This document shows positions 1 through 64,000 of a stretch of DNA of 64,000 bases, in pieces; the stretch's first letter is position 1; the number at the start of each line of letters is the position of its first letter. The DNA lies in contig NC_000964.3 of assembly GCF_000009045.1 (NCBI RefSeq), positions 1,116,001 through 1,180,000 of the forward strand, written 5' to 3'. The stretch is from Bacillus subtilis subsp. subtilis str. 168. Lineage in GTDB: Bacteria; Bacillota; Bacilli; Bacillales; Bacillaceae. A model generated the notes under the pieces. The model searched no databases, was not told where the DNA came from, and was given only the letters and a program-made list of their open reading frames with translations. Made by a program: the position numbers and the translations under genes.

Positions 1-555
1 GATGAAGCGTTTTGCAATGATGTGGTCGGGCAGGCAAGCCAAGTGTTTCCATCCATTGATATATTGGTTAACAATGCAGCTGAGCAGCATGTCCAGCCCA
101 GCATTGAAAAAATCACCAGCCACCAGCTGATCAGAACCTTCCAAACAAACATTTTTTCCATGTTTTACTTAACAAAGGCAGTGCTGCCTCATTTAAAAAA
201 AGGGAGCTCTATTATTAATACCGCTTCAATTACCGCCTATAAAGGCAATAAAACGCTGATCGATTATTCAGCGACAAAAGGCGCGATCGTTACGTTTACA
301 AGGTCCCTTTCCCAGTCGCTTGTTCAGCAGGGCATACGGGTCAATGCAGTGGCACCGGGTCCCATTTGGACACCGCTTATCCCGGCCAGCTTTGCCGCAA
401 AAGACGTGGAAGTGTTTGGTTCAGACGTGCCGATGGAACGCCCGGGGCAGCCGGTCGAAGTGGCGCCAAGCTATCTATACCTTGCCAGCGACGATTCCAC
501 ATACGTCACAGGGCAGACGATTCACGTCAATGGCGGAACAATTGTGAACGGATAA
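1..555 (+). CDS. yhxC: SDR-family oxidoreductase, 3' part (start lies before the window)
   Basis: Frame open from base 1 ([10 protein letters not shown]...). SDR motifs NNAA, YxxxK (YSATK), [11 protein letters not shown]. Confidence 0.9.
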
Positions 556-556
556 T

Positions 557-587
557 AAAAAGCCAATCCTTGAAGGATTGGCTTATT
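557..587. terminator. Bidirectional intrinsic terminator between yhxC and yhzC
   Basis: AGCCAATCC-TTGAA-GGATTGGCT hairpin with flanking A/T tracts, between convergent genes. Confidence 0.8.
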
Positions 588-816
588 CGCTCTGCTTGAG
601 CGCTGCATATTCTTTAGAGAGCGTAAGAAACGCATCTTTATCTTTTTCGTCCAAGGCTTTGTTAATTTGGTCCGTCAGCATGGCAAGCCGACGGTTATAC
701 AAGGATTCATCGAGCACCATTTGAATGTAAATATCCGTCATTGTGACATCGAATTCTTTTGTTTTTTGCGTGTTGCGGGACTTCATGAGCTCAGTGTACG
801 ATTTTTTCTCTTTCAT
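583..816 (-). CDS. yhzC: Small IDEAL-domain protein (77 aa)
   Basis: MKEKKSY... downstream of a GGGGGA RBS. C-terminal QINKALDEKDKDAFLTLS is IDEAL-like. Divergent from comK. Confidence 0.85.
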   Translation of the reverse strand: MKEKKSYTELMKSRNTQKTKEFDVTMTDIYIQMVLDESLYNRRLAMLTDQINKALDEKDKDAFLTLSKEYAALKQSE

Positions 817-961
817 AAAGAATCCCCCCAATGCCTTTTTTATAGTATATGGATAACGGTCGAAAAAATCAATAAATTTTTATAATTTTTAGACAACTAA
901 TACTTGGCAATCTATCGACATATCCTGCAAAATGCCGTAAACCGGCAAGTCTTATGAAAGT

Positions 962-1018
962 AAAATCGGTTTATTACTAGTCATTTAGTACCATTAAATA
1001 TCATTAAAAGATGATTTT
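962..1018 (+). promoter_or_regulatory. ComK box of the comK promoter (two AT-boxes, 31-nt spacer)
   Basis: AAAA-TCGGT-TTAT (962-974) and AAAA-GATGA-TTTT (1006-1018). Starts are 44 bp apart, the known four-turn geometry of PcomK. Confidence 0.85.
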
Positions 1019-1108
1019 ATCTTAAATGTTAAAAAAACCTGTCGTTTTACAAAAACAGATGATAGATTATTAGTATAAATTTTGCAGAAAAAGGATGGAG
1101 GCCATAAT

Positions 1109-1687
1109 ATGAGTCAGAAAACAGACGCACCTTTAGAATCGTATGAAGTGAACGGCGCAACAATTGCCGTGCTGCCAGAAGAAATAGACGGCAAAATCTG
1201 TTCCAAAATTATTGAAAAAGATTGCGTGTTTTATGTAAACATGAAGCCGCTGCAAATTGTCGACAGAAGCTGCCGATTTTTTGGATCAAGCTATGCGGGA
1301 AGAAAAGCAGGAACTTATGAAGTGACAAAAATTTCACACAAGCCGCCGATCATGGTGGACCCTTCGAACCAAATCTTTTTATTCCCTACACTTTCTTCGA
1401 CAAGACCCCAATGCGGCTGGATTTCCCATGTGCATGTAAAAGAATTCAAAGCGACTGAATTCGACGATACGGAAGTGACGTTTTCCAATGGGAAAACGAT
1501 GGAGCTGCCGATCTCTTATAATTCGTTCGAGAACCAGGTATACCGAACAGCGTGGCTCAGAACCAAATTCCAAGACAGAATCGACCACCGCGTGCCGAAA
1601 AGACAGGAATTTATGCTGTACCCGAAAGAAGAGCGGACGAAGATGATTTATGATTTTATTTTGCGTGAGCTCGGGGAACGGTATTAG
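1109..1687 (+). CDS. comK: Competence master transcription factor ComK (192 aa)
   Basis: MSQKTDAPLESYEVNGATIAVLPEEIDGK... recognised. GGAGG RBS before the ATG at 1109. Confidence 0.98.
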   Translation: MSQKTDAPLESYEVNGATIAVLPEEIDGKICSKIIEKDCVFYVNMKPLQIVDRSCRFFGSSYAGRKAGTYEVTKISHKPPIMVDPSNQIFLFPTLSSTRPQCGWISHVHVKEFKATEFDDTEVTFSNGKTMELPISYNSFENQVYRTAWLRTKFQDRIDHRVPKRQEFMLYPKEERTKMIYDFILRELGERY

Positions 1688-1696
1688 AAAAATAGG

Positions 1697-1726
1697 AAGG
1701 AGCTGACCGAACAGGGCAGCTCCTTT
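1697..1726. terminator. Terminator between comK and yhxD
   Basis: AAGGAGCTG...CAGCTCCTT hairpin between convergent genes. Confidence 0.75.
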
Positions 1727-1733
1727 CATAAAG

Positions 1734-2633
1734 CTATGCCGTCGGAATTCCTCCGGTGATGCCATATACCTGAGATGTCACATAGCTTGAATTCTCTGAA
1801 GCTAGAAATACATAAACATCGGCCAATTCCACTGGCTGCCCAGCGCGATTTAATGGAGCTGGCGGCGTGCCTTGTCCGAATTTCGGGATGTTTTCCGTCG
1901 GCTGTCCGCCGGAAATTTGCAGCGGTGTCCAAATTGGTCCGGGCGCAACTGAATTTACTCTGATGCCTTTGGAAGCAAGCTGTTTTCCCAGTCCGACGGT
2001 AAAGCCGATAATGGCGTTTTTCGTTGCTGCGTAATCTAACAGCATCGGGCTTGGATTATAGCCTTCAACTGAGGTAGTTGTGATAATTGAAGCTCCCTCC
2101 GGCAAATACGGAAGCGCCGCTTTTACAACCCAGTAAAGGGAAAAGACGTTCACTTCAAATGTTTTATAGATTTGTTCAGTAGGCAGATCTTCGATGTTTT
2201 CGACCGCTTGCTGTTTGCCTGCAACGAGCGCTAGCACATCAAGTCCGCCGAGTTCGTGATGCGACTGTTTGACTAGATCTTGGCAAAAGGATTCGTCGCT
2301 CAAGTCTCCGGGGATCAGCACTGCTTTTCGGCCTTCTGCTTCAATCAGCTCTTTTACCTCTTCAGCATCTGGCTGTTCCTCGGGCAAGTAGTTAATAGCC
2401 ACATCGGCACCTTCTCTGGCGTAAGCAATTGCGGCAGCGCGGCCGATACCGGAATCGCCGCCCGTGACAAGCGCTTTTCGACCCGTTAGTTTACCTGATC
2501 CTTTGTAGCTTTTTTCTCCGCAATCAGGGACAGGCTTCATGTTCTTTTGCAGGCCTGGCGGTTCTTGATATTGTTCGGGAAATTCATCATGAAAAAATGC
2601 TTTTATAGGATTCGTAAGATTTGAATCAGACAT
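1734..2633 (-). CDS. yhxD: General-stress SDR oxidoreductase (299 aa)
   Basis: TGGDSGIG Rossmann motif, [23 protein letters not shown] before MSDSNL. Confidence 0.92.
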
Positions 2634-2673
2634 CAGCAACGCTCCTTTTCTGTTTGGTGTACATTCGTATGTG

Positions 2674-2698
2674 TACCCCTGAGCATAAGCAGAAAAAC
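2674..2698 (-). promoter_or_regulatory. SigB-type promoter of yhxD
   Basis: Minus strand GTTTTT-N13-GGGGTA, close to the SigB consensus GTTTAA-N12-14-GGGWAW. Confidence 0.7.
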
Positions 2699-2768
2699 AT
2701 GTTTTGGCAGTTTGAATAGTGAAGGAAAAAGAAAACAAGAAAAAACAAAGCCTTCTTCCATATTTATC

Positions 2769-2797
2769 TTGTCAAATAAGACTATATGAATTATGAT
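2769..2797 (+). promoter_or_regulatory. SigA promoter of yhjA
   Basis: TTGTCA-N17-TATGAT. Confidence 0.7.
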
Positions 2798-2849
2798 AAA
2801 TTCGAGCTATAAATCAACTAAATATTGGGTGTTGGGAGAGTGAATCGTC

Positions 2850-3119
2850 ATGAAAAAAGCGGCGGCGGTTTTGCTGTCACTCGGTCTCGTTTTCGGTTTT
2901 TCATACGGAGCTGGCCATGTGGCGGAAGCCAAAACAAAGGTGAAGGTCTATAAGAACTGCAAGGAGCTAAACAAAGTATACAAAGGCGGAGTGGCCCGCA
3001 CATCGAAGGTGAAAAACAAAGGCGGAAAAACGAAGTACAAGCCTTACGTTTCTAAGGCACTTTACGATGCCAATAAAAACAAAGACCGCGATAAAGATCT
3101 TATCGCCTGTGAACGGTAA
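2850..3119 (+). CDS. yhjA: Secreted Excalibur Ca-binding domain protein (89 aa)
   Basis: Signal peptide (MKK, hydrophobic core, AEA). YKNCKELN...DRDKDLIACE Excalibur signature. Confidence 0.88.
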   Translation: MKKAAAVLLSLGLVFGFSYGAGHVAEAKTKVKVYKNCKELNKVYKGGVARTSKVKNKGGKTKYKPYVSKALYDANKNKDRDKDLIACER

Positions 3120-3124
3120 ATAAG

Positions 3125-3157
3125 AAAAAGCAATCTGGTGTCCAGATTGCTTTTTTT
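3125..3157. terminator. Bidirectional terminator between yhjA and yhjB
   Basis: AAAAAGCAATCTGG-TGT-CCAGATTGCTTTTT perfect hairpin. Confidence 0.9.
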
Positions 3158-3161
3158 ATGC

Positions 3162-4631
3162 TTAGGCCGCCTGATCGGCCGCAGCGCTTTTCGCCTTCCT
3201 TGTCATAAGGCTGACTGCCATCATGACCGTGATATTCAAAAGCAGGGCGACGATGCCGACATTCAAGTCTTTTGCGGCTTGCGGCAGAGCCGGAAATAAA
3301 GTGCCGATCGTCGTTTCCGTCATTGTAATATAAGTAACTGCTCCGACACCTGCAATAATGCCGGCGAAAGCTCCTTGCTTTGTCACCATATTATGCTTGA
3401 GCAGGCTGAACAAAAGGGCGGGGAATAGCTGTGTGACAAGGCTGTAGCCCATCAAAAGCAGCGTAACGATGGTATTCCCGCCTTTGAAGGTAAAATACAC
3501 CGAAATCAGCGCAATCACCGGCACTAAAAACTTAGCAAGCGCCGATACTTGCTGTTCTGTCGTGCGGGGCGCGATTACCTTGTACACATTTTTTGCAAAC
3601 AGTGTGGAGGCGGACATTAAGATCATAGACCCTGGCACAAGTGCTGTCAGCAGTCCGGCAGCACCGATAATTCCGACAAACCAAGGGTCAAATGCTTGCA
3701 GAGACAGTCTCAAAAGCGACAAATCCCCGTCTGCGCCATTCAGATCTGGAACTTGCAGGATAGCCGCAAAGCCGACGAAAAGGACGAAGAGCAGGACCAG
3801 CTGGTACAAAGGCATGATGATGGCGTTTTTACGAAACACTTTTGGGTTTTCGGCTGAATACGAAGCGGAAAACGTGTGAGGCCACATGTAAAAACCAAGC
3901 GCTGTCAAGAGTACGGTTGAACTGAACCAGGCCACACTTTGTCCCGATTCGGGGAGCGTAAGAAAGCCAGGCTTTGCCGTTTCAATCTGCTGAAACATGT
4001 CTTGAAATCCGCCGTAGTAATGAATTGGCAAATACACACCTAAAAACAGAACGACAACCAGAATCATGATGTCCTTCACAACCGATATCCAGGCAGACCC
4101 GTGAATGCCTGAAACCATAACATAAACCGTGATGGAAACAGCGCCGATCCAGATGGCAGCGGTCGGGGTGATTTTGCCGTACGAGGTTTCCGATACAATC
4201 AGCCCGAGGCCTTTCAGCTGCAGTACAAGATAGGGAATGAGTGCGGCGATGCCGACCAGTGAAACGAGAATGCCAAGCAGCGGACTGTTGTATTTTTTTG
4301 TGAAAAAATCAGACTGCGACATCAGTTTATGCTGTTTCGCGTACGTCCAAACTGCTGGAAGAAGCCAGTAAGAAAGGATGTAGGCCAGACATCCGTAGGC
4401 GATGATATAAAAGGCTGGACCGCCTTTTCCGTAGGCCCAGCCGCTGCCGCCGAGAAACGTAAAAGTAGTATAAATTTCGCCTGCCATCAAAAGGAAGACG
4501 AAAACAGTTCCGAAGCCGCGCCCTCCGACCGTCCACTGCTCCAGGTTCATGTCTTTTCCTTTTTGGGCGCGTATACCGAGAAAAATACTCAAGAGCAGGA
4601 CACCGAAGATGATGATGAGAGCTGCATTCAT
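3162..4631 (-). CDS. yhjB: Sodium:solute symporter (SSS family, 489 aa)
   Basis: About 13 hydrophobic helices. SSS-like N-terminus (WTVGGRGFG...GEIYTTFTFLGGSG). Confidence 0.88.
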   Translation of the reverse strand: MNAALIIIFGVLLLSIFLGIRAQKGKDMNLEQWTVGGRGFGTVFVFLLMAGEIYTTFTFLGGSGWAYGKGGPAFYIIAYGCLAYILSYWLLPAVWTYAKQHKLMSQSDFFTKKYNSPLLGILVSLVGIAALIPYLVLQLKGLGLIVSETSYGKITPTAAIWIGAVSITVYVMVSGIHGSAWISVVKDIMILVVVLFLGVYLPIHYYGGFQDMFQQIETAKPGFLTLPESGQSVAWFSSTVLLTALGFYMWPHTFSASYSAENPKVFRKNAIIMPLYQLVLLFVLFVGFAAILQVPDLNGADGDLSLLRLSLQAFDPWFVGIIGAAGLLTALVPGSMILMSASTLFAKNVYKVIAPRTTEQQVSALAKFLVPVIALISVYFTFKGGNTIVTLLLMGYSLVTQLFPALLFSLLKHNMVTKQGAFAGIIAGVGAVTYITMTETTIGTLFPALPQAAKDLNVGIVALLLNITVMMAVSLMTRKAKSAAADQAA

Positions 4632-4828
4632 TCTGCTTCCTCCTTTTTATTTTCCTTGTCGAGGACATACACAATCGCCATCAGCGCAGAGGTCAAAAGA
4701 GCCCACATCACAATATAGGCAAGAATAAACGGCATGCCGAACACATAGGGGGTCACCTTATTTGCAAAAGGGATGCCGAGTAAGATTCCGATAAAGGGTA
4801 AAGCGGCAAGAACGTGAATCAGTTTCAT
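4628..4828 (-). CDS. yhjC: Small two-helix membrane partner of the symporter (DUF3311-like)
   Basis: 66 aa, PYVFGMPF motif, strong AAGGAGG RBS, 4-nt overlap with yhjB. Confidence 0.85.
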   Translation of the reverse strand: MKLIHVLAALPFIGILLGIPFANKVTPYVFGMPFILAYIVMWALLTSALMAIVYVLDKENKKEEAE

Positions 4829-4938
4829 AGAATCCTCCTTCTATTTAGGATTGAGGTGTACAAGCCTAAGCGTACTGAAAATGATGTCGCAGATATCGCA
4901 GCACATGTCATTTTTTGGAGTGAAAGGCTGTGGTTCGA

Positions 4939-4967
4939 ATTATAAATAAATTTATTTTGTTTGTATA
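4939..4967 (-). promoter_or_regulatory. SigA-like promoter of yhjC-yhjB
   Basis: Minus strand TATACA-N17-TATAAT. Confidence 0.55.
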
Positions 4968-5035
4968 GTGTGAATTGTCTGAAATTAATGCTCTGAATCG
5001 CCCGAAGAGGGAACGGGCAGTATGATTCAAAAGGC

Positions 5036-5398
5036 TCAGAGTCTGTCTGGGGCAAATAGATAGTATGTTAATAATTCGCTGACCTGCTCACGGATTCGCG
5101 GATTAAAATAGCGATGGTTTTCTTCATAACCGTCGATGACAAATGTATAGAGTGTAAAGGCCTCATCGCGTTCCGTCTCGCGGATTGCAATTTTTCTTTT
5201 CCTCAGTTCTTTTCTGACCTCCATCAAATCCTTTTGTGCTATTTTTAATGATTCGCTGATAAGCTGTTTATAAGGATGCTTCAATTTTAATGTGCTTTCT
5301 TCAATTCCGGCGAGATCACGGTTAAAAATCGTAATGGCCATGGGCAAAAAGAGAGCCCGTTCAATTAAATCGTATATTTCCTCCTGCAGATTTGGCAT
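5036..5398 (-). CDS. yhjD: Uncharacterised protein (120 aa)
   Basis: ORF with AAGGAG RBS; gene order. Confidence 0.82.
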   Translation of the reverse strand: MPNLQEEIYDLIERALFLPMAITIFNRDLAGIEESTLKLKHPYKQLISESLKIAQKDLMEVRKELRKRKIAIRETERDEAFTLYTFVIDGYEENHRYFNPRIREQVSELLTYYLFAPDRL

Positions 5399-5418
5399 AT
5401 TGACTCCTTCTTTCTAAG

Positions 5419-5432
5419 GGAACGTTTGTTCT
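5419..5432. promoter_or_regulatory. LexA (SOS/Cheo) box
   Basis: GGAAC-GTTT-GTTCT, matching the GAAC-N4-GTTC core. Lies just downstream of the yhjD -10. Confidence 0.75.
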
Positions 5433-5438
5433 ATTTGT

Positions 5439-5467
5439 ATTCTATATCGGCTGGTGAAATGTTTCAA
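5439..5467 (-). promoter_or_regulatory. SigA promoter of yhjD
   Basis: Minus strand TTGAAA-N17-TAGAAT. Confidence 0.7.
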
Positions 5468-5549
5468 GACAGAAAAAATCACCAAAACTTTTTAGTTTTC
5501 TGCTGATAATGTGTAGAATAAGGATAGACAAACCCGGTAAGGAGTATAA

Positions 5550-6173
5550 ATGTTGGAGCATTTTTTATCCTATTTGACACAAGAACATTTAACTGAATTA
5601 TTTCAAAGCTATAGGGCTTTCGGTCCGCTCATTGCTGTGCTGCTGCCTTTAATTGAAGCATTTCTCCCGTTTTTGCCGCTGATCGTGTTTGTGGTGGCGA
5701 ATACGAACTCGTTTGGCTTGTGGGAAGGATTCATCCTATCCTGGGCGGGATCAACTGCTGGTTCCATTCTCGTCTTTTTGATTGTCCGTCAATACGGACA
5801 GAGAAAATTGCTTGGATTTATCCGCAGTCATCCGTCTGTCAGAAAGCTGATGTTATGGGTGGAAAGACACGGCTTCGGTCCCATGTTTCTTCTGCTTTGT
5901 TTTCCATTTACACCGTCAGCCGCGGTGAATGTTGTTGCCGGTTTGTCAAGGATCGGAACGCGGCCGTTTATTTTGGCGGCAGCCTCGGGGAAGCTTGTCA
6001 TGATTTTTATGATCAGCTTCATCGGATATGATCTGCACGCGCTGATTACACAGCCGATTCGAACGGTCATCGCCGTATTGGTGATCACTGTCTTATGGTA
6101 TGTCGGCAAAAAGGTGGAGCGGTATCTGCATGTAAGAGCCAGTCAGCGTGAGCATGATGGAGGGAGACAGTAA
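5550..6173 (+). CDS. yhjE: DedA/TVP38-family membrane protein (207 aa)
   Basis: Hydrophobic. PFLP...FPFTPSAAVNVVAGL motifs typical of the VTT/TVP38 domain. Confidence 0.85.
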   Translation: MLEHFLSYLTQEHLTELFQSYRAFGPLIAVLLPLIEAFLPFLPLIVFVVANTNSFGLWEGFILSWAGSTAGSILVFLIVRQYGQRKLLGFIRSHPSVRKLMLWVERHGFGPMFLLLCFPFTPSAAVNVVAGLSRIGTRPFILAAASGKLVMIFMISFIGYDLHALITQPIRTVIAVLVITVLWYVGKKVERYLHVRASQREHDGGRQ

Positions 6174-6174
6174 C

Positions 6175-6681
6175 ATGAAAAAACGGTTTTGGTTTCTTGC
6201 CGGTGTAGTGTCCGTTGTTCTCGCCATTCAGGTTAAAAATGCTGTCTTTATTGATTACAAGGTAGAAGGCGTCAGTATGAACCCGACCTTCCAGGAAGGA
6301 AACGAATTGTTGGTCAATAAATTTTCGCATCGATTTAAAACCATCCATCGTTTTGACATCGTCCTTTTTAAAGGCCCTGATCATAAAGTGCTGATTAAAC
6401 GGGTAATCGGCTTGCCCGGTGAAACGATCAAATATAAAGATGATCAGCTGTATGTGAACGGAAAGCAGGTTGCTGAGCCATTTTTGAAGCATTTGAAATC
6501 TGTTTCTGCCGGCAGCCATGTAACGGGTGATTTTTCTTTGAAAGATGTGACGGGAACAAGCAAGGTGCCGAAAGGAAAATATTTTGTCGTTGGAGATAAT
6601 CGCATATACAGCTTCGACAGCCGGCATTTTGGTCCGATAAGAGAAAAAAATATTGTCGGTGTGATTTCTGATGCCGAATAA
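6175..6681 (+). CDS. sipV: Type I signal peptidase SipV (168 aa)
   Basis: Ser box GVSMNPT, Lys box LIKRVIGLPGE, GDNR..S.DSR.FG. GGGAG RBS before MKKRFW. Confidence 0.95.
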   Translation: MKKRFWFLAGVVSVVLAIQVKNAVFIDYKVEGVSMNPTFQEGNELLVNKFSHRFKTIHRFDIVLFKGPDHKVLIKRVIGLPGETIKYKDDQLYVNGKQVAEPFLKHLKSVSAGSHVTGDFSLKDVTGTSKVPKGKYFVVGDNRIYSFDSRHFGPIREKNIVGVISDAE

Positions 6682-6710
6682 AAAGACGCTAATTGAAGAG
6701 GCGTCTTTTT
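6681..6710 (+). terminator. Terminator after sipV
   Basis: AAAAGACGC...GCGTCTTTTT. Confidence 0.75.
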
Positions 6711-6732
6711 GTATGCCGTTTGGAAAAATGTG

Positions 6733-6784
6733 TTGAAGAAAAATTTGTAAGGAGCTATAATCAAAATTGTTACCTGTGTAACAA
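6733..6784 (+). promoter_or_regulatory. SigA promoter of yhjG with a palindromic operator over the start site
   Basis: TTGAAG-N17-TATAAT (6733-6761), then TTGTTAC-N4-GTAACAA (6767-6784). Confidence 0.7.
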
Positions 6785-6861
6785 AATTTATATATTTTTT
6801 TGACTGGAGGGCCGTTTTTATTGGTTTTTGTTCGTTTTTCATGAAACAAAAGGAGTGGTGA

Positions 6862-8361
6862 ATGATGATGAAATATGAAGCAGTGATTATAGGAGGAGGG
6901 CCGGTTGGATTTATGCTGGCTTCTGAGCTTGCAATAGCCGGAGTGGGAACATGTGTGATTGAACGGCTTGAAAAACCTGTTCCGCATTCCAAGGCGTTGA
7001 CGCTGCACCCCCGAACGCTGGAGCTTCTTGAGATGAGAGGGATTTTAGAGCGGTTCGTATCCAAGGGAAGCAAGATACCTACCGGACATTTTTCAATGCT
7101 GGATACCCGTCTGGATTTTTCAGGCTTGGATACGAGCTGTCCTTACACGCTTTTGCTCCCGCAGTCCAAAACAGAAAAGCTTCTTGAAGATCATGCACGA
7201 AGCCTGGGAACAGAGGTGTTTCGGGGTGCCGAGGCGCTGGCGGTTACGCAAAACGGGGAAGCGGTCCAAACAATTTTTAAGGATCGGGACGGCAGTGTAC
7301 GGACGATCACAAGCAAGTTTGCCGTTGGGGCAGATGGCGCCGGGAGTACCGTCCGGAAACAGGCGAAAATTGAGTTTCCGGGAACAGACAGCACTGTCAC
7401 CGCTGCGCTTGGGGATGTGGTGCTCCTTTCTCCGCCGCCGTCAGGTGTGCTGTCCCTTTGCACAAAAGAGGGCGGTGTTATGATTGTTCCGTTATCTCCA
7501 GACCGATACCGTGTCGTTGTGATCAGCCCTTATCGCACACAAACGCCGAAAGATGTGCCTGTGACTGAGGAAGAGCTGAAAGCTGACCTCCTGCGAATTT
7601 GCGGAACTGACTTCGGTTTAACCGACCCTTCGTGGATGTCGCGGTTTGGGAACGCCGCGCGCCAAGCGAAACGGTATCGGGACGGCAGAATCTTTCTTGC
7701 GGGTGATGCCGCGCATATTCATTTTCCGGCGGGCGGGCAAGGACTGAATGTCGGCCTTCAGGATGCAATGAACCTCGGGTGGAAACTGGCGGCGGCCATC
7801 AAAGGCTCTGCGCCTTCTTGGCTTTTGGACAGCTACCATGATGAGCGGCATCCGGCAGCGGAAGGGCTCCTCAGAAACACGGAGGCACAGACAAAGCTGA
7901 TCGATTTCACTCAAGCAGGCCTCCATTTGCGAAGCATGATGTCGGAGCTGCTGGCCTTCCCTGATGTGAATCGATATGTAGCGGGGCAAATTTCTGCGCT
8001 CGATGTCAGATATGAAGCTGATCGTACCATGCCGCCGAATCGTTTGAACGGGGCAAGGCTCCCTGACATGAAGCTGATTCTTTCCGACGGCAATTCGGAA
8101 CGGCTGTACAGCTTTCTCCAAAACGGGACATTCGTTTTGCTGTCATTGAGGCAGGAAGCTGATGATCATATCGAAGTAAAAGGCTTACGTACGGTAACCG
8201 CCTCGCTTGCAGAACCGAATGAAAAGTTGCGGAATGTGCATACCATATTGATTCGTCCCGATGGACATGTAGCCTGGGCGGTGGATGCATCAGCGCCCGA
8301 TTGTTCCGAGGTGATTCAAAAAGGGATCAGCCGCTGGTTTTCCGTCACCAGCCGAGTATAA
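6862..8361 (+). CDS. yhjG: FAD-dependent aromatic-ring monooxygenase (499 aa)
   Basis: GGGPVG FAD motif, GADG..S.VR, LAGDAAHIHFPAGGQGLNVGLQDA. Confidence 0.92.
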   Translation: MMMKYEAVIIGGGPVGFMLASELAIAGVGTCVIERLEKPVPHSKALTLHPRTLELLEMRGILERFVSKGSKIPTGHFSMLDTRLDFSGLDTSCPYTLLLPQSKTEKLLEDHARSLGTEVFRGAEALAVTQNGEAVQTIFKDRDGSVRTITSKFAVGADGAGSTVRKQAKIEFPGTDSTVTAALGDVVLLSPPPSGVLSLCTKEGGVMIVPLSPDRYRVVVISPYRTQTPKDVPVTEEELKADLLRICGTDFGLTDPSWMSRFGNAARQAKRYRDGRIFLAGDAAHIHFPAGGQGLNVGLQDAMNLGWKLAAAIKGSAPSWLLDSYHDERHPAAEGLLRNTEAQTKLIDFTQAGLHLRSMMSELLAFPDVNRYVAGQISALDVRYEADRTMPPNRLNGARLPDMKLILSDGNSERLYSFLQNGTFVLLSLRQEADDHIEVKGLRTVTASLAEPNEKLRNVHTILIRPDGHVAWAVDASAPDCSEVIQKGISRWFSVTSRV

Positions 8362-8366
8362 TTCAA

Positions 8367-8417
8367 TTCGATTGTTTCATCTGTAACAAAACGGTATGAT
8401 AGAAGAAACAATCGAAT
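8367..8417 (+). promoter_or_regulatory. Promoter/operator of yhjH
   Basis: TTGTTT-N17-TATGAT overlapping TTGTTTC-N4-GTAACAA. Also a 12-13 bp inverted repeat, TTCGATTGTTTC / GAAACAATCGAA. Confidence 0.6.
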
Positions 8418-8437
8418 GAAAAAGGATGGAAAACCCG

Positions 8438-8965
8438 ATGAACACAGATCATACGAAACGCAATCTTTTTGAATTGTATGCGGAGCTCATTCATCAGCAG
8501 GAGAAATGGGAGGGGCTTATTAAAGCCTTTTTATCTGACGAATTGAGGAAGCTGGATGTAGAGCACGGGAGTAAATCTCAATTGACGATGACAGAAATTC
8601 ATGTTCTATCCTGTGTCGGGGACAATGAACCAATTAATGTCACGTCGATAGCAGAAAAAATGAATACGACAAAAGCGACTGTATCACGCATCAGCACAAA
8701 ATTGCTCGGCGCAGGCTTCCTTCACAGAACACAGCTCAGCGATAATAAAAAGGAGGTCTACTTCCGATTGACGCCTGCTGGAAAAAAGCTGCACAGTTTG
8801 CACAAATATTATCATCAGAAGGCTGAACAGCGTTTTCTGTCATTTTTTGACCGCTATACCGAGGAAGAGATTCTTTTTGCGGAACGGCTGTTTCGGGATC
8901 TGGTGACAAAATGGTATCCGTCGTCAGAAGAAATTGAAGGGGGGCTTCCTAGCATTTTTAAATAA
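8438..8965 (+). CDS. yhjH: MarR-family transcriptional regulator
   Basis: LTMTEIHVL...TKATVSRISTKL...DNKKEVYFRLTPAG winged HTH. Alternative start at 8426. Confidence 0.9.
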   Translation: MNTDHTKRNLFELYAELIHQQEKWEGLIKAFLSDELRKLDVEHGSKSQLTMTEIHVLSCVGDNEPINVTSIAEKMNTTKATVSRISTKLLGAGFLHRTQLSDNKKEVYFRLTPAGKKLHSLHKYYHQKAEQRFLSFFDRYTEEEILFAERLFRDLVTKWYPSSEEIEGGLPSIFK

Positions 8966-8992
8966 AAAACACGCACTGCGGTGCGTGTTTTT
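8965..8992 (+). terminator. Terminator after yhjH
   Basis: AAAAACACGCAC-TGCG-GTGCGTGTTTTT. Confidence 0.9.
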
Positions 8993-9122
8993 CGCTTTGT
9001 TTCTATCTTTTTCAAGGCTGTAACGTAAATCAGATTTCCTCTTGAAGAATGAAATTCAAGATGTTCAGGAATTTGCACTGCTTATACGATATGTCTATTA
9101 GTATCTTTATTTTATACGTTTT

Positions 9123-10328
9123 CTACTGTGTTTTTGATGCTTTGTTTTCAAGTGAAATAGGGTCTTCTGTTTTAGTTCTCCTAATCTTTACAGAAATACC
9201 TACTAGAATGACCGCCATAGTTGTAAATATTCCCATGGTTAATAAGATCGTATCCTGGTTTAAACTCCATCCAATTAAGAAAGAGATGATCGCTCCTCCG
9301 AAACTTGCCGAGGCAATAAATAAACTTGTAACTTCGTCAACGTACTTCTGAATAATGATTGATGCTAGTGTTAAAGCAATGGGAAATATCCCCGCTATAC
9401 TTAGGCCAATCAAAAATGTACCACTCAATTGAAGTATTGGGTTACTTATATAAGAGAAGGCAATCAACAAAACAATTAAACAACTACAGCTAAAAAGAAG
9501 GTATTTGGAAAAATCAAGCCTTCTACTTACGAAACCAATCAATATTCTTCCTATGATGATCCCTACCCAGAAAAAGGAGACACTTATAAGACTAATTTGT
9601 TCATTGTCTTGGTTTATCATGATTGAAGGTAAAAAGTTGGCAAAATTTGTTTCAATTCCAGCATATAGGAAAGCGAAAAATACAAAAAAGCCTAATTGCT
9701 TTGATTTTTTTCTATCTCCTATAAAGTATTGAAATGCTCCTCCATCTGGAAAGGTCACTTGTTGGTTAGCATTCTTAGCGTACTCTCGGTTCTTAGACAA
9801 GAAAATTAACCACCCTACGAATAGGACGAATAAAAAGGTGAATATACAGTAATATGGTAAAAACCAGTTATTGATATCTATGAAGGAATTAATTAATAAT
9901 GGGAAAGATAAAGCGCCTAATCCAAAGAGAACTTCCAGCTTACTCATTTTTTCTGCATTACTTTCGAAATTAGCAATAACAAATGAACCAACTGTCGTTT
10001 CTAATGTGCCTGCTCCATATCCTAAGAGAAAAGCCATTACAATAATATAATACCAATCCTTGGTTAGAAAAAAGATACTTAACGCTACAAGCATTATTGT
10101 CAAAGCTAAAGTAAGTGTCCTAAAATGACTGTATTTCTTAATCATTAAAGGTGCGATTAATACTCCGCTTAGAAATCCGGTAAACTGGAAGAAGATTATG
10201 ACCGAAATATCATCTGTTGTCTTGTTAAAAGCCTCTAATAAAAATGGTGTCAAACTCCCTGTTGATATATGGATAATACCTACTGTAAAAAAGAAAGCAT
10301 ATCCAAATAAATATGTCCCTCTTAACAT
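9123..10328 (-). CDS. glcP: MFS glucose/mannose:H+ symporter GlcP (401 aa)
   Basis: 12-TM MFS protein downstream of ntdC; recognised sequence. Confidence 0.92.
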   Translation of the reverse strand: MLRGTYLFGYAFFFTVGIIHISTGSLTPFLLEAFNKTTDDISVIIFFQFTGFLSGVLIAPLMIKKYSHFRTLTLALTIMLVALSIFFLTKDWYYIIVMAFLLGYGAGTLETTVGSFVIANFESNAEKMSKLEVLFGLGALSFPLLINSFIDINNWFLPYYCIFTFLFVLFVGWLIFLSKNREYAKNANQQVTFPDGGAFQYFIGDRKKSKQLGFFVFFAFLYAGIETNFANFLPSIMINQDNEQISLISVSFFWVGIIIGRILIGFVSRRLDFSKYLLFSCSCLIVLLIAFSYISNPILQLSGTFLIGLSIAGIFPIALTLASIIIQKYVDEVTSLFIASASFGGAIISFLIGWSLNQDTILLTMGIFTTMAVILVGISVKIRRTKTEDPISLENKASKTQ

Positions 10329-10346
10329 TCATTACACCCCTATATG

Positions 10347-10376
10347 AAAAAGCAGGAAAGTAAATTCCTGCTTTTT
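10347..10376 (-). terminator. Intrinsic terminator between ntdC and glcP
   Basis: AAAAAGCAGGAA-AGTAAA-TTCCTGCTTTTT. Confidence 0.85.
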
Positions 10377-10399
10377 TAGTAACTTCTCTCTTTGAAATA

Positions 10400-11452
10400 C
10401 TAGTTGACTGCTGAAACAGACATGGGTTGAGAGTTGCTGTCTTTCTCAAAGAACATTTCTAATACTTCCTGAGATCTAAAACCATCACTAAAAGAAGGGA
10501 TCTCAACCCAATCATTCTGAGTTGATGCAATCCAATTGATTAACTCGCTTCTAAAAGAATCAGCCCATCCATAAAACTCGTTTGGCGGATCGTTTAATAG
10601 GCTTTGCGGTACTGGGCAGTCTACCACGTTCAAGCCATCTATGAGCTTGTAAACGTGAGGATTACCTGTGTGGTATTTAAACTCTTTTTTGTGTCCAACT
10701 ACCTCAATGCTAAAACCACAGTCTTCAGGTACAGAACACTTTGATGTGATGATATTTACAAATACCTTGTTCTTCAGCTGGCCATAAATTTCTGCATAGT
10801 CATCTACAAGTACCTGTTTATCCTCTTTTGTTTTTACATTTGTGTTCATCTTTGCCCTTACTGATTCTGTGATGAAATCACTCTCGAACAAATACCATAC
10901 CATGTCAATAAGGTGAATACCCAGATCCCCCAATGATCCACTCGTCTTCTTACTATTAGCGTCATCTCTCCAAGTAAACTTCTTACGTCTAAGTGCACTA
11001 TTTTTCTTGAAGTGTACTTTTATGGACAGTATGTTACCTAGTTCATTATTGATAATTAAGCTTTTTAAGATATTTACGTAAGATAAATATCTATAATTAA
11101 ATCCCATACTGGCTCTTACGCTCAACCTTTCAGCAGTATCTTTCATTATGCTTGCTTCTTCAAGAGAAATAGCCATAGGCTTTTCACATAATACATGCTT
11201 ATGTTTTCCTAATGCTTGCAAAGCATGTTCTTTATGGCAAAAGTTTGGTGATGCTACAATTAAACCTTCTGAGGCATCAATTAGTTCATCTACGTTTTCA
11301 AATGACTTCCCGCCGAAAGTTTTCACAAAGCTTTCCGCATTTTGTTGATTTATGTCATATACCCCTACTAACTCTGCATTTTTTATTGTAGATAAAGCAG
11401 TTGCATGCGCTCTTGCAATACCACCTGCACCTATGATGCCTATCTTCTTCAT
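10400..11452 (-). CDS. ntdC: Glucose-6-phosphate 3-dehydrogenase NtdC (Gfo/Idh/MocA family)
   Basis: GIIGAGGIA, HVLCEKP, GSLGDLGIHLID. GGAGG RBS before MKKIG. Confidence 0.95.
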   Translation of the reverse strand: MKKIGIIGAGGIARAHATALSTIKNAELVGVYDINQQNAESFVKTFGGKSFENVDELIDASEGLIVASPNFCHKEHALQALGKHKHVLCEKPMAISLEEASIMKDTAERLSVRASMGFNYRYLSYVNILKSLIINNELGNILSIKVHFKKNSALRRKKFTWRDDANSKKTSGSLGDLGIHLIDMVWYLFESDFITESVRAKMNTNVKTKEDKQVLVDDYAEIYGQLKNKVFVNIITSKCSVPEDCGFSIEVVGHKKEFKYHTGNPHVYKLIDGLNVVDCPVPQSLLNDPPNEFYGWADSFRSELINWIASTQNDWVEIPSFSDGFRSQEVLEMFFEKDSNSQPMSVSAVN

Positions 11453-11465
11453 TTTTATTTCCTCC

Positions 11466-12314
11466 TCATGATCCAATTAATTTTTTTAAGGTATTAGTAA
11501 TTCCTTTTGAGTACTCACTATCAGTTATAAGGTTGTGCAAGTTTTTGGCTTCCTGTGTTGCATTTTTTAGCAGATATCCATTCCCTACTGTCTGTAACAT
11601 ACGAACATCATTTCCACTATCCCCAAATGCGATAGCTCTTTCGGTATTTAGGTTGTATTTCTCTAACATAAACGTTACAATTTCATTCTTTCCTGTCCCT
11701 ATGGGGATAAAATCTACATCATAGCTGTCTTCTGGATCGCCTGCTAAGGGATTACACCGATTTATATTTACTGAAACGCCGTATTCTTCGCAGATTTTTT
11801 CAATAGCTAATAGGTTTTTCTTGTCGTTTATTTCATCTTGTTCCTGATAGTAGAAGTTATGCTTATACCGTGACTTTCCTAATTGGGTTTGAGGATTCAA
11901 AAGAATGTTATGATTTTCATGCAGCTGTTTCACAAGTTTTTCAACCTTTTCTTTACTAAACCCTTCATTTATGCGACTGTTCCACTTGTTATCTTGCTGA
12001 CCGAAGTTATGCTCTGAAAAGTACGTAATTTCAGTTCCAAGATCACTAGCTATAAAATGCGGAAAATATCTAAATTTTCCTCGTCCCATTTTATCGAGAA
12101 TAGATTCTATACTGCTCCCAGTAACCCATCCGATTATTAGCTCCCCATCTTTACTTTTTTGTTCTAGATAGTCTTCGAGTTCATAGATGTCTTGTTGCTT
12201 TTGTTCGTCGATTGTATGCGGAAAATACGTTTCATCAAAATCACAAAAAACAATATATTGAGGATGTTCAACCGTGGATAACGTTTTATACTCCGATTTC
12301 TTGCTTAATAACAT
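11466..12314 (-). CDS. ntdB: Kanosamine-6-phosphate phosphatase NtdB (HAD family)
   Basis: DFDET motif I; AFGDSGNDVRM motif IV. Confidence 0.95.
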   Translation of the reverse strand: MLLSKKSEYKTLSTVEHPQYIVFCDFDETYFPHTIDEQKQQDIYELEDYLEQKSKDGELIIGWVTGSSIESILDKMGRGKFRYFPHFIASDLGTEITYFSEHNFGQQDNKWNSRINEGFSKEKVEKLVKQLHENHNILLNPQTQLGKSRYKHNFYYQEQDEINDKKNLLAIEKICEEYGVSVNINRCNPLAGDPEDSYDVDFIPIGTGKNEIVTFMLEKYNLNTERAIAFGDSGNDVRMLQTVGNGYLLKNATQEAKNLHNLITDSEYSKGITNTLKKLIGS

Positions 12315-13611
12315 GAAACAGTCCCTCCATTACTCTGTCTTGTTCTTCTAAAGTAAATGACGGATATAAAGGCAAATGCAGTACCTGACTATGAGCCTTT
12401 TCCGTATGAACCAATTGGAGTCCTGCATACTTGTCCTGTACTAAAGGAGTTTTTTGCATATGAGAAAGTATTGGATAATATACATCTGTTTGAACACCAA
12501 AATCTTCATTTAATTTAGTCATGATATCTGCCCTATCTTCTGTTCTTACCTTAATAGGAAACAGATGCCATACATGATCTTCACTTAATTCTGGTAATTC
12601 AATATAGCCTTTATTCTGCAACTCTGCTAATTGGGTAATGTATCTATCCGCCAAGAACAATCTTTTGAAGTTGTTTAATGAAAGGTACTTCATTCTCTCT
12701 AAACCAATTGCTGCCTGTAAATTGTCCATTTTTGAATTAAATCCAAAATTGATGACTTTCTTATTTTTTACATTTACTTCAAAACCGTGATAACTAAATT
12801 GAATGCATTTTTTAGCGAGTTCTTCATTATCAGTTGCTATTGCCCCAGCCTTGCCACATACACCAAAATTCTTATAGGGATTAAAACTTAATGTAGTGAT
12901 GTCTGCATACTTTCCTAAGTCTGTCAGTCCAATTCCTTGGCAGGCATCTTCAATTACTTTTAATTTATAACGATTTGCGATTTGACGGATATGCTGCATG
13001 TCTGAATGTTTTCCGTATAAATGCACAGGTAGAATAAACTTTGTATAAGGAGTTATTGCTTCTTCAATTTTGTCAGGATCGATGCAGAATGTTTGTGGGT
13101 TAATATCTACATAGATAGGAACGCCTCCCGAAGCTAACACAGCATTTTCAGTAGCTGAAAAGCTATTAGCCGGCATGATAACTTCATCCCCTGGGTTTAA
13201 CCCTAAAGCCAATAAACCTATCATAATAGCATCGGTTCCACTGCTGGTTGCAATTACATACCTTTTATGTAAATATGTAGATAAAACTTTTTCGAATTGC
13301 TCTAAATAGGGACCACTCGTAAATTTTCCAGTTGGCAAAACTTCAGTTAATGTATTTAAGATATCTTCCACTTCATCATTGGTTATTAATCTGTCTACAG
13401 GCAAAAAAGGGACTTTACTGATTTCACGATTTTTTTGATAGTTGAAAAGGTCATGTTCAATATCTATCTTTTCTTTTAATACTTGTTTCCACCGCTCGTT
13501 TACAATACTGTCTTCAATAACAAGTTCTTTTCCTTGTACGTCACCTTTTAAGTGTTTTAATAGTGACATGTTTTCTTTGCTTTTACCTGAAATCTTAACC
13601 TGTTTTTGCAT
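12286..13611 (-). CDS. ntdA: 3-oxo-glucose-6-phosphate:glutamate aminotransferase NtdA (DegT/DnrJ family)
   Basis: SSGTDA, EDACQ, LSFNPYKNFG (PLP lysine). GGAGG RBS. Confidence 0.95.
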   Translation of the reverse strand: MQKQVKISGKSKENMSLLKHLKGDVQGKELVIEDSIVNERWKQVLKEKIDIEHDLFNYQKNREISKVPFLPVDRLITNDEVEDILNTLTEVLPTGKFTSGPYLEQFEKVLSTYLHKRYVIATSSGTDAIMIGLLALGLNPGDEVIMPANSFSATENAVLASGGVPIYVDINPQTFCIDPDKIEEAITPYTKFILPVHLYGKHSDMQHIRQIANRYKLKVIEDACQGIGLTDLGKYADITTLSFNPYKNFGVCGKAGAIATDNEELAKKCIQFSYHGFEVNVKNKKVINFGFNSKMDNLQAAIGLERMKYLSLNNFKRLFLADRYITQLAELQNKGYIELPELSEDHVWHLFPIKVRTEDRADIMTKLNEDFGVQTDVYYPILSHMQKTPLVQDKYAGLQLVHTEKAHSQVLHLPLYPSFTLEEQDRVMEGLFHVIKQEIGV

Positions 13612-13659
13612 GAACAGTACCTCCAATGATTTTATAATCTAAAAATTTATTACAAATTT

Positions 13660-13690
13660 ATCCTAGTTTCTGAAATCGGTAACATGTCAA
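13660..13690 (-). promoter_or_regulatory. Candidate ntdA promoter with a LacI/cre-type site in its spacer
   Basis: Minus strand TTGACA-N19-TAGGAT. Spacer contains TGAAATCGGTAACA (13671-13684). Confidence 0.6.
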
Positions 13691-13714
13691 CAACTTTTTT
13701 AAGGAAGGGAAAAT

Positions 13715-14704
13715 ATGCCTACAATTGATGAAATAGCAAAATTATGCAATGTGTCTAAAACCACAGTGTCAAGAGTATTGAATAATCATCCTTATGTGTC
13801 GAAAGAAAAAAGAGATATGATCTTAAAGGCTATTAACGAACTTGACTACACTCCCAATTATTTAGCTCGGAATTTTAGGAGAAATAAGACACAAACGATA
13901 GCTTTATCGGTTCCGAGTATCGACCATCCATTTTTTGCTCAATTAATAAAAGGGGTCTCTCATGAAGTACTGTTTAAGAATTACAAGGTAATTGTATTTC
14001 AGACCTTTTATGACAAACAGACGGAGCTAGAATTACTAGAGTTATTGAAGCATAAAGAAGTGGATGGCATTATTCTTGGGACTTTAGAAAATGAATGGGA
14101 TCAGATATCCCCTTTCTTAAAGTATGGTCCTATCTTATTATGTAATGAATATCATCACTCAGCGGACATCACGATAATTGGGTATGATGAATTTGAAGCC
14201 GCATACATGGGGGTAGTACATTTAATTGAAAGAGGGCATAAAAAAATTGGGTTTTGTTTTGATACTCCATATAGCGAAGCTCAATGTCAGAGGAAAGAGG
14301 GTTATTTGAAAGCTTTACAAGATTACAATTTACATCATAGAAGCGAATGGATATTCGGCGAAATGTTTAATATCGAGGATGGCTTTCGTGTTTTTCATAA
14401 GATAAAGGATCTAAAGGACAGACCCTCAGCAATATTTACAGGAAATGATCAAGTCGCCGCAGGGATTATTAAACAGGCGATGAAAAATGGCTTTAAAGTT
14501 CCAGAAGACTTAGCTGTAATTGGTTTTGACAACCAATTGATTTGCCAAGTCGTTACTCCGACCATAACAACAATTGATATCCCCGTAATAGAATTAGGCC
14601 AACAGGCTGTGTTGAAAATCATCGAGTCCATTTCGGGTAATGCCTCTTTAAACAGAAGAATTATTAAACTGCCAACAAAGCTTATTATAAGAGAATCAAC
14701 GTAA
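13715..14704 (+). CDS. ntdR: LacI-family activator NtdR
   Basis: TIDEIAKLCNVSKTTVSRVLN HTH plus sugar-binding domain; divergent from ntdA. Confidence 0.95.
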   Translation: MPTIDEIAKLCNVSKTTVSRVLNNHPYVSKEKRDMILKAINELDYTPNYLARNFRRNKTQTIALSVPSIDHPFFAQLIKGVSHEVLFKNYKVIVFQTFYDKQTELELLELLKHKEVDGIILGTLENEWDQISPFLKYGPILLCNEYHHSADITIIGYDEFEAAYMGVVHLIERGHKKIGFCFDTPYSEAQCQRKEGYLKALQDYNLHHRSEWIFGEMFNIEDGFRVFHKIKDLKDRPSAIFTGNDQVAAGIIKQAMKNGFKVPEDLAVIGFDNQLICQVVTPTITTIDIPVIELGQQAVLKIIESISGNASLNRRIIKLPTKLIIREST

Positions 14705-14743
14705 CGATAGATTTCCCTTTAACATTTTATATCTTTATATAAG

Positions 14744-14774
14744 AAAAAGAGGTTATTCATTTTAACCTCTTTTT
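14744..14774 (+). terminator. Terminator after ntdR
   Basis: AAAAAGAGGTTA-N7-TAACCTCTTTTT. Confidence 0.85.
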
Positions 14775-14917
14775 CAATCGTAAGTCGTCAATTATTTCTT
14801 TCATTTCACCCTCTGGCAGCACTCACTTCAAATCTGATCCATTAACAACGAAATATCCGCTTATATTTCCTCATCTCGATGGTTTGCGAATTAAAAGTTC
14901 TTGAACCCTTTTTTCAA

Positions 14918-16072
14918 CTAGGCACTACTGCCGCTGATTGAGCTCTTTTTGTCTTTTTTTTCACCATGAAGATGGTGAAGCAGGCGATAAAACGGCGGCA
15001 GCAGGGCAATAACCAGAATGACGCGAATGACCTGAACCGCAACGACAAAGGTGGAATCAGCATGTAAGGTAACTGACGTCGTCGCCATCTCTGCAATCCC
15101 GCCGGGCGCAAATGCCAGAACAGAAGTGATGAGCGAAATTCCTGTCAGCTCGGAAACGATCACGGCGCTCAAAAACATTGCTGCGATTAAACCGACGGAC
15201 GAGACAAACCCGACGATGATAATACGGGTGACGCCGGCAAACATGCTTTTGTACATCTTAGAGCCGATCGTTGCCCCGAGAAATACTTGTGATACATGGT
15301 TAGCTTGTGACAACCACCATGCCGTCATGTCGTGCCCTGTCACCGCAGCTCCGCCAACATGTACAATTGCTACACCGAGCATGCTGCCGAGCAGCCATGG
15401 AGCTGGAAATTTTAAAAATTTCGCAGCTTTGCAAGCTCCCCAGGCAGCGAGAATAAGAATGACGGTCCACAAAACGGGAGCGAGCCTAAAATCTGTCGTT
15501 GCAGAAGAAATCGTCTCTGCTGCGGCACTTGCGGTACGATCTTGTTTTGTATAGATCAGAATGACTAAAAACGGAATGGAAAGCACCACGAGCAGCACAC
15601 GCATCATTTGAACGAGGCTGACTATAGCGGTATTGGCGCCTACTTCCTGTGCGATGCTCGGCATGGCGGAAAGTCCGCCGGGAGCGGTGCCGACAAAGCT
15701 AGTCATCATATCCGTTTTGCTGAAACGCCAAAGCACATATCCTGACAGCATGGCCAGCAGGATAGACAATATCAGCATAACGCCGACTGAAAACCAATGG
15801 TCTTTGAGAACAGAGAGAACGGATAAATTCAGCTTTTGGCCCAATTCGATGCCGAGGATCATCTGCCCGAGGGCGAGCCATCGTCGGTTAATTCCTTTTT
15901 GGTCTGGTGCCATCATCAGCCATGCCGGCCGTATCATGGCGAGGCAGCAGGCGACAATCAGTGTTCCGATCATCCATCCAATTGATATTCCGGTTAATGA
16001 AAGAATAAACCCCCCGGCTGCACTGATTGCGATAAACCATAGATCTTTGAGGAGATTTTCGTCTTTCTTCAA
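14918..16072 (-). CDS. yhjN: Membrane protein of the E. coli AbrB-like (duplicated domain) family
   Basis: Two internal repeats with PGGLSAM / PGGIAEM...Q..R. TTG start after an AAGGAAGAAGG RBS. Confidence 0.85.
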   Translation of the reverse strand: MKKDENLLKDLWFIAISAAGGFILSLTGISIGWMIGTLIVACCLAMIRPAWLMMAPDQKGINRRWLALGQMILGIELGQKLNLSVLSVLKDHWFSVGVMLILSILLAMLSGYVLWRFSKTDMMTSFVGTAPGGLSAMPSIAQEVGANTAIVSLVQMMRVLLVVLSIPFLVILIYTKQDRTASAAAETISSATTDFRLAPVLWTVILILAAWGACKAAKFLKFPAPWLLGSMLGVAIVHVGGAAVTGHDMTAWWLSQANHVSQVFLGATIGSKMYKSMFAGVTRIIIVGFVSSVGLIAAMFLSAVIVSELTGISLITSVLAFAPGGIAEMATTSVTLHADSTFVVAVQVIRVILVIALLPPFYRLLHHLHGEKKDKKSSISGSSA

Positions 16073-16178
16073 TGTAAAACCCTTCTTCCTTTTTCACGTA
16101 ACACTCCAATTGTTCACGTAGTGAATGTATTTATTACTATAGTATATTTTTGTTGATAAAGAAATTATGAATTATTTT

Positions 16179-17384
16179 CTATAAGCGATTCACTTTTCTT
16201 ATGACCTTGTGTTCGAGCTTTTCTATTGTGTAAGTCAGAGATAAACCCGCTGTCAGCAGACACACGGCAAGAGCGTAAAAAATCACTTCTCCGCCAAATG
16301 ATGTCAGGATCAGCCCGCCTGCCAGCGGTCCGATTGAGCGGGATATATCCCAATGCAGACCATAGACAGCATAAAACCGGCCCAGCAAATGAGGCGGCGC
16401 CAATTTCGATATGAAGGTCTGGATGTGGGTTAGCCCGATGCTTTCACCAACCGTCATCACCGCTGCCGTCACTAAAAGCATTGTCAGAGAGGTTGAGCAT
16501 GCAAAGCCGGCTGCCGCAAGGGAGTAGCAAATATAAGTAATGAAGAGGATCGTTTTCATTGAAAGCTTTTCGGTCCCTTTGACAAGAGGTACTTGGAGAA
16601 CACAGCTGAATAAAGCTTTTGCTGCTGAATAGATGGTCAGCATGGACAGATAATCAGAAAACATGTTTTTGCTGAACAGCCTGTATGTTGTTTCTGTTTG
16701 TGCATATAACATGCTGATGGGGAGAGAAAGCAGCAAAAGAAGCAGGACAGGCCTGTATATTGTAAAGCTCGCGGACATTTTCGGGGTAACAGCTGGGTGT
16801 AGCGGCTTTGTCTCAGGCAGTTTCAGTGCAGCGATCAGAAAGTAGATAAACAATGCTGCAGCATCTAATGCGAATATCCACACGGGGTTATGATTGTACA
16901 GCAGCATCCCCACTAGCGGTCCTGCCGTCAGACCCGTCGAATAGATCGCATTGATGACCGCAAACACTTCCGAACGTCTGCTTTCCGGCGTGCTTTCAGC
17001 GATTTGGGCGCGGGAAGCGGGAATGTACAACGATCTTCCGATGCCATTCATGACATAGAGAATAGCGAAAACATACGCATGCTCAGCAAATACAAACCCT
17101 GTCATTGCCGCTGATTGAAGAAGCAATGCGGTCAAAATCGCTGTGCGCCGCCCAAGCCGATCCGTCACCCGTCCTGCAGCGAGCGTCAGGAAAATATCAG
17201 CAAATGGCTGAAGGCTGATGATCAGCATTGGCATCATGATACTGCCGTTTAATTGTTCATGCAGATACAGCACCATAAAAGGTCCCATCATTGCACCTGT
17301 CAGGCTTGTCAGCAATTCGCCGAAAAAGCGGAGCCGAACGGGAGCGGTATATCTCGATTTTATAGAGTGAAAACTGGTCAACAT
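16179..17384 (-). CDS. yhjO: MFS efflux transporter (401 aa)
   Basis: GRVTDRLGRR motif A; 12 TM. AAAGGCGG RBS before MLTSF. Confidence 0.9.
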   Translation of the reverse strand: MLTSFHSIKSRYTAPVRLRFFGELLTSLTGAMMGPFMVLYLHEQLNGSIMMPMLIISLQPFADIFLTLAAGRVTDRLGRRTAILTALLLQSAAMTGFVFAEHAYVFAILYVMNGIGRSLYIPASRAQIAESTPESRRSEVFAVINAIYSTGLTAGPLVGMLLYNHNPVWIFALDAAALFIYFLIAALKLPETKPLHPAVTPKMSASFTIYRPVLLLLLLSLPISMLYAQTETTYRLFSKNMFSDYLSMLTIYSAAKALFSCVLQVPLVKGTEKLSMKTILFITYICYSLAAAGFACSTSLTMLLVTAAVMTVGESIGLTHIQTFISKLAPPHLLGRFYAVYGLHWDISRSIGPLAGGLILTSFGGEVIFYALAVCLLTAGLSLTYTIEKLEHKVIRKVNRL

Positions 17385-17497
17385 GTGATCGCCGCCTTTC
17401 GCTGTTTGATATAGTAGTAGTGTATAGAAGGGGCGGCGGCCCAAAAAGTGAAGAAAAGAAGAGATAAAAGTTCCCCTTTTGTCGGGAGGTGCGGGGA

Positions 17498-19225
17498 TTG
17501 AAGCTGATAGAGCACTACGTGGCGCTTGTAAAAACAGGCTGCGCCGAGTATGGGCAAATGAACGAAATGACGCTCACTGAGATTGCCGACTGTTTATTTT
17601 GTACAGAAAGAAATGCAAAGCTCATTTTACATAAGCTGGAGAACAGCAATTGGATTATCCGGGAAAGCGGGGCGGGGCGCGGCCGCAAATCTAAAATCGC
17701 GTTTCTTCGGAGGCCTGAGGAACTGCTTCTTCAAACTGCAAAGGAATATACCATGTCAGGAAAGCTTAAAAAGGCAAAGGAGCTGCTTCAGCAGTATCAG
17801 TCCGCGTTTCCAGGGCTTCAAAACGAATATAACATGTGGCTATCAGAGGTATTCGGATTTGTGACGGAGACAGGCGAGAATGGGGCGAAGGATGTCCTGC
17901 GGCTGTTCATCACGCCTGAATCTGTCAGCAGTTTGGATCCATGCCAAATATTTTTGCGGTCTGAGGGCCATTTCGTCAAACAGATATTTGATACACTCTT
18001 CACGTTTGATTCGGATATGCAGGAGCCGAAGCCTCATTTGGTTCATGGATGGGAAGAGGTCGGAAAAAAACAATGGAGATTTTTTCTTCGAAAAGGTGTG
18101 TTATTTCATAATGGACAGCCGCTGACATCGCGGGACGTTGCGTTTACATTTCAGCGCTTTTTGGAACTGGCTGACAACCCGTATAAATGGCTTCTGCACG
18201 GAGTGAAACAAGTCTTAGAAAAGGGCCCTTATTGTGTGGAGCTCATACTCGATAAGCCGAATGCGCTTTTGCCGTATGCTCTTTGTGATGAACGGCTGTC
18301 CATACTGCCGGCAGAACAGGGCGGCGGGAAAAATGGAACAGGGCCTTTTCAGATGAATCAGCAACATAGCGGGATGCTTGTGCTTGAAGCCAATGAGCGC
18401 TACTTCAAGGGACGCCCCTATTTGGATCGCGTTGAGTTTGTGTTTTCTGAGCAAGCCGGAGAGATGAACGGTTTTACCATTCAAGAAAAACAAACATGTC
18501 CTGAGCAGCAAACTGTCTTTGATGAGCGGCATGTTCAGTATTTGTCGCTTAATCTGAAAAAGAAGGGGCCTCTTCAGCACCGAAGCTTTAGAAAAGCGCT
18601 CCGGCTGCTGATTTCCTCTGAACGGCTCGTTCGTGAAGCGGGAGGGCACCGAAGAATTCCGGTTACGTCCTTTTTGCATCCGAGTCCTTTTGAGTGGGAG
18701 GGCGTTTCGCCATCTGAATTGTTGAAAAAAAGCGGATACGAGGGCGAAACAATCGTGCTTTATACCTTTTCGGAAACGGATCATCGTGAGGACGCCGAAT
18801 GGATTCAAAATATTTGCGCCCAGCACGGTATCAGGCTTACACTTCAATTCTGTGATGCTGCTGATCTGCGACGGCCGGAAATCGTGCAGATGGCGGATAT
18901 CATTCATGACAGTGCGACGTTTTATCAAGACAGCGAGTTTGGTTTTCTGCATTTGCTGCTGTCGGAGAACAGTTTCTTGTATCAGCATCTATCTGAAAAG
19001 CTGACACAGATTTGCTCAGGAATGACAGAGCGGATGTTTTCCATGCCTGACCGCTGTTCGAGAATCAACATCCTGCGTGACATTGACCGGCAGATGATAC
19101 AGGAGCTGAACGCGATCCCGCTGTATCAAAATGTGCTCCAGGTGACATCAAGTAAAAATGTAAAAGGCCTGGTGCTTGATGAAGAGGGATGGATTGATTT
19201 GTACTCCGTATGGCTGTCCAAATAA
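17498..19225 (+). CDS. yhjP: SgrR-like regulator (N-terminal HTH plus family-5 solute-binding domain)
   Basis: LTEIADCLFCTERNAKLILHKL...GRGRKSKI N-terminus; LRKGVLFHNG and GTGPF SBP5 motifs. TTG start after GGGAGG. Confidence 0.9.
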   Translation: MKLIEHYVALVKTGCAEYGQMNEMTLTEIADCLFCTERNAKLILHKLENSNWIIRESGAGRGRKSKIAFLRRPEELLLQTAKEYTMSGKLKKAKELLQQYQSAFPGLQNEYNMWLSEVFGFVTETGENGAKDVLRLFITPESVSSLDPCQIFLRSEGHFVKQIFDTLFTFDSDMQEPKPHLVHGWEEVGKKQWRFFLRKGVLFHNGQPLTSRDVAFTFQRFLELADNPYKWLLHGVKQVLEKGPYCVELILDKPNALLPYALCDERLSILPAEQGGGKNGTGPFQMNQQHSGMLVLEANERYFKGRPYLDRVEFVFSEQAGEMNGFTIQEKQTCPEQQTVFDERHVQYLSLNLKKKGPLQHRSFRKALRLLISSERLVREAGGHRRIPVTSFLHPSPFEWEGVSPSELLKKSGYEGETIVLYTFSETDHREDAEWIQNICAQHGIRLTLQFCDAADLRRPEIVQMADIIHDSATFYQDSEFGFLHLLLSENSFLYQHLSEKLTQICSGMTERMFSMPDRCSRINILRDIDRQMIQELNAIPLYQNVLQVTSSKNVKGLVLDEEGWIDLYSVWLSK

Positions 19226-19256
19226 AAAGAGGGTTCTTTTTTGAACCCTCTTTTTT
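19224..19256. terminator. Bidirectional terminator between yhjP and yhjQ
   Basis: AAAAAGAGGGTTC-TTTTTT-GAACCCTCTTTTT. Confidence 0.9.
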
Positions 19257-19581
19257 ACGCTGCCATGCTGCGGCATTGTTCAGCACAGGTGAAGCAGGCT
19301 TTCGCACATGCTTGGCAATGATCATGATCGTGCTTTCCGCATTCAGTGCCGCATGCTTCACAAATATCGGCGCAAAGTGCACAAATTTCTTTCATAAACG
19401 GGCTGTCCGTTTGCATGGCTTTGACCGCCAGCGCGCAAATATCCGCGCATTCCCTGTCAAGCCGGATGCATCCGCTGAGATGATGCTGCACGCTTTCTTC
19501 CAAGCATTTAGTGAAACAATGATTGCAAGCCTTCATGCAATCGATGCAAGCCTCAATACAAGCCTCAGAATATTGCTCCAT
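19255..19581 (-). CDS. yhjQ: Cytosolic copper-storage protein Csp3 (four-helix bundle)
   Basis: 108 aa with 19 Cys in CxxxC/CxxC spacing and a C-terminal HDHDH motif. Confidence 0.92.
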   Translation of the reverse strand: MEQYSEACIEACIDCMKACNHCFTKCLEESVQHHLSGCIRLDRECADICALAVKAMQTDSPFMKEICALCADICEACGTECGKHDHDHCQACAKACFTCAEQCRSMAA

Positions 19582-19665
19582 GGTTGATTCCCCCTGTATG
19601 ACAGTATATGGTTTTATGTTTCACGGCTGCATTTGAAAAAAACAGGGGAGTGTGTTTTTAGCTAA

Positions 19666-19698
19666 GGGGATATGTACATATACCCTGAATGGGTATAT
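19666..19698. promoter_or_regulatory. Overlapping palindromes upstream of yhjQ (CsoR-like operator and/or SigB promoter)
   Basis: ATATACCC-TGAAT-GGGTATAT perfect inverted repeat; GGGGATATGT/ACATATACCC second inverted repeat. Confidence 0.5.
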
Positions 19699-20136
19699 CT
19701 AACGTTCCATCAGATAGTATAGGAACCAGACAGCGTGATTTTGTTCATCACGTGCTGCGCGCGTAAAGACGCCTTTCGCTTTTAAGTTTGACGTTTCCTC
19801 GGCCGCACGCAAGTAAAAGTCGACGGTTTCTTGTTCATCTTTAAAAGCGGCGTCCAGTCCTCTTGTGAAATTGTCCGGGCATTCTTCCGTTTGTTTCGGC
19901 ATGATGTGTTTGCCGGTAATTGAACCATACAGTGTGGAAAATTCACGGAGGTGGCGAATCTCGTCACGCCTGATTTCTTCAATCTGTTTTCTGACCTCAT
20001 CGCTGTGGGCGAGTTCGGCAAGCTTGCGGTAGCATTGAATAGCACTGAATTCTCCGTTGATGGCCTTCTGCAAATTCCGAATCAAAACAGGATCTTCCCG
20101 GTATGGCACCGGATAGGGATAGTAGCTGTAATGCAA
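19699..20136 (-). CDS. yhjR: Ferritin/rubrerythrin-like spore protein (145 aa)
   Basis: Two E...DExxH motifs (DEIRH, DEQNH); Tyr/Pro-rich N-terminus; TTG start. Confidence 0.88.
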   Translation of the reverse strand: MHYSYYPYPVPYREDPVLIRNLQKAINGEFSAIQCYRKLAELAHSDEVRKQIEEIRRDEIRHLREFSTLYGSITGKHIMPKQTEECPDNFTRGLDAAFKDEQETVDFYLRAAEETSNLKAKGVFTRAARDEQNHAVWFLYYLMER

Positions 20137-20208
20137 GGGGATTCAACTCCATTCTTAGGAATTGGGCTTCTGTAAAAGTATATGTTGGGCAGGGAGAGAT
20201 GTGCGGAG

Positions 20209-20242
20209 ATAATCAGCTTTTTATATGTGAAAAGGCCGTTTT
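20209..20242 (+). promoter_or_regulatory. ComK box of the addAB promoter (8-nt spacer)
   Basis: ATAA-TCAGC-TTTT (20209-20221) and AAAA-GGCCG-TTTT (20230-20242); two-turn geometry. Confidence 0.8.
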
Positions 20243-20319
20243 TACCAATAGATCAGATTGGTCATTTTCGTCAACATTCGATAAAATATAGAGAGATAAA
20301 AAGAGAGGGGTCTTCTAAT

Positions 20320-23300
20320 TTGGGAGCAGAGTTTTTAGTAGGCAGGTCCGGGAGTGGAAAAACGAAGCTGATCATCAACAGCATTCAGGATGAATTGCGC
20401 CGGGCTCCATTCGGGAAGCCGATCATTTTTCTAGTCCCGGATCAAATGACGTTTTTAATGGAATACGAGCTTGCTAAAACGCCAGATATGGGCGGGATGA
20501 TACGCGCTCAAGTGTTCAGTTTTTCACGATTGGCCTGGCGCGTCCTCCAGCATACGGGAGGAATGAGCAGGCCGTTTCTGACGAGCACCGGCGTACAAAT
20601 GCTCCTGCGGAAGCTCATTGAGGAGCATAAACAGGAGTTCAAAGTCTATCAAAAAGCGAGTGACAAAAGCGGGTTTACCGCACAGGTTGAGCGGATGCTG
20701 ACAGAGTTTAAGCGCTATTGTCTGGAACCGGAGGATATCCGCCGGATGGCGGAAAGCGGAACGGCTTCCGAGTATCGCGGAGAACGTGTTTTATCTGAAA
20801 AGCTCCATGACTTATCAATTCTGTATCAGCAAATGGAAAAAAGCCTCGCAGATCAATATCTTCACTCTGAGGATTATTTGACATTGCTGGCAGAGCATAT
20901 CCCGCTTGCGGAAGATATAAAAGGCGCCCATATCTATGTGGATGGCTTTTATCAGTTTACCCCGCAGGAATTCAGGGTGTTGGAGCAGCTTATGGTTCAT
21001 GCGGAGCATATCACGTTTTCGCTCACAGCGGACAAGCCGTCATATGAGCGGGAGCCGCATGAACTGGAATTGTTCAGAATGACGGGGAAAACCTATTACC
21101 GCCTGCATCAGAAGGCGAAGGAACTGAATTTGGACATTACGTATAAAGAGCTGAGCGGGACTGAGCGGCATACAAAGACGCCGGAATTGGCGCATCTAGA
21201 GGCACAGTATGAAGCGCGTCCGGCCATTCCATACGCAGAAAAACAAGAAGCCCTTACTGTGATGCAGGCCGCAAACAGACGAGCTGAGCTGGAAGGCATT
21301 GCTCGGGAAATTCACGCCCTAGTCAGAGAGAAGGGATATCGCTATAAGGATGTAGCAATTCTTGCGCGCCAGCCGGAAGACTACAAGGATATGGTGAAGG
21401 AAGTTTTCGCAGATTACGAGATTCCTTATTTCATTGACGGAAAAGCATCTATGCTGAACCATCCGTTAATTGAATTTATCCGGTCGAGCCTTGATGTTCT
21501 GAAAGGGAATTGGCGTTATGAAGCGGTGTTTCGCTGCGTGAAAACCGAACTGCTATTCCCGCTCAATGAACCGAAGGCCAAAGTGAGAGAACAGGTCGAT
21601 CAGCTCGAAAATTACTGTATCGCCTATGGTATTAAAGGCGACCGCTGGACAAAGGGCGATCGGTTCCAATACAGGCGTTTTGTGTCATTGGATGATGATT
21701 TTGCGCAGACTGATCAGGAAATCGAAATGGAAAACATGTTGAATGACACCCGCGATTGGATTGTTCCGCCGCTTTTTCAGCTTCAAAAACGCATGAAAAA
21801 AGCGAAGACGGTTCAAGAGAAGGCGGAGGCGCTCTATCGTTATTTAGAAGAGACGGATGTGCCGCTGAAGCTGGATCAGGAAAGGCAGCGTGCTGAGGAT
21901 GACGGCAGAATCATTGAAGCGCAGCAGCATCAGCAGGCGTGGGACGCAGTCATTCAGCTGCTTGAGGAGTTTGTTGAAATGATGGGAGATGATGAGATTT
22001 CTCTTGATTTGTTTCAGCAAATGATAGAAGCCGGCGCGGAGTCGCTTACATTTTCTCTAATTCCGCCTGCGCTTGACCAGGTGTTTGTCGGCAATATGGA
22101 TTTGTCCAGAATGTATGGCACCTCCTGCACCTTTGTGCTCGGGGCAAACGACGGCGTTCTGCCGGCACGCCCTGATGAAAACGGGGTCCTGTCGGATGAT
22201 GACCGGGAATGGCTGAAAACGATTGGGGTTGAGCTATCCTCAGGCGGACGAGAGCGTTTGCTTGATGAGCACTTCCTCATCTACATGGCGTTTTCAAGTC
22301 CGTCTGACCGGCTTTACGTATCGTATCCGATTGCTGATGCGGAAGGAAAAACGCTTTTGCCGTCGATGATCGTTAAGCGGCTGGAAGAACTGTTTCCGCA
22401 TCATAAGGAGCGCCTGTTAACAAATGAACCTGAACAGGTCAGCGATGAGGAACAGCTGATGTATGTTGTGAATAAAAGCGTGGCACAGTCCTTTACCGCG
22501 AGCCAGCTCAGGTTATGGACTCGGGAATACGACATCAGCGACGTCTGGTGGAGCACGTACAATGTGCTGATGAGTGAGCAGGACAGGCTGCAATCGAAAA
22601 AGCTGTTCTCAAGCCTGTTTTTCCGGAATGAAGTGAAGCAGCTTGAACGCAGCGTGTCGAGACAGCTCTATGGTGAACGTATTCAGGGCAGTGTATCGAG
22701 AATGGAAACCTTTAACGCATGCCCGTTTTCCCATTTTGCGTCACACGGGCTGCATTTGAAGGAACGGCAATTCTTCAAGCTTGAAGCACCGGATATCGGC
22801 CAGCTGTTTCATTCCAGCTTAAAGCTGATTTCGGACAGGCTGCGTGAGCAAAAGCTGGATTGGCGCGATTTAACGAAGGAGCAGTGCGAGCTGTTTTCCT
22901 ATGATGCGGTAGAGCGGCTGGCACCGAAACTGCAAAAGGAAATTCTGCTCAGCTCAAACCGGCATTATTATGTGAAGGAAAAACTGCAAAAAATTGTGAC
23001 ACGTGTGTCCGGCATTTTAAGCGAGCATGCGAAAGCGAGCGGATTCGTACCGATCGGGCTTGAACTGGGCTTTGGAGGAAAAGGGCCGCTTCCGCCGCTG
23101 ACCTTTCAACTGAAAAACGGCTGTACGATGGAACTCGTCGGGCGAATTGACCGTGTTGATAAGGCTGAAAGCTCAAAAGGCCTGCTCCTCAGGATTGTCG
23201 ATTATAAATCAAGCGACAAAGGCCTTGACTTAGCGGAAGTATATTACGGATTGGCACTGCAAATGCTGACGTACCTTGATTTATCGATTACACATTCAGC

Positions 23301-23820
23301 TGACTGGCTCGGGATGAGGGCGACGCCTGCCGGAGTGCTGTATTTCCATATTCATGACCCGATGATTCAATCTAATCTCCCGCTTGGGCTTGACGAGATT
23401 GAACAGGAGATCTTTAAGAAATTTAAAATGAAGGGCTTGCTCCTCGGTGATCAGGAAGTGGTTCGCCTCATGGATACAACCCTTCAAGAGGGACGTTCAA
23501 ATATCATAAACGCCGGCTTGAAAAAAGACGGCTCTCTCAGATCAGACTCAGCAGCAGTCGGTGAAAAGGAATTTGATCTTTTGACAAAGCATGTGCGCCG
23601 CACCTTCCAAGAAGCGGGCGAACAAATCACCGACGGGCGCGTATCCATTGAGCCGTACAAAATGAAGAACAAGACGCCGTGCACATACTGTGCGTTCAAA
23701 TCAGTATGCCAATTTGATGAATCACTGGAAGAAAACGAGTATCGCCCATTAAAGGCTGAAAAGGACAAGACAATACTTGAGTGGATAAAAAAGGAGGCGG
23801 ATGGCAATGAACATTCCTAA
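20320..23820 (+). CDS. addB: ATP-dependent helicase/nuclease subunit AddB
   Basis: GRSGSGKT Walker A; GRIDRVD...VDYKSS nuclease; Fe-S Cys (NACPF...CTYC...C). TTG start. Confidence 0.98.
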
Positions 23821-26800
23821 ACCGGCAGACAGCACATGGACAGATGACCAATGGAATGCCATTGTTTCAACCGGCCAGGATATTCTTGTGGCAGCGGCTG
23901 CGGGCTCTGGTAAAACCGCTGTGCTCGTTGAACGAATGATTCGGAAAATCACCGCGGAGGAAAACCCAATAGATGTAGACCGTCTTCTCGTTGTGACATT
24001 TACAAACGCCTCAGCGGCAGAGATGAAGCACCGAATCGCAGAAGCCTTGGAAAAAGAGCTTGTACAGCGCCCCGGCTCGCTGCATATTAGACGCCAGCTG
24101 TCTCTTTTAAACCGGGCCAGCATTTCGACGCTCCATTCCTTTTGCCTGCAAGTGCTGAAGAAATATTACTACTTGATCGATCTTGATCCGGGCTTTCGGA
24201 TAGCTGATCAGACGGAAGGCGAGCTGATCGGGGATGAAGTGCTTGACGAGCTGTTTGAAGACGAATACGCAAAGGGCGAAAAGGCGTTTTTTGAGCTTGT
24301 TGACCGCTATACGACAGACCGGCATGATCTGGATCTGCAATTTCTCGTTAAACAGGTGTACGAGTATTCCCGATCCCATCCCAACCCGGAGGCGTGGCTG
24401 GAAAGCTTTGTTCATTTGTATGATGTATCAGAAAAGAGCGCCATCGAGGAGCTGCCGTTTTATCAATATGTCAAAGAAGATATTGCAATGGTGCTTAACG
24501 GGGCGAAGGAAAAGCTCTTGCGCGCGCTTGAGCTGACGAAAGCGCCGGGCGGCCCGGCGCCGCGTGCTGACAATTTTCTTGATGATCTTGCTCAGATTGA
24601 TGAACTGATTCAGCATCAGGACGATTTCAGTGAACTATATAAGCGGGTGCCCGCCGTCTCTTTTAAGCGTGCCAAAGCAGTAAAAGGGGATGAGTTCGAT
24701 CCAGCGCTCCTTGATGAGGCGACAGATTTGAGGAACGGCGCAAAAAAACTGCTTGAAAAGCTCAAAACCGACTACTTCACGCGAAGTCCTGAACAGCACT
24801 TGAAAAGCCTAGCCGAGATGAAGCCTGTCATTGAAACGCTCGTACAGCTTGTCATCAGCTATGGAAAACGATTCGAAGCTGCGAAACAGGAAAAATCAAT
24901 CATCGATTTTTCGGATTTGGAGCATTACTGTTTAGCGATTTTGACAGCTGAGAATGACAAAGGTGAACGTGAGCCGAGCGAGGCTGCAAGGTTTTATCAG
25001 GAACAGTTTCATGAGGTGCTCGTTGACGAATATCAGGATACCAACCTCGTGCAGGAATCGATTCTGCAGCTCGTCACAAGCGGTCCGGAGGAGACTGGTA
25101 ACCTGTTTATGGTAGGAGATGTCAAACAGTCGATTTATCGATTCAGGCTTGCGGAGCCGCTTCTTTTCCTCTCTAAATACAAACGGTTTACAGAGAGCGG
25201 AGAAGGCACGGGGCGGAAAATCGATTTAAATAAAAATTTCCGAAGCCGGGCTGATATTTTAGACAGCACAAACTTTTTATTTAAACAGCTGATGGGCGGC
25301 AAAATCGGTGAGGTCGATTATGACGAGCAGGCTGAGCTGAAGCTTGGTGCAGCGTATCCGGACAATGACGAGACGGAAACAGAGCTGCTGCTGATCGACA
25401 ACGCAGAAGATACGGATGCAAGCGAGGAAGCAGAAGAGCTTGAAACGGTGCAGTTTGAGGCAAAAGCCATCGCTAAGGAAATTCGTAAGCTGATTTCATC
25501 GCCGTTTAAGGTGTATGACGGAAAAAAGAAAACACATCGCAATATTCAATACCGAGATATCGTGATTTTGCTCCGTTCGATGCCGTGGGCTCCGCAAATC
25601 ATGGAGGAGCTGAGAGCACAGGGCATACCGGTTTACGCCAATTTAACGTCAGGCTATTTTGAAGCGGTCGAAGTCGCCGTCGCGCTTTCTGTGCTGAAGG
25701 TGATTGATAATCCGTATCAGGATATACCGCTTGCCTCTGTGCTGCGCTCACCGATTGTCGGAGCAGATGAAAACGAGCTGTCTTTGATCCGGCTTGAAAA
25801 TAAAAAAGCGCCGTACTATGAGGCGATGAAAGACTACCTGGCTGCTGGTGACCGGAGCGATGAGCTTTATCAAAAGTTAAATACGTTTTACGGACATCTG
25901 CAAAAATGGCGCGCGTTTTCGAAAAACCACTCAGTATCTGAGCTGATTTGGGAAGTGTACCGCGACACCAAATATATGGATTATGTCGGCGGCATGCCGG
26001 GCGGAAAACAGCGCCAGGCCAATTTGCGTGTTCTTTATGACAGGGCGCGTCAATATGAATCAACGGCATTTCGCGGCTTGTTCCGTTTCCTGCGGTTTAT
26101 CGAACGCATGCAGGAGCGGGGCGATGATCTTGGTACGGCGAGAGCGCTCAGCGAGCAGGAGGATGTTGTCCGCTTAATGACGATCCACAGCAGCAAAGGG
26201 CTCGAATTTCCAGTCGTGTTTGTAGCAGGTCTCGGCCGGAATTTCAACATGATGGATTTGAACAAATCGTACCTGCTGGATAAGGAGCTCGGATTTGGCA
26301 CGAAGTATATTCATCCGCAATTACGCATCAGCTATCCGACACTTCCGCTCATTGCGATGAAGAAAAAAATGCGCAGGGAGCTGCTGTCAGAGGAATTGCG
26401 TGTGCTCTATGTTGCATTAACGAGAGCGAAGGAAAAGCTGTTTCTGATTGGCTCATGTAAGGATCATCAGAAACAGCTTGCAAAATGGCAGGCATCCGCG
26501 TCCCAAACTGATTGGCTTCTGCCGGAATTTGACCGCTATCAGGCGAGAACGTATCTAGATTTCATTGGGCCGGCTCTTGCCAGGCACAGAGACTTGGGGG
26601 ATTTGGCTGGTGTGCCAGCACACGCTGACATCTCAGGTCACCCGGCTCGTTTTGCCGTTCAAATGATCCATTCCTATGATTTGCTTGATGATGATCTGGA
26701 AGAAAGAATGGAAGAAAAAAGCGAGCGCCTAGAAGCGATCCGCCGAGGTGAACCAGTTCCCGGCTCGTTTGCGTTTGATGAAAAAGCCCGCGAGCAGCTG

Positions 26801-27505
26801 AGCTGGACCTACCCGCATCAAGAAGTGACGCAAATTCGGACAAAGCAATCAGTTTCTGAGATCAAGAGAAAAAGAGAGTACGAGGATGAATACAGCGGCA
26901 GGGCCCCTGTAAAACCGGCTGATGGAAGCATTCTGTACAGACGTCCCGCTTTTATGATGAAAAAAGGCCTGACAGCGGCAGAGAAAGGGACTGCCATGCA
27001 TACGGTTATGCAGCATATCCCGCTGTCACATGTGCCGTCGATAGAAGAAGCTGAGCAGACGGTTCACAGGCTTTATGAAAAAGAGCTTCTCACTGAAGAA
27101 CAAAAAGACGCTATTGATATAGAAGAAATCGTGCAATTTTTCCATACAGAAATCGGCGGACAGCTGATCGGTGCTAAGTGGAAGGACCGGGAAATACCAT
27201 TCAGCTTAGCGCTTCCGGCCAAGGAGATCTATCCTGATGCACACGAGGCAGATGAGCCGCTTTTAGTGCAGGGTATTATTGACTGTCTCTATGAAACTGA
27301 GGACGGATTATATCTATTGGATTATAAGTCGGACCGGATTGAGGGCAAATTCCAGCATGGATTTGAAGGAGCGGCCCCGATCTTGAAGAAACGATATGAA
27401 ACGCAAATTCAGCTGTACACGAAGGCAGTGGAGCAAATTGCAAAAACAAAGGTAAAGGGATGTGCGCTTTATTTCTTTGACGGAGGGCACATTCTGACAT
27501 TATAG
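23807..27505 (+). CDS. addA: ATP-dependent helicase/nuclease subunit AddA
   Basis: [39 protein letters not shown]...DYKS. Confidence 0.98.
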
Positions 27506-27576
27506 CGAGATCCATAAGCTCCGGAATTTCAGGCGGAGCGGGTCTCGTTTTCTATATAAAAGAGAGGTGAAAGCAT

Positions 27577-28752
27577 TTGCGGATTTTACATACGGCTGAC
27601 TGGCATCTTGGAAAAACGCTTGAAGGAAGAAGCAGGCTGAGTGAACAGGCCGATGTGCTGGATGAACTGAATACGATTGTAAAGGATGAGCAGATCGATG
27701 CCATTGTAATGGCGGGGGATGCATTTGACACCGTAAACCCGCCAGCTTTAGCCGAGCAGCTGTTTTATGAAAGCCTGTCTGCGCTTAGCGACAGAGGAAA
27801 GCGCCCGATCGTCGTCATTGCCGGAAATCACGATAATCCTGACCGTTTGTCCGCCGCTTCACCGCTGACACATGAAAACGGCATTCATTTAATCGGTTAT
27901 CCGACAACAGAGCCGATTCATATTGAAGTGCCTTCAGCAGGAGAGCTTTTGGCGGTTGGAGCGCTGGCGTACCCATCTGAAGCGCGGTTAAATGAAGTGC
28001 TATCCGATACGTTTGATGAAAAGCTGCTCCGTGATCACTATGATGTGAAAATCAGGCAGGCGTTTGAGCATATGACAAGCCGGTTCCGGACCGATGCAGT
28101 GAAGATTGCCGCCAGCCATATTTATGTGGCAGGCGGAAACCAAACCGATTCAGAGCGGCCGATTGAAGTCGGCGGTGCATACACGGTGGCTGCTGAAAGC
28201 CTGCCGGCAGATGCCGCTTACGTTGCGCTCGGCCATTTGCATCGCCCGCAAACGATCAAGCGGGCGCGGACGCTTGCGCGTTATTCAGGATCTCCGCTCG
28301 CCTACAGCTTTTCTGAAGCGGGCTACGCTAAATCAGTGACGATTGTGGACGCAAAGCCTGGGGAAGAGGCCACTTGGCAAGAGGTGTTATTATCAAGCGG
28401 CAAGCCACTTGTGAAGTGGAAAGCGGCAAATGGATTAAGTGAGGTGTACAGCTGGCTGGATGAAGGCAGAGATCAGAATGCTTGGATTGACTTGGAAATC
28501 CGTGTCGCGGACCAGCTGTCACTTGAAGAGATTCACAGGCTGCGGAAGGCGCACCCGGGCTTTATCCATATCAGGCCGGTTTTTGAAGAACAGAACAAAG
28601 ACCGGGAACGGATCGAGGTTAAACATGTCTCAATCGAGGACCGCTTTAAGAAATTTTATGAAAAACAAACTGGCGGTGCGGTGCCGGATGAAGAAATGGT
28701 GAAGCTGTTTTTAGAGCTTGCATCAGGCGTTGAAGAGGAGGATGCGAAATGA
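27577..28752 (+). CDS. sbcD: SbcD (Mre11-like) nuclease
   Basis: HTADWHLG, AGD.FD, AGNHD, LGHLH, YSGSP. TTG start after GAGGTG. Confidence 0.97.
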   Translation: MRILHTADWHLGKTLEGRSRLSEQADVLDELNTIVKDEQIDAIVMAGDAFDTVNPPALAEQLFYESLSALSDRGKRPIVVIAGNHDNPDRLSAASPLTHENGIHLIGYPTTEPIHIEVPSAGELLAVGALAYPSEARLNEVLSDTFDEKLLRDHYDVKIRQAFEHMTSRFRTDAVKIAASHIYVAGGNQTDSERPIEVGGAYTVAAESLPADAAYVALGHLHRPQTIKRARTLARYSGSPLAYSFSEAGYAKSVTIVDAKPGEEATWQEVLLSSGKPLVKWKAANGLSEVYSWLDEGRDQNAWIDLEIRVADQLSLEEIHRLRKAHPGFIHIRPVFEEQNKDRERIEVKHVSIEDRFKKFYEKQTGGAVPDEEMVKLFLELASGVEEEDAK

Positions 28753-31700
28753 AGCCGATCGCCTTAAGCATTAAGGGGCTCCACAGCTTTAGAGAGGAGC
28801 AGACGATAGATTTTGAAGGCCTTTCCGGTGCCGGTGTTTTCGGCATTTTCGGCCCGACAGGAAGCGGTAAATCCTCTATACTCGACGCAATGACGCTTGC
28901 TTTATACGGAAAGGTGGAACGGGCGGCGAATAATACGCACGGAATCTTAAATCACGCCGAAGATACGCTGTCTGTGTCCTTTACCTTTGCGCTTCAGACG
29001 AATCACCAAATCTCATACAAAGTCGAGCGTGTGTTTAAGAGAACGGATGAAATGAAGGTAAAAACGGCACTTTGCCGCTTCATCGAAATCAAGGACGAGC
29101 ATACGGTGCTGGCTGATAAAGCCAGCGAAGTGAATAAAAGAGTGGAGGAGCTCTTAGGGCTGACGATCGACGATTTTACGAGAGCGGTGGTGCTGCCCCA
29201 AGGGAAATTTGCTGAATTTCTGTCTTTAAAAGGGGCAGAGCGCAGGCATATGCTTCAGCGTTTATTTAATTTGGAGCAATATGGAGACAGGCTTGTGAAA
29301 AAGCTGAGACGGCAGGCGCAGGAAGCCAATGCGAGAAAAAATGAAATGCTTGCTGAACAGTCCGGTCTCGGTGAGGCGAGCTCAGAGGCAGTGGAGCAGG
29401 CTGAAAAGGTTCTCGAACAAGCTGAAGCCCGGCTGGAAGCGATGAGGAAGAACCGTGATCAGGCGAAGGAGCGGTTTACAGAGCATCAGGAGATATGGAA
29501 TGTCCAAAAGGAAAAATCCACTTATGAAGAAGAGGAAAAACGTCTCGCAGAAGAACAGCCGCATATAGACAGCATGCAAAAACGCCTGCTGGAAGCAGAA
29601 ACAGCAGCAGCCCTTAAGCCCTATGCGGACCGGTACGCAGAAGCGATCCAGCATGAGGAGCAAGCTGAAAAGGAACAAACGCTAGCCCAAAAGGATTTAG
29701 CAGACCGGACAGCTTTCTTTCAGCAAAAACATGAAGAGTATGAAGCGTGGCGCCAGCATAAAAGCGAGAAAGAGCCTGAGCTTTTAGCCAAACAGGAACA
29801 GCTTTCACGCTTGCAGGAAATCGAAATCAAACTGAGTGAGGCCAAGCAAGAGGAAGAGCGCAAAAAGGCTGACCTCCGGCAGAAAGAAGAGGCTCTTCAA
29901 TCTGTCATGAATGAATTAGAGACCGTAACAGACCGCCTGACACGAGGGCAAAACAGACAGACAGAATTGAAGCAGCAGCTCAAATCCCTGCAGGTGACAT
30001 CCGATGAGCGAAAAAGCTGCCAGCAGGCCGCAGAGATGGCATTGCGCATCAGACAAACCGAGGAACAAATCAAAAAAGAGAAAAAACGAAGTGAAGAATT
30101 GAACCTCGTGCTGCAGAAGATGAATGAAGAGAAGAATACACTCGTTCAAAAGACGGAAGCGGAAGAAAACAACATCATTCAGGCATATGAGGCAGTTCAA
30201 ACTGTGTACCATTTGGTGTGCGAAACGGAACGCTCATTAACACGTATGACGGAAGAGGCTAGAAAGAGTCAACACACGCTTCACTTACAGCGTGAAAAAG
30301 CAAGGGTGGCACTGCTGACAAAAGAGTTAGCCCAAAAGCTGACTGCCGGAAAGCCTTGCCCGGTATGCGGTTCAACCGATCATGATCCATCTGCCTCGGT
30401 ACATGAAACGTATGAAGCCGACAGCCATCTTGAAGAGGACATCAAACGGACAGATGTGTTATTGACGGAAGCTGCAGCTCTCAGCCAGGAGATTCTTTCA
30501 GCCAAAATTATGCTTGAAGAACAGTCCGCGCGCTTTATTGAACAGTGTCCGTTTTTGCAGACAATTCAAGCACAGAACCTTGAAGCGGCAGCTTCCTTCG
30601 AACATCAGCCGGTGTATGAAGCATTTGAAACTGCCAAATTTGAATGGAAACGAATCAAGCAGGACATTCTTTCTGTTAAGACACGAATGGCACAAATGAT
30701 TGGCGCCTATCAGGAGTCTTTAAAAAAGGCCGAGCAGCTTAATGAAAAAATCGGTTTTGAAAAAAGAGAAGCCGACCGTATTGAAAGCATCATCAGTGAG
30801 CTTCAATCCTCAATGGACAGCAGTCTGAACATGTTTAAAGAAGCATTTCAGAATCAATCTGTGGACGAAGCAGAAAAATGGCAGCAAGCCATTGAAGAAA
30901 AGGACCGGGCTGCAGAAGAATGTGAAAAACGAATTGAGAAGAGTATCGCGTTTCTTGCTGAGCATGAAGCACAAAAGGAAAAACTGCGGGAATCGGGACA
31001 CCGGCTTGAGCGGGAAAAGCTGGAGCTTCATTATGCGGCTGAACGCATCAAGAGCGTGATAGCTGATTATGAGCACGAACTCGGAGATTATGCAAAAGGA
31101 GATTCGATTCAAATCAAACTCCGCTCTGTCCAGCAGGATCTAAAGCTGTTAAAGGAAAAAGAACAATCTTTATATGAAGAACTGCAAAGCGCCCAAATGA
31201 AGCTCAACCAAGCGAAAAGCCGCGCTTCTGCAAGCGAGCTCACTCTTCAAGAGGCGAAGGGCAGATTGGAAAAAGCAAAAGCTGCTTGGCTTGAGCATAC
31301 AAAAAACACCTCCATTACCCGGACTGAGGAGGTTGAACAAAGTCTCATCCCAGCTGATGAACTTGAAAAGATGAAAACCGGCATAGACCAGTTTATGGAT
31401 AAACTGAAGCAAAATGCTGCAAACTTAAAACGAGTAGCAGAGATACTTGCCGGCAGAGCATTATCAGAGAGCGAATGGAACGAAACCGTTGCAGCATTAC
31501 AAGAAGCTGAGGACGCATTTGGCGCTGCTATAGAGGAAAAAGGCGCGGCCGCAAAAGCACTGGCTGTCATTCGCGACCATCATAAACGGTTTAATGAAAT
31601 TGAAGCTGAACTGAAAAAATGGCAGATGCATATCGACAGGCTGGACAAGCTGCAAGCTGTGTTTAAAGGCAATACCTTCGTCGAATTTTTAGCTGAGGAG

Positions 31701-32141
31701 CAGCTTGAAAGCGTTGCGAGGGACGCCTCAGCAAGACTCAGTATGCTGACAAGACAGCGCTATGCCATCGAAGTAGATTCTGAGGGCGGCTTCGTGATGC
31801 GGGATGACGCGAATGGAGGCGTACGACGCCCGGTTTCCAGTTTGTCTGGAGGAGAGACCTTCCTCACCTCGCTTTCACTTGCTCTTGCGCTGTCTGCGCA
31901 GATTCAGCTTCGGGGGGAATACCCGCTGCAGTTCTTTTTCTTAGATGAAGGCTTCGGCACACTGGATCAAGATCTGCTTGATACGGTTGTAACGGCCTTG
32001 GAAAAACTTCAGTCAGACAACCTGGCTGTCGGTGTCATCAGCCATGTGCAGGAACTGCGTGCACGGCTTCCGAAAAAGCTGATCGTCCATCCGGCTGAAC
32101 CGAGCGGCCGCGGTACGCGGGTATCACTTGAGTTGATGTAA
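28749..32141 (+). CDS. sbcC: SbcC (Rad50-like) SMC ATPase
   Basis: GPTGSGKS, long coiled coil, CPVCG zinc hook, LSGGE, FFLDEGFG. Confidence 0.97.
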   Translation: MKPIALSIKGLHSFREEQTIDFEGLSGAGVFGIFGPTGSGKSSILDAMTLALYGKVERAANNTHGILNHAEDTLSVSFTFALQTNHQISYKVERVFKRTDEMKVKTALCRFIEIKDEHTVLADKASEVNKRVEELLGLTIDDFTRAVVLPQGKFAEFLSLKGAERRHMLQRLFNLEQYGDRLVKKLRRQAQEANARKNEMLAEQSGLGEASSEAVEQAEKVLEQAEARLEAMRKNRDQAKERFTEHQEIWNVQKEKSTYEEEEKRLAEEQPHIDSMQKRLLEAETAAALKPYADRYAEAIQHEEQAEKEQTLAQKDLADRTAFFQQKHEEYEAWRQHKSEKEPELLAKQEQLSRLQEIEIKLSEAKQEEERKKADLRQKEEALQSVMNELETVTDRLTRGQNRQTELKQQLKSLQVTSDERKSCQQAAEMALRIRQTEEQIKKEKKRSEELNLVLQKMNEEKNTLVQKTEAEENNIIQAYEAVQTVYHLVCETERSLTRMTEEARKSQHTLHLQREKARVALLTKELAQKLTAGKPCPVCGSTDHDPSASVHETYEADSHLEEDIKRTDVLLTEAAALSQEILSAKIMLEEQSARFIEQCPFLQTIQAQNLEAAASFEHQPVYEAFETAKFEWKRIKQDILSVKTRMAQMIGAYQESLKKAEQLNEKIGFEKREADRIESIISELQSSMDSSLNMFKEAFQNQSVDEAEKWQQAIEEKDRAAEECEKRIEKSIAFLAEHEAQKEKLRESGHRLEREKLELHYAAERIKSVIADYEHELGDYAKGDSIQIKLRSVQQDLKLLKEKEQSLYEELQSAQMKLNQAKSRASASELTLQEAKGRLEKAKAAWLEHTKNTSITRTEEVEQSLIPADELEKMKTGIDQFMDKLKQNAANLKRVAEILAGRALSESEWNETVAALQEAEDAFGAAIEEKGAAAKALAVIRDHHKRFNEIEAELKKWQMHIDRLDKLQAVFKGNTFVEFLAEEQLESVARDASARLSMLTRQRYAIEVDSEGGFVMRDDANGGVRRPVSSLSGGETFLTSLSLALALSAQIQLRGEYPLQFFFLDEGFGTLDQDLLDTVVTALEKLQSDNLAVGVISHVQELRARLPKKLIVHPAEPSGRGTRVSLELM

Positions 32142-32154
32142 GGGAGGAGCGGAT

Positions 32155-32457
32155 ATGGCAAAGCAGATTGCCGGAATATGTGAGCTGTGCGGCCGGAGCG
32201 ATGTCCAGCTGACAGAGCATCATCTTACACCGAAAGAGGAAGGCGGAACGTTTTTGCCGACAGCGATGCTCTGTATTCCTTGTCATAAACAGATTCATGC
32301 CTTATATACCAATCAAGAGCTCGCTGTACGTTTAAATGGAATGGCTGAACTCAGAAGCGATCCAGAGCTTGCCCGGTTTGTCAAATGGATCAGAAAACAG
32401 CCGCCTGAGAAGCTGATCAAAACTAAGAAATCAAATGAACGAAAAAAGAAAAAATGA
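32155..32457 (+). CDS. yisB: HNH nuclease-like protein (100 aa)
   Basis: CELC...HHLTP...CIPCHKQIH. GGGAGGAG RBS. Confidence 0.9.
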   Translation: MAKQIAGICELCGRSDVQLTEHHLTPKEEGGTFLPTAMLCIPCHKQIHALYTNQELAVRLNGMAELRSDPELARFVKWIRKQPPEKLIKTKKSNERKKKK

Positions 32458-32460
32458 CTA

Positions 32461-32495
32461 AAAAGCAGCCCTCTCTTTGCAGAGCGGCTGCTTTT
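32461..32495. terminator. Bidirectional terminator between yisB and gerPF
   Basis: AAAAGCAGCC...GGCTGCTTTT. Confidence 0.85.
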
Positions 32496-32712
32496 ATCCG
32501 TTTCCAACCATATCCTGATCGTTGACATCGGGGTCTATATAATTTGTCGCGTTGACTGCATTATTTAATAGAAGGAAATCTCCCGTGTTTCCTGCTCCCG
32601 AACCGAGCGCAGATTTTGAAGAGCTTTTCGGAGAAAGGTAAAAGGAATCACCAAAGTTTACGACTCCGCCCGATATGGAATTGATAGCTATAGGCCCGAC
32701 AATTGCTGGCAT
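32494..32712 (-). CDS. gerPF: Spore germination protein GerPF
   Basis: MPAIVGPIAINSISGGVVNFGD; paralogue of GerPA. Confidence 0.93.
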   Translation of the reverse strand: MPAIVGPIAINSISGGVVNFGDSFYLSPKSSSKSALGSGAGNTGDFLLLNNAVNATNYIDPDVNDQDMVGNG

Positions 32713-32743
32713 AAACGACACCCTTTATCGAAGTCTCTGTTTA

Positions 32744-33145
32744 TTATATGTTCTTGGCGGGCGATTGTGAGCGCGGAGACTGAATCTGTCTGATATGTTT
32801 GAGTCTCGCATCACCGCGAATAAGCGAAGCTGATCCGGCATGTAAAACAGAAGAGGCTGAGACCCCTTGAATTTTGATGCTGCGAACATAAATAGCCGGC
32901 ACCTCGTGGCAAAACGCGCTTTGTACACCTGTTTCGGGGAGCGGCTTCACGGCCTGCTGCTGAAAGATCTGATACTCCTTTTTGTTAAATGAGCCTTCAT
33001 TATGGTAAAACGTGGACAGAGAACGCTGCACAGCAAATACTTTTACACTCATATCGATTTCATTTGTGTCGCCAACTTGAAACACACTTGCGATCCCGAG
33101 AGAATTAAACTTAACTAGTCTGATGCGCGATATGCGTTTAAGCAT
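32744..33145 (-). CDS. gerPE: Spore germination protein GerPE
   Basis: Recognised sequence and operon position. Confidence 0.92.
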
Positions 33146-33321
33146 TATTCTGGCGCAAGCGGAGCAAACGGCCCAATAATAAGAGATTCAGGCGGTGTAT
33201 CAAAAATAGAAGACAGGTAGATGGATTCAGTGTCTCCGATGTGGAAAACGGAGGAACTGGACACACCGTTCATCCGAATATCCCCGACTTCCAAGCTGCG
33301 GTTGATGACTGTAAAGATCAT
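33145..33321 (-). CDS. gerPD: Spore germination protein GerPD (58 aa; missing from the ORF track)
   Basis: Hand-translated [58 protein letters not shown]. Overlaps both neighbours. Confidence 0.93.
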
Positions 33322-33935
33322 GCTTGCTCATCTCCTTTCATTTCTGATGGAATATGCTCCAGAAAGTGTTCTACAGCGCGGATGACATCACGCTTCACAT
33401 GCTCAGCGATATGTTCTGCATATTGTGCAGGCGGTGTATTTTCTTCTTTTTTGATATGGGACATATAATAGTGAATCCTGCTGTCCATTTGTTTTCTGAT
33501 GTCTTCAATAACATGATGTCTGTTTGTATCGTCAAGTCTGCTGTCATATTGATTTTCAAGCTGTTCCAAAATATCTGGGATTTCCTCGGTTAAGTACATG
33601 TCGACATTCTGGCGGATCTGCTGCATGAGCTGAGCGCTCTCTTCCTGCTGCATCATCCCGATTTGCGGTGTCGACTGGCTGACGTCAAAGTTTTGGACGC
33701 TGTTCGGGTCAGTCGGATTTAAACCGATATTCAAAGTCCCGTCGAGCCTTTCGATTTTCAGCTGATCAAATTTATACTCCACACGCTCAATGGTAGTGGC
33801 CGGCCGCTGTTTCATCGTATTCATTTCAGTTTGAATCTCTTTCAGCTGACGTTCGAGCTGCTGAATGTGAATCGCCTGCTGCTGAACGAAGGAATTCAAG
33901 TTTTGCAGGTAAGAGGAAACAGATTGATCATACAT
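33318..33935 (-). CDS. gerPC: Spore germination protein GerPC
   Basis: MYDQSV... after an AGGTGA RBS; N-terminal coiled coil. Confidence 0.92.
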   Translation of the reverse strand: MYDQSVSSYLQNLNSFVQQQAIHIQQLERQLKEIQTEMNTMKQRPATTIERVEYKFDQLKIERLDGTLNIGLNPTDPNSVQNFDVSQSTPQIGMMQQEESAQLMQQIRQNVDMYLTEEIPDILEQLENQYDSRLDDTNRHHVIEDIRKQMDSRIHYYMSHIKKEENTPPAQYAEHIAEHVKRDVIRAVEHFLEHIPSEMKGDEQA

Positions 33936-33957
33936 GTTCTTCACCTCTTTCATATGA

Positions 33958-34191
33958 TTAACGGCCAGGAGGCTGGAGCGGGACCAATGAACCTGTGTCG
34001 GGCTCCTGCAGCTGGAGCGGTTGCCCTGAGCCAGAAACTTCTGGTGCCGGCTCTACATAGCTTCCTGTATTATACAAATTTGACAGTGACTTGATTGATC
34101 CGGCGCTCCCGATTTGCAGAATGGAGGAGTTGCTGATTGATTCCAGCCGGAGATAGTTGATTTGAATGGTTTGATTAATATAGAAGTTCAT
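33958..34191 (-). CDS. gerPB: Spore germination protein GerPB
   Basis: MNFYINQ... after an AAGGAGTG RBS. Confidence 0.9.
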   Translation of the reverse strand: MNFYINQTIQINYLRLESISNSSILQIGSAGSIKSLSNLYNTGSYVEPAPEVSGSGQPLQLQEPDTGSLVPLQPPGR

Positions 34192-34205
34192 GAGCCTCAC
34201 TCCTT

Positions 34206-34427
34206 TTACGCATTGGCCACGATCGGCTGATCAACCGCATCATTGTCATACACATTCGTCGCGTTTTGATAATTCATCACCTTGAGGCTGTCGCCGGTAT
34301 TAAAGCTGCCAGCACCGGCAAACGTTCTGACCTGAGCCTGAGGAGAAATCGTAATGCAGTCCCCGATGTGAACGACTCCGCTCGTACCAATCGCATTAAT
34401 TTTAAACGCTCCGACAATGGCCGGCAT
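34206..34427 (-). CDS. gerPA: Spore germination protein GerPA
   Basis: [23 protein letters not shown]; AAGGA RBS. Confidence 0.93.
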
Positions 34428-34509
34428 ACGAGCACATCCTTTGTTGAAAAATTAAAAAAAGACAGGTAAAGTGAAATGACAATTCCGATTTCAATTGGGC
34501 TATTCACGA

Positions 34510-34538
34510 TAGCTTATGACAAACGCACATATGTGTGA
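34510..34538 (-). promoter_or_regulatory. SigK-type promoter of gerP
   Basis: Minus strand -10 CATA-AGC-TA with a CAC/AC element about 16 nt upstream. Confidence 0.55.
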
Positions 34539-34849
34539 GAGAAATTTTAAGGGGACATATCGGCTCTTTGTGAAAGCGTTTTATTTTTTCGGGCCGTTAT
34601 GTTTAAACATGGCAAAAGAGGATGTTGGGTATAAATTGAGCGGAAATGCGGCGAAGGATGCCGCTATCCGCCTATGGTGATTTTTGTTTATTTCTTTGGT
34701 GTTTTTGCGTGTAGAATGCTTTTTGGAGTATGTCGTGCTGCGGTATTCGATTTTTGGGCGGGCACATTCTCGCCCTGAGGTATATCTCAGAAGTGCTGAG
34801 CAAAAATCGGAGTTAAATGTGGTGTATTCTAATTGTTATAGAAAATGAT

Positions 34850-35020
34850 TTACATACGGGAGTTTTCAAGATATCTCCCAAAAATCATTTCTTCTTTAAT
34901 CCGGGTATTCAGCAGGATATCCAGCTCTTGGCTGCATTGAATCGTTTCTTTTGAATTCATGCCGTATTTTTGTGCGGTTTCAATTAGTGTGATCCTCATT
35001 TCTTCAATTTTACTGTTCAT
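34850..35020 (-). CDS. yisI: Spo0E-family Spo0A-P phosphatase (56 aa; missing from the ORF track)
   Basis: Hand-translated MNSKIEEMRITLIETAQKYGMNSKETIQCSQELDILLNTRIK...; SQELD signature; GGAG RBS. Confidence 0.93.
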   Translation of the reverse strand: MNSKIEEMRITLIETAQKYGMNSKETIQCSQELDILLNTRIKEEMIFGRYLENSRM

Positions 35021-35072
35021 TACGCTATCTCCAATTCTAGATTTTATTTTGATATAAATACAGGATATCGTT

Positions 35073-35111
35073 AGTATAACCTATTTTGGCTCAAAAGGTT
35101 GCCTTTCGTCA
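35073..35111 (-). promoter_or_regulatory. Candidate Spo0A-activated promoter of yisI
   Basis: Minus strand -10 TATACT, poor -35, and 0A box TGACGAA (35105-35111) just upstream. Confidence 0.5.
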
Positions 35112-35165
35112 ATTTGACTAAAAAAGCGACAATTTTTGCTGCGGCCTTTTTTAATGGAGAAAGGA

Positions 35166-36089
35166 CTAAAGTCTTGCTAAGTGTGCTTGCAAAAAGTCCT
35201 GCCGTTCCTCAATTTCTCTAAGTATGTTGGTCTGCTCCTTTTCGATTTGAAAGGGGCTTTTTTTGATAAAAGGATCATCAGCAGCACTTTGACAAATGTC
35301 AAGGTGCCATTCGTTGATGAGAGGAGATAATCGTTCAATAGTAAACGACCGCTTCAGCACGTTTTTCATTAAGGTGTGATATTGCGACCTGAAGGCGGGA
35401 ATGGATAGAAGCCTTGACGAAAGCGTCTTTCCTTTTGTCAGAAGCGGGTCTTCTTCATACCATTCTTGTACGGCAAGCGATCTTGTCTCCATCGGGGAAA
35501 CGTAAAGCCGACCGGATTCGTTTAAACAAAATGTGTAGTAAAAGCCTTGATTGGTGCAGGTGTTGCCGATCAGCCACAAAAAAAACAGCTTGACATCCAG
35601 ATACAATTTAATCCTTTCAGCCAATTCGTCATCTCCGGCTGTGCGGATCAGTATGAAAAATTCATGTAAGAATGCCGAGGAATCATTGTTAAAAAGGGAC
35701 AATGGAACCCTTGGATCGGCCGTCTTCACTCCGTAACTCCTTTTACCGGCTGGCTGATGGTTCTTGATGTTCAAATAAATGCCTTCAGGCTGGCCATTGA
35801 TGGTCAGAAAGCTGTACGAGGCAACGGGAGCAGGTACGCCGATCTGGTCAAAAAAACAATAGGCGAGTCTGCGCCGCATCAGGGACGGATCATCCTGTTC
35901 TGCATTCAAAAAAAGTGTCCTTTCACCAAGCAGAGACTTTTCCCAGCTGATTTCATAGGATGCCTTTTCCGCTCTGTCACGCTGTGTGAGAAGAATGGGA
36001 GAAACAGATCGATCTGTTACGAAAAGCCCCTTGGCTGTACCTTTCCTTTTCAGCTGCTCCCGATGAAAAAATAAATGCACGCGCTCCAT
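35166..36089 (-). CDS. yisJ: CotH-family spore protein, probably catalytically degenerate
   Basis: LNAEQDDPSLMR...NGQPEGIY aligns with the CotH LNAEY.DPSLMR...NG..EGVY block. Confidence 0.85.
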   Translation of the reverse strand: MERVHLFFHREQLKRKGTAKGLFVTDRSVSPILLTQRDRAEKASYEISWEKSLLGERTLFLNAEQDDPSLMRRRLAYCFFDQIGVPAPVASYSFLTINGQPEGIYLNIKNHQPAGKRSYGVKTADPRVPLSLFNNDSSAFLHEFFILIRTAGDDELAERIKLYLDVKLFFLWLIGNTCTNQGFYYTFCLNESGRLYVSPMETRSLAVQEWYEEDPLLTKGKTLSSRLLSIPAFRSQYHTLMKNVLKRSFTIERLSPLINEWHLDICQSAADDPFIKKSPFQIEKEQTNILREIEERQDFLQAHLARL

Positions 36090-36243
36090 ATTCTTTCCTC
36101 CTTCTCAAAACGACATTTGTATGATATGTAGAGCAAGCCCGTCCTGAAACGAAATGAAAACGGAATTGAGAAAAAGGGATTTCAGCATTCGACAGAGAAT
36201 ACATGAAGGAGCATTCTGATTTAAAAGATGATGGAGGAATAAC

Positions 36244-37149
36244 ATGAAATTTGCGACAGGGGAACTTTACAACCGAATGTTTGTCGGCCTGATCATTGAC
36301 GATGAGAAAATTATGGATTTGCAGAAGGCTGAAAAAAAACTGTTTGAACTTGAGACGATTCCGGGATCGCTGATTGAATGTATCGCAGAAGGGGATAAAT
36401 TCGTTGCGCATGCAAGGCAGCTGGCCGAGTGGGCAAAGAAACCGAATGATGAGCTGGGATCATTTATGTATTCATTATCTGAGGTGAAGCTCCATGCACC
36501 CATTCCGAAGCCATCAAAAAATATCATCTGCATCGGCAAAAACTACCGGGATCACGCGATTGAAATGGGGAGCGAGGCTGATATTCCGGAGCATCCGATG
36601 GTATTTACAAAATCGCCGGTAACGGTTACGGGGCATGGTGATATCGTAAAGAGCCATGAAGAGGTTACCTCTCAGCTTGATTATGAGGGAGAACTTGCTG
36701 TCGTGATCGGAAAAAGCGGGACTCGCATTTCAAAAGAAGATGCATATGACCATGTTTTCGGATATACGATTGTGAATGATATCACGGCGCGTGATCTGCA
36801 AAAAAGGCATAAGCAGTTTTTTATCGGAAAAAGCTTGGATACGACATGTCCGATGGGGCCCGTGCTTGTACATAAATCATCTATTCAGGAGCCAGAGCGC
36901 CTCAAGGTTGAAACAAGAGTCAACGGCGAGCTGCGCCAATCCGGTTCGGCAAGCGATATGATCTTTTCCATTCCGGAATTAATTGAAACCCTCTCAAAGG
37001 GGATGACGCTTGAAGCGGGCGACATTATTGCCACCGGTACGCCGTCTGGTGTCGGCAAGGGGTTTACGCCTCCAAAATTCTTGCGGTCAGGTGACAAAAT
37101 TGATATTACAATTGATCCGATCGGAACGCTGTCAAACCAAATTGGCTGA
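36244..37149 (+). CDS. yisK: Fumarylacetoacetate-hydrolase-family enzyme
   Basis: CIGKNY..H, DYEGELAVVIG, NDITARD, GKSLD, TGTP.GVG. Confidence 0.93.
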   Translation: MKFATGELYNRMFVGLIIDDEKIMDLQKAEKKLFELETIPGSLIECIAEGDKFVAHARQLAEWAKKPNDELGSFMYSLSEVKLHAPIPKPSKNIICIGKNYRDHAIEMGSEADIPEHPMVFTKSPVTVTGHGDIVKSHEEVTSQLDYEGELAVVIGKSGTRISKEDAYDHVFGYTIVNDITARDLQKRHKQFFIGKSLDTTCPMGPVLVHKSSIQEPERLKVETRVNGELRQSGSASDMIFSIPELIETLSKGMTLEAGDIIATGTPSGVGKGFTPPKFLRSGDKIDITIDPIGTLSNQIG

Positions 37150-37160
37150 ATAAAACTGGA

Positions 37161-37187
37161 GGGCGGACCCGGACCCGCCCGTTTTTT
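37161..37187 (+). terminator. Terminator after yisK
   Basis: GGGCGG-N8-CCGCCC followed by a T-tract. Confidence 0.8.
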
Positions 37188-37264
37188 CTGATAATCATCT
37201 TTGTGACAGAGGACAAGTTCATGGTACTATAAGTGGGGTAATTTATCTGATAGGGGGAACATAT

Positions 37265-37621
37265 ATGACACACCTACATATTACGACATGGGTGGTAGCG
37301 CTGATTCTGCTTTTCGTCAGCTACTCGCTGTATTCGTCAGGAAGTGCAAAGGGCGCAAAAATCACTCATATGATTCTGCGGTTATTCTATATCCTTATTA
37401 TTTTGACAGGAGCTGAGCTGTTTGTCCGTTTCGCCAACTGGAACGGAGAATACGCCGGCAAAATGATTCTGGGCATTATCACCATCGGCCTGATGGAAAT
37501 GCTCCTCATCCGCAAGAAAAAAGAAAAATCAACAGGAGGCCTGTGGGTCGGCTTCGTCATTGTCCTTTTGCTGACAGTGCTGCTCGGTCTGCATTTGCCA
37601 ATTGGTTTTCAATTGTTTTAA
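37265..37621 (+). CDS. yisL: UPF0344/DUF1516 membrane protein
   Basis: 118 aa with 4 TM; HMILRLFYILII motif. Confidence 0.85.
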   Translation: MTHLHITTWVVALILLFVSYSLYSSGSAKGAKITHMILRLFYILIILTGAELFVRFANWNGEYAGKMILGIITIGLMEMLLIRKKKEKSTGGLWVGFVIVLLLTVLLGLHLPIGFQLF

Positions 37622-37788
37622 TAGAAAAACCTATGAACCCGGCTCTTTGATAGAGCTGGTTTTTTTTATATTTATCCCCTCATATTCCAAATCATTTAAA
37701 ATAACCTTAAAATTCCCTGTAAGCGGTATCTCGTCCTATGAAATTATGATACCTTCAAGGAGATTCATTATTTTGCAGGAGGGATAAC

Positions 37789-40473
37789 ATGAAACGCAGA
37801 AAATTCAGCTCGGTTGTGGCGGCAGTGCTTATTTTTGCACTGATTTTCAGCCTTTTTTCTCCGGGAACCAAAGCTGCAGCGGCCGGCGCGATCGATCAGG
37901 CGGCTGCTCTGGAAAACGGCAAAGAGCAGACAGGCGCCATGAAGGAGCCGGAACAGGTGAAATGGTACAAAGTGACCCCGGGAGCAACGGATATTCAGAA
38001 AAACTCACATATGGCACTGACCGTAAAGAGTGATTCAGTACTGAATGTATCTGTATATCCAAGTAAGGAAAAAGCGCTTAAAGATGAGACGTTTGAGATG
38101 TACCGTTCTTTCACAGCGGAGGATGGAAAAAGCGAAGTCATTTTTCCATACGCGTGGAGCGGCCCTTACTATGTAAAAGTTGAATACCTCGGAGAAGAAG
38201 AACCAGAGGACGGCGGAACGGCAGAAGCAGCTGCAGAAGCCAAGTATACGATTGGGTATAAAGGCACCAAAAAACAGCCGTCAGATTTAGAAGAGGAAGA
38301 AGCTTGTCCGGTTGAAATGAGTGTCGATCAGAAGAAATCAGGAAAAGGCATCCTGGATAAGTTGAGATCGATTCGTGATGAGCAGCTGAGCCAAACAGCA
38401 GAAGGCAAAGAACTGACAAGCCTTTATTACAAAGCAGCACCGTTTATCGTTGCAAAGCTCGCACTCAATAAAACAGCAAGAAATGAAATCTATCAGGATC
38501 TTGTGACATTAAAGCCGTTATTTGACGATGTGTCAGAAAACGGAGCATCATCTTCGTATAAGGTCACTGAAAAGGATCAAAAAGCGATCAACCGGCTATA
38601 TGATAAAGCTTTACAATCAGTCCCGTCATTCCTTAAAGAGGAGATAAAGAAACAAGCGGACCGACTAAATATGAAGCAGCTGCAAGGCAAAACAGCAGGA
38701 GCCATTTTAACAGAAAACAATATTGCAGCAAAAAGTGAAGTTCAGACAACAAAGGTTATTTTCAAGGTGAAGGACAATAAAAGCCTCTCATCCGTACATA
38801 ATGAAATGAAGGGCTTTTCTGCAAGCGCGCAATCGAAAAAAGACATATCTAATGTGAAAAAGGCAAAGAAACTGTTTGACAATCTGTATTCATTTGAACT
38901 TCCGAAAGACGAGAAACAGAACGGCGCATATACGGCAAGCGCCAAAAGGGTCAAAAGCGCTGCTGCGACACTATCCAAGATGTCCAATGTAGAGTTTGCG
39001 GAACCCGTACAGGAATACAAAAGCTTGGCAAACGATATTCAGTACCCTTATCAATGGCCGCTTAAAAACAACGGTGAAAACGGCGGTGTCAAAAATGCGG
39101 ATGTGAAATATGAGCCTGCCAACACATTGCTGTCCAAACGCAAGCTTAACGATACACTCATTGCAGTAGTAGACACAGGCGTAGACAGCACGCTTGCCGA
39201 TTTAAAAGGAAAAGTAAGAACAGATCTCGGACACAATTTTGTCGGACGAAATAACAATGCAATGGATGATCAGGGGCATGGGACGCATGTCGCAGGCATT
39301 ATTGCAGCCCAAAGCGATAACGGCTATTCAATGACTGGATTGAATGCCAAAGCAAAAATCATCCCTGTAAAAGTGCTTGATTCCGCAGGTTCCGGAGATA
39401 CTGAACAAATTGCTCTCGGCATCAAATATGCTGCTGACAAAGGAGCAAAGGTGATTAATTTAAGTTTAGGCGGAGGCTACAGCCGCGTGCTTGAATTTGC
39501 TTTGAAGTACGCAGCTGACAAAAATGTCTTGATTGCCGCAGCCAGCGGGAATGATGGAGAAAATGCCTTATCTTATCCTGCATCTTCTAAATATGTGATG
39601 TCAGTCGGCGCAACGAATCGCATGGATATGACCGCTGATTTCTCTAACTATGGAAAAGGTCTGGACATCTCTGCTCCAGGGTCTGATATCCCGAGCTTAG
39701 TGCCGAACGGAAATGTCACGTACATGAGCGGAACGTCTATGGCGACGCCATATGCTGCCGCCGCTGCGGGACTGCTGTTTGCTCAAAATCCTAAGCTAAA
39801 AAGAACAGAAGTTGAGGATATGTTGAAAAAGACGGCAGATGATATTTCCTTTGAAAGTGTCGATGGCGGAGAAGAAGAGTTGTATGACGATTATGGCGAT
39901 CCGATTGAAATTCCGAAGACACCTGGTGTAGACTGGCATTCAGGCTACGGGCGGCTGAATGTCATGAAGGCTGTCAGCGCAGCTGATTTACAGCTTAAGG
40001 TCAACAAGCTGGAAAGCACTCAAACAGCTGTCAGAGGAAGCGCGAAGGAAGGCACCCTTATCGAGGTGATGAACGGCAAAAAGAAACTCGGCAGCGCCAA
40101 AGCCGGAAAAGACAATGCGTTCAAGGTGAATATCGCGACTCAAAAACAGGATCAAGTACTGTATCTGAAAGCAACAAAAGGCGATGCGAAAACATCGTAT
40201 AAAGTTGTTGTCGTCAAAGGAAAACCTTCCGGCACACCGAAAGTAAACGCGGTGAAAACGAAGGATACGGCAGTAAAAGGGAAGGCAAACAGCAAAGCGA
40301 TGATCAGAGTGAAAAACAAATCAAAGAAAGTCATTGCTTCTGCCAAAGCTGACGCAAAAGGAACGTTTTCGGTGAAAATCAAAAAACAAAAAGCCGGAAC
40401 GGTGCTGTACGTCACGGCTGTGGATACAGATAAAAAAGAAAGCAAGGAAGCAAAAGTTGTTGTTGAAAAGTAA
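37789..40473 (+). CDS. wprA: Cell-wall-associated subtilisin-like protease WprA (894 aa)
   Basis: Signal peptide; S8 triad VVDTG, HGTHVAG, GTSMATP; two Lys-rich C-terminal repeats. Confidence 0.97.
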   Translation: MKRRKFSSVVAAVLIFALIFSLFSPGTKAAAAGAIDQAAALENGKEQTGAMKEPEQVKWYKVTPGATDIQKNSHMALTVKSDSVLNVSVYPSKEKALKDETFEMYRSFTAEDGKSEVIFPYAWSGPYYVKVEYLGEEEPEDGGTAEAAAEAKYTIGYKGTKKQPSDLEEEEACPVEMSVDQKKSGKGILDKLRSIRDEQLSQTAEGKELTSLYYKAAPFIVAKLALNKTARNEIYQDLVTLKPLFDDVSENGASSSYKVTEKDQKAINRLYDKALQSVPSFLKEEIKKQADRLNMKQLQGKTAGAILTENNIAAKSEVQTTKVIFKVKDNKSLSSVHNEMKGFSASAQSKKDISNVKKAKKLFDNLYSFELPKDEKQNGAYTASAKRVKSAAATLSKMSNVEFAEPVQEYKSLANDIQYPYQWPLKNNGENGGVKNADVKYEPANTLLSKRKLNDTLIAVVDTGVDSTLADLKGKVRTDLGHNFVGRNNNAMDDQGHGTHVAGIIAAQSDNGYSMTGLNAKAKIIPVKVLDSAGSGDTEQIALGIKYAADKGAKVINLSLGGGYSRVLEFALKYAADKNVLIAAASGNDGENALSYPASSKYVMSVGATNRMDMTADFSNYGKGLDISAPGSDIPSLVPNGNVTYMSGTSMATPYAAAAAGLLFAQNPKLKRTEVEDMLKKTADDISFESVDGGEEELYDDYGDPIEIPKTPGVDWHSGYGRLNVMKAVSAADLQLKVNKLESTQTAVRGSAKEGTLIEVMNGKKKLGSAKAGKDNAFKVNIATQKQDQVLYLKATKGDAKTSYKVVVVKGKPSGTPKVNAVKTKDTAVKGKANSKAMIRVKNKSKKVIASAKADAKGTFSVKIKKQKAGTVLYVTAVDTDKKESKEAKVVVEK

Positions 40474-40475
40474 CC

Positions 40476-40505
40476 AAAAAGCGGTGCTCGATGCACCGCT
40501 TTTTT
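40476..40505. terminator. Bidirectional terminator between wprA and yisN
   Basis: AAAAAGCGGTGC-TCGAT-GCACCGCTTTTT. Confidence 0.9.
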
Positions 40506-41091
40506 ATTTGCGCCCCCGTTGGACTGCTGTGTACATAATGGATCGCTTTCCGTTTGAAGCCGTCCATTCAAAACGGTCTCCTGTCCCTTCGCTGCTGTAG
40601 TTGTAGTGATGCTGCATCGCGCATTGTGCGGTGTCATTTGAAAAGTGATAAAAGGACACACCCTGCCCCGCCGAAGTATTCGAAAAGACTCCTTTATTAT
40701 AAGAAAAGACGCAATCGAATACCGATAAGCCGAAGCTGTGCAAGTGCTGCAGAAATGCGAGAAAGGTTTCGTCGTCAAGCGAATCCAAAAGCGCCATGAG
40801 CGGCCGCTTGACTGATTTCTCATAGCGGATGCGTTCTCCGCCGGAAAGGGAGATGTTTTCTGCACCGCATGCCAAAACCAACTTGTCCTGAAAGCCGGCT
40901 TGCTCCCACTTTCCTTTATGATGGATCCAGATTGGGCTGTGTTGGAGACTGTCCGCCAGCAGTATATCGCCTTCACCGTTTTCGATTAAGCAGATGCCGT
41001 CTTCAATGAGGATGGTGCCGTATTCCCACTTTCGTTCCTCTGTATATAACAATTGTTTCCGTTTCATCCATGCTGTCTCCTTTTTCTTCAT
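40504..41091 (-). CDS. yisN: Uncharacterised protein (DUF2777-like, 195 aa)
   Basis: MKKKET... after an AGAGGA RBS; gene order. Confidence 0.8.
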   Translation of the reverse strand: MKKKETAWMKRKQLLYTEERKWEYGTILIEDGICLIENGEGDILLADSLQHSPIWIHHKGKWEQAGFQDKLVLACGAENISLSGGERIRYEKSVKRPLMALLDSLDDETFLAFLQHLHSFGLSVFDCVFSYNKGVFSNTSAGQGVSFYHFSNDTAQCAMQHHYNYSSEGTGDRFEWTASNGKRSIMYTAVQRGRK

Positions 41092-41236
41092 TCCTCTCTT
41101 TTCTTTCCAATTCAAGCCTGTCCCATACAACTCTTTTATGGACAAATCAACTATCTGCCTATAGATGCATAAACTTACTAAGGTGCTGAAAGAAACGAAA
41201 TTGTTACGAAAGAAACGGGATTGGAGCTGATGTCAC

Positions 41237-43081
41237 ATGTGTGGAATTACGGGTTGGGTCGATTTTAAAAAGCAGCTCGTCCAGGAAAAACAAACGATGG
41301 ACAGAATGACAGACACTCTTTCCAAACGAGGGCCTGATGATTCAAACGTTTGGGGGGAGCACCATGTTTTATTCGGACATAAAAGACTTGCGGTTGTTGA
41401 TATTGAAGGCGGACGCCAGCCGATGGCGTGTACCTATAAAGGCGATACGTACACCATTATTTACAATGGCGAGCTTTATAACACGGAAGATTTGCGCAAA
41501 GAATTGCGGGCGCGGGGCCATCAATTCGAGCGTACGTCAGATACCGAGGTGCTTCTGCACAGCTACATCGAGTGGCAGGAAGACTGTGTCGACCATCTCA
41601 ATGGCATATTCGCTTTCGCTGTGTGGGATGAAAAGCGTAATCTGTTGTTTGCCGCGAGAGACCGTCTCGGTGTAAAGCCGTTTTTTTACACGAAGGAAGG
41701 CTCTTCATTTCTCTTCGGGTCGGAAATCAAAGCAATCCTCGCGCACCCTGATATAAAAGCGCGAGTGGACAGAACGGGACTTTCTGAAATTTTCGGTCTT
41801 GGACCGTCCAGAACCCCGGGCACTGGCATATTTAAAGGCATAAAAGAAATCCGCCCGGCTCACGCGCTGACATTTTCCAAAGACGGACTTAATATTTGGC
41901 GTTATTGGAATGTTGAAAGCGAAAAACATACGGACAGTTTTGATGACACGGTTGCCAATGTCAGATCGTTATTTCAGGACGCGGTGACGCGGCAGCTTGT
42001 GTCGGATGTGCCTGTTTGCACATTCCTATCAGGCGGTCTGGACTCAAGCGCGATTACAGCGATTGCGGCGGGCCATTTTGAAAAGGAAGGAAAAGCACCG
42101 CTTCATACTTATTCGATTGATTACGAAGAGAACGATAAATATTTTCAAGCAAGCGCTTTTCAGCCGAATGATGACGGACCATGGATTGAAAAAATGACAG
42201 AGGCTTTCGGCACAACGCACCACAAATGCGTCATCAGCCAAAAAGACCTCGTTGATCATTTGGAGGAAGCTGTACTGGTCAAAGACTTGCCGGGAATGGC
42301 AGATGTCGACTCATCCCTGCTGTGGTTTTGCCGGGAAATCAAAAAGGACTTTGTCGTCAGCCTATCGGGAGAATGCGCGGATGAGATTTTCGGCGGGTAC
42401 CCGTGGTTCCATACGGCAGATGTTGAGTCTGGCTTTCCATGGATGAGATCAACGGAGGAGCGGATCAAGCTGCTTTCTGACTCATGGCAGAAAAAATTGA
42501 ATCTGAAAGAATACGTAAATGCCAAATATGAAGAAACCTTGGCAGAAACGCCATTATTAGACGGAGAAACGGGTGTGGATAAAGCAAGAAGACAGCTGTT
42601 CTATTTAAATATGCTTTGGTTTATGACGAACCTTTTGGATCGGAAGGATCGCATGAGCATGGGGGCGAGCCTGGAAGTGCGGGTGCCGTTCGCCGATCAC
42701 CGGCTTGTGGAATATGTTTGGAATATTCCGTGGGAAATGAAAATGCATGATAATCGGGAAAAAGGCATTTTGCGCAAAGCGCTTGAGGGCATTTTGCCTG
42801 ATGACATTTTGTATCGCAAAAAAAGCCCATATCCGAAAACACATCATCCGGAATATACAAAAGGCGTCAGCGAGTGGCTGAAAACGATCAGAAGCCAAAA
42901 GGACTCCGTGCTCCATACCTTACTGGACAGAAAACAATTAGATCAGCTTTTAGAAACGGAAGGCTCCTCCTTCAAGGTCCCGTGGTTCGGGCAGCTCATG
43001 AAGGGGCCTCAGCTGATCGCCCATCTTGCTCAAATTCATACATGGTTTGAAGCGTATCGCATTGATATTGACGAGAGGTAG
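41237..43081 (+). CDS. asnO: Asparagine synthetase (glutamine-hydrolysing), sporulation isoenzyme
   Basis: N-terminal MCGI nucleophile, LSGGLDSS, SGECADEIFGGY, EVRVPF. Confidence 0.96.
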   Translation: MCGITGWVDFKKQLVQEKQTMDRMTDTLSKRGPDDSNVWGEHHVLFGHKRLAVVDIEGGRQPMACTYKGDTYTIIYNGELYNTEDLRKELRARGHQFERTSDTEVLLHSYIEWQEDCVDHLNGIFAFAVWDEKRNLLFAARDRLGVKPFFYTKEGSSFLFGSEIKAILAHPDIKARVDRTGLSEIFGLGPSRTPGTGIFKGIKEIRPAHALTFSKDGLNIWRYWNVESEKHTDSFDDTVANVRSLFQDAVTRQLVSDVPVCTFLSGGLDSSAITAIAAGHFEKEGKAPLHTYSIDYEENDKYFQASAFQPNDDGPWIEKMTEAFGTTHHKCVISQKDLVDHLEEAVLVKDLPGMADVDSSLLWFCREIKKDFVVSLSGECADEIFGGYPWFHTADVESGFPWMRSTEERIKLLSDSWQKKLNLKEYVNAKYEETLAETPLLDGETGVDKARRQLFYLNMLWFMTNLLDRKDRMSMGASLEVRVPFADHRLVEYVWNIPWEMKMHDNREKGILRKALEGILPDDILYRKKSPYPKTHHPEYTKGVSEWLKTIRSQKDSVLHTLLDRKQLDQLLETEGSSFKVPWFGQLMKGPQLIAHLAQIHTWFEAYRIDIDER

Positions 43082-43130
43082 GTTCAATACAAATGTGATT
43101 AAAAGCCAGAGATGTATAGATTTAAATAAG

Positions 43131-43175
43131 AAGGATAGATGAGCAGGGAAATATATGCTCTATCTATCCTTTTTT
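43131..43175. terminator. Long hairpin terminator between asnO and yizA
   Basis: AAGGATAGATGAGCA-N10-TGCTC(T)ATCTATCCTT followed by a T-tract. Confidence 0.85.
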
Positions 43176-43210
43176 GTACAACAGCACTATCGAATTGCCC
43201 CCGCATTCCT

Positions 43211-43690
43211 TCAATAAGAATGAATAGGTTTTAATGTTCTGCCGATAAAACTAGCTGATACCGGGCTTAACTTTAATTCCCTAGCCCATACAGAAAGTTG
43301 ACCAATATGGTGAATTTCGTGAGCGATGATATGGTGTAATATTTCATCTCGCGTATATAAAACACCTGTCTCCCAAGGAACGCTTACAAGTTCATCTTTT
43401 ATTTGATCTGAATGTGTTTGTAAAACATCAATTATTTCAGTTCGGAATGTATTTGAGAGAGATTTCACTTTATTGAGTGTTTGATAATCAGCGAACTGAA
43501 CAGCGATATCTTCTTTTCCTTGGATAGCACGAATCCAACTATATTCCACATCAATAATATGAAAAAGGGTATATAAAATATTCTCTACTCCGCCAAGACG
43601 ATTTTTAAGTAATTCTTCAGTGGTTAGTTGATGACACCAAGTAAACCATTGATCTCTAACCTGCCAGTTATATTCAAAAAATTTCATCAC
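43211..43690 (-). CDS. yizA: DinB/YfiT-family protein (putative bacillithiol S-transferase)
   Basis: YNWQVR, HIIDVE, HIIAHEIHHIGQ metal-binding His pattern. Start GTG at 43690 or ATG at 43687. Confidence 0.87.
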   Translation of the reverse strand: MMKFFEYNWQVRDQWFTWCHQLTTEELLKNRLGGVENILYTLFHIIDVEYSWIRAIQGKEDIAVQFADYQTLNKVKSLSNTFRTEIIDVLQTHSDQIKDELVSVPWETGVLYTRDEILHHIIAHEIHHIGQLSVWARELKLSPVSASFIGRTLKPIHSY

Positions 43691-43942
43691 TAAACTCACT
43701 CCAATACTATCATGTATCATAACAATTAGCCCTTTTTTCCGTGATTCCTCTATTAATGAAGTGATGATTGAGAAATGTTTACATTCTACCTGTTGTATGG
43801 CATTAAAAATAATAATGCATATCTCGTCGATGATGCTGTGCGTCTTGTTACTTTTACAAAGTAAGAATCGGCATTTTCTTCATATACAATTAGGAAAAAA
43901 CATACTAGACTTGAAGAAGCAGTGATACATAGGAGTGAGAAA

Positions 43943-44746
43943 ATGAAAGAGATAAAAGAAGCTTACCAGCAATGCGGACAGATTGTTGGCGAATACGCGC
44001 CAGCCTGTTTCAAAGCATTATCATATCTCCCGCTAAAGCAAAGACAAGCCTCTTGGGCAGTATTGTCGTTTTGCCACACGGCGGCCAGTGCAGACGAAAA
44101 GGTATTGCCCGCATTTGAAGCTAAAGCTGATCATGTTTACCAAAGGACAAATAACGGTAAACAACATCTATGGAAGGCTTTTGATCATGCGTATCGGACC
44201 TTTACATTGGAAAGCGAACCTTTTCGGGAGTTTATTGCCGCACAAAAAGAAGACGCCAAGCCGTATGATGACCTTGATGAACTGCTCATGTACGCATATC
44301 GGACGGGCGGTGCTGCCGGATTGATGCTGCTGCCGATACTGACACGCCGAAAACAAGATCAGCTCAAACAAGCAGCCGTCTCTCTCGGCTTGGCCATACA
44401 GCTGGTTCGCTTCTTAAGTGATCTTGGCACAGATCAGCAAAAAAACCGCATTCCCCGTCAGGTAATGCAGCAATTCGGCTATACAGAGGCTGATCTCCAA
44501 AAAGGCACCGTAAATAAAGCGTTCACAATGACGTGGGAGTATATCGCTTTTGAAGCAGAAGCCTACCTTGAAGAGTGTCAGGATGCCTTGCCGCTATTTC
44601 CGCAGTATTCTCAAAAAACGGTGAAAGCCGCTCTTCATTTGCACCGGGCTGTTTTAGAAAAAATCCGGGCGAAGCAGCACGATGTATTTCAATATCACTT
44701 CGCTCTCACAGAGACCGAAGTGAAGCAGATTCTGTCTGATATCTAA
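43943..44746 (+). CDS. yisP: Squalene/phytoene-synthase-fold protein (farnesyl-diphosphate phosphatase)
   Basis: CrtM-like blocks (Y..L...R.A.WA, EL..Y.Y...G..G, LG.A.QL). AGGAGTG RBS; alternative start at 43922. Confidence 0.88.
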   Translation: MKEIKEAYQQCGQIVGEYAPACFKALSYLPLKQRQASWAVLSFCHTAASADEKVLPAFEAKADHVYQRTNNGKQHLWKAFDHAYRTFTLESEPFREFIAAQKEDAKPYDDLDELLMYAYRTGGAAGLMLLPILTRRKQDQLKQAAVSLGLAIQLVRFLSDLGTDQQKNRIPRQVMQQFGYTEADLQKGTVNKAFTMTWEYIAFEAEAYLEECQDALPLFPQYSQKTVKAALHLHRAVLEKIRAKQHDVFQYHFALTETEVKQILSDI

Positions 44747-44778
44747 AAAACACCCGGCCTTGATTGAGCCGGGTGTTA
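44745..44778. terminator. Terminator between yisP and yisQ
   Basis: AACACCCGGC-N9-GCCGGGTGTT. Confidence 0.8.
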
Positions 44779-46143
44779 CGCCATACCTTTTTGAATCCAG
44801 ATACGTGAGCGCCATCTTCTGTACATTAAGATTCCCCGGACCCATTCATCCGCGATAAAAGAAATCCAAATGCCGGCAAGACCGAAACCGAGGTGGATGC
44901 CGAAAAGATAAGCAAGCGGGAGGCCAATGCCCCACATTGAAATCATTGCCATGTAAACCGGGAATTTCGCATCCCCCGCGGCCCGCAGAGAGTTAATGAT
45001 AATGACATTAAACGAGCGGCCTGGTTCAAGGATAATGGTCATGGCAATCAATAGGCTTGCAGTTGCTATAATGTCAGGGCTTTGTGTGAAGAGTCCGATC
45101 AGGTCTTTTGAAAAGATCGTCATCAAAACAGAGGTAGCCGCAGCAATTCCGAGTGCCCAATATAAGCTCTTCATGCAGCGCTCATAAGCGGCATCAAATT
45201 GTTTGCCGCCGATATAACGGCCGATTAAGATTTGTGTACCCTGGCTGATCGCAGTGCCGAACAGCAAAATAAACATCGTAATATTTTGCGTATACACTTT
45301 TGTTGTCAACGCCTGCGCGCCCATGATGGCGATAAAATACGTGACTATCATTTGCGACAGGTTGTATGAAAGCTGCTCTCCCGCAGAAGGAATGCCGATT
45401 TTCAGCAGCTTGCGCAAATGCTCTTTATGCATATGAAAGACTTTTTTCAGCGACATCTTCAGCTGGATGCGTTTGTTGACAATCACAATCATCGCGATTA
45501 ATCCGATGACGCGGGCGATAGATGTGGACATGGCCACACCGGCAACACCGAGAACAGGAAAGCCGAACAAACCGAAAATCACAACAAAGTTTCCGGCAAT
45601 GTTTAAAATGTTCATGCCGATAGTGACAAACATTGTATCTTTTGTGTAGCCGTAGCTTTTTAAGATCGCGCTGAATGTCATGATTAAAGCCTGAATAAAG
45701 GACAGACCTCCGACAACTTGTAAAAAGACTTTCGCATCAGGCATCAGTGCGTCTGATAATCCCATCATATGAAGCAGAGGGACAGCCGCGAAAAAGACGA
45801 CGGCGCTGATGGCCAGGCTGATGAAGAAGTTGGCGCCGATTGACACATAAGCGACTTCCATGGCTTCTTTCTTTTGCCGTGAGCCTAGAAATTGTGAAAT
45901 GATAACGGTCGTTCCTGTTGCGATAAAGCTGAACATCACGATAATTAAATTTAAAATCTGGTTGCTGACGCCGACTGCTGCCACGCTGTTATCCGAGTAT
46001 TGGCTGAGCATCAGTGTATCGGCATTACCCATAAACATATATAATGAGACCTCAATAAAGATCGGCCAAGTAAGCGAAAATAATGAGAACGTTTTGTCAG
46101 CGGGTTTTTTCAAAGCAGTTGATTTGAAGACAGCTTGTTTCAT
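44776..46143 (-). CDS. yisQ: MATE-family efflux transporter
   Basis: 12 TM; D..M.......AAVG N-lobe; LKIGIP; internal duplication. Confidence 0.92.
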   Translation of the reverse strand: MKQAVFKSTALKKPADKTFSLFSLTWPIFIEVSLYMFMGNADTLMLSQYSDNSVAAVGVSNQILNLIIVMFSFIATGTTVIISQFLGSRQKKEAMEVAYVSIGANFFISLAISAVVFFAAVPLLHMMGLSDALMPDAKVFLQVVGGLSFIQALIMTFSAILKSYGYTKDTMFVTIGMNILNIAGNFVVIFGLFGFPVLGVAGVAMSTSIARVIGLIAMIVIVNKRIQLKMSLKKVFHMHKEHLRKLLKIGIPSAGEQLSYNLSQMIVTYFIAIMGAQALTTKVYTQNITMFILLFGTAISQGTQILIGRYIGGKQFDAAYERCMKSLYWALGIAAATSVLMTIFSKDLIGLFTQSPDIIATASLLIAMTIILEPGRSFNVIIINSLRAAGDAKFPVYMAMISMWGIGLPLAYLFGIHLGFGLAGIWISFIADEWVRGILMYRRWRSRIWIQKGMA

Positions 46144-46266
46144 CGTGTCTAACCCCTTTCGTAAATAAAATCAACGTTTTAAAGTGTACCTCCATTTCCT
46201 TATAATAAAAAGGGATAGAAACGATACTTCTTGTAAAAATCCGACTTAAAAAGGAGGATGATTCAA

Positions 46267-47130
46267 ATGCCTCGCATCCTGTTTACAGTCCCGCCTTTTC
46301 CGGTATTTATCGCAGCTGGGGAAGGGGTTTTTAAAAAAGGAGAAACCCATGTGAAACGTGTATTCTCCGTGTTTGATCTGATATATGTCAAACAGGGAAC
46401 GTTATATATAACGGAAAATGAAACATCGTTTTCTGTTGAAGGCGGCGAGTACATCTTGCTTTCTCCCGGTCTTGAACACTACGGGACGAAGGGCAGTGAT
46501 GAAGCAACCTCCTACTATTGGCTTCACTTCGATGAACATCGATATGAATTTACGGCAAAGGGAGGCAGCAACTGGTCTGAGCTTCAGCAGGAAAAAGGGA
46601 GCTTCGAAGAGCTGGCCCGCTACGGATTGGCCTTGCCGAGAAAAGGCAAGGTGCAGCGCCCGCAGTTTATGGCGCAGCAGTTTGAAAAGCTGATCGATTA
46701 CTCCGCGGAAAACTCTGATTTGCCGCTCAGAAAGCAAATTTTATTTGAGGAGCTGATGCTGCATCTTCAAAAAGAAGCGTTCCAAATACCGTCTGCGAAA
46801 GAGCGGGTAGCCTGGGAGGCGGCCCGGTATTTACAGGAGCACTATAAGGAAAAGACGACAATCAAGGATCTGTCGCTCGCCCTTCACTATCATCAGGATT
46901 ATGTGAGCCGCTGCATGCAGCAGGTGCTCGGCGTAACTCCGGCACAATACACGAACCGGGTGAGAATGACGGAAGCGAAGCGTCTTTTATCCTCTACAAA
47001 TGATAAAATGGGCGTTATTGCGGAAACGGTCGGAATGGAAGATCCGACATACTTTTCAAAACTCTTTAAGCAGATAGAAGGCATTTCACCAATTGAATAC
47101 CGGAAAATTGTCAGCCGGAAAGTTCAATAA
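46267..47130 (+). CDS. yisR: AraC-family transcriptional regulator
   Basis: Cupin N-domain plus C-terminal AETVG.ED..YFSK.FK..G.SP..YR. AAAGGAGG RBS 9 nt before 46267. Confidence 0.92.
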   Translation: MPRILFTVPPFPVFIAAGEGVFKKGETHVKRVFSVFDLIYVKQGTLYITENETSFSVEGGEYILLSPGLEHYGTKGSDEATSYYWLHFDEHRYEFTAKGGSNWSELQQEKGSFEELARYGLALPRKGKVQRPQFMAQQFEKLIDYSAENSDLPLRKQILFEELMLHLQKEAFQIPSAKERVAWEAARYLQEHYKEKTTIKDLSLALHYHQDYVSRCMQQVLGVTPAQYTNRVRMTEAKRLLSSTNDKMGVIAETVGMEDPTYFSKLFKQIEGISPIEYRKIVSRKVQ

Positions 47131-47147
47131 CCAGACGAGGGATGAAC

Positions 47148-48161
47148 ATGAAAACAACAATTTACGATGTGGCAAAGGCGGCGGGTGTTTCGATCACAAC
47201 TGTGTCCCGTGTGATAAACAATACGGGGAGAATCAGCGATAAAACACGGCAGAAGGTCATGAATGTCATGAATGAAATGGCATACACGCCCAATGTCCAC
47301 GCCGCGGCGTTAACGGGAAAACGAACGAATATGATCGCTCTCGTGGCGCCTGATATTTCAAATCCGTTTTACGGCGAACTGGCCAAAAGCATTGAGGAAA
47401 GAGCGGATGAGCTCGGTTTTCAAATGTTGATTTGCAGCACCGATTACGATCCGAAAAAAGAAACAAAGTATTTTTCTGTGCTGAAACAGAAAAAGGTGGA
47501 TGGCATTATTTTTGCAACAGGGATTGAAAGCCATGACAGTATGTCTGCTTTGGAGGAAATCGCCAGTGAACAAATTCCGATTGCCATGATTTCTCAGGAT
47601 AAGCCGCTTCTTCCGATGGATATTGTTGTGATAGACGACGTTCGTGGCGGATATGAGGCTGCCAAGCATCTTCTGTCACTCGGCCACACGAACATCGCCT
47701 GCATTATCGGAGACGGGTCAACGACAGGCGAAAAAAATAGAATCAAAGGCTTCCGTCAGGCGATGGAGGAAGCGGGCGTGCCCATTGATGAATCACTTAT
47801 CATCCAGACGCGGTTTTCCTTGGAAAGCGGCAAGGAAGAAGCGGGAAAATTGCTCGACAGAAATGCTCCGACTGCTATTTTTGCCTTCAACGACGTATTG
47901 GCTTGTGCCGCCATACAAGCTGCGAGAATAAGAGGCATAAAAGTGCCGGATGATCTTTCTATCATTGGTTTTGATAATACGATACTCGCAGAAATGGCGG
48001 CTCCGCCCCTGACAACCGTAGCCCAGCCGATAAAAGAGATGGGGCGGAGCGTCATCGAACTGCTGGCAGAAGCAATAGAGGGAAAACGAAAGGCGAAACA
48101 AAAAATAGTGCTCCCGCCTGAGCTTGTAGTCAGACATTCTACATCACCGCTCAACACATGA
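47148..48161 (+). CDS. iolQ: LacI-family repressor IolQ (DegA)
   Basis: TIYDVAKAAGVSITTVSRVIN HTH; lies upstream of iolX. Confidence 0.92.
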   Translation: MKTTIYDVAKAAGVSITTVSRVINNTGRISDKTRQKVMNVMNEMAYTPNVHAAALTGKRTNMIALVAPDISNPFYGELAKSIEERADELGFQMLICSTDYDPKKETKYFSVLKQKKVDGIIFATGIESHDSMSALEEIASEQIPIAMISQDKPLLPMDIVVIDDVRGGYEAAKHLLSLGHTNIACIIGDGSTTGEKNRIKGFRQAMEEAGVPIDESLIIQTRFSLESGKEEAGKLLDRNAPTAIFAFNDVLACAAIQAARIRGIKVPDDLSIIGFDNTILAEMAAPPLTTVAQPIKEMGRSVIELLAEAIEGKRKAKQKIVLPPELVVRHSTSPLNT

Positions 48162-48184
48162 GCCCGCTAATGAGCGGGTTTTTT
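48161..48184 (+). terminator. Terminator after iolQ
   Basis: GCCCGCT-AATG-AGCGGGT followed by a T-tract. Confidence 0.85.
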
Positions 48185-48257
48185 CATTATGACAGTTGAA
48201 GCCAAAAAAACATATTGCGTGTAAACCAAAGGCGGTGTAAAATATAACCATCTTTTG

Positions 48258-48330
48258 AGAAAGCGCTTGCGCAAAATGGCAGAGCGGATAGAACCGCTGT
48301 TTTTTTAGCTGTTAAGAGAAAACGCTTTCT
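48258..48330 (+). promoter_or_regulatory. Two LacI-type operators upstream of iolX (IolQ and/or CcpA sites)
   Basis: AGAAAGCGCTTGCG (48258-48271) and AGAAAACGCTTTCT (48317-48330), both with a central CG palindrome. Confidence 0.75.
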
Positions 48331-48369
48331 CAAAGCGAGCCCGAAATGAGATAAAGGAGAGGATGGGAC

Positions 48370-49398
48370 GTGGAACATCAAGTAAGATGTGCAGTATTGG
48401 GATTAGGAAGGCTCGGTTATTATCATGCGAAAAATCTCGTCACCAGTGTGCCGGGGGCAAAGCTGGTTTGTGTCGGTGATCCGTTAAAAGGGAGAGCGGA
48501 GCAGGTTGCCAGAGAACTCGGTATCGAAAAATGGTCAGAGGACCCGTATGAAGTGTTAGAAGATCCCGGCATTGATGCTGTCATTATCGTAACGCCGACA
48601 AGCACACATGGTGATATGATCATCAAAGCAGCCGAGAACGGCAAACAGATCTTTGTTGAAAAACCGCTGACATTAAGCCTTGAGGAATCAAAAGCAGCTT
48701 CTGAAAAAGTTAAGGAGACAGGTGTCATCTGCCAAGTCGGCTTTATGAGACGGTTCGATCCCGCATACGCAGATGCCAAACGGCGGATCGACGCTGGAGA
48801 AATCGGCAAACCTATCTATTATAAAGGCTTTACGCGCGACCAAGGCGCGCCTCCCGCAGAATTTATCAAACACAGCGGTGGAATTTTTATCGACTGTTCC
48901 ATCCATGACTATGATATTGCCCGTTATTTGCTAGGGGCGGAAATCACTTCTGTTTCAGGACACGGCAGGATTCTGAACAATCCGTTTATGGAGCAGTATG
49001 GCGATGTGGATCAGGCGCTGACGTATATTGAATTTGACTCGGGCGCAGCGGGGGACGTCGAGGCAAGCAGAACCTCTCCATACGGACATGACATCCGGGC
49101 GGAGGTGATCGGGACAGAGGGCAGTATTTTCATAGGGACATTGAGACATCAACATGTGACCATCCTATCGGCTAAAGGGAGCAGTTTTGATATCATTCCA
49201 GACTTTCAAACTCGTTTTCATGAAGCCTACTGCTTGGAGCTTCAGCATTTCGCCGAGTGTGTCCGGAATGGAAAAACACCGATTGTGACTGATATTGATG
49301 CGACGATCAATTTAGAAGTGGGTATCGCCGCAACCAATTCCTTTCGAAACGGCATGCCGGTACAGCTAGATGTGAAGCGCGCTTATACAGGTATGTAA
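48370..49398 (+). CDS. iolX: NAD+-dependent scyllo-inositol dehydrogenase IolX (yisS)
   Basis: GLGRLG, FVEKP, GFMRRFD, DCSIHDYD. GTG start after AAAGGAGAGG. Confidence 0.93.
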   Translation: MEHQVRCAVLGLGRLGYYHAKNLVTSVPGAKLVCVGDPLKGRAEQVARELGIEKWSEDPYEVLEDPGIDAVIIVTPTSTHGDMIIKAAENGKQIFVEKPLTLSLEESKAASEKVKETGVICQVGFMRRFDPAYADAKRRIDAGEIGKPIYYKGFTRDQGAPPAEFIKHSGGIFIDCSIHDYDIARYLLGAEITSVSGHGRILNNPFMEQYGDVDQALTYIEFDSGAAGDVEASRTSPYGHDIRAEVIGTEGSIFIGTLRHQHVTILSAKGSSFDIIPDFQTRFHEAYCLELQHFAECVRNGKTPIVTDIDATINLEVGIAATNSFRNGMPVQLDVKRAYTGM

Positions 49399-49430
49399 AA
49401 GCTAAGTATGTTGCATTTGAGGCTTTCCGC

Positions 49431-49464
49431 AAAAAAAGCAAGGGCATTTTAGCCCTTGCTTTCT
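49431..49464. terminator. Terminator between iolX and yisT
   Basis: AAGCAAGGGC-N6-GCCCTTGCTT. Confidence 0.85.
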
Positions 49465-49958
49465 CTTTTCTCATATAAATAGTACATATAATCAGTAGGT
49501 ACGCCTGAATGGTCCAGCTGTCTCAGCATGGCGGTTACGTTCCCTCTGTGGTAAGTGCCGTGATTGACGACATGCAGGATGGTGTCTGCATAGGTTGATT
49601 CCAGTGTACCTAGTTTCGGATGCTGCATTGTGAAGGTCTGTTCTAAGTCCGTCTGGCGGCTGAAGAAATCATGATACTGTGACTCCAGCTCGGCAGCGTG
49701 CTGTTTAATCGCTGCCATATTACCTTGCGCGGACTGTAATTTGCCTGCGCTGTCTATAATCTCTTGGTAGGCCACTCCCGAAAGAACATTCAGCCAAATG
49801 TAGTCAGCCCTGCACATATGAAGCAGCACGTCGCTGACAGAAGGAAATACGCTCTTTACTTCTTGATAGGCAGTTTCCTCCGGCAGGTTTTCGATATGGG
49901 TAAATATTTTCTTGTTTGCCCAAGAATGATAGTCATAAAACTGTTTTGCATCAGTCAT
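49449..49958 (-). CDS. yisT: DinB/YfiT-family protein (putative bacillithiol S-transferase)
   Basis: YHSWAN, H...[14 protein letters not shown]. Confidence 0.9.
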
Positions 49959-50007
49959 CAGCATGCCCCCTTTTCTAAGAAATTCGTTTTTTTCATCTGT
50001 TTCTCCT

Positions 50008-50619
50008 TCAATTGCAAAAGAGTGACACCCCAAAATATCCTGCCGCTGCCCACATTACCGCTGCAGAGCATTTGTTTACGATCAGCATAAGCCTGCCGCT
50101 CGTATCTATCGTCTGAAACAACCGGCCCGCTATTGCAAGGCTGATGAACCAAATCCAAGACACAGCGATGCAGGCGGCCATAAAGAGCCATTTCTCAAGC
50201 CCCGAATATTGAAGAGAGCTCGTGCCGATGACGCCGATCGTGTCCAGAATGGCATGCGGGTTTAAAAGAGAAACAGCGGCCGCAAACGCAGCTTGCTTTT
50301 TTGGTGTGAACGTATGTTTCTCATTTTGGCTTGTGTTCGGACGGATGTTCCAAGTCACCCAGCCCATATAAAGCAAAAATAAAAATCCGCCGGCCATCAT
50401 GACTGTCTCAAACACAGGCAGCTCCTGCACAATGACAGACACGCCCGCAACGGCTAATACAATTAACAAGGTATCGCAGACTGAAGCACTGATGACAGCT
50501 GGGAGAGCCCGCCAAATATGCTTTTGCAACGCGCCTTGCTGAAAAATAAACACATTCTGCACTCCCAGCGGCAAAATTAAGCCAAACGCGAGCACAATTC
50601 CGTGAATGATTGCATTCAT
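50008..50619 (-). CDS. yisU: LysE/ArgO-family amino-acid exporter
   Basis: [35 protein letters not shown]. Confidence 0.9.
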
Positions 50620-50678
50620 GCTGAAAAAGCTCCTTTCACATTTTTTTTCAATCATAAGAGAGATTGTCACTAAAGTCT

Positions 50679-50719
50679 CCAGCCATTTGGTTGGGTTAGG
50701 AACCAGCCAAATGTATAAT
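50679..50719. promoter_or_regulatory. MocR-type operator array and yisV promoter
   Basis: CCAGCCA (50679), TGGTTGG (50688), CCAGCCA (50703); TTGGGT-N17-TATAAT. Confidence 0.65.
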
Positions 50720-50736
50720 GTGTAAAAAAGGGGGGC

Positions 50737-52191
50737 ATGACCTTGTCGCAATGGCAGCCAAGCCGAAAGTCGGATGTTCCGCTGCATCGGCAGATCGAAC
50801 AATATATGAAAGACAAGATTCTTCACGGAGAGTGGGCTGTAGGGACGAAAATCCCCTCACAGAGAACGCTGGCCGACATGTTTCAAGTCAACCGCAGCAC
50901 AGTCACAGCAGCCATAGATGAACTCACGTCTCAAGGCTTGTTAGAGGGAAGAAAAGGCGGCGGTACGAAGGTTGTAAACAGTACTTGGAGCGTGCTGACG
51001 GCTGAGCCTCCGCTTGATTGGAGCGATTACGTCCGTTCGGGCATTCATCGCGCCAATTCTTCCATCATTCAAGCTATTAATCAGAACGAACCAAGAGCGG
51101 ATATCATCAGATTAGGAACTGGAGAACTTTCACCGGATCTTGTGCCTGCTGACACAATTGGACGGATGTTTCAGCAAATCAATCCGGGCGTCCTGTCTTT
51201 AGGATATGAGCAGCCGAAAGGAAACCGTCAGCTGCGGGAGGCAGTGGCCGACCATTTAAAAGGAAAGAAGATCCATGTGTCACCGTCTGCAATTTTAATT
51301 GTGTCCGGTGCACTTCAGGCACTTCAGCTCATCTCAATTGGACTTTTAAAACGAGATTCTGTCATTTTGACGGAGAAGCCGTCCTACCTTCAATCCTTGC
51401 ATGTATTTCAATCAGCTGGGATGCGGCTTCGCGGCTTGCCGATGGATGATGAAGGGGTCAAAGCGGGGCTTGTTTCTTCTAATCGAAAACAATATGGAGG
51501 ACAGCTGCTTTACACGATTCCGTCGTTTCATAATCCGACAGGCACAGTCATGTCAGAGCAGCGAAGGAAAGAGATCATCAGCCTGTCAAAAAAAGAGCAG
51601 ATGCCCATCATTGAGGATGATGCGTACGGTGATTTATGGTTTGAAGAAAAACCGCCGCAGCCGTTGAAAGCAATGGATCATGAGGGCAATATTCTGTATC
51701 TGGGCGCGTTTTCAAAAACGGTTAGCCCCGGTCTGCGAATCGGCTGGCTTGCCGGTCCGGAGCCGGTTATTGAAAGGCTGGCGGACATTAAAATGCAGAC
51801 AGACTACGGATCAAGCGGCCTGTCCCAGTGGGCGGCTGCCGAGTGGCTGTCACAGGGATATTATGAAGAGCATCTGACTTGGGTACGCAGGAAGCTTAAA
51901 GAAAGGAGAGACGCCGCCGTTCATTTTCTCGAGCGGTATGCCGGGGACATTGCCACGTGGCGGATTCCCGCAGGCGGCTTTTATATTTGGGTGACATTTC
52001 ACAAAAACCTGCCTGTCAGCCGTTTCTTTTATGAATTGCTGAAACGGCAGGTGCTTGTGAATCCCGGCTATATTTATGACGGTGAAGACCGAAACAGCAT
52101 CAGGCTGTCATATTCCTATGCATCTCTTGGAGATTTGGAAACTGGCATTAAAGCGGCAGCTGAAACAGCACGCCGCCTGATGATGTCCTAG
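50737..52191 (+). CDS. yisV: MocR/GabR-type PLP-dependent GntR regulator
   Basis: GntR HTH (IPSQRTLA...VNRSTV) plus aminotransferase domain (IIEDDAY, FSKTVSPGLRIGW). Confidence 0.93.
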   Translation: MTLSQWQPSRKSDVPLHRQIEQYMKDKILHGEWAVGTKIPSQRTLADMFQVNRSTVTAAIDELTSQGLLEGRKGGGTKVVNSTWSVLTAEPPLDWSDYVRSGIHRANSSIIQAINQNEPRADIIRLGTGELSPDLVPADTIGRMFQQINPGVLSLGYEQPKGNRQLREAVADHLKGKKIHVSPSAILIVSGALQALQLISIGLLKRDSVILTEKPSYLQSLHVFQSAGMRLRGLPMDDEGVKAGLVSSNRKQYGGQLLYTIPSFHNPTGTVMSEQRRKEIISLSKKEQMPIIEDDAYGDLWFEEKPPQPLKAMDHEGNILYLGAFSKTVSPGLRIGWLAGPEPVIERLADIKMQTDYGSSGLSQWAAAEWLSQGYYEEHLTWVRRKLKERRDAAVHFLERYAGDIATWRIPAGGFYIWVTFHKNLPVSRFFYELLKRQVLVNPGYIYDGEDRNSIRLSYSYASLGDLETGIKAAAETARRLMMS

Positions 52192-52198
52192 GCTTTGG

Positions 52199-52837
52199 TT
52201 ATACGATGACAGCTCCCAGTGCCCTGGCGAAGGCAATCGCGTGCTCAGGTGCGATTTTGCAGCCTTTCAATTTGTCGAGGGAGACATGAAGCTGTTCAAA
52301 ACGGCACGTGCTGATGTCCATGTTTTGAAGGGACGTGCCGGTAAAGCTGGCGCCTTCCAATTCGCATCCGTCAAAGTGTGTCTGCTGGAGCACCGTATCG
52401 CTGCATTCACTTTGCATAAGAGCACAGTGATCAAATCGAACTTGTTTCATATTTGAGTACGAAAATGAGCTGAAATGTCCGTGGCATTCCTCGAATGAAA
52501 CATTCCGCAGCGTTGCTTCCGCCACATTCATTCCAACCATTTTTGACTGCTTAACTGAAGTTCTGTGAATGACAGCCCCGCTGAAATCGGCGTTTGATAA
52601 ATCGCATTTTTCAAAGATCACATCGGTCAGTTCAATATGCCGAAAAGACACATCGATAAAGACGACATTTCTGAATACCGTTTTTTCAACACATAGTCTT
52701 TCGATATCTTCGCCGCAGATGGTGCAATCTTCAAACAAATGCATGCTGATTACATCATCCTGTGTCACGGCATCATGAAAATCTGCGGTTTGCAGGTTTT
52801 CCGGTATGTTCGGTTTTTGAATTGCGATTTTATTCAT
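52199..52837 (-). CDS. yisX: Pentapeptide-repeat protein (212 aa)
   Basis: Tandem [STAV][DN][LF]xx repeats (CDLSN ADFSG, ATLRN VSFEE, ASFTG TSLQN). Confidence 0.9.
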   Translation of the reverse strand: MNKIAIQKPNIPENLQTADFHDAVTQDDVISMHLFEDCTICGEDIERLCVEKTVFRNVVFIDVSFRHIELTDVIFEKCDLSNADFSGAVIHRTSVKQSKMVGMNVAEATLRNVSFEECHGHFSSFSYSNMKQVRFDHCALMQSECSDTVLQQTHFDGCELEGASFTGTSLQNMDISTCRFEQLHVSLDKLKGCKIAPEHAIAFARALGAVIV

Positions 52838-53042
52838 GTGATGACATCCTTTGCTGCCCGAAAAACAGAGGCTTCCGGGTTCAATTTAATAGATCGTTAA
52901 GGAAATTGATACATATAGTAAATCGTGAAGAGCCTTTTCTTGGTACAGCAGCCCGCTTGTTTTGTAAGCATAAATGGAAAGCTTCCTATACGTCAAGGCG
53001 TTTACAGGCCGAAAAAGCCAAAGGGAACAGGAGGAATGCGGA

Positions 53043-53849
53043 ATGGGGCATTACATCAAAACCGAGGAGCATGTGACACTGTTTGTAGAGGATATCGGAC
53101 ATGGAAGGCCGATCATCTTTTTGCACGGGTGGCCGTTGAATCATAAGATGTTTGAATATCAAATGAATGAGCTTCCGAAAAGGGGATTTCGTTTTATCGG
53201 CGTTGATTTGCGGGGATATGGGCAATCTGACCGCCCTTGGGAAGGCTACGATTATGACACGATGGCCGATGATGTGAAAGCAGTCATTTATACGCTGCAG
53301 CTTGAGAATGCGATTCTTGCCGGTTTTTCAATGGGCGGCGCAATTGCAATCCGTTATATGGCAAGGCATGAAGGAGCCGATGTTGATAAGCTGATTTTAC
53401 TGTCTGCGGCGGCCCCCGCGTTTACAAAACGCCCGGGTTATCCGTACGGGATGAGGAAGCAGGATATTGACGATATGATTGAATTGTTCAAAGCTGATCG
53501 GCCCAAAACACTGGCTGATTTAGGGAAACAGTTTTTTGAGAAAAAAGTGTCTCCAGAGCTTAGGCAGTGGTTTCTCAATCTGATGCTGGAGGCTTCCTCC
53601 TACGGGACGATCCACTCGGGCATCGCATTAAGAGACGAAGATCTCAGAAAGGAACTTGCTGCAATCAAGGTGCCGACGCTGATCCTGCACGGGAGAAAGG
53701 ATAGAATTGCGCCGTTTGATTTTGCGAAAGAATTGAAGCGCGGCATCAAACAGTCGGAATTGGTTCCGTTTGCAAACAGCGGGCACGGAGCATTTTATGA
53801 GGAAAAAGAGAAGATCAACAGTTTGATTGCGCAGTTCTCCAACTCATAA
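53043..53849 (+). CDS. yisY: Alpha/beta hydrolase, non-haem haloperoxidase-like
   Basis: HGWPL, DLRGYGQS, GFSMGG nucleophile elbow, HG..D, SGHG. Confidence 0.92.
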   Translation: MGHYIKTEEHVTLFVEDIGHGRPIIFLHGWPLNHKMFEYQMNELPKRGFRFIGVDLRGYGQSDRPWEGYDYDTMADDVKAVIYTLQLENAILAGFSMGGAIAIRYMARHEGADVDKLILLSAAAPAFTKRPGYPYGMRKQDIDDMIELFKADRPKTLADLGKQFFEKKVSPELRQWFLNLMLEASSYGTIHSGIALRDEDLRKELAAIKVPTLILHGRKDRIAPFDFAKELKRGIKQSELVPFANSGHGAFYEEKEKINSLIAQFSNS

Positions 53850-53850
53850 G

Positions 53851-53878
53851 AAAAAACCCGACATTGATCGGGTTTTTT
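53851..53878. terminator. Bidirectional terminator between yisY and yisZ
   Basis: AAAAAACCCGA-N6-TCGGGTTTTTT. Confidence 0.9.
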
Positions 53879-54476
53879 ATATAATTCCTCTGTTTTGCAG
53901 TGCGTTAATGATGAGATCAGCTCCATCGGAAATAGAGGTCTGGTCAGACTCAATGATGAAATCGGGTGAAAGCGGCGCTTCATACGGAGAATCGATCCCG
54001 GTGAAATGTTTGATCTCTCCGTTTCGCGCTTTTTTATAAAGCCCTTTTGGATCGCGCTGTTCACAAACATGCAGCGGGCACTTCACATAAATTTCGAAGA
54101 ACTCACCTTTAGGAAAGAGCGCTCTAACCATGTCCCGATCCTCTCTGAATGGAGAAATAAAAGCCGTTAAAATCATTTGCCCGCTGTCGACAAACAGCTT
54201 CGCCACTTCTCCGATCCGGCGGATGTTTTCAATCCTGTCACCAGTCTGAAATCCAAGATCTTTGTTTAAGCCGTGGCGGATATTATCACCGTCAAGCACG
54301 TAGCTCTGAATGCCCTTGCGGTAAAGCTTTTCATCGACAGCATTGGCCAGCACCGATTTTCCGGAGCCGGACAAACCTGTAAACCAAAGGACGCAGCTTT
54401 TGTGTCCGTTTAAGGACTGTCTGTCAGACTTTGAGATGGCAGCGGGATGCCAAATGATGTTCGGATTGTGTGTCAT
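53877..54476 (-). CDS. yisZ: Adenylyl-sulfate (APS) kinase, CysC paralogue
   Basis: [33 protein letters not shown]. Confidence 0.95.
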
Positions 54477-55642
54477 TGCAATTCCCCGCTGTTTTGCTTG
54501 ATGGCAACAGGCTGTTGGTGAAGTCCCTTGATCAGCACGGCTGCGACCTCAGGCCGGCTGAATTCTTTAGGCGGCTTTTTGCCTTGGCGGAGAAGCTCTC
54601 TCACTTTTGTGCCTGATAAGTGGATGTGGTCTCTCGGGCTGTGCGGACATGTTTTGGAGGTGCCCATGTTTCCGCATTTTCGGCAATAAAAGCTGTGCTC
54701 AAAAAACAGCGGCTTGATGCCCAGCTCTTCCTCTGTGAATGATTGAAAAATATTTTGGGCGTCGTATGTTCCATAGTAGCTGCCGACACCCGCGTGATCA
54801 CGGCCTACAATAAAATGGGTACAGCCGTAATTTTTTCGGACGAGCGCATGGAAAATCGCTTCCCGCGGACCTGCATAACGCATGGCGGCAGGGAAAACCG
54901 ATAACATGACACGATCCTTTGGATAATAGTGATTAAGCAAAGCCTGGTAGCTCTCCATTCTGATATCGCTGGGGATATCGTCTGACTTTGTTTCTCCGAC
55001 AAGTGGGTGAAGCAGCAGACCGTCGACCGTTTCTAACGCTGTTTTTTGAATGTATTCATGCGCTCTGTGAACAGGGTTCCTGGTTTGAAAGCCGACAATC
55101 GTCTTCCAGCCGAGTTTTTGAAAGGCCGCTCTTGTTTCAGCGGGCGTTGCATAAAACTGTTCGAAAGATTTGTCAGGCAGGCTGCTGACCGTGATAGGCC
55201 CTCCGATATAGTAATCCGGGCGCGCCAGCAATTTTTTTACGCCTGGGTGGGCAGGATCGTTTGTTTTAAAAACAGACAGTGCTTCTTGTGTTTTATCAGG
55301 CTGGTATATATCGGTGACTGTGATCATGCCGTAGGTAACACCGTCTTTCACAAGCTTGACGTGATCTCCGGCAGACAGCTGTCTTGCTGTTTTTTCTCCG
55401 ACAGGCAGCGTAATCGGCAGGCTCCACGGCAAGCCGTTTGCCAGCCTCATCTCTTTCACAACGGAATGATAATCTTTTTCTCCCAAAAAACCTGTTAACG
55501 GGCTGTAGCCGCCGATCGCAATAAGCTCCAGATCACTCAGTGCAAGCTGATCCAGCTCTGCTTGGCACGCGCACCCTTCAAAATGGCATGCGGGATCACA
55601 GCGGTTGATTAATACCCCTCCGTGGGGTTCGTTTCCATTCAA
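54473..55642 (-). CDS. yitA: Sulfate adenylyltransferase, Sat paralogue
   Basis: [36 protein letters not shown] start 9 nt after GGAGG. Confidence 0.95.
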
Positions 55643-55754
55643 CGTGTTCAACCTCCATTTATACGTTTCCTTGTTTTCTTTTCTGCACTTAATGAAAGTT
55701 TGACATCAGCGCCTTAACATCATTTCGATTCTCACATCAAGAACCTGCCATCCG

Positions 55755-56465
55755 CTATTCTTGATGCAGGCCGCATTCTGTTTTCTCCCGTCCGGCCCAT
55801 CTTCCAGCCCTCTCATCGTTCGGGTCCGGGGAAGGCAGTGTACACATTTCACAGCCTATGCTCGGATAATGTTGATCGTGCAGTTTGTTATAAGGCAAAT
55901 TGTGCAGGCGGATGTACGTCCAAACGTCATCCCATGTCCAGTGGATAAGCGGGCAAATTTTGATGAGCTCAAACTTCTGGTCCAGGTTTACGTATTGAAT
56001 ATGCTTTCTCGTTGGTGACTGATCCCGGCGCAGTCCTGAAATCCAAGCTGTCATGCCGGACAGGTGCTTTTTGAGCGGTTCGATTTTCCGCAATTGGCAG
56101 CAGAGGTTCGGGTTATGCTTCCACAGCTCTCCGCCGTACTTCGTCCCCTGTTCTGTTAAGCTCAGCTCGGGTTCGAGCATCTGGATTGCAAATCCCGGAT
56201 ATCGTTCTTTGACGGTCTCGATCAGCTCATATGTTTCCTGAAAATGAAGCCCGGTATCCAAAAAGATGATGTGTGCGTTTTTGTTGATTTTTGATATTAA
56301 GTCGAGAAGCACCATTCCTTCTGCGCCAAAGCTGCAGGCGTACACAATCTTTTCTCCGTACGTTCGGTAAGCCCATTTCAACACATCGAGCTCATCGATC
56401 AATTGATCCGTTATCTGTTTGGACAGCATGTCGTTCCAAGTGTCATATGTGATGGTTTCGTTCAA
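55755..56465 (-). CDS. yitB: APS/PAPS reductase, CysH paralogue with Fe-S ligands
   Basis: SFGAE, CCQLRK.EPL, SIGCEMCT, ECGLH. TTG start. Confidence 0.94.
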   Translation of the reverse strand: MNETITYDTWNDMLSKQITDQLIDELDVLKWAYRTYGEKIVYACSFGAEGMVLLDLISKINKNAHIIFLDTGLHFQETYELIETVKERYPGFAIQMLEPELSLTEQGTKYGGELWKHNPNLCCQLRKIEPLKKHLSGMTAWISGLRRDQSPTRKHIQYVNLDQKFELIKICPLIHWTWDDVWTYIRLHNLPYNKLHDQHYPSIGCEMCTLPSPDPNDERAGRWAGREKTECGLHQE

Positions 56466-56649
56466 TGTTTTCCCCCCGTTTGCATCTGCTTTTTTTATCT
56501 ATTGATCGAGTTATAGGCAGACTATTCATTTTTTGCATAAAGGTTCAGGTTTTAGGTGCCGCGCCCGCCTAAAATGAGGTGCGGAACCATTAAGAGCCCG
56601 GCTGAATATGCTTTTTAGCAAAATGGTTTTATGCCCAAGGAGAGGTAGT

Positions 56650-57336
56650 ATGCCGATTGCCATTTATCAGGGGCATCATCATTCGCTTGCCCCGGCGGAC
56701 ATTAACATCGTCATTGATGTCATCAGAGCCTTTACGGTCGCCCATTATGCGTTTATCGGCGGGGCGAAAGAGATTTTGTTGGTCCGGACAGCTGATGAAG
56801 CCTTTGCGCTGAAAGACACCTATCCGGATTATGTTTTGACGGGAGAGGAAAAGGGGGTCGGTATCAGCGGATTTGATTTAGATAATTCTCCAAAACGTAT
56901 GGCTGGGCAGAATATGACGGATAAAAGCCTGATCCAGAAAACAACAAACGGCGTCACAGCAGCATTGGGGGCGCTGAACGCAAAGCATCTGTTCGTAACT
57001 GGATTTTCCAATGCCAAAACAACGGCACAGCATGTGAAAAAGCTCGTCGCAAACGATTGTGTCATAAACATAGTGGCTTCCCATCCATCCGGTGATGACG
57101 ATATGGCATGTGCGGAGTATATCAAAGGCATCATTGAAGGGACAAATGTGGTAACGGCTGCGGAGGCGATTGAAAGAATAAAAGGCTCTTCTGTTGCGGA
57201 GAAGTTTTTTGACTGCCGCCAGCCATTGTTTGATTCGGAAGACATCGTTTACTGTACAAAAGAACTGACGGGCGATTTCGTGATGAAAGTGAAACAAGAT
57301 GGAGAAGTTCCAACGATAGAGAGGGTCATAATATGA
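56650..57336 (+). CDS. yitC: 2-phosphosulfolactate phosphatase (ComB-like)
   Basis: IDVIRAFT, GE..G....GFD..NSP, TTNG, DD.ACA. GGAGAGG RBS. Confidence 0.9.
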   Translation: MPIAIYQGHHHSLAPADINIVIDVIRAFTVAHYAFIGGAKEILLVRTADEAFALKDTYPDYVLTGEEKGVGISGFDLDNSPKRMAGQNMTDKSLIQKTTNGVTAALGALNAKHLFVTGFSNAKTTAQHVKKLVANDCVINIVASHPSGDDDMACAEYIKGIIEGTNVVTAAEAIERIKGSSVAEKFFDCRQPLFDSEDIVYCTKELTGDFVMKVKQDGEVPTIERVII

Positions 57337-58091
57337 ATGATTTTTCACTAGAATTGCCAGTGAGAACAAACAAGCCGAGAGAAACCGGGCAGTCCATTTT
57401 AATTGATAACGGCTATCCCTTGCAATTTTTCAAAGATGCGATAGCCGGAGCGTCCGACTATATTGATTTTGTGAAATTCGGCTGGGGCACATCATTACTT
57501 ACGAAAGATCTTGAAGAAAAAATCAGCACACTGAAAGAACATGACATTACATTTTTCTTTGGCGGCACACTGTTTGAAAAGTACGTAAGCCAGAAAAAAG
57601 TGAATGAATTTCATCGGTACTGCACCTATTTCGGCTGTGAATATATTGAGATTTCAAACGGTACGCTCCCGATGACAAATAAAGAGAAAGCGGCTTACAT
57701 TGCCGATTTTTCTGATGAATTTCTTGTGCTCAGTGAGGTGGGCAGCAAGGATGCGGAATTAGCAAGCCGGCAAAGCTCTGAGGAATGGCTTGAATATATC
57801 GTTGAGGATATGGAAGCGGGCGCGGAAAAAGTGATTACAGAAGCCAGAGAAAGCGGAACGGGAGGGATCTGTTCCAGCAGCGGCGATGTCAGGTTTCAAA
57901 TTGTTGACGACATCATTTCCTCGGATATTGATATCAACAGGCTGATTTTTGAAGCGCCTAACAAAACGCTTCAGCAAGGGTTTATTCAAAAAATCGGGCC
58001 GAATGTGAATCTTGCCAATATTCCATTTCATGATGCCATCGCGTTGGAAACGCTGCGTTTAGGGCTAAGATCCGATACCTTTTTTCTGTAA
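57333..58091 (+). CDS. yitD: Phosphosulfolactate synthase (ComA-like)
   Basis: KPRETG, DFVKFGWGTS, IEIS.G, SEVG.K, VITEARESG, FEAP, GP.VNLAN. Confidence 0.92.
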   Translation: MNDFSLELPVRTNKPRETGQSILIDNGYPLQFFKDAIAGASDYIDFVKFGWGTSLLTKDLEEKISTLKEHDITFFFGGTLFEKYVSQKKVNEFHRYCTYFGCEYIEISNGTLPMTNKEKAAYIADFSDEFLVLSEVGSKDAELASRQSSEEWLEYIVEDMEAGAEKVITEARESGTGGICSSSGDVRFQIVDDIISSDIDINRLIFEAPNKTLQQGFIQKIGPNVNLANIPFHDAIALETLRLGLRSDTFFL

Positions 58092-58135
58092 AATAGCGGC
58101 TGCGGGGCTCTCGTCGTGAAGAGAGCCTCTGCCTA

Positions 58136-58837
<702 letters not shown>

Positions 58838-58860
58838 TCAAAATAAAGAAATGGCCCAGC

Positions 58861-59976
58861 TTAATAGGCTGAGCCATCCCACTTGTAGCGATTGACGATC
58901 TCCATATTGATCTCTGTGCCAATGCCTTTTCCTTTCGGGATGTGGACCATTCCTTTTGAAGGCTGCAGGCTGACGAGATCTGTAAAAGGATTCTCCATGA
59001 CGTCCCACTCGATCGGTTCAATGTGATCGTTCTTCATTTTAGACCATGGGGGCAGACAGGCTTGTGCAAATAAAGCATAGAGCCGTGAGAGCGATCCGTC
59101 ATATGCATGGGCGGATGCTCTGACGCCGAAATAACGCGCGAGCTGGAGGCAGTCCCGAAACTCATCAATTCCGTTGACATGCATGACATCGGGCTGAATG
59201 ATATCCAAACAGCGCTGTGAAAGGAGAGGCACATATTGCGCCGGGCCTTTCATGTTTTCTCCGCCGGCAACAGGAACAGACAAACGGCTTCGAAGCATAG
59301 CGTAATCCTGCGGCTGATCAAAGGGCAAAGGCTCCTCAAGCCAGCCAATGTTCGTCCATTCGGAGAAATAGCGCTCCCATTTAAAAGCCGCAGCGGCATC
59401 GTAGCTTTGGTTTGCGTCCAGAATCATCGTAATGGAGCTGCCTGCTGTATGCTGCAGCGCATTGATGTGCCGGACATCCTCCTTGAATGAAGTCCCGCCA
59501 ATTTTGACTTTGATTTGCTCAAAACCTTTTTTCAACTGGGCTTCAACATTGGAGACTGAGCGGCTGATCCATTGCGGGGAGTCTGAGTACGATTGAAAAG
59601 ACGCGTACACAGGAATCTCCTCTCTGTATCGCCCGCCCCATAATTCGCAAACCGAACAATCCGCAGCTTTGGCTGCAATCTCTGTCAGCGCCATGCTTAC
59701 AGCGGAGGCCGCCCGCTGGTGCCATTTTTGAATCGTGCGCACTAATGACAGGCGGCTGCCAGCCTGTTTTCCTAATAGAAATGGGATGATCCGCTTCGTA
59801 AAACCGACATGGAGAGCAGGGAGCCAATCAACGCATTCTCCCCAGCCGTCTATCCCGCTTTCGGTGATAATCCTGATGAGATAACAAGTCCGATATCGTT
59901 TAAACCCATTGGCATCTCCGTATGGCTTTTCTAATCGATGAAATAGCGGAAAGGTTTCAATCCGTACAATTTTCAC
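58861..59976 (-). CDS. yitF: Enolase-superfamily (mandelate racemase/MLE) enzyme
   Basis: KxK (IKVKIG), metal ligands D (LDAN), E (LEEP), E (GGEN), His base (SAHAYD). Confidence 0.92.
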
Positions 59977-59984
59977 ACTGGGTG

Positions 59985-61253
59985 CTACCTTTCCTCAGCG
60001 GGCTGGAGCCGATTGCCAGCCATTTTAGGGTCTTCTTTTTCTTTTGTTTCTTCATTGTTTTGCTTCACATGGATGAGCATCATCACAAGAATCCCGACAA
60101 CGAGAGTCAATCCCGCGATGCTTAAAAACATGCCGGGTCTGGACCATTGCATCAGGCGGCCGAAAATCGGAGGACCGATCGCTACCCCTAAGAAACGTAC
60201 AGAGCCGTACAGCGAGGTGACAAATCCCCGTCTTTCTTTGCCGACAGCCCCGGTAATGAAACTGTTCACACAAGGAAGGACAAGACCTGAGCCTATACTG
60301 CTCAGTACAAGAACACTGATAAAAAGGACAAGATTTTCAATGAATGACAGTGCCGCGTAGGATACGGTCATGAACGCCAATCCAAGTACGATCAGCTTTT
60401 TCATTAACGATTGCTTTTGCCCGATTTTGCTTCCTGTTGTATAGGACGTCACACACATAACCAAAAGCGGGATCGCTAAAATTAAGCCTTTTTTCACGCC
60501 GTCGGTGTCGTATGTTTTTTCAAGAACATCTGAGAGATAAAACAGGATGCCGAATAAAGTAAACAAACAGGTCGCACCGGCTAAATAAGCGGTAAACAGC
60601 CATCTGCCTTCATGTTTAAAGACACTTAACAGCCCTTTTGCATATTGTCCGATTGGTGGCGGTTCTTTTTCCTTTTTCTTTTCTTTAATAAAAATCCAAG
60701 TCAGTACGATCGAAATGATACAAAACACAGGAAAGGCAAAAAACGCGCCATACCAGACAAGCAGGGCGATCAGCGAGCCAATGATCGGCGATAGCACTTT
60801 CCCCATGCCGTTTGAAGCTTCAACAAGGCCGAGCACCTTGCTCTCCTGGGCGCCTTTAAACAGATCTCCCGTCAGTGCCATGGCAATTGGGCCGGTTCCG
60901 GCTGCCCCGATTCCCTGTAACGCTCGTCCTGCCATGACCCAAGGATAGGCATTGTCAAAAAAACCTGCCGCAAACCCGGCTAACAAACCGCCGGCACCAT
61001 ACAAAATTAAGCAGGGAATAATGATGACTTTCCTTGAGAATCGGTCTGCGAGATAACCGACAATCGGAATCGCAAATGCTGCAATCAAGGAAAATACTGT
61101 GATCACGAGACTGACTTGAAATTGTGATAAATGAAGTTCAGATTTCATTTTTGGCAAAATCGGAATAAGCATCGAGTTTCCTAGGGTTAATATTAAAGGG
61201 ATTGAACCGATTGCCACAATCGTCATTCCGTTATTTTGTTTTGATGATTCCAT
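59985..61253 (-). CDS. yitG: MFS transporter
   Basis: [10 protein letters not shown] motif A, GRALQGIG; 12 TM. AAGGAGTG RBS. Confidence 0.92.
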
Positions 61254-61323
61254 CTCAGAGCACACTCCTTTTCTTCTGCTTAGAATGTCCCTGATGGCTT
61301 CGTTTATTCAGCGATCAGACAGC

Positions 61324-61352
61324 AAAAAACCGAACAGAAGATACCTGTTCGG
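61324..61352 (-). terminator. Terminator after yitH
   Basis: CCGAACAG-N7-CTGTTCGG with a U-tract on the minus strand. Confidence 0.8.
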
Positions 61353-61364
61353 GAAAAAAGAGGG

Positions 61365-62213
61365 TTAACCGAGAGCCTGTGAAATCAAAGCATATAAGTG
61401 TCCATTTTGAATAGGCGCTTTTTTCTGATAGAACAAAATCGGAGGTTCATCATCTTTATGAAATCCCATTTCTATCAGGCTGTCATGCAGAGACGTGTGT
61501 TCACTCGGTATATCGATTCGCATCGGCCCTTGTTTGCCGGCCGCCAGCCTTGTAATTATCTGTGCTGCAACATCTGATGATGGAGCGATGATAGGGCCGA
61601 ATTTCAAATTGGCCGGTGTCTGTACAGAAAGTCCGTAGCCAATGAGCTGTCCGTCCTGATTTCTGGCGATGATACATTCGCATGAAGCAGAAATAAGCTG
61701 CTGCAAAAGGTTTGATCGATCTCCGCCAAAGGCAGCCAGATCCGCCGCGGTTAAGTCGTGAAAGTCTTGTTCTCTAAAGGATGTCAGTTCAGCATCAAGC
61801 TTTTTTGTATAAGGTTGAAAACTGTGACAGCTGTACTTTCGCACTGAACCTGCCGTATGAAAACCTGCTTTTTCATAAAGCGGCAAACCTTCTTTTGTGG
61901 CGCAAAGCCTGATGGCGGTGTTTTCATCCGTTTGGGTAATACAGGCGTTTACCATACGCCGGCCAAGACCGAGCCGTTGATATTCCTTGTCAACGATAAC
62001 AAGGCCGATAGAAGTAAGACGGCCAAACAAAAACAAGCCGATGCAGGAAATAATATCACCGCTGACATTTTGATAACCGAAAAAGCGTCCCTGCTGAACA
62101 AGCAGTTTCAGCTCTTGTTCGCCATAATCCGGCCACCCGGCTTGCCCGCAAAGCCGCAATAAGCCGGAAACGTGTTCTTCATGAAGCTTAATCAGTTCAT
62201 CTACTACGTCCAT
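61365..62213 (-). CDS. yitH: Tandem-GNAT N-acetyltransferase (282 aa)
   Basis: V..EYQRLGLG acetyl-CoA motif, LYEKAGF. Confidence 0.88.
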   Translation of the reverse strand: MDVVDELIKLHEEHVSGLLRLCGQAGWPDYGEQELKLLVQQGRFFGYQNVSGDIISCIGLFLFGRLTSIGLVIVDKEYQRLGLGRRMVNACITQTDENTAIRLCATKEGLPLYEKAGFHTAGSVRKYSCHSFQPYTKKLDAELTSFREQDFHDLTAADLAAFGGDRSNLLQQLISASCECIIARNQDGQLIGYGLSVQTPANLKFGPIIAPSSDVAAQIITRLAAGKQGPMRIDIPSEHTSLHDSLIEMGFHKDDEPPILFYQKKAPIQNGHLYALISQALG

Positions 62214-62217
62214 AAGA

Positions 62218-62667
62218 TCACCTGCTTGTTCTAAGTGTTTTGTACATGACAATATGATTGCCAATGCCGGGAATGTCAAATGGTTCGCCAAGTTCCTTCC
62301 AGCCAAGCTTGGCATAGTAGCCCTTGACATGGTGTCTTGCGTTGCACCATACCGCCTGAACGCCGCTCTCCGCCAGTTTGTGCTCCGCGTGTTTGATCAG
62401 CGTGCTTCCAGCTTTTTGATCGCGATATCCCTCGAGCGTTGCCATGCCTCTCAGCCGATACGCAGAGGCTTCCGTTAATAAAGGCTGACTTTGCGGGGAA
62501 AAAGAAGCGATGCTGATCAGCGTTCCATCATAAAACACGCCGAGATGAAAGGAGCCTTCTGCGTGATCCTCTTTATATTTGCATTGTTCGATGGATTGAT
62601 GGGGACGCAGAATGCGATGCCGGATTTCATATGTATCTTCCACGGAAATGGTTTTGACTTCGAGCAT
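62218..62667 (-). CDS. yitI: GNAT N-acetyltransferase (149 aa)
   Basis: LRGMAT...YR.Q.AG, WCNAR....GYY...G. Confidence 0.9.
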   Translation of the reverse strand: MLEVKTISVEDTYEIRHRILRPHQSIEQCKYKEDHAEGSFHLGVFYDGTLISIASFSPQSQPLLTEASAYRLRGMATLEGYRDQKAGSTLIKHAEHKLAESGVQAVWCNARHHVKGYYAKLGWKELGEPFDIPGIGNHIVMYKTLRTSR

Positions 62668-62717
62668 AATGTTCCTCCTCATGATTGTTTTTCTATATCG
62701 TAACACGAATCTCGTTG

Positions 62718-62751
62718 AAAAAGACTGCCCGATTCGATCAGGCAGTCTTTT
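62718..62751 (-). terminator. Terminator after yitJ
   Basis: AAAAGACTGCC-N11-GGCAGTCTTTT. Confidence 0.85.
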
Positions 62752-62756
62752 GGAAA

Positions 62757-64000
62757 TTAATGCAAAAAGATATTTTGGCGCTGCTCATCTTTTTGCTGAA
62801 TATATGATGTGAGCTCAGCGGTTAAGTCAGATCTGAGGAAAGGCGTTATCAAGTAGATGCCGTTAAACAGCTCGCATGCCGTATCCAGCAGGGAGCGTGC
62901 AATTGCAAGGCCTTCCGCCTTTTGCTTTTCTTTATCTTCACCGGCATGGGCCATTTTTTCGCGAATCGTATCAGACAGCTTAATGCCGGGAATTTCATTA
63001 TGGATGAATTCGGCATTCCGGCTGCTTGTCAGCGGCATGATGCCGATATAGATCGGCGTCTTCAGATGTTTTGTTTCGTTATGGATATCGACAAGCTGCT
63101 GCTCGGAATAGACAGGCTGAGAAACAAAATAATCTGCGCCGCAATCTATTTTTTTCTCAAGCCGTTTTACCGCTTTATCCAGATGGCGGACGTTAGGATT
63201 AAATGCGGCGGCAACTGAGAAATTCGTTTTCTTGCCGAGCGGTTTTCCAGACAGAGACAGACCTTCATTGAATTGTTTGATCAGCCTGATTAAATCAAAA
63301 GATGTTAAATCATATACAGACGTCGCCCCAGGAAAATCCCCGATTTTAGAAGGGTCACCTGTAATAGCAAGCACGTCATTCAGCCCTAACGTATCAAGGC
63401 CCATTAAATGTGACTGTAAGCCGATAATGTTACGGTCACGGCACGTAATATGGACAAGGGAACGCATATCGAGCTGCTGCTTGACAAGGGCGCCGCAGGC
63501 AACATTGCTGATCCGCGGGGTCGCCAAAGAATTGTCGGCGAGTGTCAGGGCATCGATTCCCGCTTCTTTTAATTCAGCAGCAGCGGACAGAAATTTGTCA
63601 AAGCTTAGTTTTTTCGGCGGGTCCAGCTCTACGATAATAGAGCGTTTTTTCGCTGCGATCTCATCCAGGCCGGGCTCGGTTCGCTCGTGATGAACAGAAA
63701 TGAATTCTTTCGCCCGGGTTTTGACTTCTTTTTCCGTAATCGGAGCCAGCCCGCCAACCGCTTCCGCCATCGCCCTGATGTGATTCGGCGTTGTGCCGCA
63801 GCAGCCGCCGATAATCCGCGCACCTTGCTTACGGAATTCTGACGCGCTGTTTTGAAAATACGTGTCGTCTGTTTCATAGACGAGCCGTCCCTCTTCAAGC
63901 GAAGGAAGACTGCTGTTCGGATAAACGGATAAGAATACGTCATCAAAAATCGGCACTTCGCTTAGCGCTTCAATCATGTGATAAGGGCCGAGGCGGCAGT
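62757..64000 (-). CDS. yitJ: Homocysteine S-methyltransferase / methylenetetrahydrofolate reductase fusion, 3' part
   Basis: [12 protein letters not shown] (end of the Hcy-binding domain), then the MTHFR domain (VELDPP, TCRDRN, ITGDP). 5' end is beyond the window. Confidence 0.93.

Follow-up and report, generated by a model that had tools for sequence, protein, structure and literature searches.

The operator of copZA is a known binding site of the copper sensor CsoR in Bacillus subtilis (Smaldone and Helmann 2007, as cited in PMC5171941 and PMC9484137). CsoR operators of type 2 combine a TAC/GTA dyad with halves 9 bp apart, TA-rich flanks and runs of G/C bridging the dyad, and the shape of the G-tract was stressed as a factor of CsoR binding (Tan et al. 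2014, PMC3902906). A second member of the CsoR family in the same bacterium is YrkD. Csp3 proteins are widespread stores of Cu(I) in the cytosol, and the product of the B. subtilis gene yhjQ (csp3) is a cytosolic Cu(I) storage protein of this kind (PMC5171941, PMC9484137); the role of Csp3 was described in a 2024 review as largely enigmatic (PMC11672702). The two papers found to mention both CsoR and yhjQ (csp3) handle them separately (PMC9484137, PMC5171941). In the literature searched we found no report linking CsoR to yhjQ (csp3), nor any published report of the site considered below, which agrees with the opinion of the first-pass annotation that this operator had not been described.

The site lies in a 64,000-nucleotide stretch of the chromosome of B. 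subtilis subsp. subtilis str. 168 (the window), inside the 117-bp gap between yhjR and yhjQ. Both the sequence itself and the inverted-repeat listing reveal here a perfect 8-5-8 inverted repeat of 21 bp, composed of ATATACCC, the spacer TGAAT and GGGTATAT (Table 1). One edge of this palindrome is the base adjoining the TAG codon of yhjR (19699–19701), while its far edge is separated by 96 nt from the ATG codon of yhjQ (19581). The first-pass annotation had noticed such a repeat about 100 bp upstream of yhjQ together with a third half-site, and both were located. The third half-site is poorly conserved among the subtilis-group relatives and is probably incidental, i.e. it would not be a part of the element; since, in addition, no terminator follows, the idea of an attenuator-like alternative hairpin formed with this third arm was dropped. 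An intrinsic terminator, which implies a G+C-rich stem and a U-tract, was also rejected, because the stem on the minus strand is not followed by a U-tract and the terminator scan of the yhjR–yhjQ intergenic region gave no call, just as expected by the first-pass annotation, which did not regard the repeat as an ordinary terminator.

Table 1. Features of the yhjR–yhjQ (csp3) locus in window coordinates
Feature	Position	Strand	Basis and details
yhjR, rubrerythrin/ferritin-like inner spore-coat protein	19699..20136	-	ORF; Pfam PF02915
yhjQ = csp3, DUF326 (Csp3 family)	19255..19581	-	ORF; Pfam PF03860, 8.7e-20
SigK promoter of yhjR	20170..20204	-	-35 GCACA 20200-20204, -10 20177-20185, start 20170
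SigK-like block (GCAGC 19626-19630, 14 nt, CCATATACT 19603-19611)	19603..19630	-	Resembles the yhjR promoter
7-nt inverted repeat CCCCTGT 19591-19597 / ACAGGGG 19642-19648 (plus-strand letters)	19591..19648	-	Repeat listing and fold
Candidate CsoR operator, palindrome 8-5-8	19678..19698	.	TAC 19681-19683, X9, GTA 19693-19695
Third half-site GGGGATAT	19666..19673	.	Forms with 19676-19686 an overlapping imperfect palindrome
SigB-like match GTTAGA-N12-GGGTAT	19680..19703	-	Present; -35 overlaps the yhjR stop codon

The core that the first-pass annotation gave for the copZA operator, ATACCC-N5-GGGTAT, with the geometry of the yhjQ site, turned out to be right. In the 4,215,606-bp genome this pattern has only two exact matches, against 0.22 expected, and the copy other than that near yhjQ is the copZA operator itself, lying between csoR (the gene of the PF02583 repressor) and the 69-codon copZ. 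With two mismatches allowed, the palindrome pattern is unremarkable within the 64-kb window. For a graded comparison a symmetric weight matrix was derived from 24 distinct palindromes of the cop loci in 30 Bacillus species, that is from the copZ-proximal operators and from the second palindromes found between copZ and copA, with the yhjQ site left out of the training. Among approximately 4.2 million positions of the genome the yhjQ site ranked third with 21.7 bits, following the two cop sites (28.9 and 22.3 bits) and preceding a site in the promoter of ydhK (rank 4, 18.0 bits); the best of the remaining matches reached 16.4 bits. The protein encoded by ydhK belongs to DUF1541, and we take it to be a CopL-like copper-binding lipoprotein. 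When the matrix was built from the copZ–copA sites alone, the yhjQ site became second (21.9 bits) and the next match scored 15.1 bits.

In its composition the palindrome near yhjQ repeats most hallmarks of the type-2 operators. Its TAC and GTA trinucleotides are separated by 9 bp and the flanks are TA-rich (ATA ahead of TAC and TAT behind GTA). The G/C runs, counted together with the C and G of the dyad, are CCC and GGG, placed around the A/T-rich TGAAT, as compared with CCC and GGGGG at copZA. As far as can be judged from the letters, these short runs and the A/T-rich centre are the weakest point in the match to CsoR; G/C-richer spacers occur as natural variants of the site in relatives. One more common trait, the overlap with a promoter, which is usual for type-2 CsoR operators though not strictly defining, is absent. 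Unlike the copZA and ydhK sites, which do overlap promoters, the yhjQ site is located ~480 bp from the mapped upstream SigK promoter, with a putative promoter of yhjQ about 50–90 bp downstream of it, the -35 of this promoter being put at about 58 bp from the site, and the scan for sigma-70 promoters found none overlapping the palindrome. Since the site is off the promoter, any effect must come from a roadblock, and in the literature examined no demonstration of a roadblock by any protein of the CsoR family was found. The palindrome would be an element of a known kind in an unusual position. The proposal of a CsoR-type operator upstream of csp3, made by the first-pass annotation, is nevertheless well supported at the level of sequence, namely by an exact match shared in the genome with copZA alone, by the third rank in the matrix scan, by the TAC-X9-GTA dyad and by the TA-rich flanks. 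A protein of the CsoR family probably binds there.

The palindrome is situated within a gene pair expressed in sporulation. yhjR codes for a spore-coat protein (PMC7725329, PMC9484137), and its SigK promoter, confirmed by 5'-RACE (Eichenberger et al. 2004, PMC517825 supplement), was placed here on the window coordinates by its published sequence. In that supplement yhjQ is entered as 'downstream of yhjR (read-through)', Lee et al. 2022 (PMC9484137) treated yhjR–yhjQ as a SigK operon, and in SubtiWiki-derived tables yhjQ is filed under GerE; regulators of yhjQ other than SigK and GerE are not named in the literature found. With a SigK promoter upstream of yhjR and read-through into yhjQ, the palindrome falls inside the transcription unit. 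Published array data (PMC517825 supplement), which can be used as a hint only because a yhjQ spot was quality-flagged as bad, show different ratios for the two genes: at hour 4.5 the sigK+/sigK- ratio was 19.8 for yhjR and 1.2 for yhjQ, the ratios for GerE were 0.32 and 0.16 for yhjR and 0.72 and 0.65 for yhjQ, and upon artificial induction of SigK the response of yhjQ (5.3) exceeded that of yhjR (2.6). This uncoupling suggests a barrier between yhjR and yhjQ together with a separate start of yhjQ transcription. The higher value of yhjQ upon SigK induction is hard to reconcile with tight blocking in growing cells, except if yhjQ possesses a promoter of its own. A block resembling the yhjR promoter does exist in the gap; it shares with that promoter both the spacing and the -10 core, and among the 12 subtilis-group species compared no other portion of the gap, the palindrome included, is conserved as well. 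We infer that this block is possibly yhjQ's own SigK-type promoter.

Based on this set of data one can tentatively assume, with a chance that we put slightly short of even, that the palindrome is a CsoR-type operator acting inside the SigK-driven yhjR–yhjQ unit as a copper-releasable roadblock. At low cytosolic Cu(I) apo-CsoR residing on the palindrome would hinder the entry into csp3 of RNA polymerase coming from the yhjR promoter. Loading with Cu(I) would make CsoR leave the site, and csp3 would be transcribed along with yhjR. In this way Csp3, which supplies Cu(I) to the coat laccase CotA, would be produced by the sporulating mother cell chiefly when copper is available. The conserved palindrome of this type that separates copZ from copA would act likewise. 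Binding of CsoR, release by copper and the roadblock itself are three steps that we infer. The estimate given to the whole scheme is set by its parts, namely by the probable binding of a family member, by the preference for CsoR over YrkD, which is argued below, and by a regulatory effect of such binding, which we hold to be rather likely. It is known that the copper-dependent rise in the activity of CotA requires Csp3, and that without added copper wild-type spores do not differ from those with deleted csp3 (PMC9484137). This phenotype is compatible with copper-gated expression of csp3, without being a proof of it.

Conservation upstream of csp3 orthologues, indicated by the first-pass annotation as a way to check its proposal, gave a divided answer. 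In thirteen species of the subtilis group csp3 directly follows yhjR, and in seven of them, i.e. in this genome, B. spizizenii TU-B-10, B. mexicanus, B. mojavensis, Bacillus sp. N13C7 and the genomes G005 and G003, the palindrome is intact (not more than one mismatch in the arms). Six species remain, the close relative B. stercoris together with B. tequilensis, B. inaquosorum, the DV1-B-1 lineage, B. halotolerans and B. rugosus, and in these the palindrome has decayed or is interrupted, replaced or deleted; csp3 is retained in the relatives that lost it. Losses in 6 of 13 species mean that selection on the palindrome is weak or lineage-specific, and their frequency indicates that this element is dispensable, at least as read from the genomes compared. 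For the site of ydhK, in contrast, retention is complete (14 of 14 species). The search was then extended to another 80 csp3 loci, taken from Bacillaceae and from families close to it, where a site of at least 12 bits was sought within 300 bp upstream of the gene. It was found in six loci, against none at 187,448 control positions of the same loci. Four of these six belong to subtilis-group relatives and two to other genera, Siminovitchia thermophila (19.4 bits) and Lederbergia wuyishanensis (19.1 bits), the site of Lederbergia adjoining the ribosome-binding site of a divergent DJ-1/PfpI gene, which it may serve. Most csp3 genes of this set have no such site, and upstream of the licheniformis-like and cereus-like csp3 homologues a CsoR-type site was not found, so that a link between CsoR and csp3 is not general. 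In one genome (G008) csp3 adjoins a homologue of ydhK that bears a site, and there is no site upstream of csp3 itself.

These observations bear first of all on the possibility that the palindrome arose by chance or is a relic, which binds CsoR weakly at most and has no regulatory effect. Disappearance from about half of the close relatives and the large distance from any promoter speak in favour of such an inert sequence, as does the statement of the 2024 review that csp3 is rarely regulated by copper stress (PMC11672702). Expression in growing cells is also in line with it. Upon treatment with diallyl tetrasulfane (DAS4) copZ and copA were activated by log2 6.6–6.9 (~100-fold) and yrkE by log2 9.3–9.9 (several hundred-fold), while the increase of yhjQ was just log2 0.3, or 1.24-fold (PMC6943732 supplement), the known promoters of the unit being sporulation-specific. 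From this flat response it follows that the palindrome masks no promoter active in growing cells, and it fits a site used only in sporulation and an inert one equally well. On the other hand, with 0.22 exact matches expected by chance, the single extra copy of the core happens to adjoin one of the few genes for copper proteins. In G003, where the identity of Csp3 is as low as 68% and the flanks have diverged, both arms are perfect, and two further genera have similar sites ahead of csp3, the 187 kb of control sequence containing none. An inert palindrome seems unlikely to us, though among the alternatives to the copper-releasable roadblock it survives best.

Somewhat less likely is a stem-loop in the RNA, which immediately after the yhjR stop codon would act on the mRNA without any participation of a CsoR-family protein, serving as a stabiliser of the 3' end after processing, as a pause or partial stop for transcription or as an intercistronic spacer. 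Folded as an RNA hairpin, the palindrome is stable (-11.6 kcal/mol, z = -3.1 to -3.7) and it is inside the transcription unit. However, any perfect palindrome folds, and its stability alone says little. The fold of the whole intergenic RNA is no better than that of shuffled sequences (z = -0.99), and the 7-nt inverted repeat found downstream of the palindrome could in the mRNA pair the ribosome-binding site of yhjQ with an upstream segment. The relatives supply arguments of both kinds. In favour of the stem-loop, B. halotolerans (L014) has an unrelated short hairpin at the place of the palindrome, and in B. mexicanus the substitution of C by T in the inner arm leaves a G-U pair on the transcribed strand. 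The uncoupled ratios of yhjQ and yhjR, mentioned above, would also fit a site of RNA processing or termination. Nevertheless, pairing is broken in two of the three variants with single substitutions, compensatory double substitutions in the arms were not found among the subtilis-group relatives, and a U-tract and a terminator call are both missing. Moreover, the 5-bp spacer differs in almost every species with the intact site, with the letters of the arms unchanged, and these are the letters of the cop, ydhK and cst-type operators at unrelated loci, which a structural stem does not need. A free spacer and fixed arms would fit reading of the DNA by a protein better than a structural stem in the RNA. 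Finally, in S. thermophila and L. wuyishanensis yhjR is absent upstream of csp3 and divergent ORFs are found there. Since the sites of these two genera are not preceded by a co-directional gene, the palindrome is more than just the end of the yhjR sequence on its 3' side.

If the palindrome is recognized by a protein, this protein might be YrkD, a CstR-like persulfide sensor, and csp3 would then be tied to sulfur rather than to copper stress. The CstR operator of Streptococcus mitis has nearly the same arms and also the X9 spacing (PMC8643695), for YrkD of B. licheniformis repression responsive to sulfane sulfur has been proven (PMC9918477), and Csp3 is rich in thiolates. The letters of the arms as such, being almost the same in the S. 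mitis CstR operator, do not separate CsoR sites from those of CstR/YrkD, and it is the spacing that makes the difference within the genus Bacillus. The copZ-proximal sites have X9 in 30 of 30 genus members, whereas among 30 distinct yrkE-proximal sequences X8 was found in 28, X7 in two and X9 in none. Near yhjQ the spacing is X9 in every species where the site is intact, and it thus departs from the TAC-X8-GTA characteristic for YrkD/CstR-type sites of this genus. Besides, in growing cells exposed to DAS4 the YrkD targets rose by log2 9–10, with yhjQ unmoved. Regulation by YrkD is thereby rendered improbable, and a family member binding the yhjQ site, judging by the spacing common to all cop sites and never found near yrkE, would very probably be CsoR. 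The first-pass annotation spoke of a repressor sensing either copper or sulfur; the copper part of this suggestion is favoured and the sulfur part is disfavoured.

The least credible reading, a SigB-type stress promoter with the spacer and -10 element in the palindrome, gated by a CsoR-family repressor as suggested by the first-pass annotation, has in its favour the literal presence of GTTAGA-N12-GGGTAT on the minus strand, the location of operators in promoter spacers at copZA and ydhK, and the elevated expression of csp3 under stress-inducing and spore-forming conditions in a tiling-array compendium (PMC5171941), but is very improbable, since the -35 element coincides with the SigB consensus used (GTTTAA, 12–15 nt, GGGTAT) at four of six positions with the shortest allowed spacing, which is a chance-level match (equally good or better -35 elements at N12–15 accompany 216 of 1110 GGGTAT hexamers of the genome, or 19.5%), is under the constraint of the yhjR stop codon and is missing from G003, a distant species in which the palindrome is kept, while the known control of yhjQ is that by SigK, with a published promoter, and GerE. 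No report of SigB dependence of yhjQ was found in the few B. subtilis papers mentioning this gene in the literature searched. In the stress arrays with allicin and DAS4 SigB was not activated, as gsiB was flat there.

If the palindrome works as the copper-releasable roadblock proposed here, it would for the first time connect a copper sensor directly with the Csp3 gene in B. subtilis, would help to explain why the effect of Csp3 on CotA is seen only with added copper, and would represent a repressor of the CsoR family acting from within a transcription unit. A broader generalization is that CsoR serves as a roadblock inside operons too, making the copper store of yhjR–csp3 copper-gated, so that the sensing of copper would be tied to the metallation of CotA, and setting the chaperone-to-pump ratio at copZ–copA, so that its regulon would be extended by csp3 and ydhK; such a generalization has clearly less chance to be correct than the scheme for the single site, and we consider it rather doubtful. 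If, conversely, the site is inert, the genome contains a consensus-perfect operator that does nothing, which calls for caution in the prediction of regulons.

Among the known systems, the copZA operator of the same genome shares with the site of yhjQ the ATACCC-N5-GGGTAT core and the TAC-X9-GTA dyad. The operator of copZA, G-rich in its centre, is embedded in a vegetative promoter, within the spacer, whereas the yhjQ site follows a stop codon in a SigK operon and its centre is A/T-rich; the ATAT flanks of the yhjQ site are more symmetric, and its conservation is much poorer. The nearest parallel is the copZ–copA palindrome (ATATACC-N7-GGTATAT type), a putative operator of which no description was found in the literature examined. 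It has the same arms and, like the yhjQ site, is placed between co-transcribed genes, in some species directly after the copZ stop codon, just as the yhjQ site comes after that of yhjR. Unlike the latter, it abuts the ribosome-binding site of copA and is kept genus-wide. The type-2 operators of Streptomyces lividans (PMC3902906) have in common with the yhjQ site the 9-bp TAC/GTA dyad, TA-rich flanks, C/G runs and possibly an extra outer GTAC, but their G-tracts are longer and are held to give an A-DNA-like shape, while near yhjQ there are CCC and GGG around an A/T-rich centre. The CstR/YrkD operators described for the cst locus of S. mitis (PMC8643695) and for B. licheniformis (PMC9918477), with arms ATATACCC ... 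GGGGTATAT, are nearly identical in this respect to the yhjQ site. The sites associated with YrkD in the genus Bacillus are 1 bp shorter (X8) and occur in pairs upstream of yrkE. In operon-internal roadblocks a repressor site is located downstream of the promoter within the transcription unit, and it is with this class that the yhjQ site shares its position, being likewise internal to the unit and downstream of its promoter.

A site of the CsoR type was found upstream of ydhK, a gene encoding a DUF1541 protein, the homologue of CopL, a lipoprotein that binds copper. It lies in the spacer that separates TTTACA from TAGTAT in a sigma-A-like promoter, which is the layout of copZA, where the CsoR-type site likewise lies within the promoter spacer. 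The ydhK site is kept in all 14 subtilis-group species and is present in two copies in one genus member, G008; a literature search found no paper connecting CsoR with B. subtilis ydhK.

Features of the copper and persulfide loci and of the yhjQ 5' region (L-handles, extracted loci; bits, score under the symmetric weight matrix built from cop-locus palindromes of 30 genus members)
Feature	Position	Genome position	Remarks
CsoR-type site upstream of ydhK	L001:2448-2468	624447-624467	18 bits, genome rank 4
Second CsoR-type palindrome, copZ-copA gap	L003:2548-2568	3443545-3443565	
TAC-X8-GTA palindromes, yrkD-yrkE region	L002:2822-2837, 2889-2904 and 3635-3650		
Conserved block GCAGC-14-CCATATACT upstream of yhjQ	window 19603-19630		minus strand
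7-nt inverted repeat	window 19591-19597 and 19642-19648		

The cop operon itself contains a second palindrome of this type, situated immediately 5' of the copA ribosome-binding site and downstream of a terminator-like hairpin. It is kept in 30/30 genus members examined, in some of which the copZ stop codon runs into it without a gap. Two TAC-X8-GTA palindromes were registered in the yrkD-yrkE gap and a third one upstream of yrkD; the pair preceding yrkE is kept across the genus, and all three are probably operators of the CstR-like YrkD. According to the PMC6943732 supplement, allicin or DAS4 (diallyl tetrasulfane) raises yrkE about 650- to 950-fold and csoR itself about 8- to 9-fold; csoR therefore appears to be stress-inducible, via autoregulation or read-through.

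Five genus members (G010, G012, G017, G028 and G042) have csp3 and copZA about 7-8 kb apart. In G008 (C1:3335193-3336378) csp3 is directly upstream of, and adjoins, a ydhK homologue with a CsoR-type site. Both arrangements are further genomic links of csp3 to copper genes.

In the yhjR-csp3 gap of B. halotolerans (L014) an unrelated short hairpin with a 6-bp stem and a 3-nt loop replaces the palindrome, at the position after the yhjR stop codon that the palindrome takes elsewhere. In other Bacillaceae (loci L019-L028, L091 and L098), distant genera among them, csp3 start codons are repeatedly preceded, at a distance of about 55-110 nt, by a short motif with GCAG in it, for example GTGCAGATT in one large group; this motif may belong to a sporulation promoter that these genes share, or may be the site of another regulator.

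In transcripts starting further upstream, the ribosome-binding site of yhjQ could be paired with an upstream segment through the 7-nt inverted repeat, the upstream arm of which has one mismatch in relatives. The conserved block ahead of yhjQ may be the gene's own promoter, uncalled in the 2004 study (PMC517825 supplement), as its spacing and -10 core are the same as in the SigK promoter of yhjR mapped there by 5'-RACE.

Follow-up and report, generated by a model that had tools for sequence, protein, structure and literature searches.

The window examined here, a 64-kb stretch of Bacillus subtilis DNA, contains five ORFs at positions 53877-58091, where yisZ, yitA and yitB on the minus strand diverge from yitC and yitD on the plus strand. 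The ORF coordinates and the family matches agreed on this arrangement, as the original prediction had it. The gap between yitB and yitC is 184 bp when ATG 56650 is taken as the yitC start, not the 185 bp given there. The longest yitC ORF begins at 56608; since the start site located by published 5'RACE lies downstream of ATG 56608, the true yitC start is ATG 56650, which is preceded by the RBS AAGGAGAGG. yitA and yisZ overlap by 4 nt (ATGA), as do yitC and yitD (also ATGA), which suggests that each pair may be translationally coupled. Profile searches of the five-gene cluster and its ∼4-kb flanks found no sulfite reductase, ComC, ComD or ComE, and the earlier claim of their absence holds over that range. 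The companion claim that no permease is present was correct inside the cluster and not beyond it: yitE lies 44 bp downstream, and yitG, encoding an MFS transporter, is close by.

The minus-strand operon begins with yitB (55755-56465), which encodes a predicted thioredoxin-dependent [4Fe-4S] APS-type sulfonucleotide reductase with sulfite as the predicted product. It matched PF01507 (PAPS_reduct) at 3e-63, passed TIGR02055 (APS_reductase; 248.8 bits vs. a cutoff of 235.3) and fell below TIGR02057 (PAPS_reductase; 190.4 bits vs. 254.2). The closest PDB matches were the APS reductases 2goy and 7lhr, with the CC, CxxC and ECGLH motifs aligned; in the alignment with the PAPS-specific 7rge the cluster cysteines of YitB were missing from the latter. 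With all four cluster cysteines and the ECGLH of the catalytic site present, YitB is of the Fe-S APS-reductase type. The next gene, yitA (54473-55651, minus strand; coordinates of the longest ORF, so that the actual start may be a few codons further in), encodes an ATP sulfurylase (sulfate adenylyltransferase) of the Sat type with a PUA-like N-domain (PF01747 ATP-sulfurylase, 1.9e-103, and PF14306, PUA_2). Its Sat-type match was at equivalog level, with 448.2 bits for TIGR00339 (cutoff 322.95) and 576.5 for NF003166 (cutoff 387). The last gene, yisZ (53877-54476, minus strand), encodes an adenylyl-sulfate (APS) kinase (PF01583 APS_kinase, 7.8e-73), also at equivalog level (CysC; TIGR00455, 311.8 bits vs. 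138.7). All three sulfate-activation proteins exceeded curated profile cutoffs, and yitB, yitA and yisZ appear in the paralog columns of a published table as close paralogs of CysH, Sat and CysC. Because YitB is an APS-type reductase, there is no obvious need for the APS kinase YisZ.

On the plus strand, yitC (56650-57336) encodes a homolog of the ComB-family 2-phosphosulfolactate phosphatases (PF04029, 4.5e-41; 140.9 bits vs. a cutoff of 26.4). Its best PDB match and nearest solved relative was 1vr0 (1.3e-17), whose crystal holds (2R)-3-sulfolactic acid, and the DxxRA, GE+KG, FDxxNSP and TTNG motifs were aligned. yitD (57333-58091, plus strand) encodes a predicted ComA-family (2R)-phospho-3-sulfolactate synthase, matching PF02679 (ComA) at 2e-84 (283.3 bits vs. 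25.2) over profile positions 2-243 of 243. The protein in the solved structure PDB 1u83 has exactly the YitD sequence (100% identity), and YitD shares 44% identity over 232 aligned positions with the characterised M. jannaschii ComA (1qwg). Sixty-three of the 84 ComA columns that are invariant in Bacillales were identical in 1qwg, including the KFGWGTS, GGTLFE, EARESG, FEAP and LETLR..LR.DTF blocks. Both proteins stayed under the NCBIfam equivalog cutoffs, which are derived largely from archaeal proteins: YitD scored 235.9 bits against 280 for TIGR03849 (arch_ComA), and YitC was below the cutoff in all eight ComB equivalogs (best NF010700, 88.9 bits vs. 332). As judged by profile score, YitD is placed in a bacterial subfamily outside the archaeal ComA equivalog.

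The sigma-K promoters of both operons have been located by 5'RACE (Eichenberger et al., 2004), and the published boxes agree with the window sequence. The yitBA-yisZ promoter (56519-56546, minus strand) has its -10 box GAATAGTCT at 56519-56527 and its -35 box GAACC at 56542-56546. The yitCD promoter (56584-56612, plus strand), used by sigma-K and weakly by sigma-E, has the -35 box GAACC at 56584-56588 and the -10 box GAATATGCT at 56604-56612; 5'RACE gave an identical yitCD start site with or without sigK. In published arrays the sigK+/sigK- ratios were 12-41 overall (yisZ 30.4, yitA 12.0, yitB 40.8). GerE represses both operons, with ratios of 0.11-0.30; spoVF, the dipicolinate synthase operon, has similar values in the same published table. 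Sigma-factor dependence had been named in the original prediction as a check, and these published RACE and array data show sigma-K control of both operons. With mapped promoters and AC / [C/A]ATAnnnT boxes, and with expression data from the literature, the locus belongs to the sigma-K (late mother cell) regulon. No sigma-70-type promoter match and no riboswitch or leader RNA was found within the divergent gap.

The promoter boxes of yitBA-yisZ were unchanged across 10 species of the B. subtilis group, and those of yitCD were also invariant in the group. Outside it, 50 of 57 loci had a sigma-K-type motif with a -10 of the GAATATACT type ahead of yitC (shuffle mean 7.2, maximum 15), and 32 of 34 had a sigma-K-type motif ahead of yitB (shuffle mean 4.3, maximum 10). 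Between the two -35 boxes we read a perfect 7-bp inverted repeat, TTTTAGG-N11-CCTAAAA (56550-56574), with half-sites that resemble the GerE box; it is tentatively a putative shared operator. The repeat was only partly kept in the B. subtilis group, and its left half was gone in B. mojavensis and B. atrophaeus.

We compared 80 Bacillales loci with a ComA homolog, 76 of which had enough flank for adjacency counts. yitC was immediately upstream of yitD in 68 of the 80. A divergent yitB homolog adjoined the ComA-homolog locus at 44/76 loci and in at least 12 other Bacillales genera, far beyond what chance would give. Co-occurrence of the five genes, another check put forward originally, was seen as the full set in 34 of 76 loci (23/65 outside the B. 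subtilis group). Among the three activation genes the yitB-type reductase, which is the ComA-adjacent one, was the most steadily retained; the APS kinase was kept in 38/80 loci. At 29/76 loci yitCD had no adjoining sulfate-activation genes, which indicates that a dedicated sulfite supply is optional. Extra genes at the relatives' loci were sulfate or anion permeases, often CysP, and the operon order there was cysH-cysP-sat-cysC, as in the housekeeping operon. Linkage and sporulation-type promoters are thus conserved across Bacillales. The B. licheniformis group had yitB and yitD and no yitC. B. cereus has no yitCD, and sulfolactate was absent from spores of B. cereus and B. megaterium (Eichenberger et al., 2004).

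We consider it quite likely that the locus is a module that makes 3-sulfolactate in the mother cell late in sporulation; we infer each enzymatic step in B. subtilis, the passage of sulfite from YitB to YitD and any transfer of the product to the forespore. Sigma-K RNA polymerase would transcribe both operons from the back-to-back promoter pair within the 184-bp gap, which GerE would later silence. YitA would adenylate sulfate to APS, and the Fe-S, thioredoxin-dependent YitB would reduce APS, and possibly also PAPS from YisZ, to free sulfite. Since the cluster has no sulfite reductase, sulfite would end the reductive branch and be consumed by YitD, which would add it to phosphoenolpyruvate in a Michael addition to give (2R)-phosphosulfolactate. 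Removal of the phosphate by YitC would yield (R)-sulfolactate. Because the housekeeping cysH-cysP-sat-cysC genes lie elsewhere in the genome, the paralogous yit set may let sulfite form at the time set by sporulation, whatever the regulation of the cysteine pool. Since expression of both operons takes place in the mother cell, sulfolactate, if kept in the spore core, would have to pass into the forespore; we know of no carrier or other route from mother cell to forespore for it. The conservation of the APS kinase speaks against the sulfolactate reading, as an APS-type reductase does not require one; so do the equivalog scores of YitC and YitD below the cutoffs, the loci that have yitCD alone and the lack of yitC in the B. 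licheniformis group.

The pathway reading is sound but already known. Eichenberger et al. (2004), with reference to Graham et al. (2002), assigned both operons to phosphosulfolactate synthesis and tied them to spore sulfolactate, so that the prediction for yitBA-yisZ and yitCD dates from 2002-2004. At the level of prediction this is not the under-described system that had been proposed, because the 2004 paper states the idea explicitly with regulation data. The abundance of 3-sulfolactate in B. subtilis spores, part of the same proposal, is borne out by the literature: the compound itself was isolated and amounts to 5% of spore dry weight (Eichenberger et al., 2004). The claim of a complete, co-regulated route from sulfate to sulfolactate was right in that each step has a matching, intact enzyme family under shared sigma-K/GerE control; "complete" was an overstatement, as a gene for sulfate uptake is missing from the B. 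subtilis locus. The predicted assignment of sulfolactate biosynthetic genes in B. subtilis is based on homology and co-regulation only. We found no activity assays of YitD or YitC and no sulfolactate measurements in yit mutants in the searchable literature, subscription journals, which may hold such a test, being outside the search.

A VOC-fold gene directly followed yitD in 51 of the 80 loci, typically after gaps of 12-54 nt. It is highly conserved and encodes a 132-aa protein of the PDB 3RRI family. The B. subtilis group lacks it: neither the locus nor the 64-kb window has a copy, and the best 120 family members include no ortholog from the group. The VOC gene after yitD in most relatives raises the possibility that sulfolactate was perhaps not the ancestral end product. 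In Legionella londiniensis, a ComA-VOC pair and a non-homologous His_Phos_1 phosphatase were found inside an ATP-grasp/amidotransferase cluster, and this recurrence suggests that the phosphatase-ComA-VOC triad is a reusable three-enzyme unit for some sulfonate building block. We tentatively propose, as a possibility short of an even chance, that the B. subtilis locus is a reduced form of a wider sigma-K-type Bacillales sporulation module with a phosphatase, ComA and VOC core, often with its own cysH-cysP-sat-cysC operon and a YitT-family protein. Most genera might then make a VOC-modified sulfonate, and B. subtilis might accumulate sulfolactate for want of the VOC step. It is improbable that the YitCD product is an intermediate only, with a further-modified sulfonate as the relevant end product and free spore sulfolactate arising as a side product or from a truncated pathway. 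The conserved VOC gene and the Legionella cluster point that way, but the VOC gene is missing from the B. subtilis group over the ranges given above, ComC, ComD and ComE are not nearby, and sulfolactate itself was the compound isolated from spores at such abundance.

Alternatively, yitBA-yisZ could serve as a booster of ordinary sulfur assimilation timed to sporulation, in which sulfite goes to sulfide and cysteine for cysteine-rich coat proteins and the adjacency to yitCD is incidental or loosely related. The close paralogy to CysH, Sat and CysC, the housekeeping-like gene order in relatives and the 29 loci that hold yitCD without yitBA-yisZ-type genes would fit this. However, the divergent ComA adjacency was kept in at least 12 genera, with sigma-K-type promoters conserved on both sides, and sulfite reductase or siroheme genes stood alongside the operon in none of the 80 loci; we regard the booster as unlikely. 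It is highly improbable that the main output of the operon is PAPS, made by YitA and YisZ as the sulfuryl donor for sulfation of spore-surface glycan or protein with YitB recycling the excess: retention of the APS kinase beside an APS-type reductase agrees with it, but neither the locus nor the conserved neighbours contained a sulfotransferase, and the ComA-adjacent reductase, rather than the kinase, is the gene most consistently retained.

The module that we favor, sulfolactate synthesis in the mother cell, shares parts with several known systems. The archaeal coenzyme M (CoM) pathway of M. jannaschii uses the same two enzyme families, ComA and ComB, from adjoining genes for its first two steps. 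In contrast, the yit locus is under sporulation sigma control and its proposed product stops at sulfolactate; with ComC and ComDE absent from the locus, its flanks and the conserved neighbours of the 80 loci, it is not a CoM pathway. In the bacterial CoM pathway of Xanthobacter, the ComA homolog XcbB1 forms phosphosulfolactate from PEP and sulfite, and an enzyme of the aspartase/fumarase family then eliminates the phosphate, whereas ComB hydrolyses it; the yit locus has no aspartase/fumarase-family gene. The housekeeping operon cysH-cysP-sat-cysC-ylnDEF, which lies outside the 64-kb window and is described here from the published table and general background, has the paralogous reductase, sulfurylase and kinase, with a reductase of the same Fe-S APS-type class. 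Unlike it, the yit copy has no permease or siroheme genes, sits next to the genes for ComA and ComB, and has a sigma-K promoter where cysH is under vegetative or cysteine-responsive control; the yit-type operons of relatives retain cysP between reductase and sulfurylase, as in the cysH operon. The dipicolinate synthase operon spoVFAB also serves the synthesis of an abundant spore solute and is sigma-K-dependent and GerE-repressed in the same dataset, but its chemistry is unrelated. Dipicolinate is imported by SpoVV and SpoVA.

At ∼5% of dry weight, spore sulfolactate is of the same order of magnitude as dipicolinate. The locus, with five non-essential genes and two mapped promoters, offers a genetic handle on it, useful for questions of dormancy, resistance and germination and of how cysteine metabolism is kept apart from a branch that generates sulfite. 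As the pathway has been knowable since 2002-2004, the value now lies in experiment rather than discovery. The new leads are modest: the conservation of the sporulation promoters, a sulfate permease as an accessory gene, and the association of a VOC enzyme with ComA in two phyla.

Next to the cluster, yitE (58136-58810, minus strand) encodes a YitT-family membrane protein with five TM segments (PF02588, 2.1e-34). In published work yitE depends on sigma-E (ratio 33.7) and is repressed by SpoIIID, for which a gel shift was also obtained. It may tentatively be an associated transporter outside the core; yitE homologs were found close to yitD in 35/80 loci, in several arrangements.

As the original prediction had described, 53877-58091 carries two divergent sets of genes; their five ORFs are intact, and each was identified by profile searches. 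On the minus strand, yitB (55755-56465, 236 aa) encodes a predicted sulfonucleotide reductase (PF01507, 3e-63), yitA (54473-55651, 392 aa if the longest ORF is taken) a predicted Sat-type ATP sulfurylase (PF01747, 1.9e-103, plus PUA_2; TIGR00339, 448 bits vs. a cutoff of 323), and yisZ (53877-54476, 199 aa) a predicted APS kinase (PF01583, 7.8e-73; TIGR00455, 311.8 bits vs. a cutoff of 138.7). On the plus strand, yitC (56650-57336) falls in the 2-phosphosulfolactate phosphatase family (PF04029, 4.5e-41) and yitD (57333-58091, 252 aa) in the ComA family (PF02679, 2e-84). Overlaps of 4 nt occur at yitA/yisZ and at yitC/yitD, and the GC content of the region is unremarkable. The divergence of the two groups holds, and the gap between them is 184 bp rather than the 185 bp given before, with the yitC start at ATG 56650 directly behind the RBS AAGGAGAGG. 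Transcription was mapped to begin downstream of the in-frame ATG at 56608, which was therefore discarded as the yitC start; mechanical ORF calls over-extend yitC by 14 codons (56608-56649).

The reductase was compared with APS- and PAPS-specific relatives. YitB clears the cutoff of the Fe-S APS-reductase subfamily TIGR02055 (248.8 bits vs. 235.3) and stays below that of the PAPS-reductase equivalog TIGR02057 (190.4 bits vs. 254.2). Among solved structures it comes closest to the P. aeruginosa APS reductase 2GOY (1.2e-46) and to M. tuberculosis CysH (7LHR); both cysteine pairs of YitB (CC and CxxC) and its C-terminal ECGLH align with the two. The PAPS-specific 7RGE has neither cysteine pair. 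YitB thus appears to be of the APS-reductase type with the cysteines aligned, so sulfite should be obtainable directly from APS, and the APS kinase YisZ, though conserved, is not obviously needed. B. subtilis CysH takes APS as well as PAPS; YisZ may therefore do no more than enlarge the substrate pool.

YitD matches PDB 1U83, phosphosulfolactate synthase of B. subtilis, at 100% identity, which places the window in B. subtilis 168 or a near-identical strain. Its identity to 1QWG, the characterised archaeal ComA, is 44%, and 1QWG carries the same residue at 63 of the 84 columns invariant among 13 Bacillales YitD homologs. The Clostridium acetobutylicum ComB 1VR0, a structure with bound (2R)-3-sulfolactic acid, aligns with YitC (1.3e-17) through the conserved N-terminal motifs. 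Both YitC and YitD score below the NCBIfam equivalog cutoffs; they belong to bacterial subfamilies and are not archaeal equivalogs. In the open-access literature we found no report of YitC or YitD assays or of sulfolactate measurements in yit mutants. The enzyme assayed by Graham et al. in 2002 was reportedly that of M. jannaschii and not YitD.

Published experiments supply the data on regulation and on spore sulfolactate used here. The yit operons are assigned to phosphosulfolactate synthesis (with reference to Graham et al., 2002) and are expressed late, and sulfolactate makes up 5% of B. subtilis spore dry weight; spores of B. megaterium and B. cereus are without it, and B. cereus is without yitCD (Eichenberger et al., 2004, PMC517825; sulfolactate contents cited there from Bonsen et al., 1969). 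In the supplementary tables of that work, sigma-K promoters mapped by 5'RACE are given for yitB (-35 GAACC, -10 GAATAGTCT) and for yitC (-35 GAACC, -10 GAATATGCT). The sigK+/sigK- ratios are 40.8 (yitB), 12.0 (yitA), 30.4 (yisZ), 27.8 (yitC) and 11.9 (yitD), GerE ratios of 0.11-0.30 for the yit operons denote repression, and yitCD is weakly sigma-E-dependent (PMC517825). The high-similarity paralogs are listed as cysH, sat and cysC. In the same table, spoVF, the dipicolinate synthase operon, is likewise activated by sigma-K and repressed by GerE (PMC517825). The window contains both published promoters without a mismatch, that of yitB at 56519-56546 (minus strand) and that of yitC at 56584-56612 (plus strand). 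The description of the locus as under-described does not stand: the prediction and the regulation of the system are already published (PMC517825), and sequence databases annotate it accordingly. It has long been available as a tractable question.

When the gap was scanned with generic consensus sequences for sigma-K, E, G and F, the RACE-mapped promoters were missed because their -10 is GAATA rather than CATA. No vegetative sigma-70-type promoter was found in a scan of the divergent gap (56466-56649). Riboswitch or leader control of the yit operons was ruled out by Rfam searches, which returned no family match in 50000-62000 and, in seven relatives' loci, only an unrelated c-di-GMP riboswitch ∼9 kb away. 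A perfect 7-bp inverted repeat, TTTTAGG-N11-CCTAAAA (56550-56574), lies exactly between the two -35 boxes, and each half is GerE-box-like. We do not assert a shared GerE operator since the B. subtilis group preserves the repeat only in part.

We then turned to the relatives. One genome per species was scanned and 508 genomes contained a YitD relative; gene linkage was scored by tblastn with the window proteins in the best 80 of the 508, all Bacillales, with up to 10 kb of flank per side. yitC is directly upstream of yitD in 68 of these 80 loci, and a divergent adjacent yitB homolog occurs in 44 of the 76 loci having enough upstream sequence. The full five-gene set was recovered at 34/76 loci (23/65 outside the B. 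subtilis group) in at least 12 genera, and yitCD alone at 29/76; these counts answer the co-occurrence check proposed earlier. Across ten B. subtilis-group species, as far as B. atrophaeus, neither mapped promoter varies. With the entire B. subtilis group left out, the motif AC-N16-18-[C/A]ATAnnnT within 200 nt upstream of the gene was present in front of yitC in 50/57 loci (shuffles: mean 7.2, maximum 15) and in front of yitB in 32/34 loci (mean 4.3, maximum 10), and the -10 boxes are nearly identical from genus to genus. Because linkage and promoter motifs are both conserved, linkage and sporulation-type control are features of the module and not peculiarities of B. subtilis. The B. licheniformis group (L015, L017, L018, L022 and L024 among the fetched loci) and loci L020 and L079 keep the divergent yitB/yitD pair and have no ComB-like yitC; there, another enzyme would dephosphorylate the product, or it would stay phosphorylated. 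In the Bacillus stercoris draft genome (L001), the yitA match (7208-7939) and the yitG match (12656-13630) are truncated relative to other B. subtilis-group genomes, which could reflect frameshifts or draft-assembly errors.

The absence of a sulfite reductase, noted earlier for B. subtilis, extends to all 80 loci, and no siroheme genes were found downstream of the yisZ homologs in relatives, where the operon normally ends at the kinase and is followed by a convergent gene. The 590-aa ORFs located after the kinase in three loci (L021, L029 and L035) were considered as sulfite reductases and turned out to be DASS/CitMHS-type anion permeases. Since no sulfite reductase accompanies the module, reduction would stop at sulfite, which YitD would then use as its substrate. 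The proposed route runs in late sporulation, when sigma-K in the mother cell would fire both promoters, with GerE later switching both off. YitA would convert sulfate to APS, YitB with thioredoxin would reduce APS (perhaps also PAPS from YisZ) to sulfite, YitD would add sulfite to PEP, and YitC would dephosphorylate the product to (R)-sulfolactate. The enzyme assignments of the five proteins are predictions that draw on homology and motifs; that sulfite passes from YitB to YitD is inferred, as is any movement of the product out of the mother cell into the forespore. Published regulation, homology and conserved linkage all support a sulfate-to-sulfolactate route serving the spore, and we regard the overall model as probable. 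The paralogy with cysH, sat and cysC would also fit a sporulation-timed boost of cysteine synthesis by yitBA-yisZ, an unlikely reading that leaves both the conserved coupling to ComA and the missing sulfite reductase unexplained.

The product of the route was considered in light of a gene found in relatives. A 132-aa ORF of the VOC/glyoxalase fold (PF00903, 5.6e-11) lies 3' of yitD on the same strand in 51/80 loci, usually 12-54 nt after the yitD stop (for example, L013:10774-11172, plus strand, directly 3' of the yitD homolog). The protein is 59-84% identical between genera (at least 70% in all but two loci); by comparison, YitD homologs average 62% identity to the window protein. The gene is absent at the loci of the B. 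subtilis group, the B. licheniformis group, Domibacillus and Paenibacillus, and no homolog is encoded anywhere in the 64-kb window. Its family is small (824 clusters, all 132-133 aa, with generic names only), with no B. subtilis-group member among the top 120, and among solved structures the nearest is 3RRI (9e-48), a structural-genomics entry that carries no annotation. A Legionella londiniensis member is 71% identical and again directly follows a ComA gene, which is preceded by a non-homologous His_Phos_1 phosphatase in place of ComB. That locus (L081:5544-12963) continues from the VOC gene with ATP-grasp, amidotransferase-like, transglutaminase-like and second ATP-grasp genes, adjoined by a transposase, and looks like a small-molecule biosynthetic cluster. 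The Bacillales and Legionella arrangements taken together, a phosphatase-ComA-VOC triad recurs in two phyla, which suggests that the ancestral product was not plain sulfolactate and that the B. subtilis pathway is a shortened one. This modest new lead bears on the relatives, not on the window. For B. subtilis, a further-modified sulfonate as the true product is improbable in spite of the VOC gene after yitD in relatives, since the species lacks that gene and the compound isolated is sulfolactate itself. A supply of PAPS for sulfation would account for the APS kinase, and with no sulfotransferase present we consider it very improbable.

The sulfolactate module was reported to come with no permease, a statement that needs qualification: membrane proteins identified by profile search, yitE and yitG, directly adjoin the cluster. 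yitE (58136-58810, minus strand), a YitT-family 5-TM protein, has a homolog near yitD in 35/80 loci, and yitG (59985-61265, minus strand), an MFS protein, in 30/80; their order and orientation vary among loci. yitE is sigma-E-dependent and SpoIIID-repressed in published data. Both are possible transport partners, with yitE a candidate for a transport role and nothing more. The B. subtilis yit operon is itself without a CysP-type permease. In about a dozen loci, a 1.1-kb gene between yitA and yitB is a CysP sulfate-permease equivalog (NF053884, 505.7 bits vs. 400; PF01384), and permeases of this type, placed either beside yitCD or between the genes for reductase and sulfurylase, occur in L043 (7215-8312, minus strand), L070 (7246-8340, minus strand) and about 18 others. 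Fifteen loci, with L015:6998-7750 and L017:7881-8561 (both minus strand) among them, encode a DUF421/YetF-family membrane protein (PF04239 and PF20730) upstream of yitD, at a distance of a few kb; members of this family have been linked to the spore inner membrane.

Two flanking genes were rejected as pathway members, the alpha/beta hydrolase yisY and the enolase-superfamily yitF, whose linkage to the locus is confined to the B. subtilis and B. licheniformis groups; yitF is also not sporulation-regulated. Conserved ORF clusters 8, 11 and 12 proved to be antisense shadow ORFs within yitD, cysP and yitG. No clear intrinsic terminator was seen in the 27-bp gap across which yisY (longest ORF 52974-53849, plus strand) converges on yisZ. 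yisY may be sigma-E-dependent, with a ratio of ∼7 in the published array column that we take to report this dependence.
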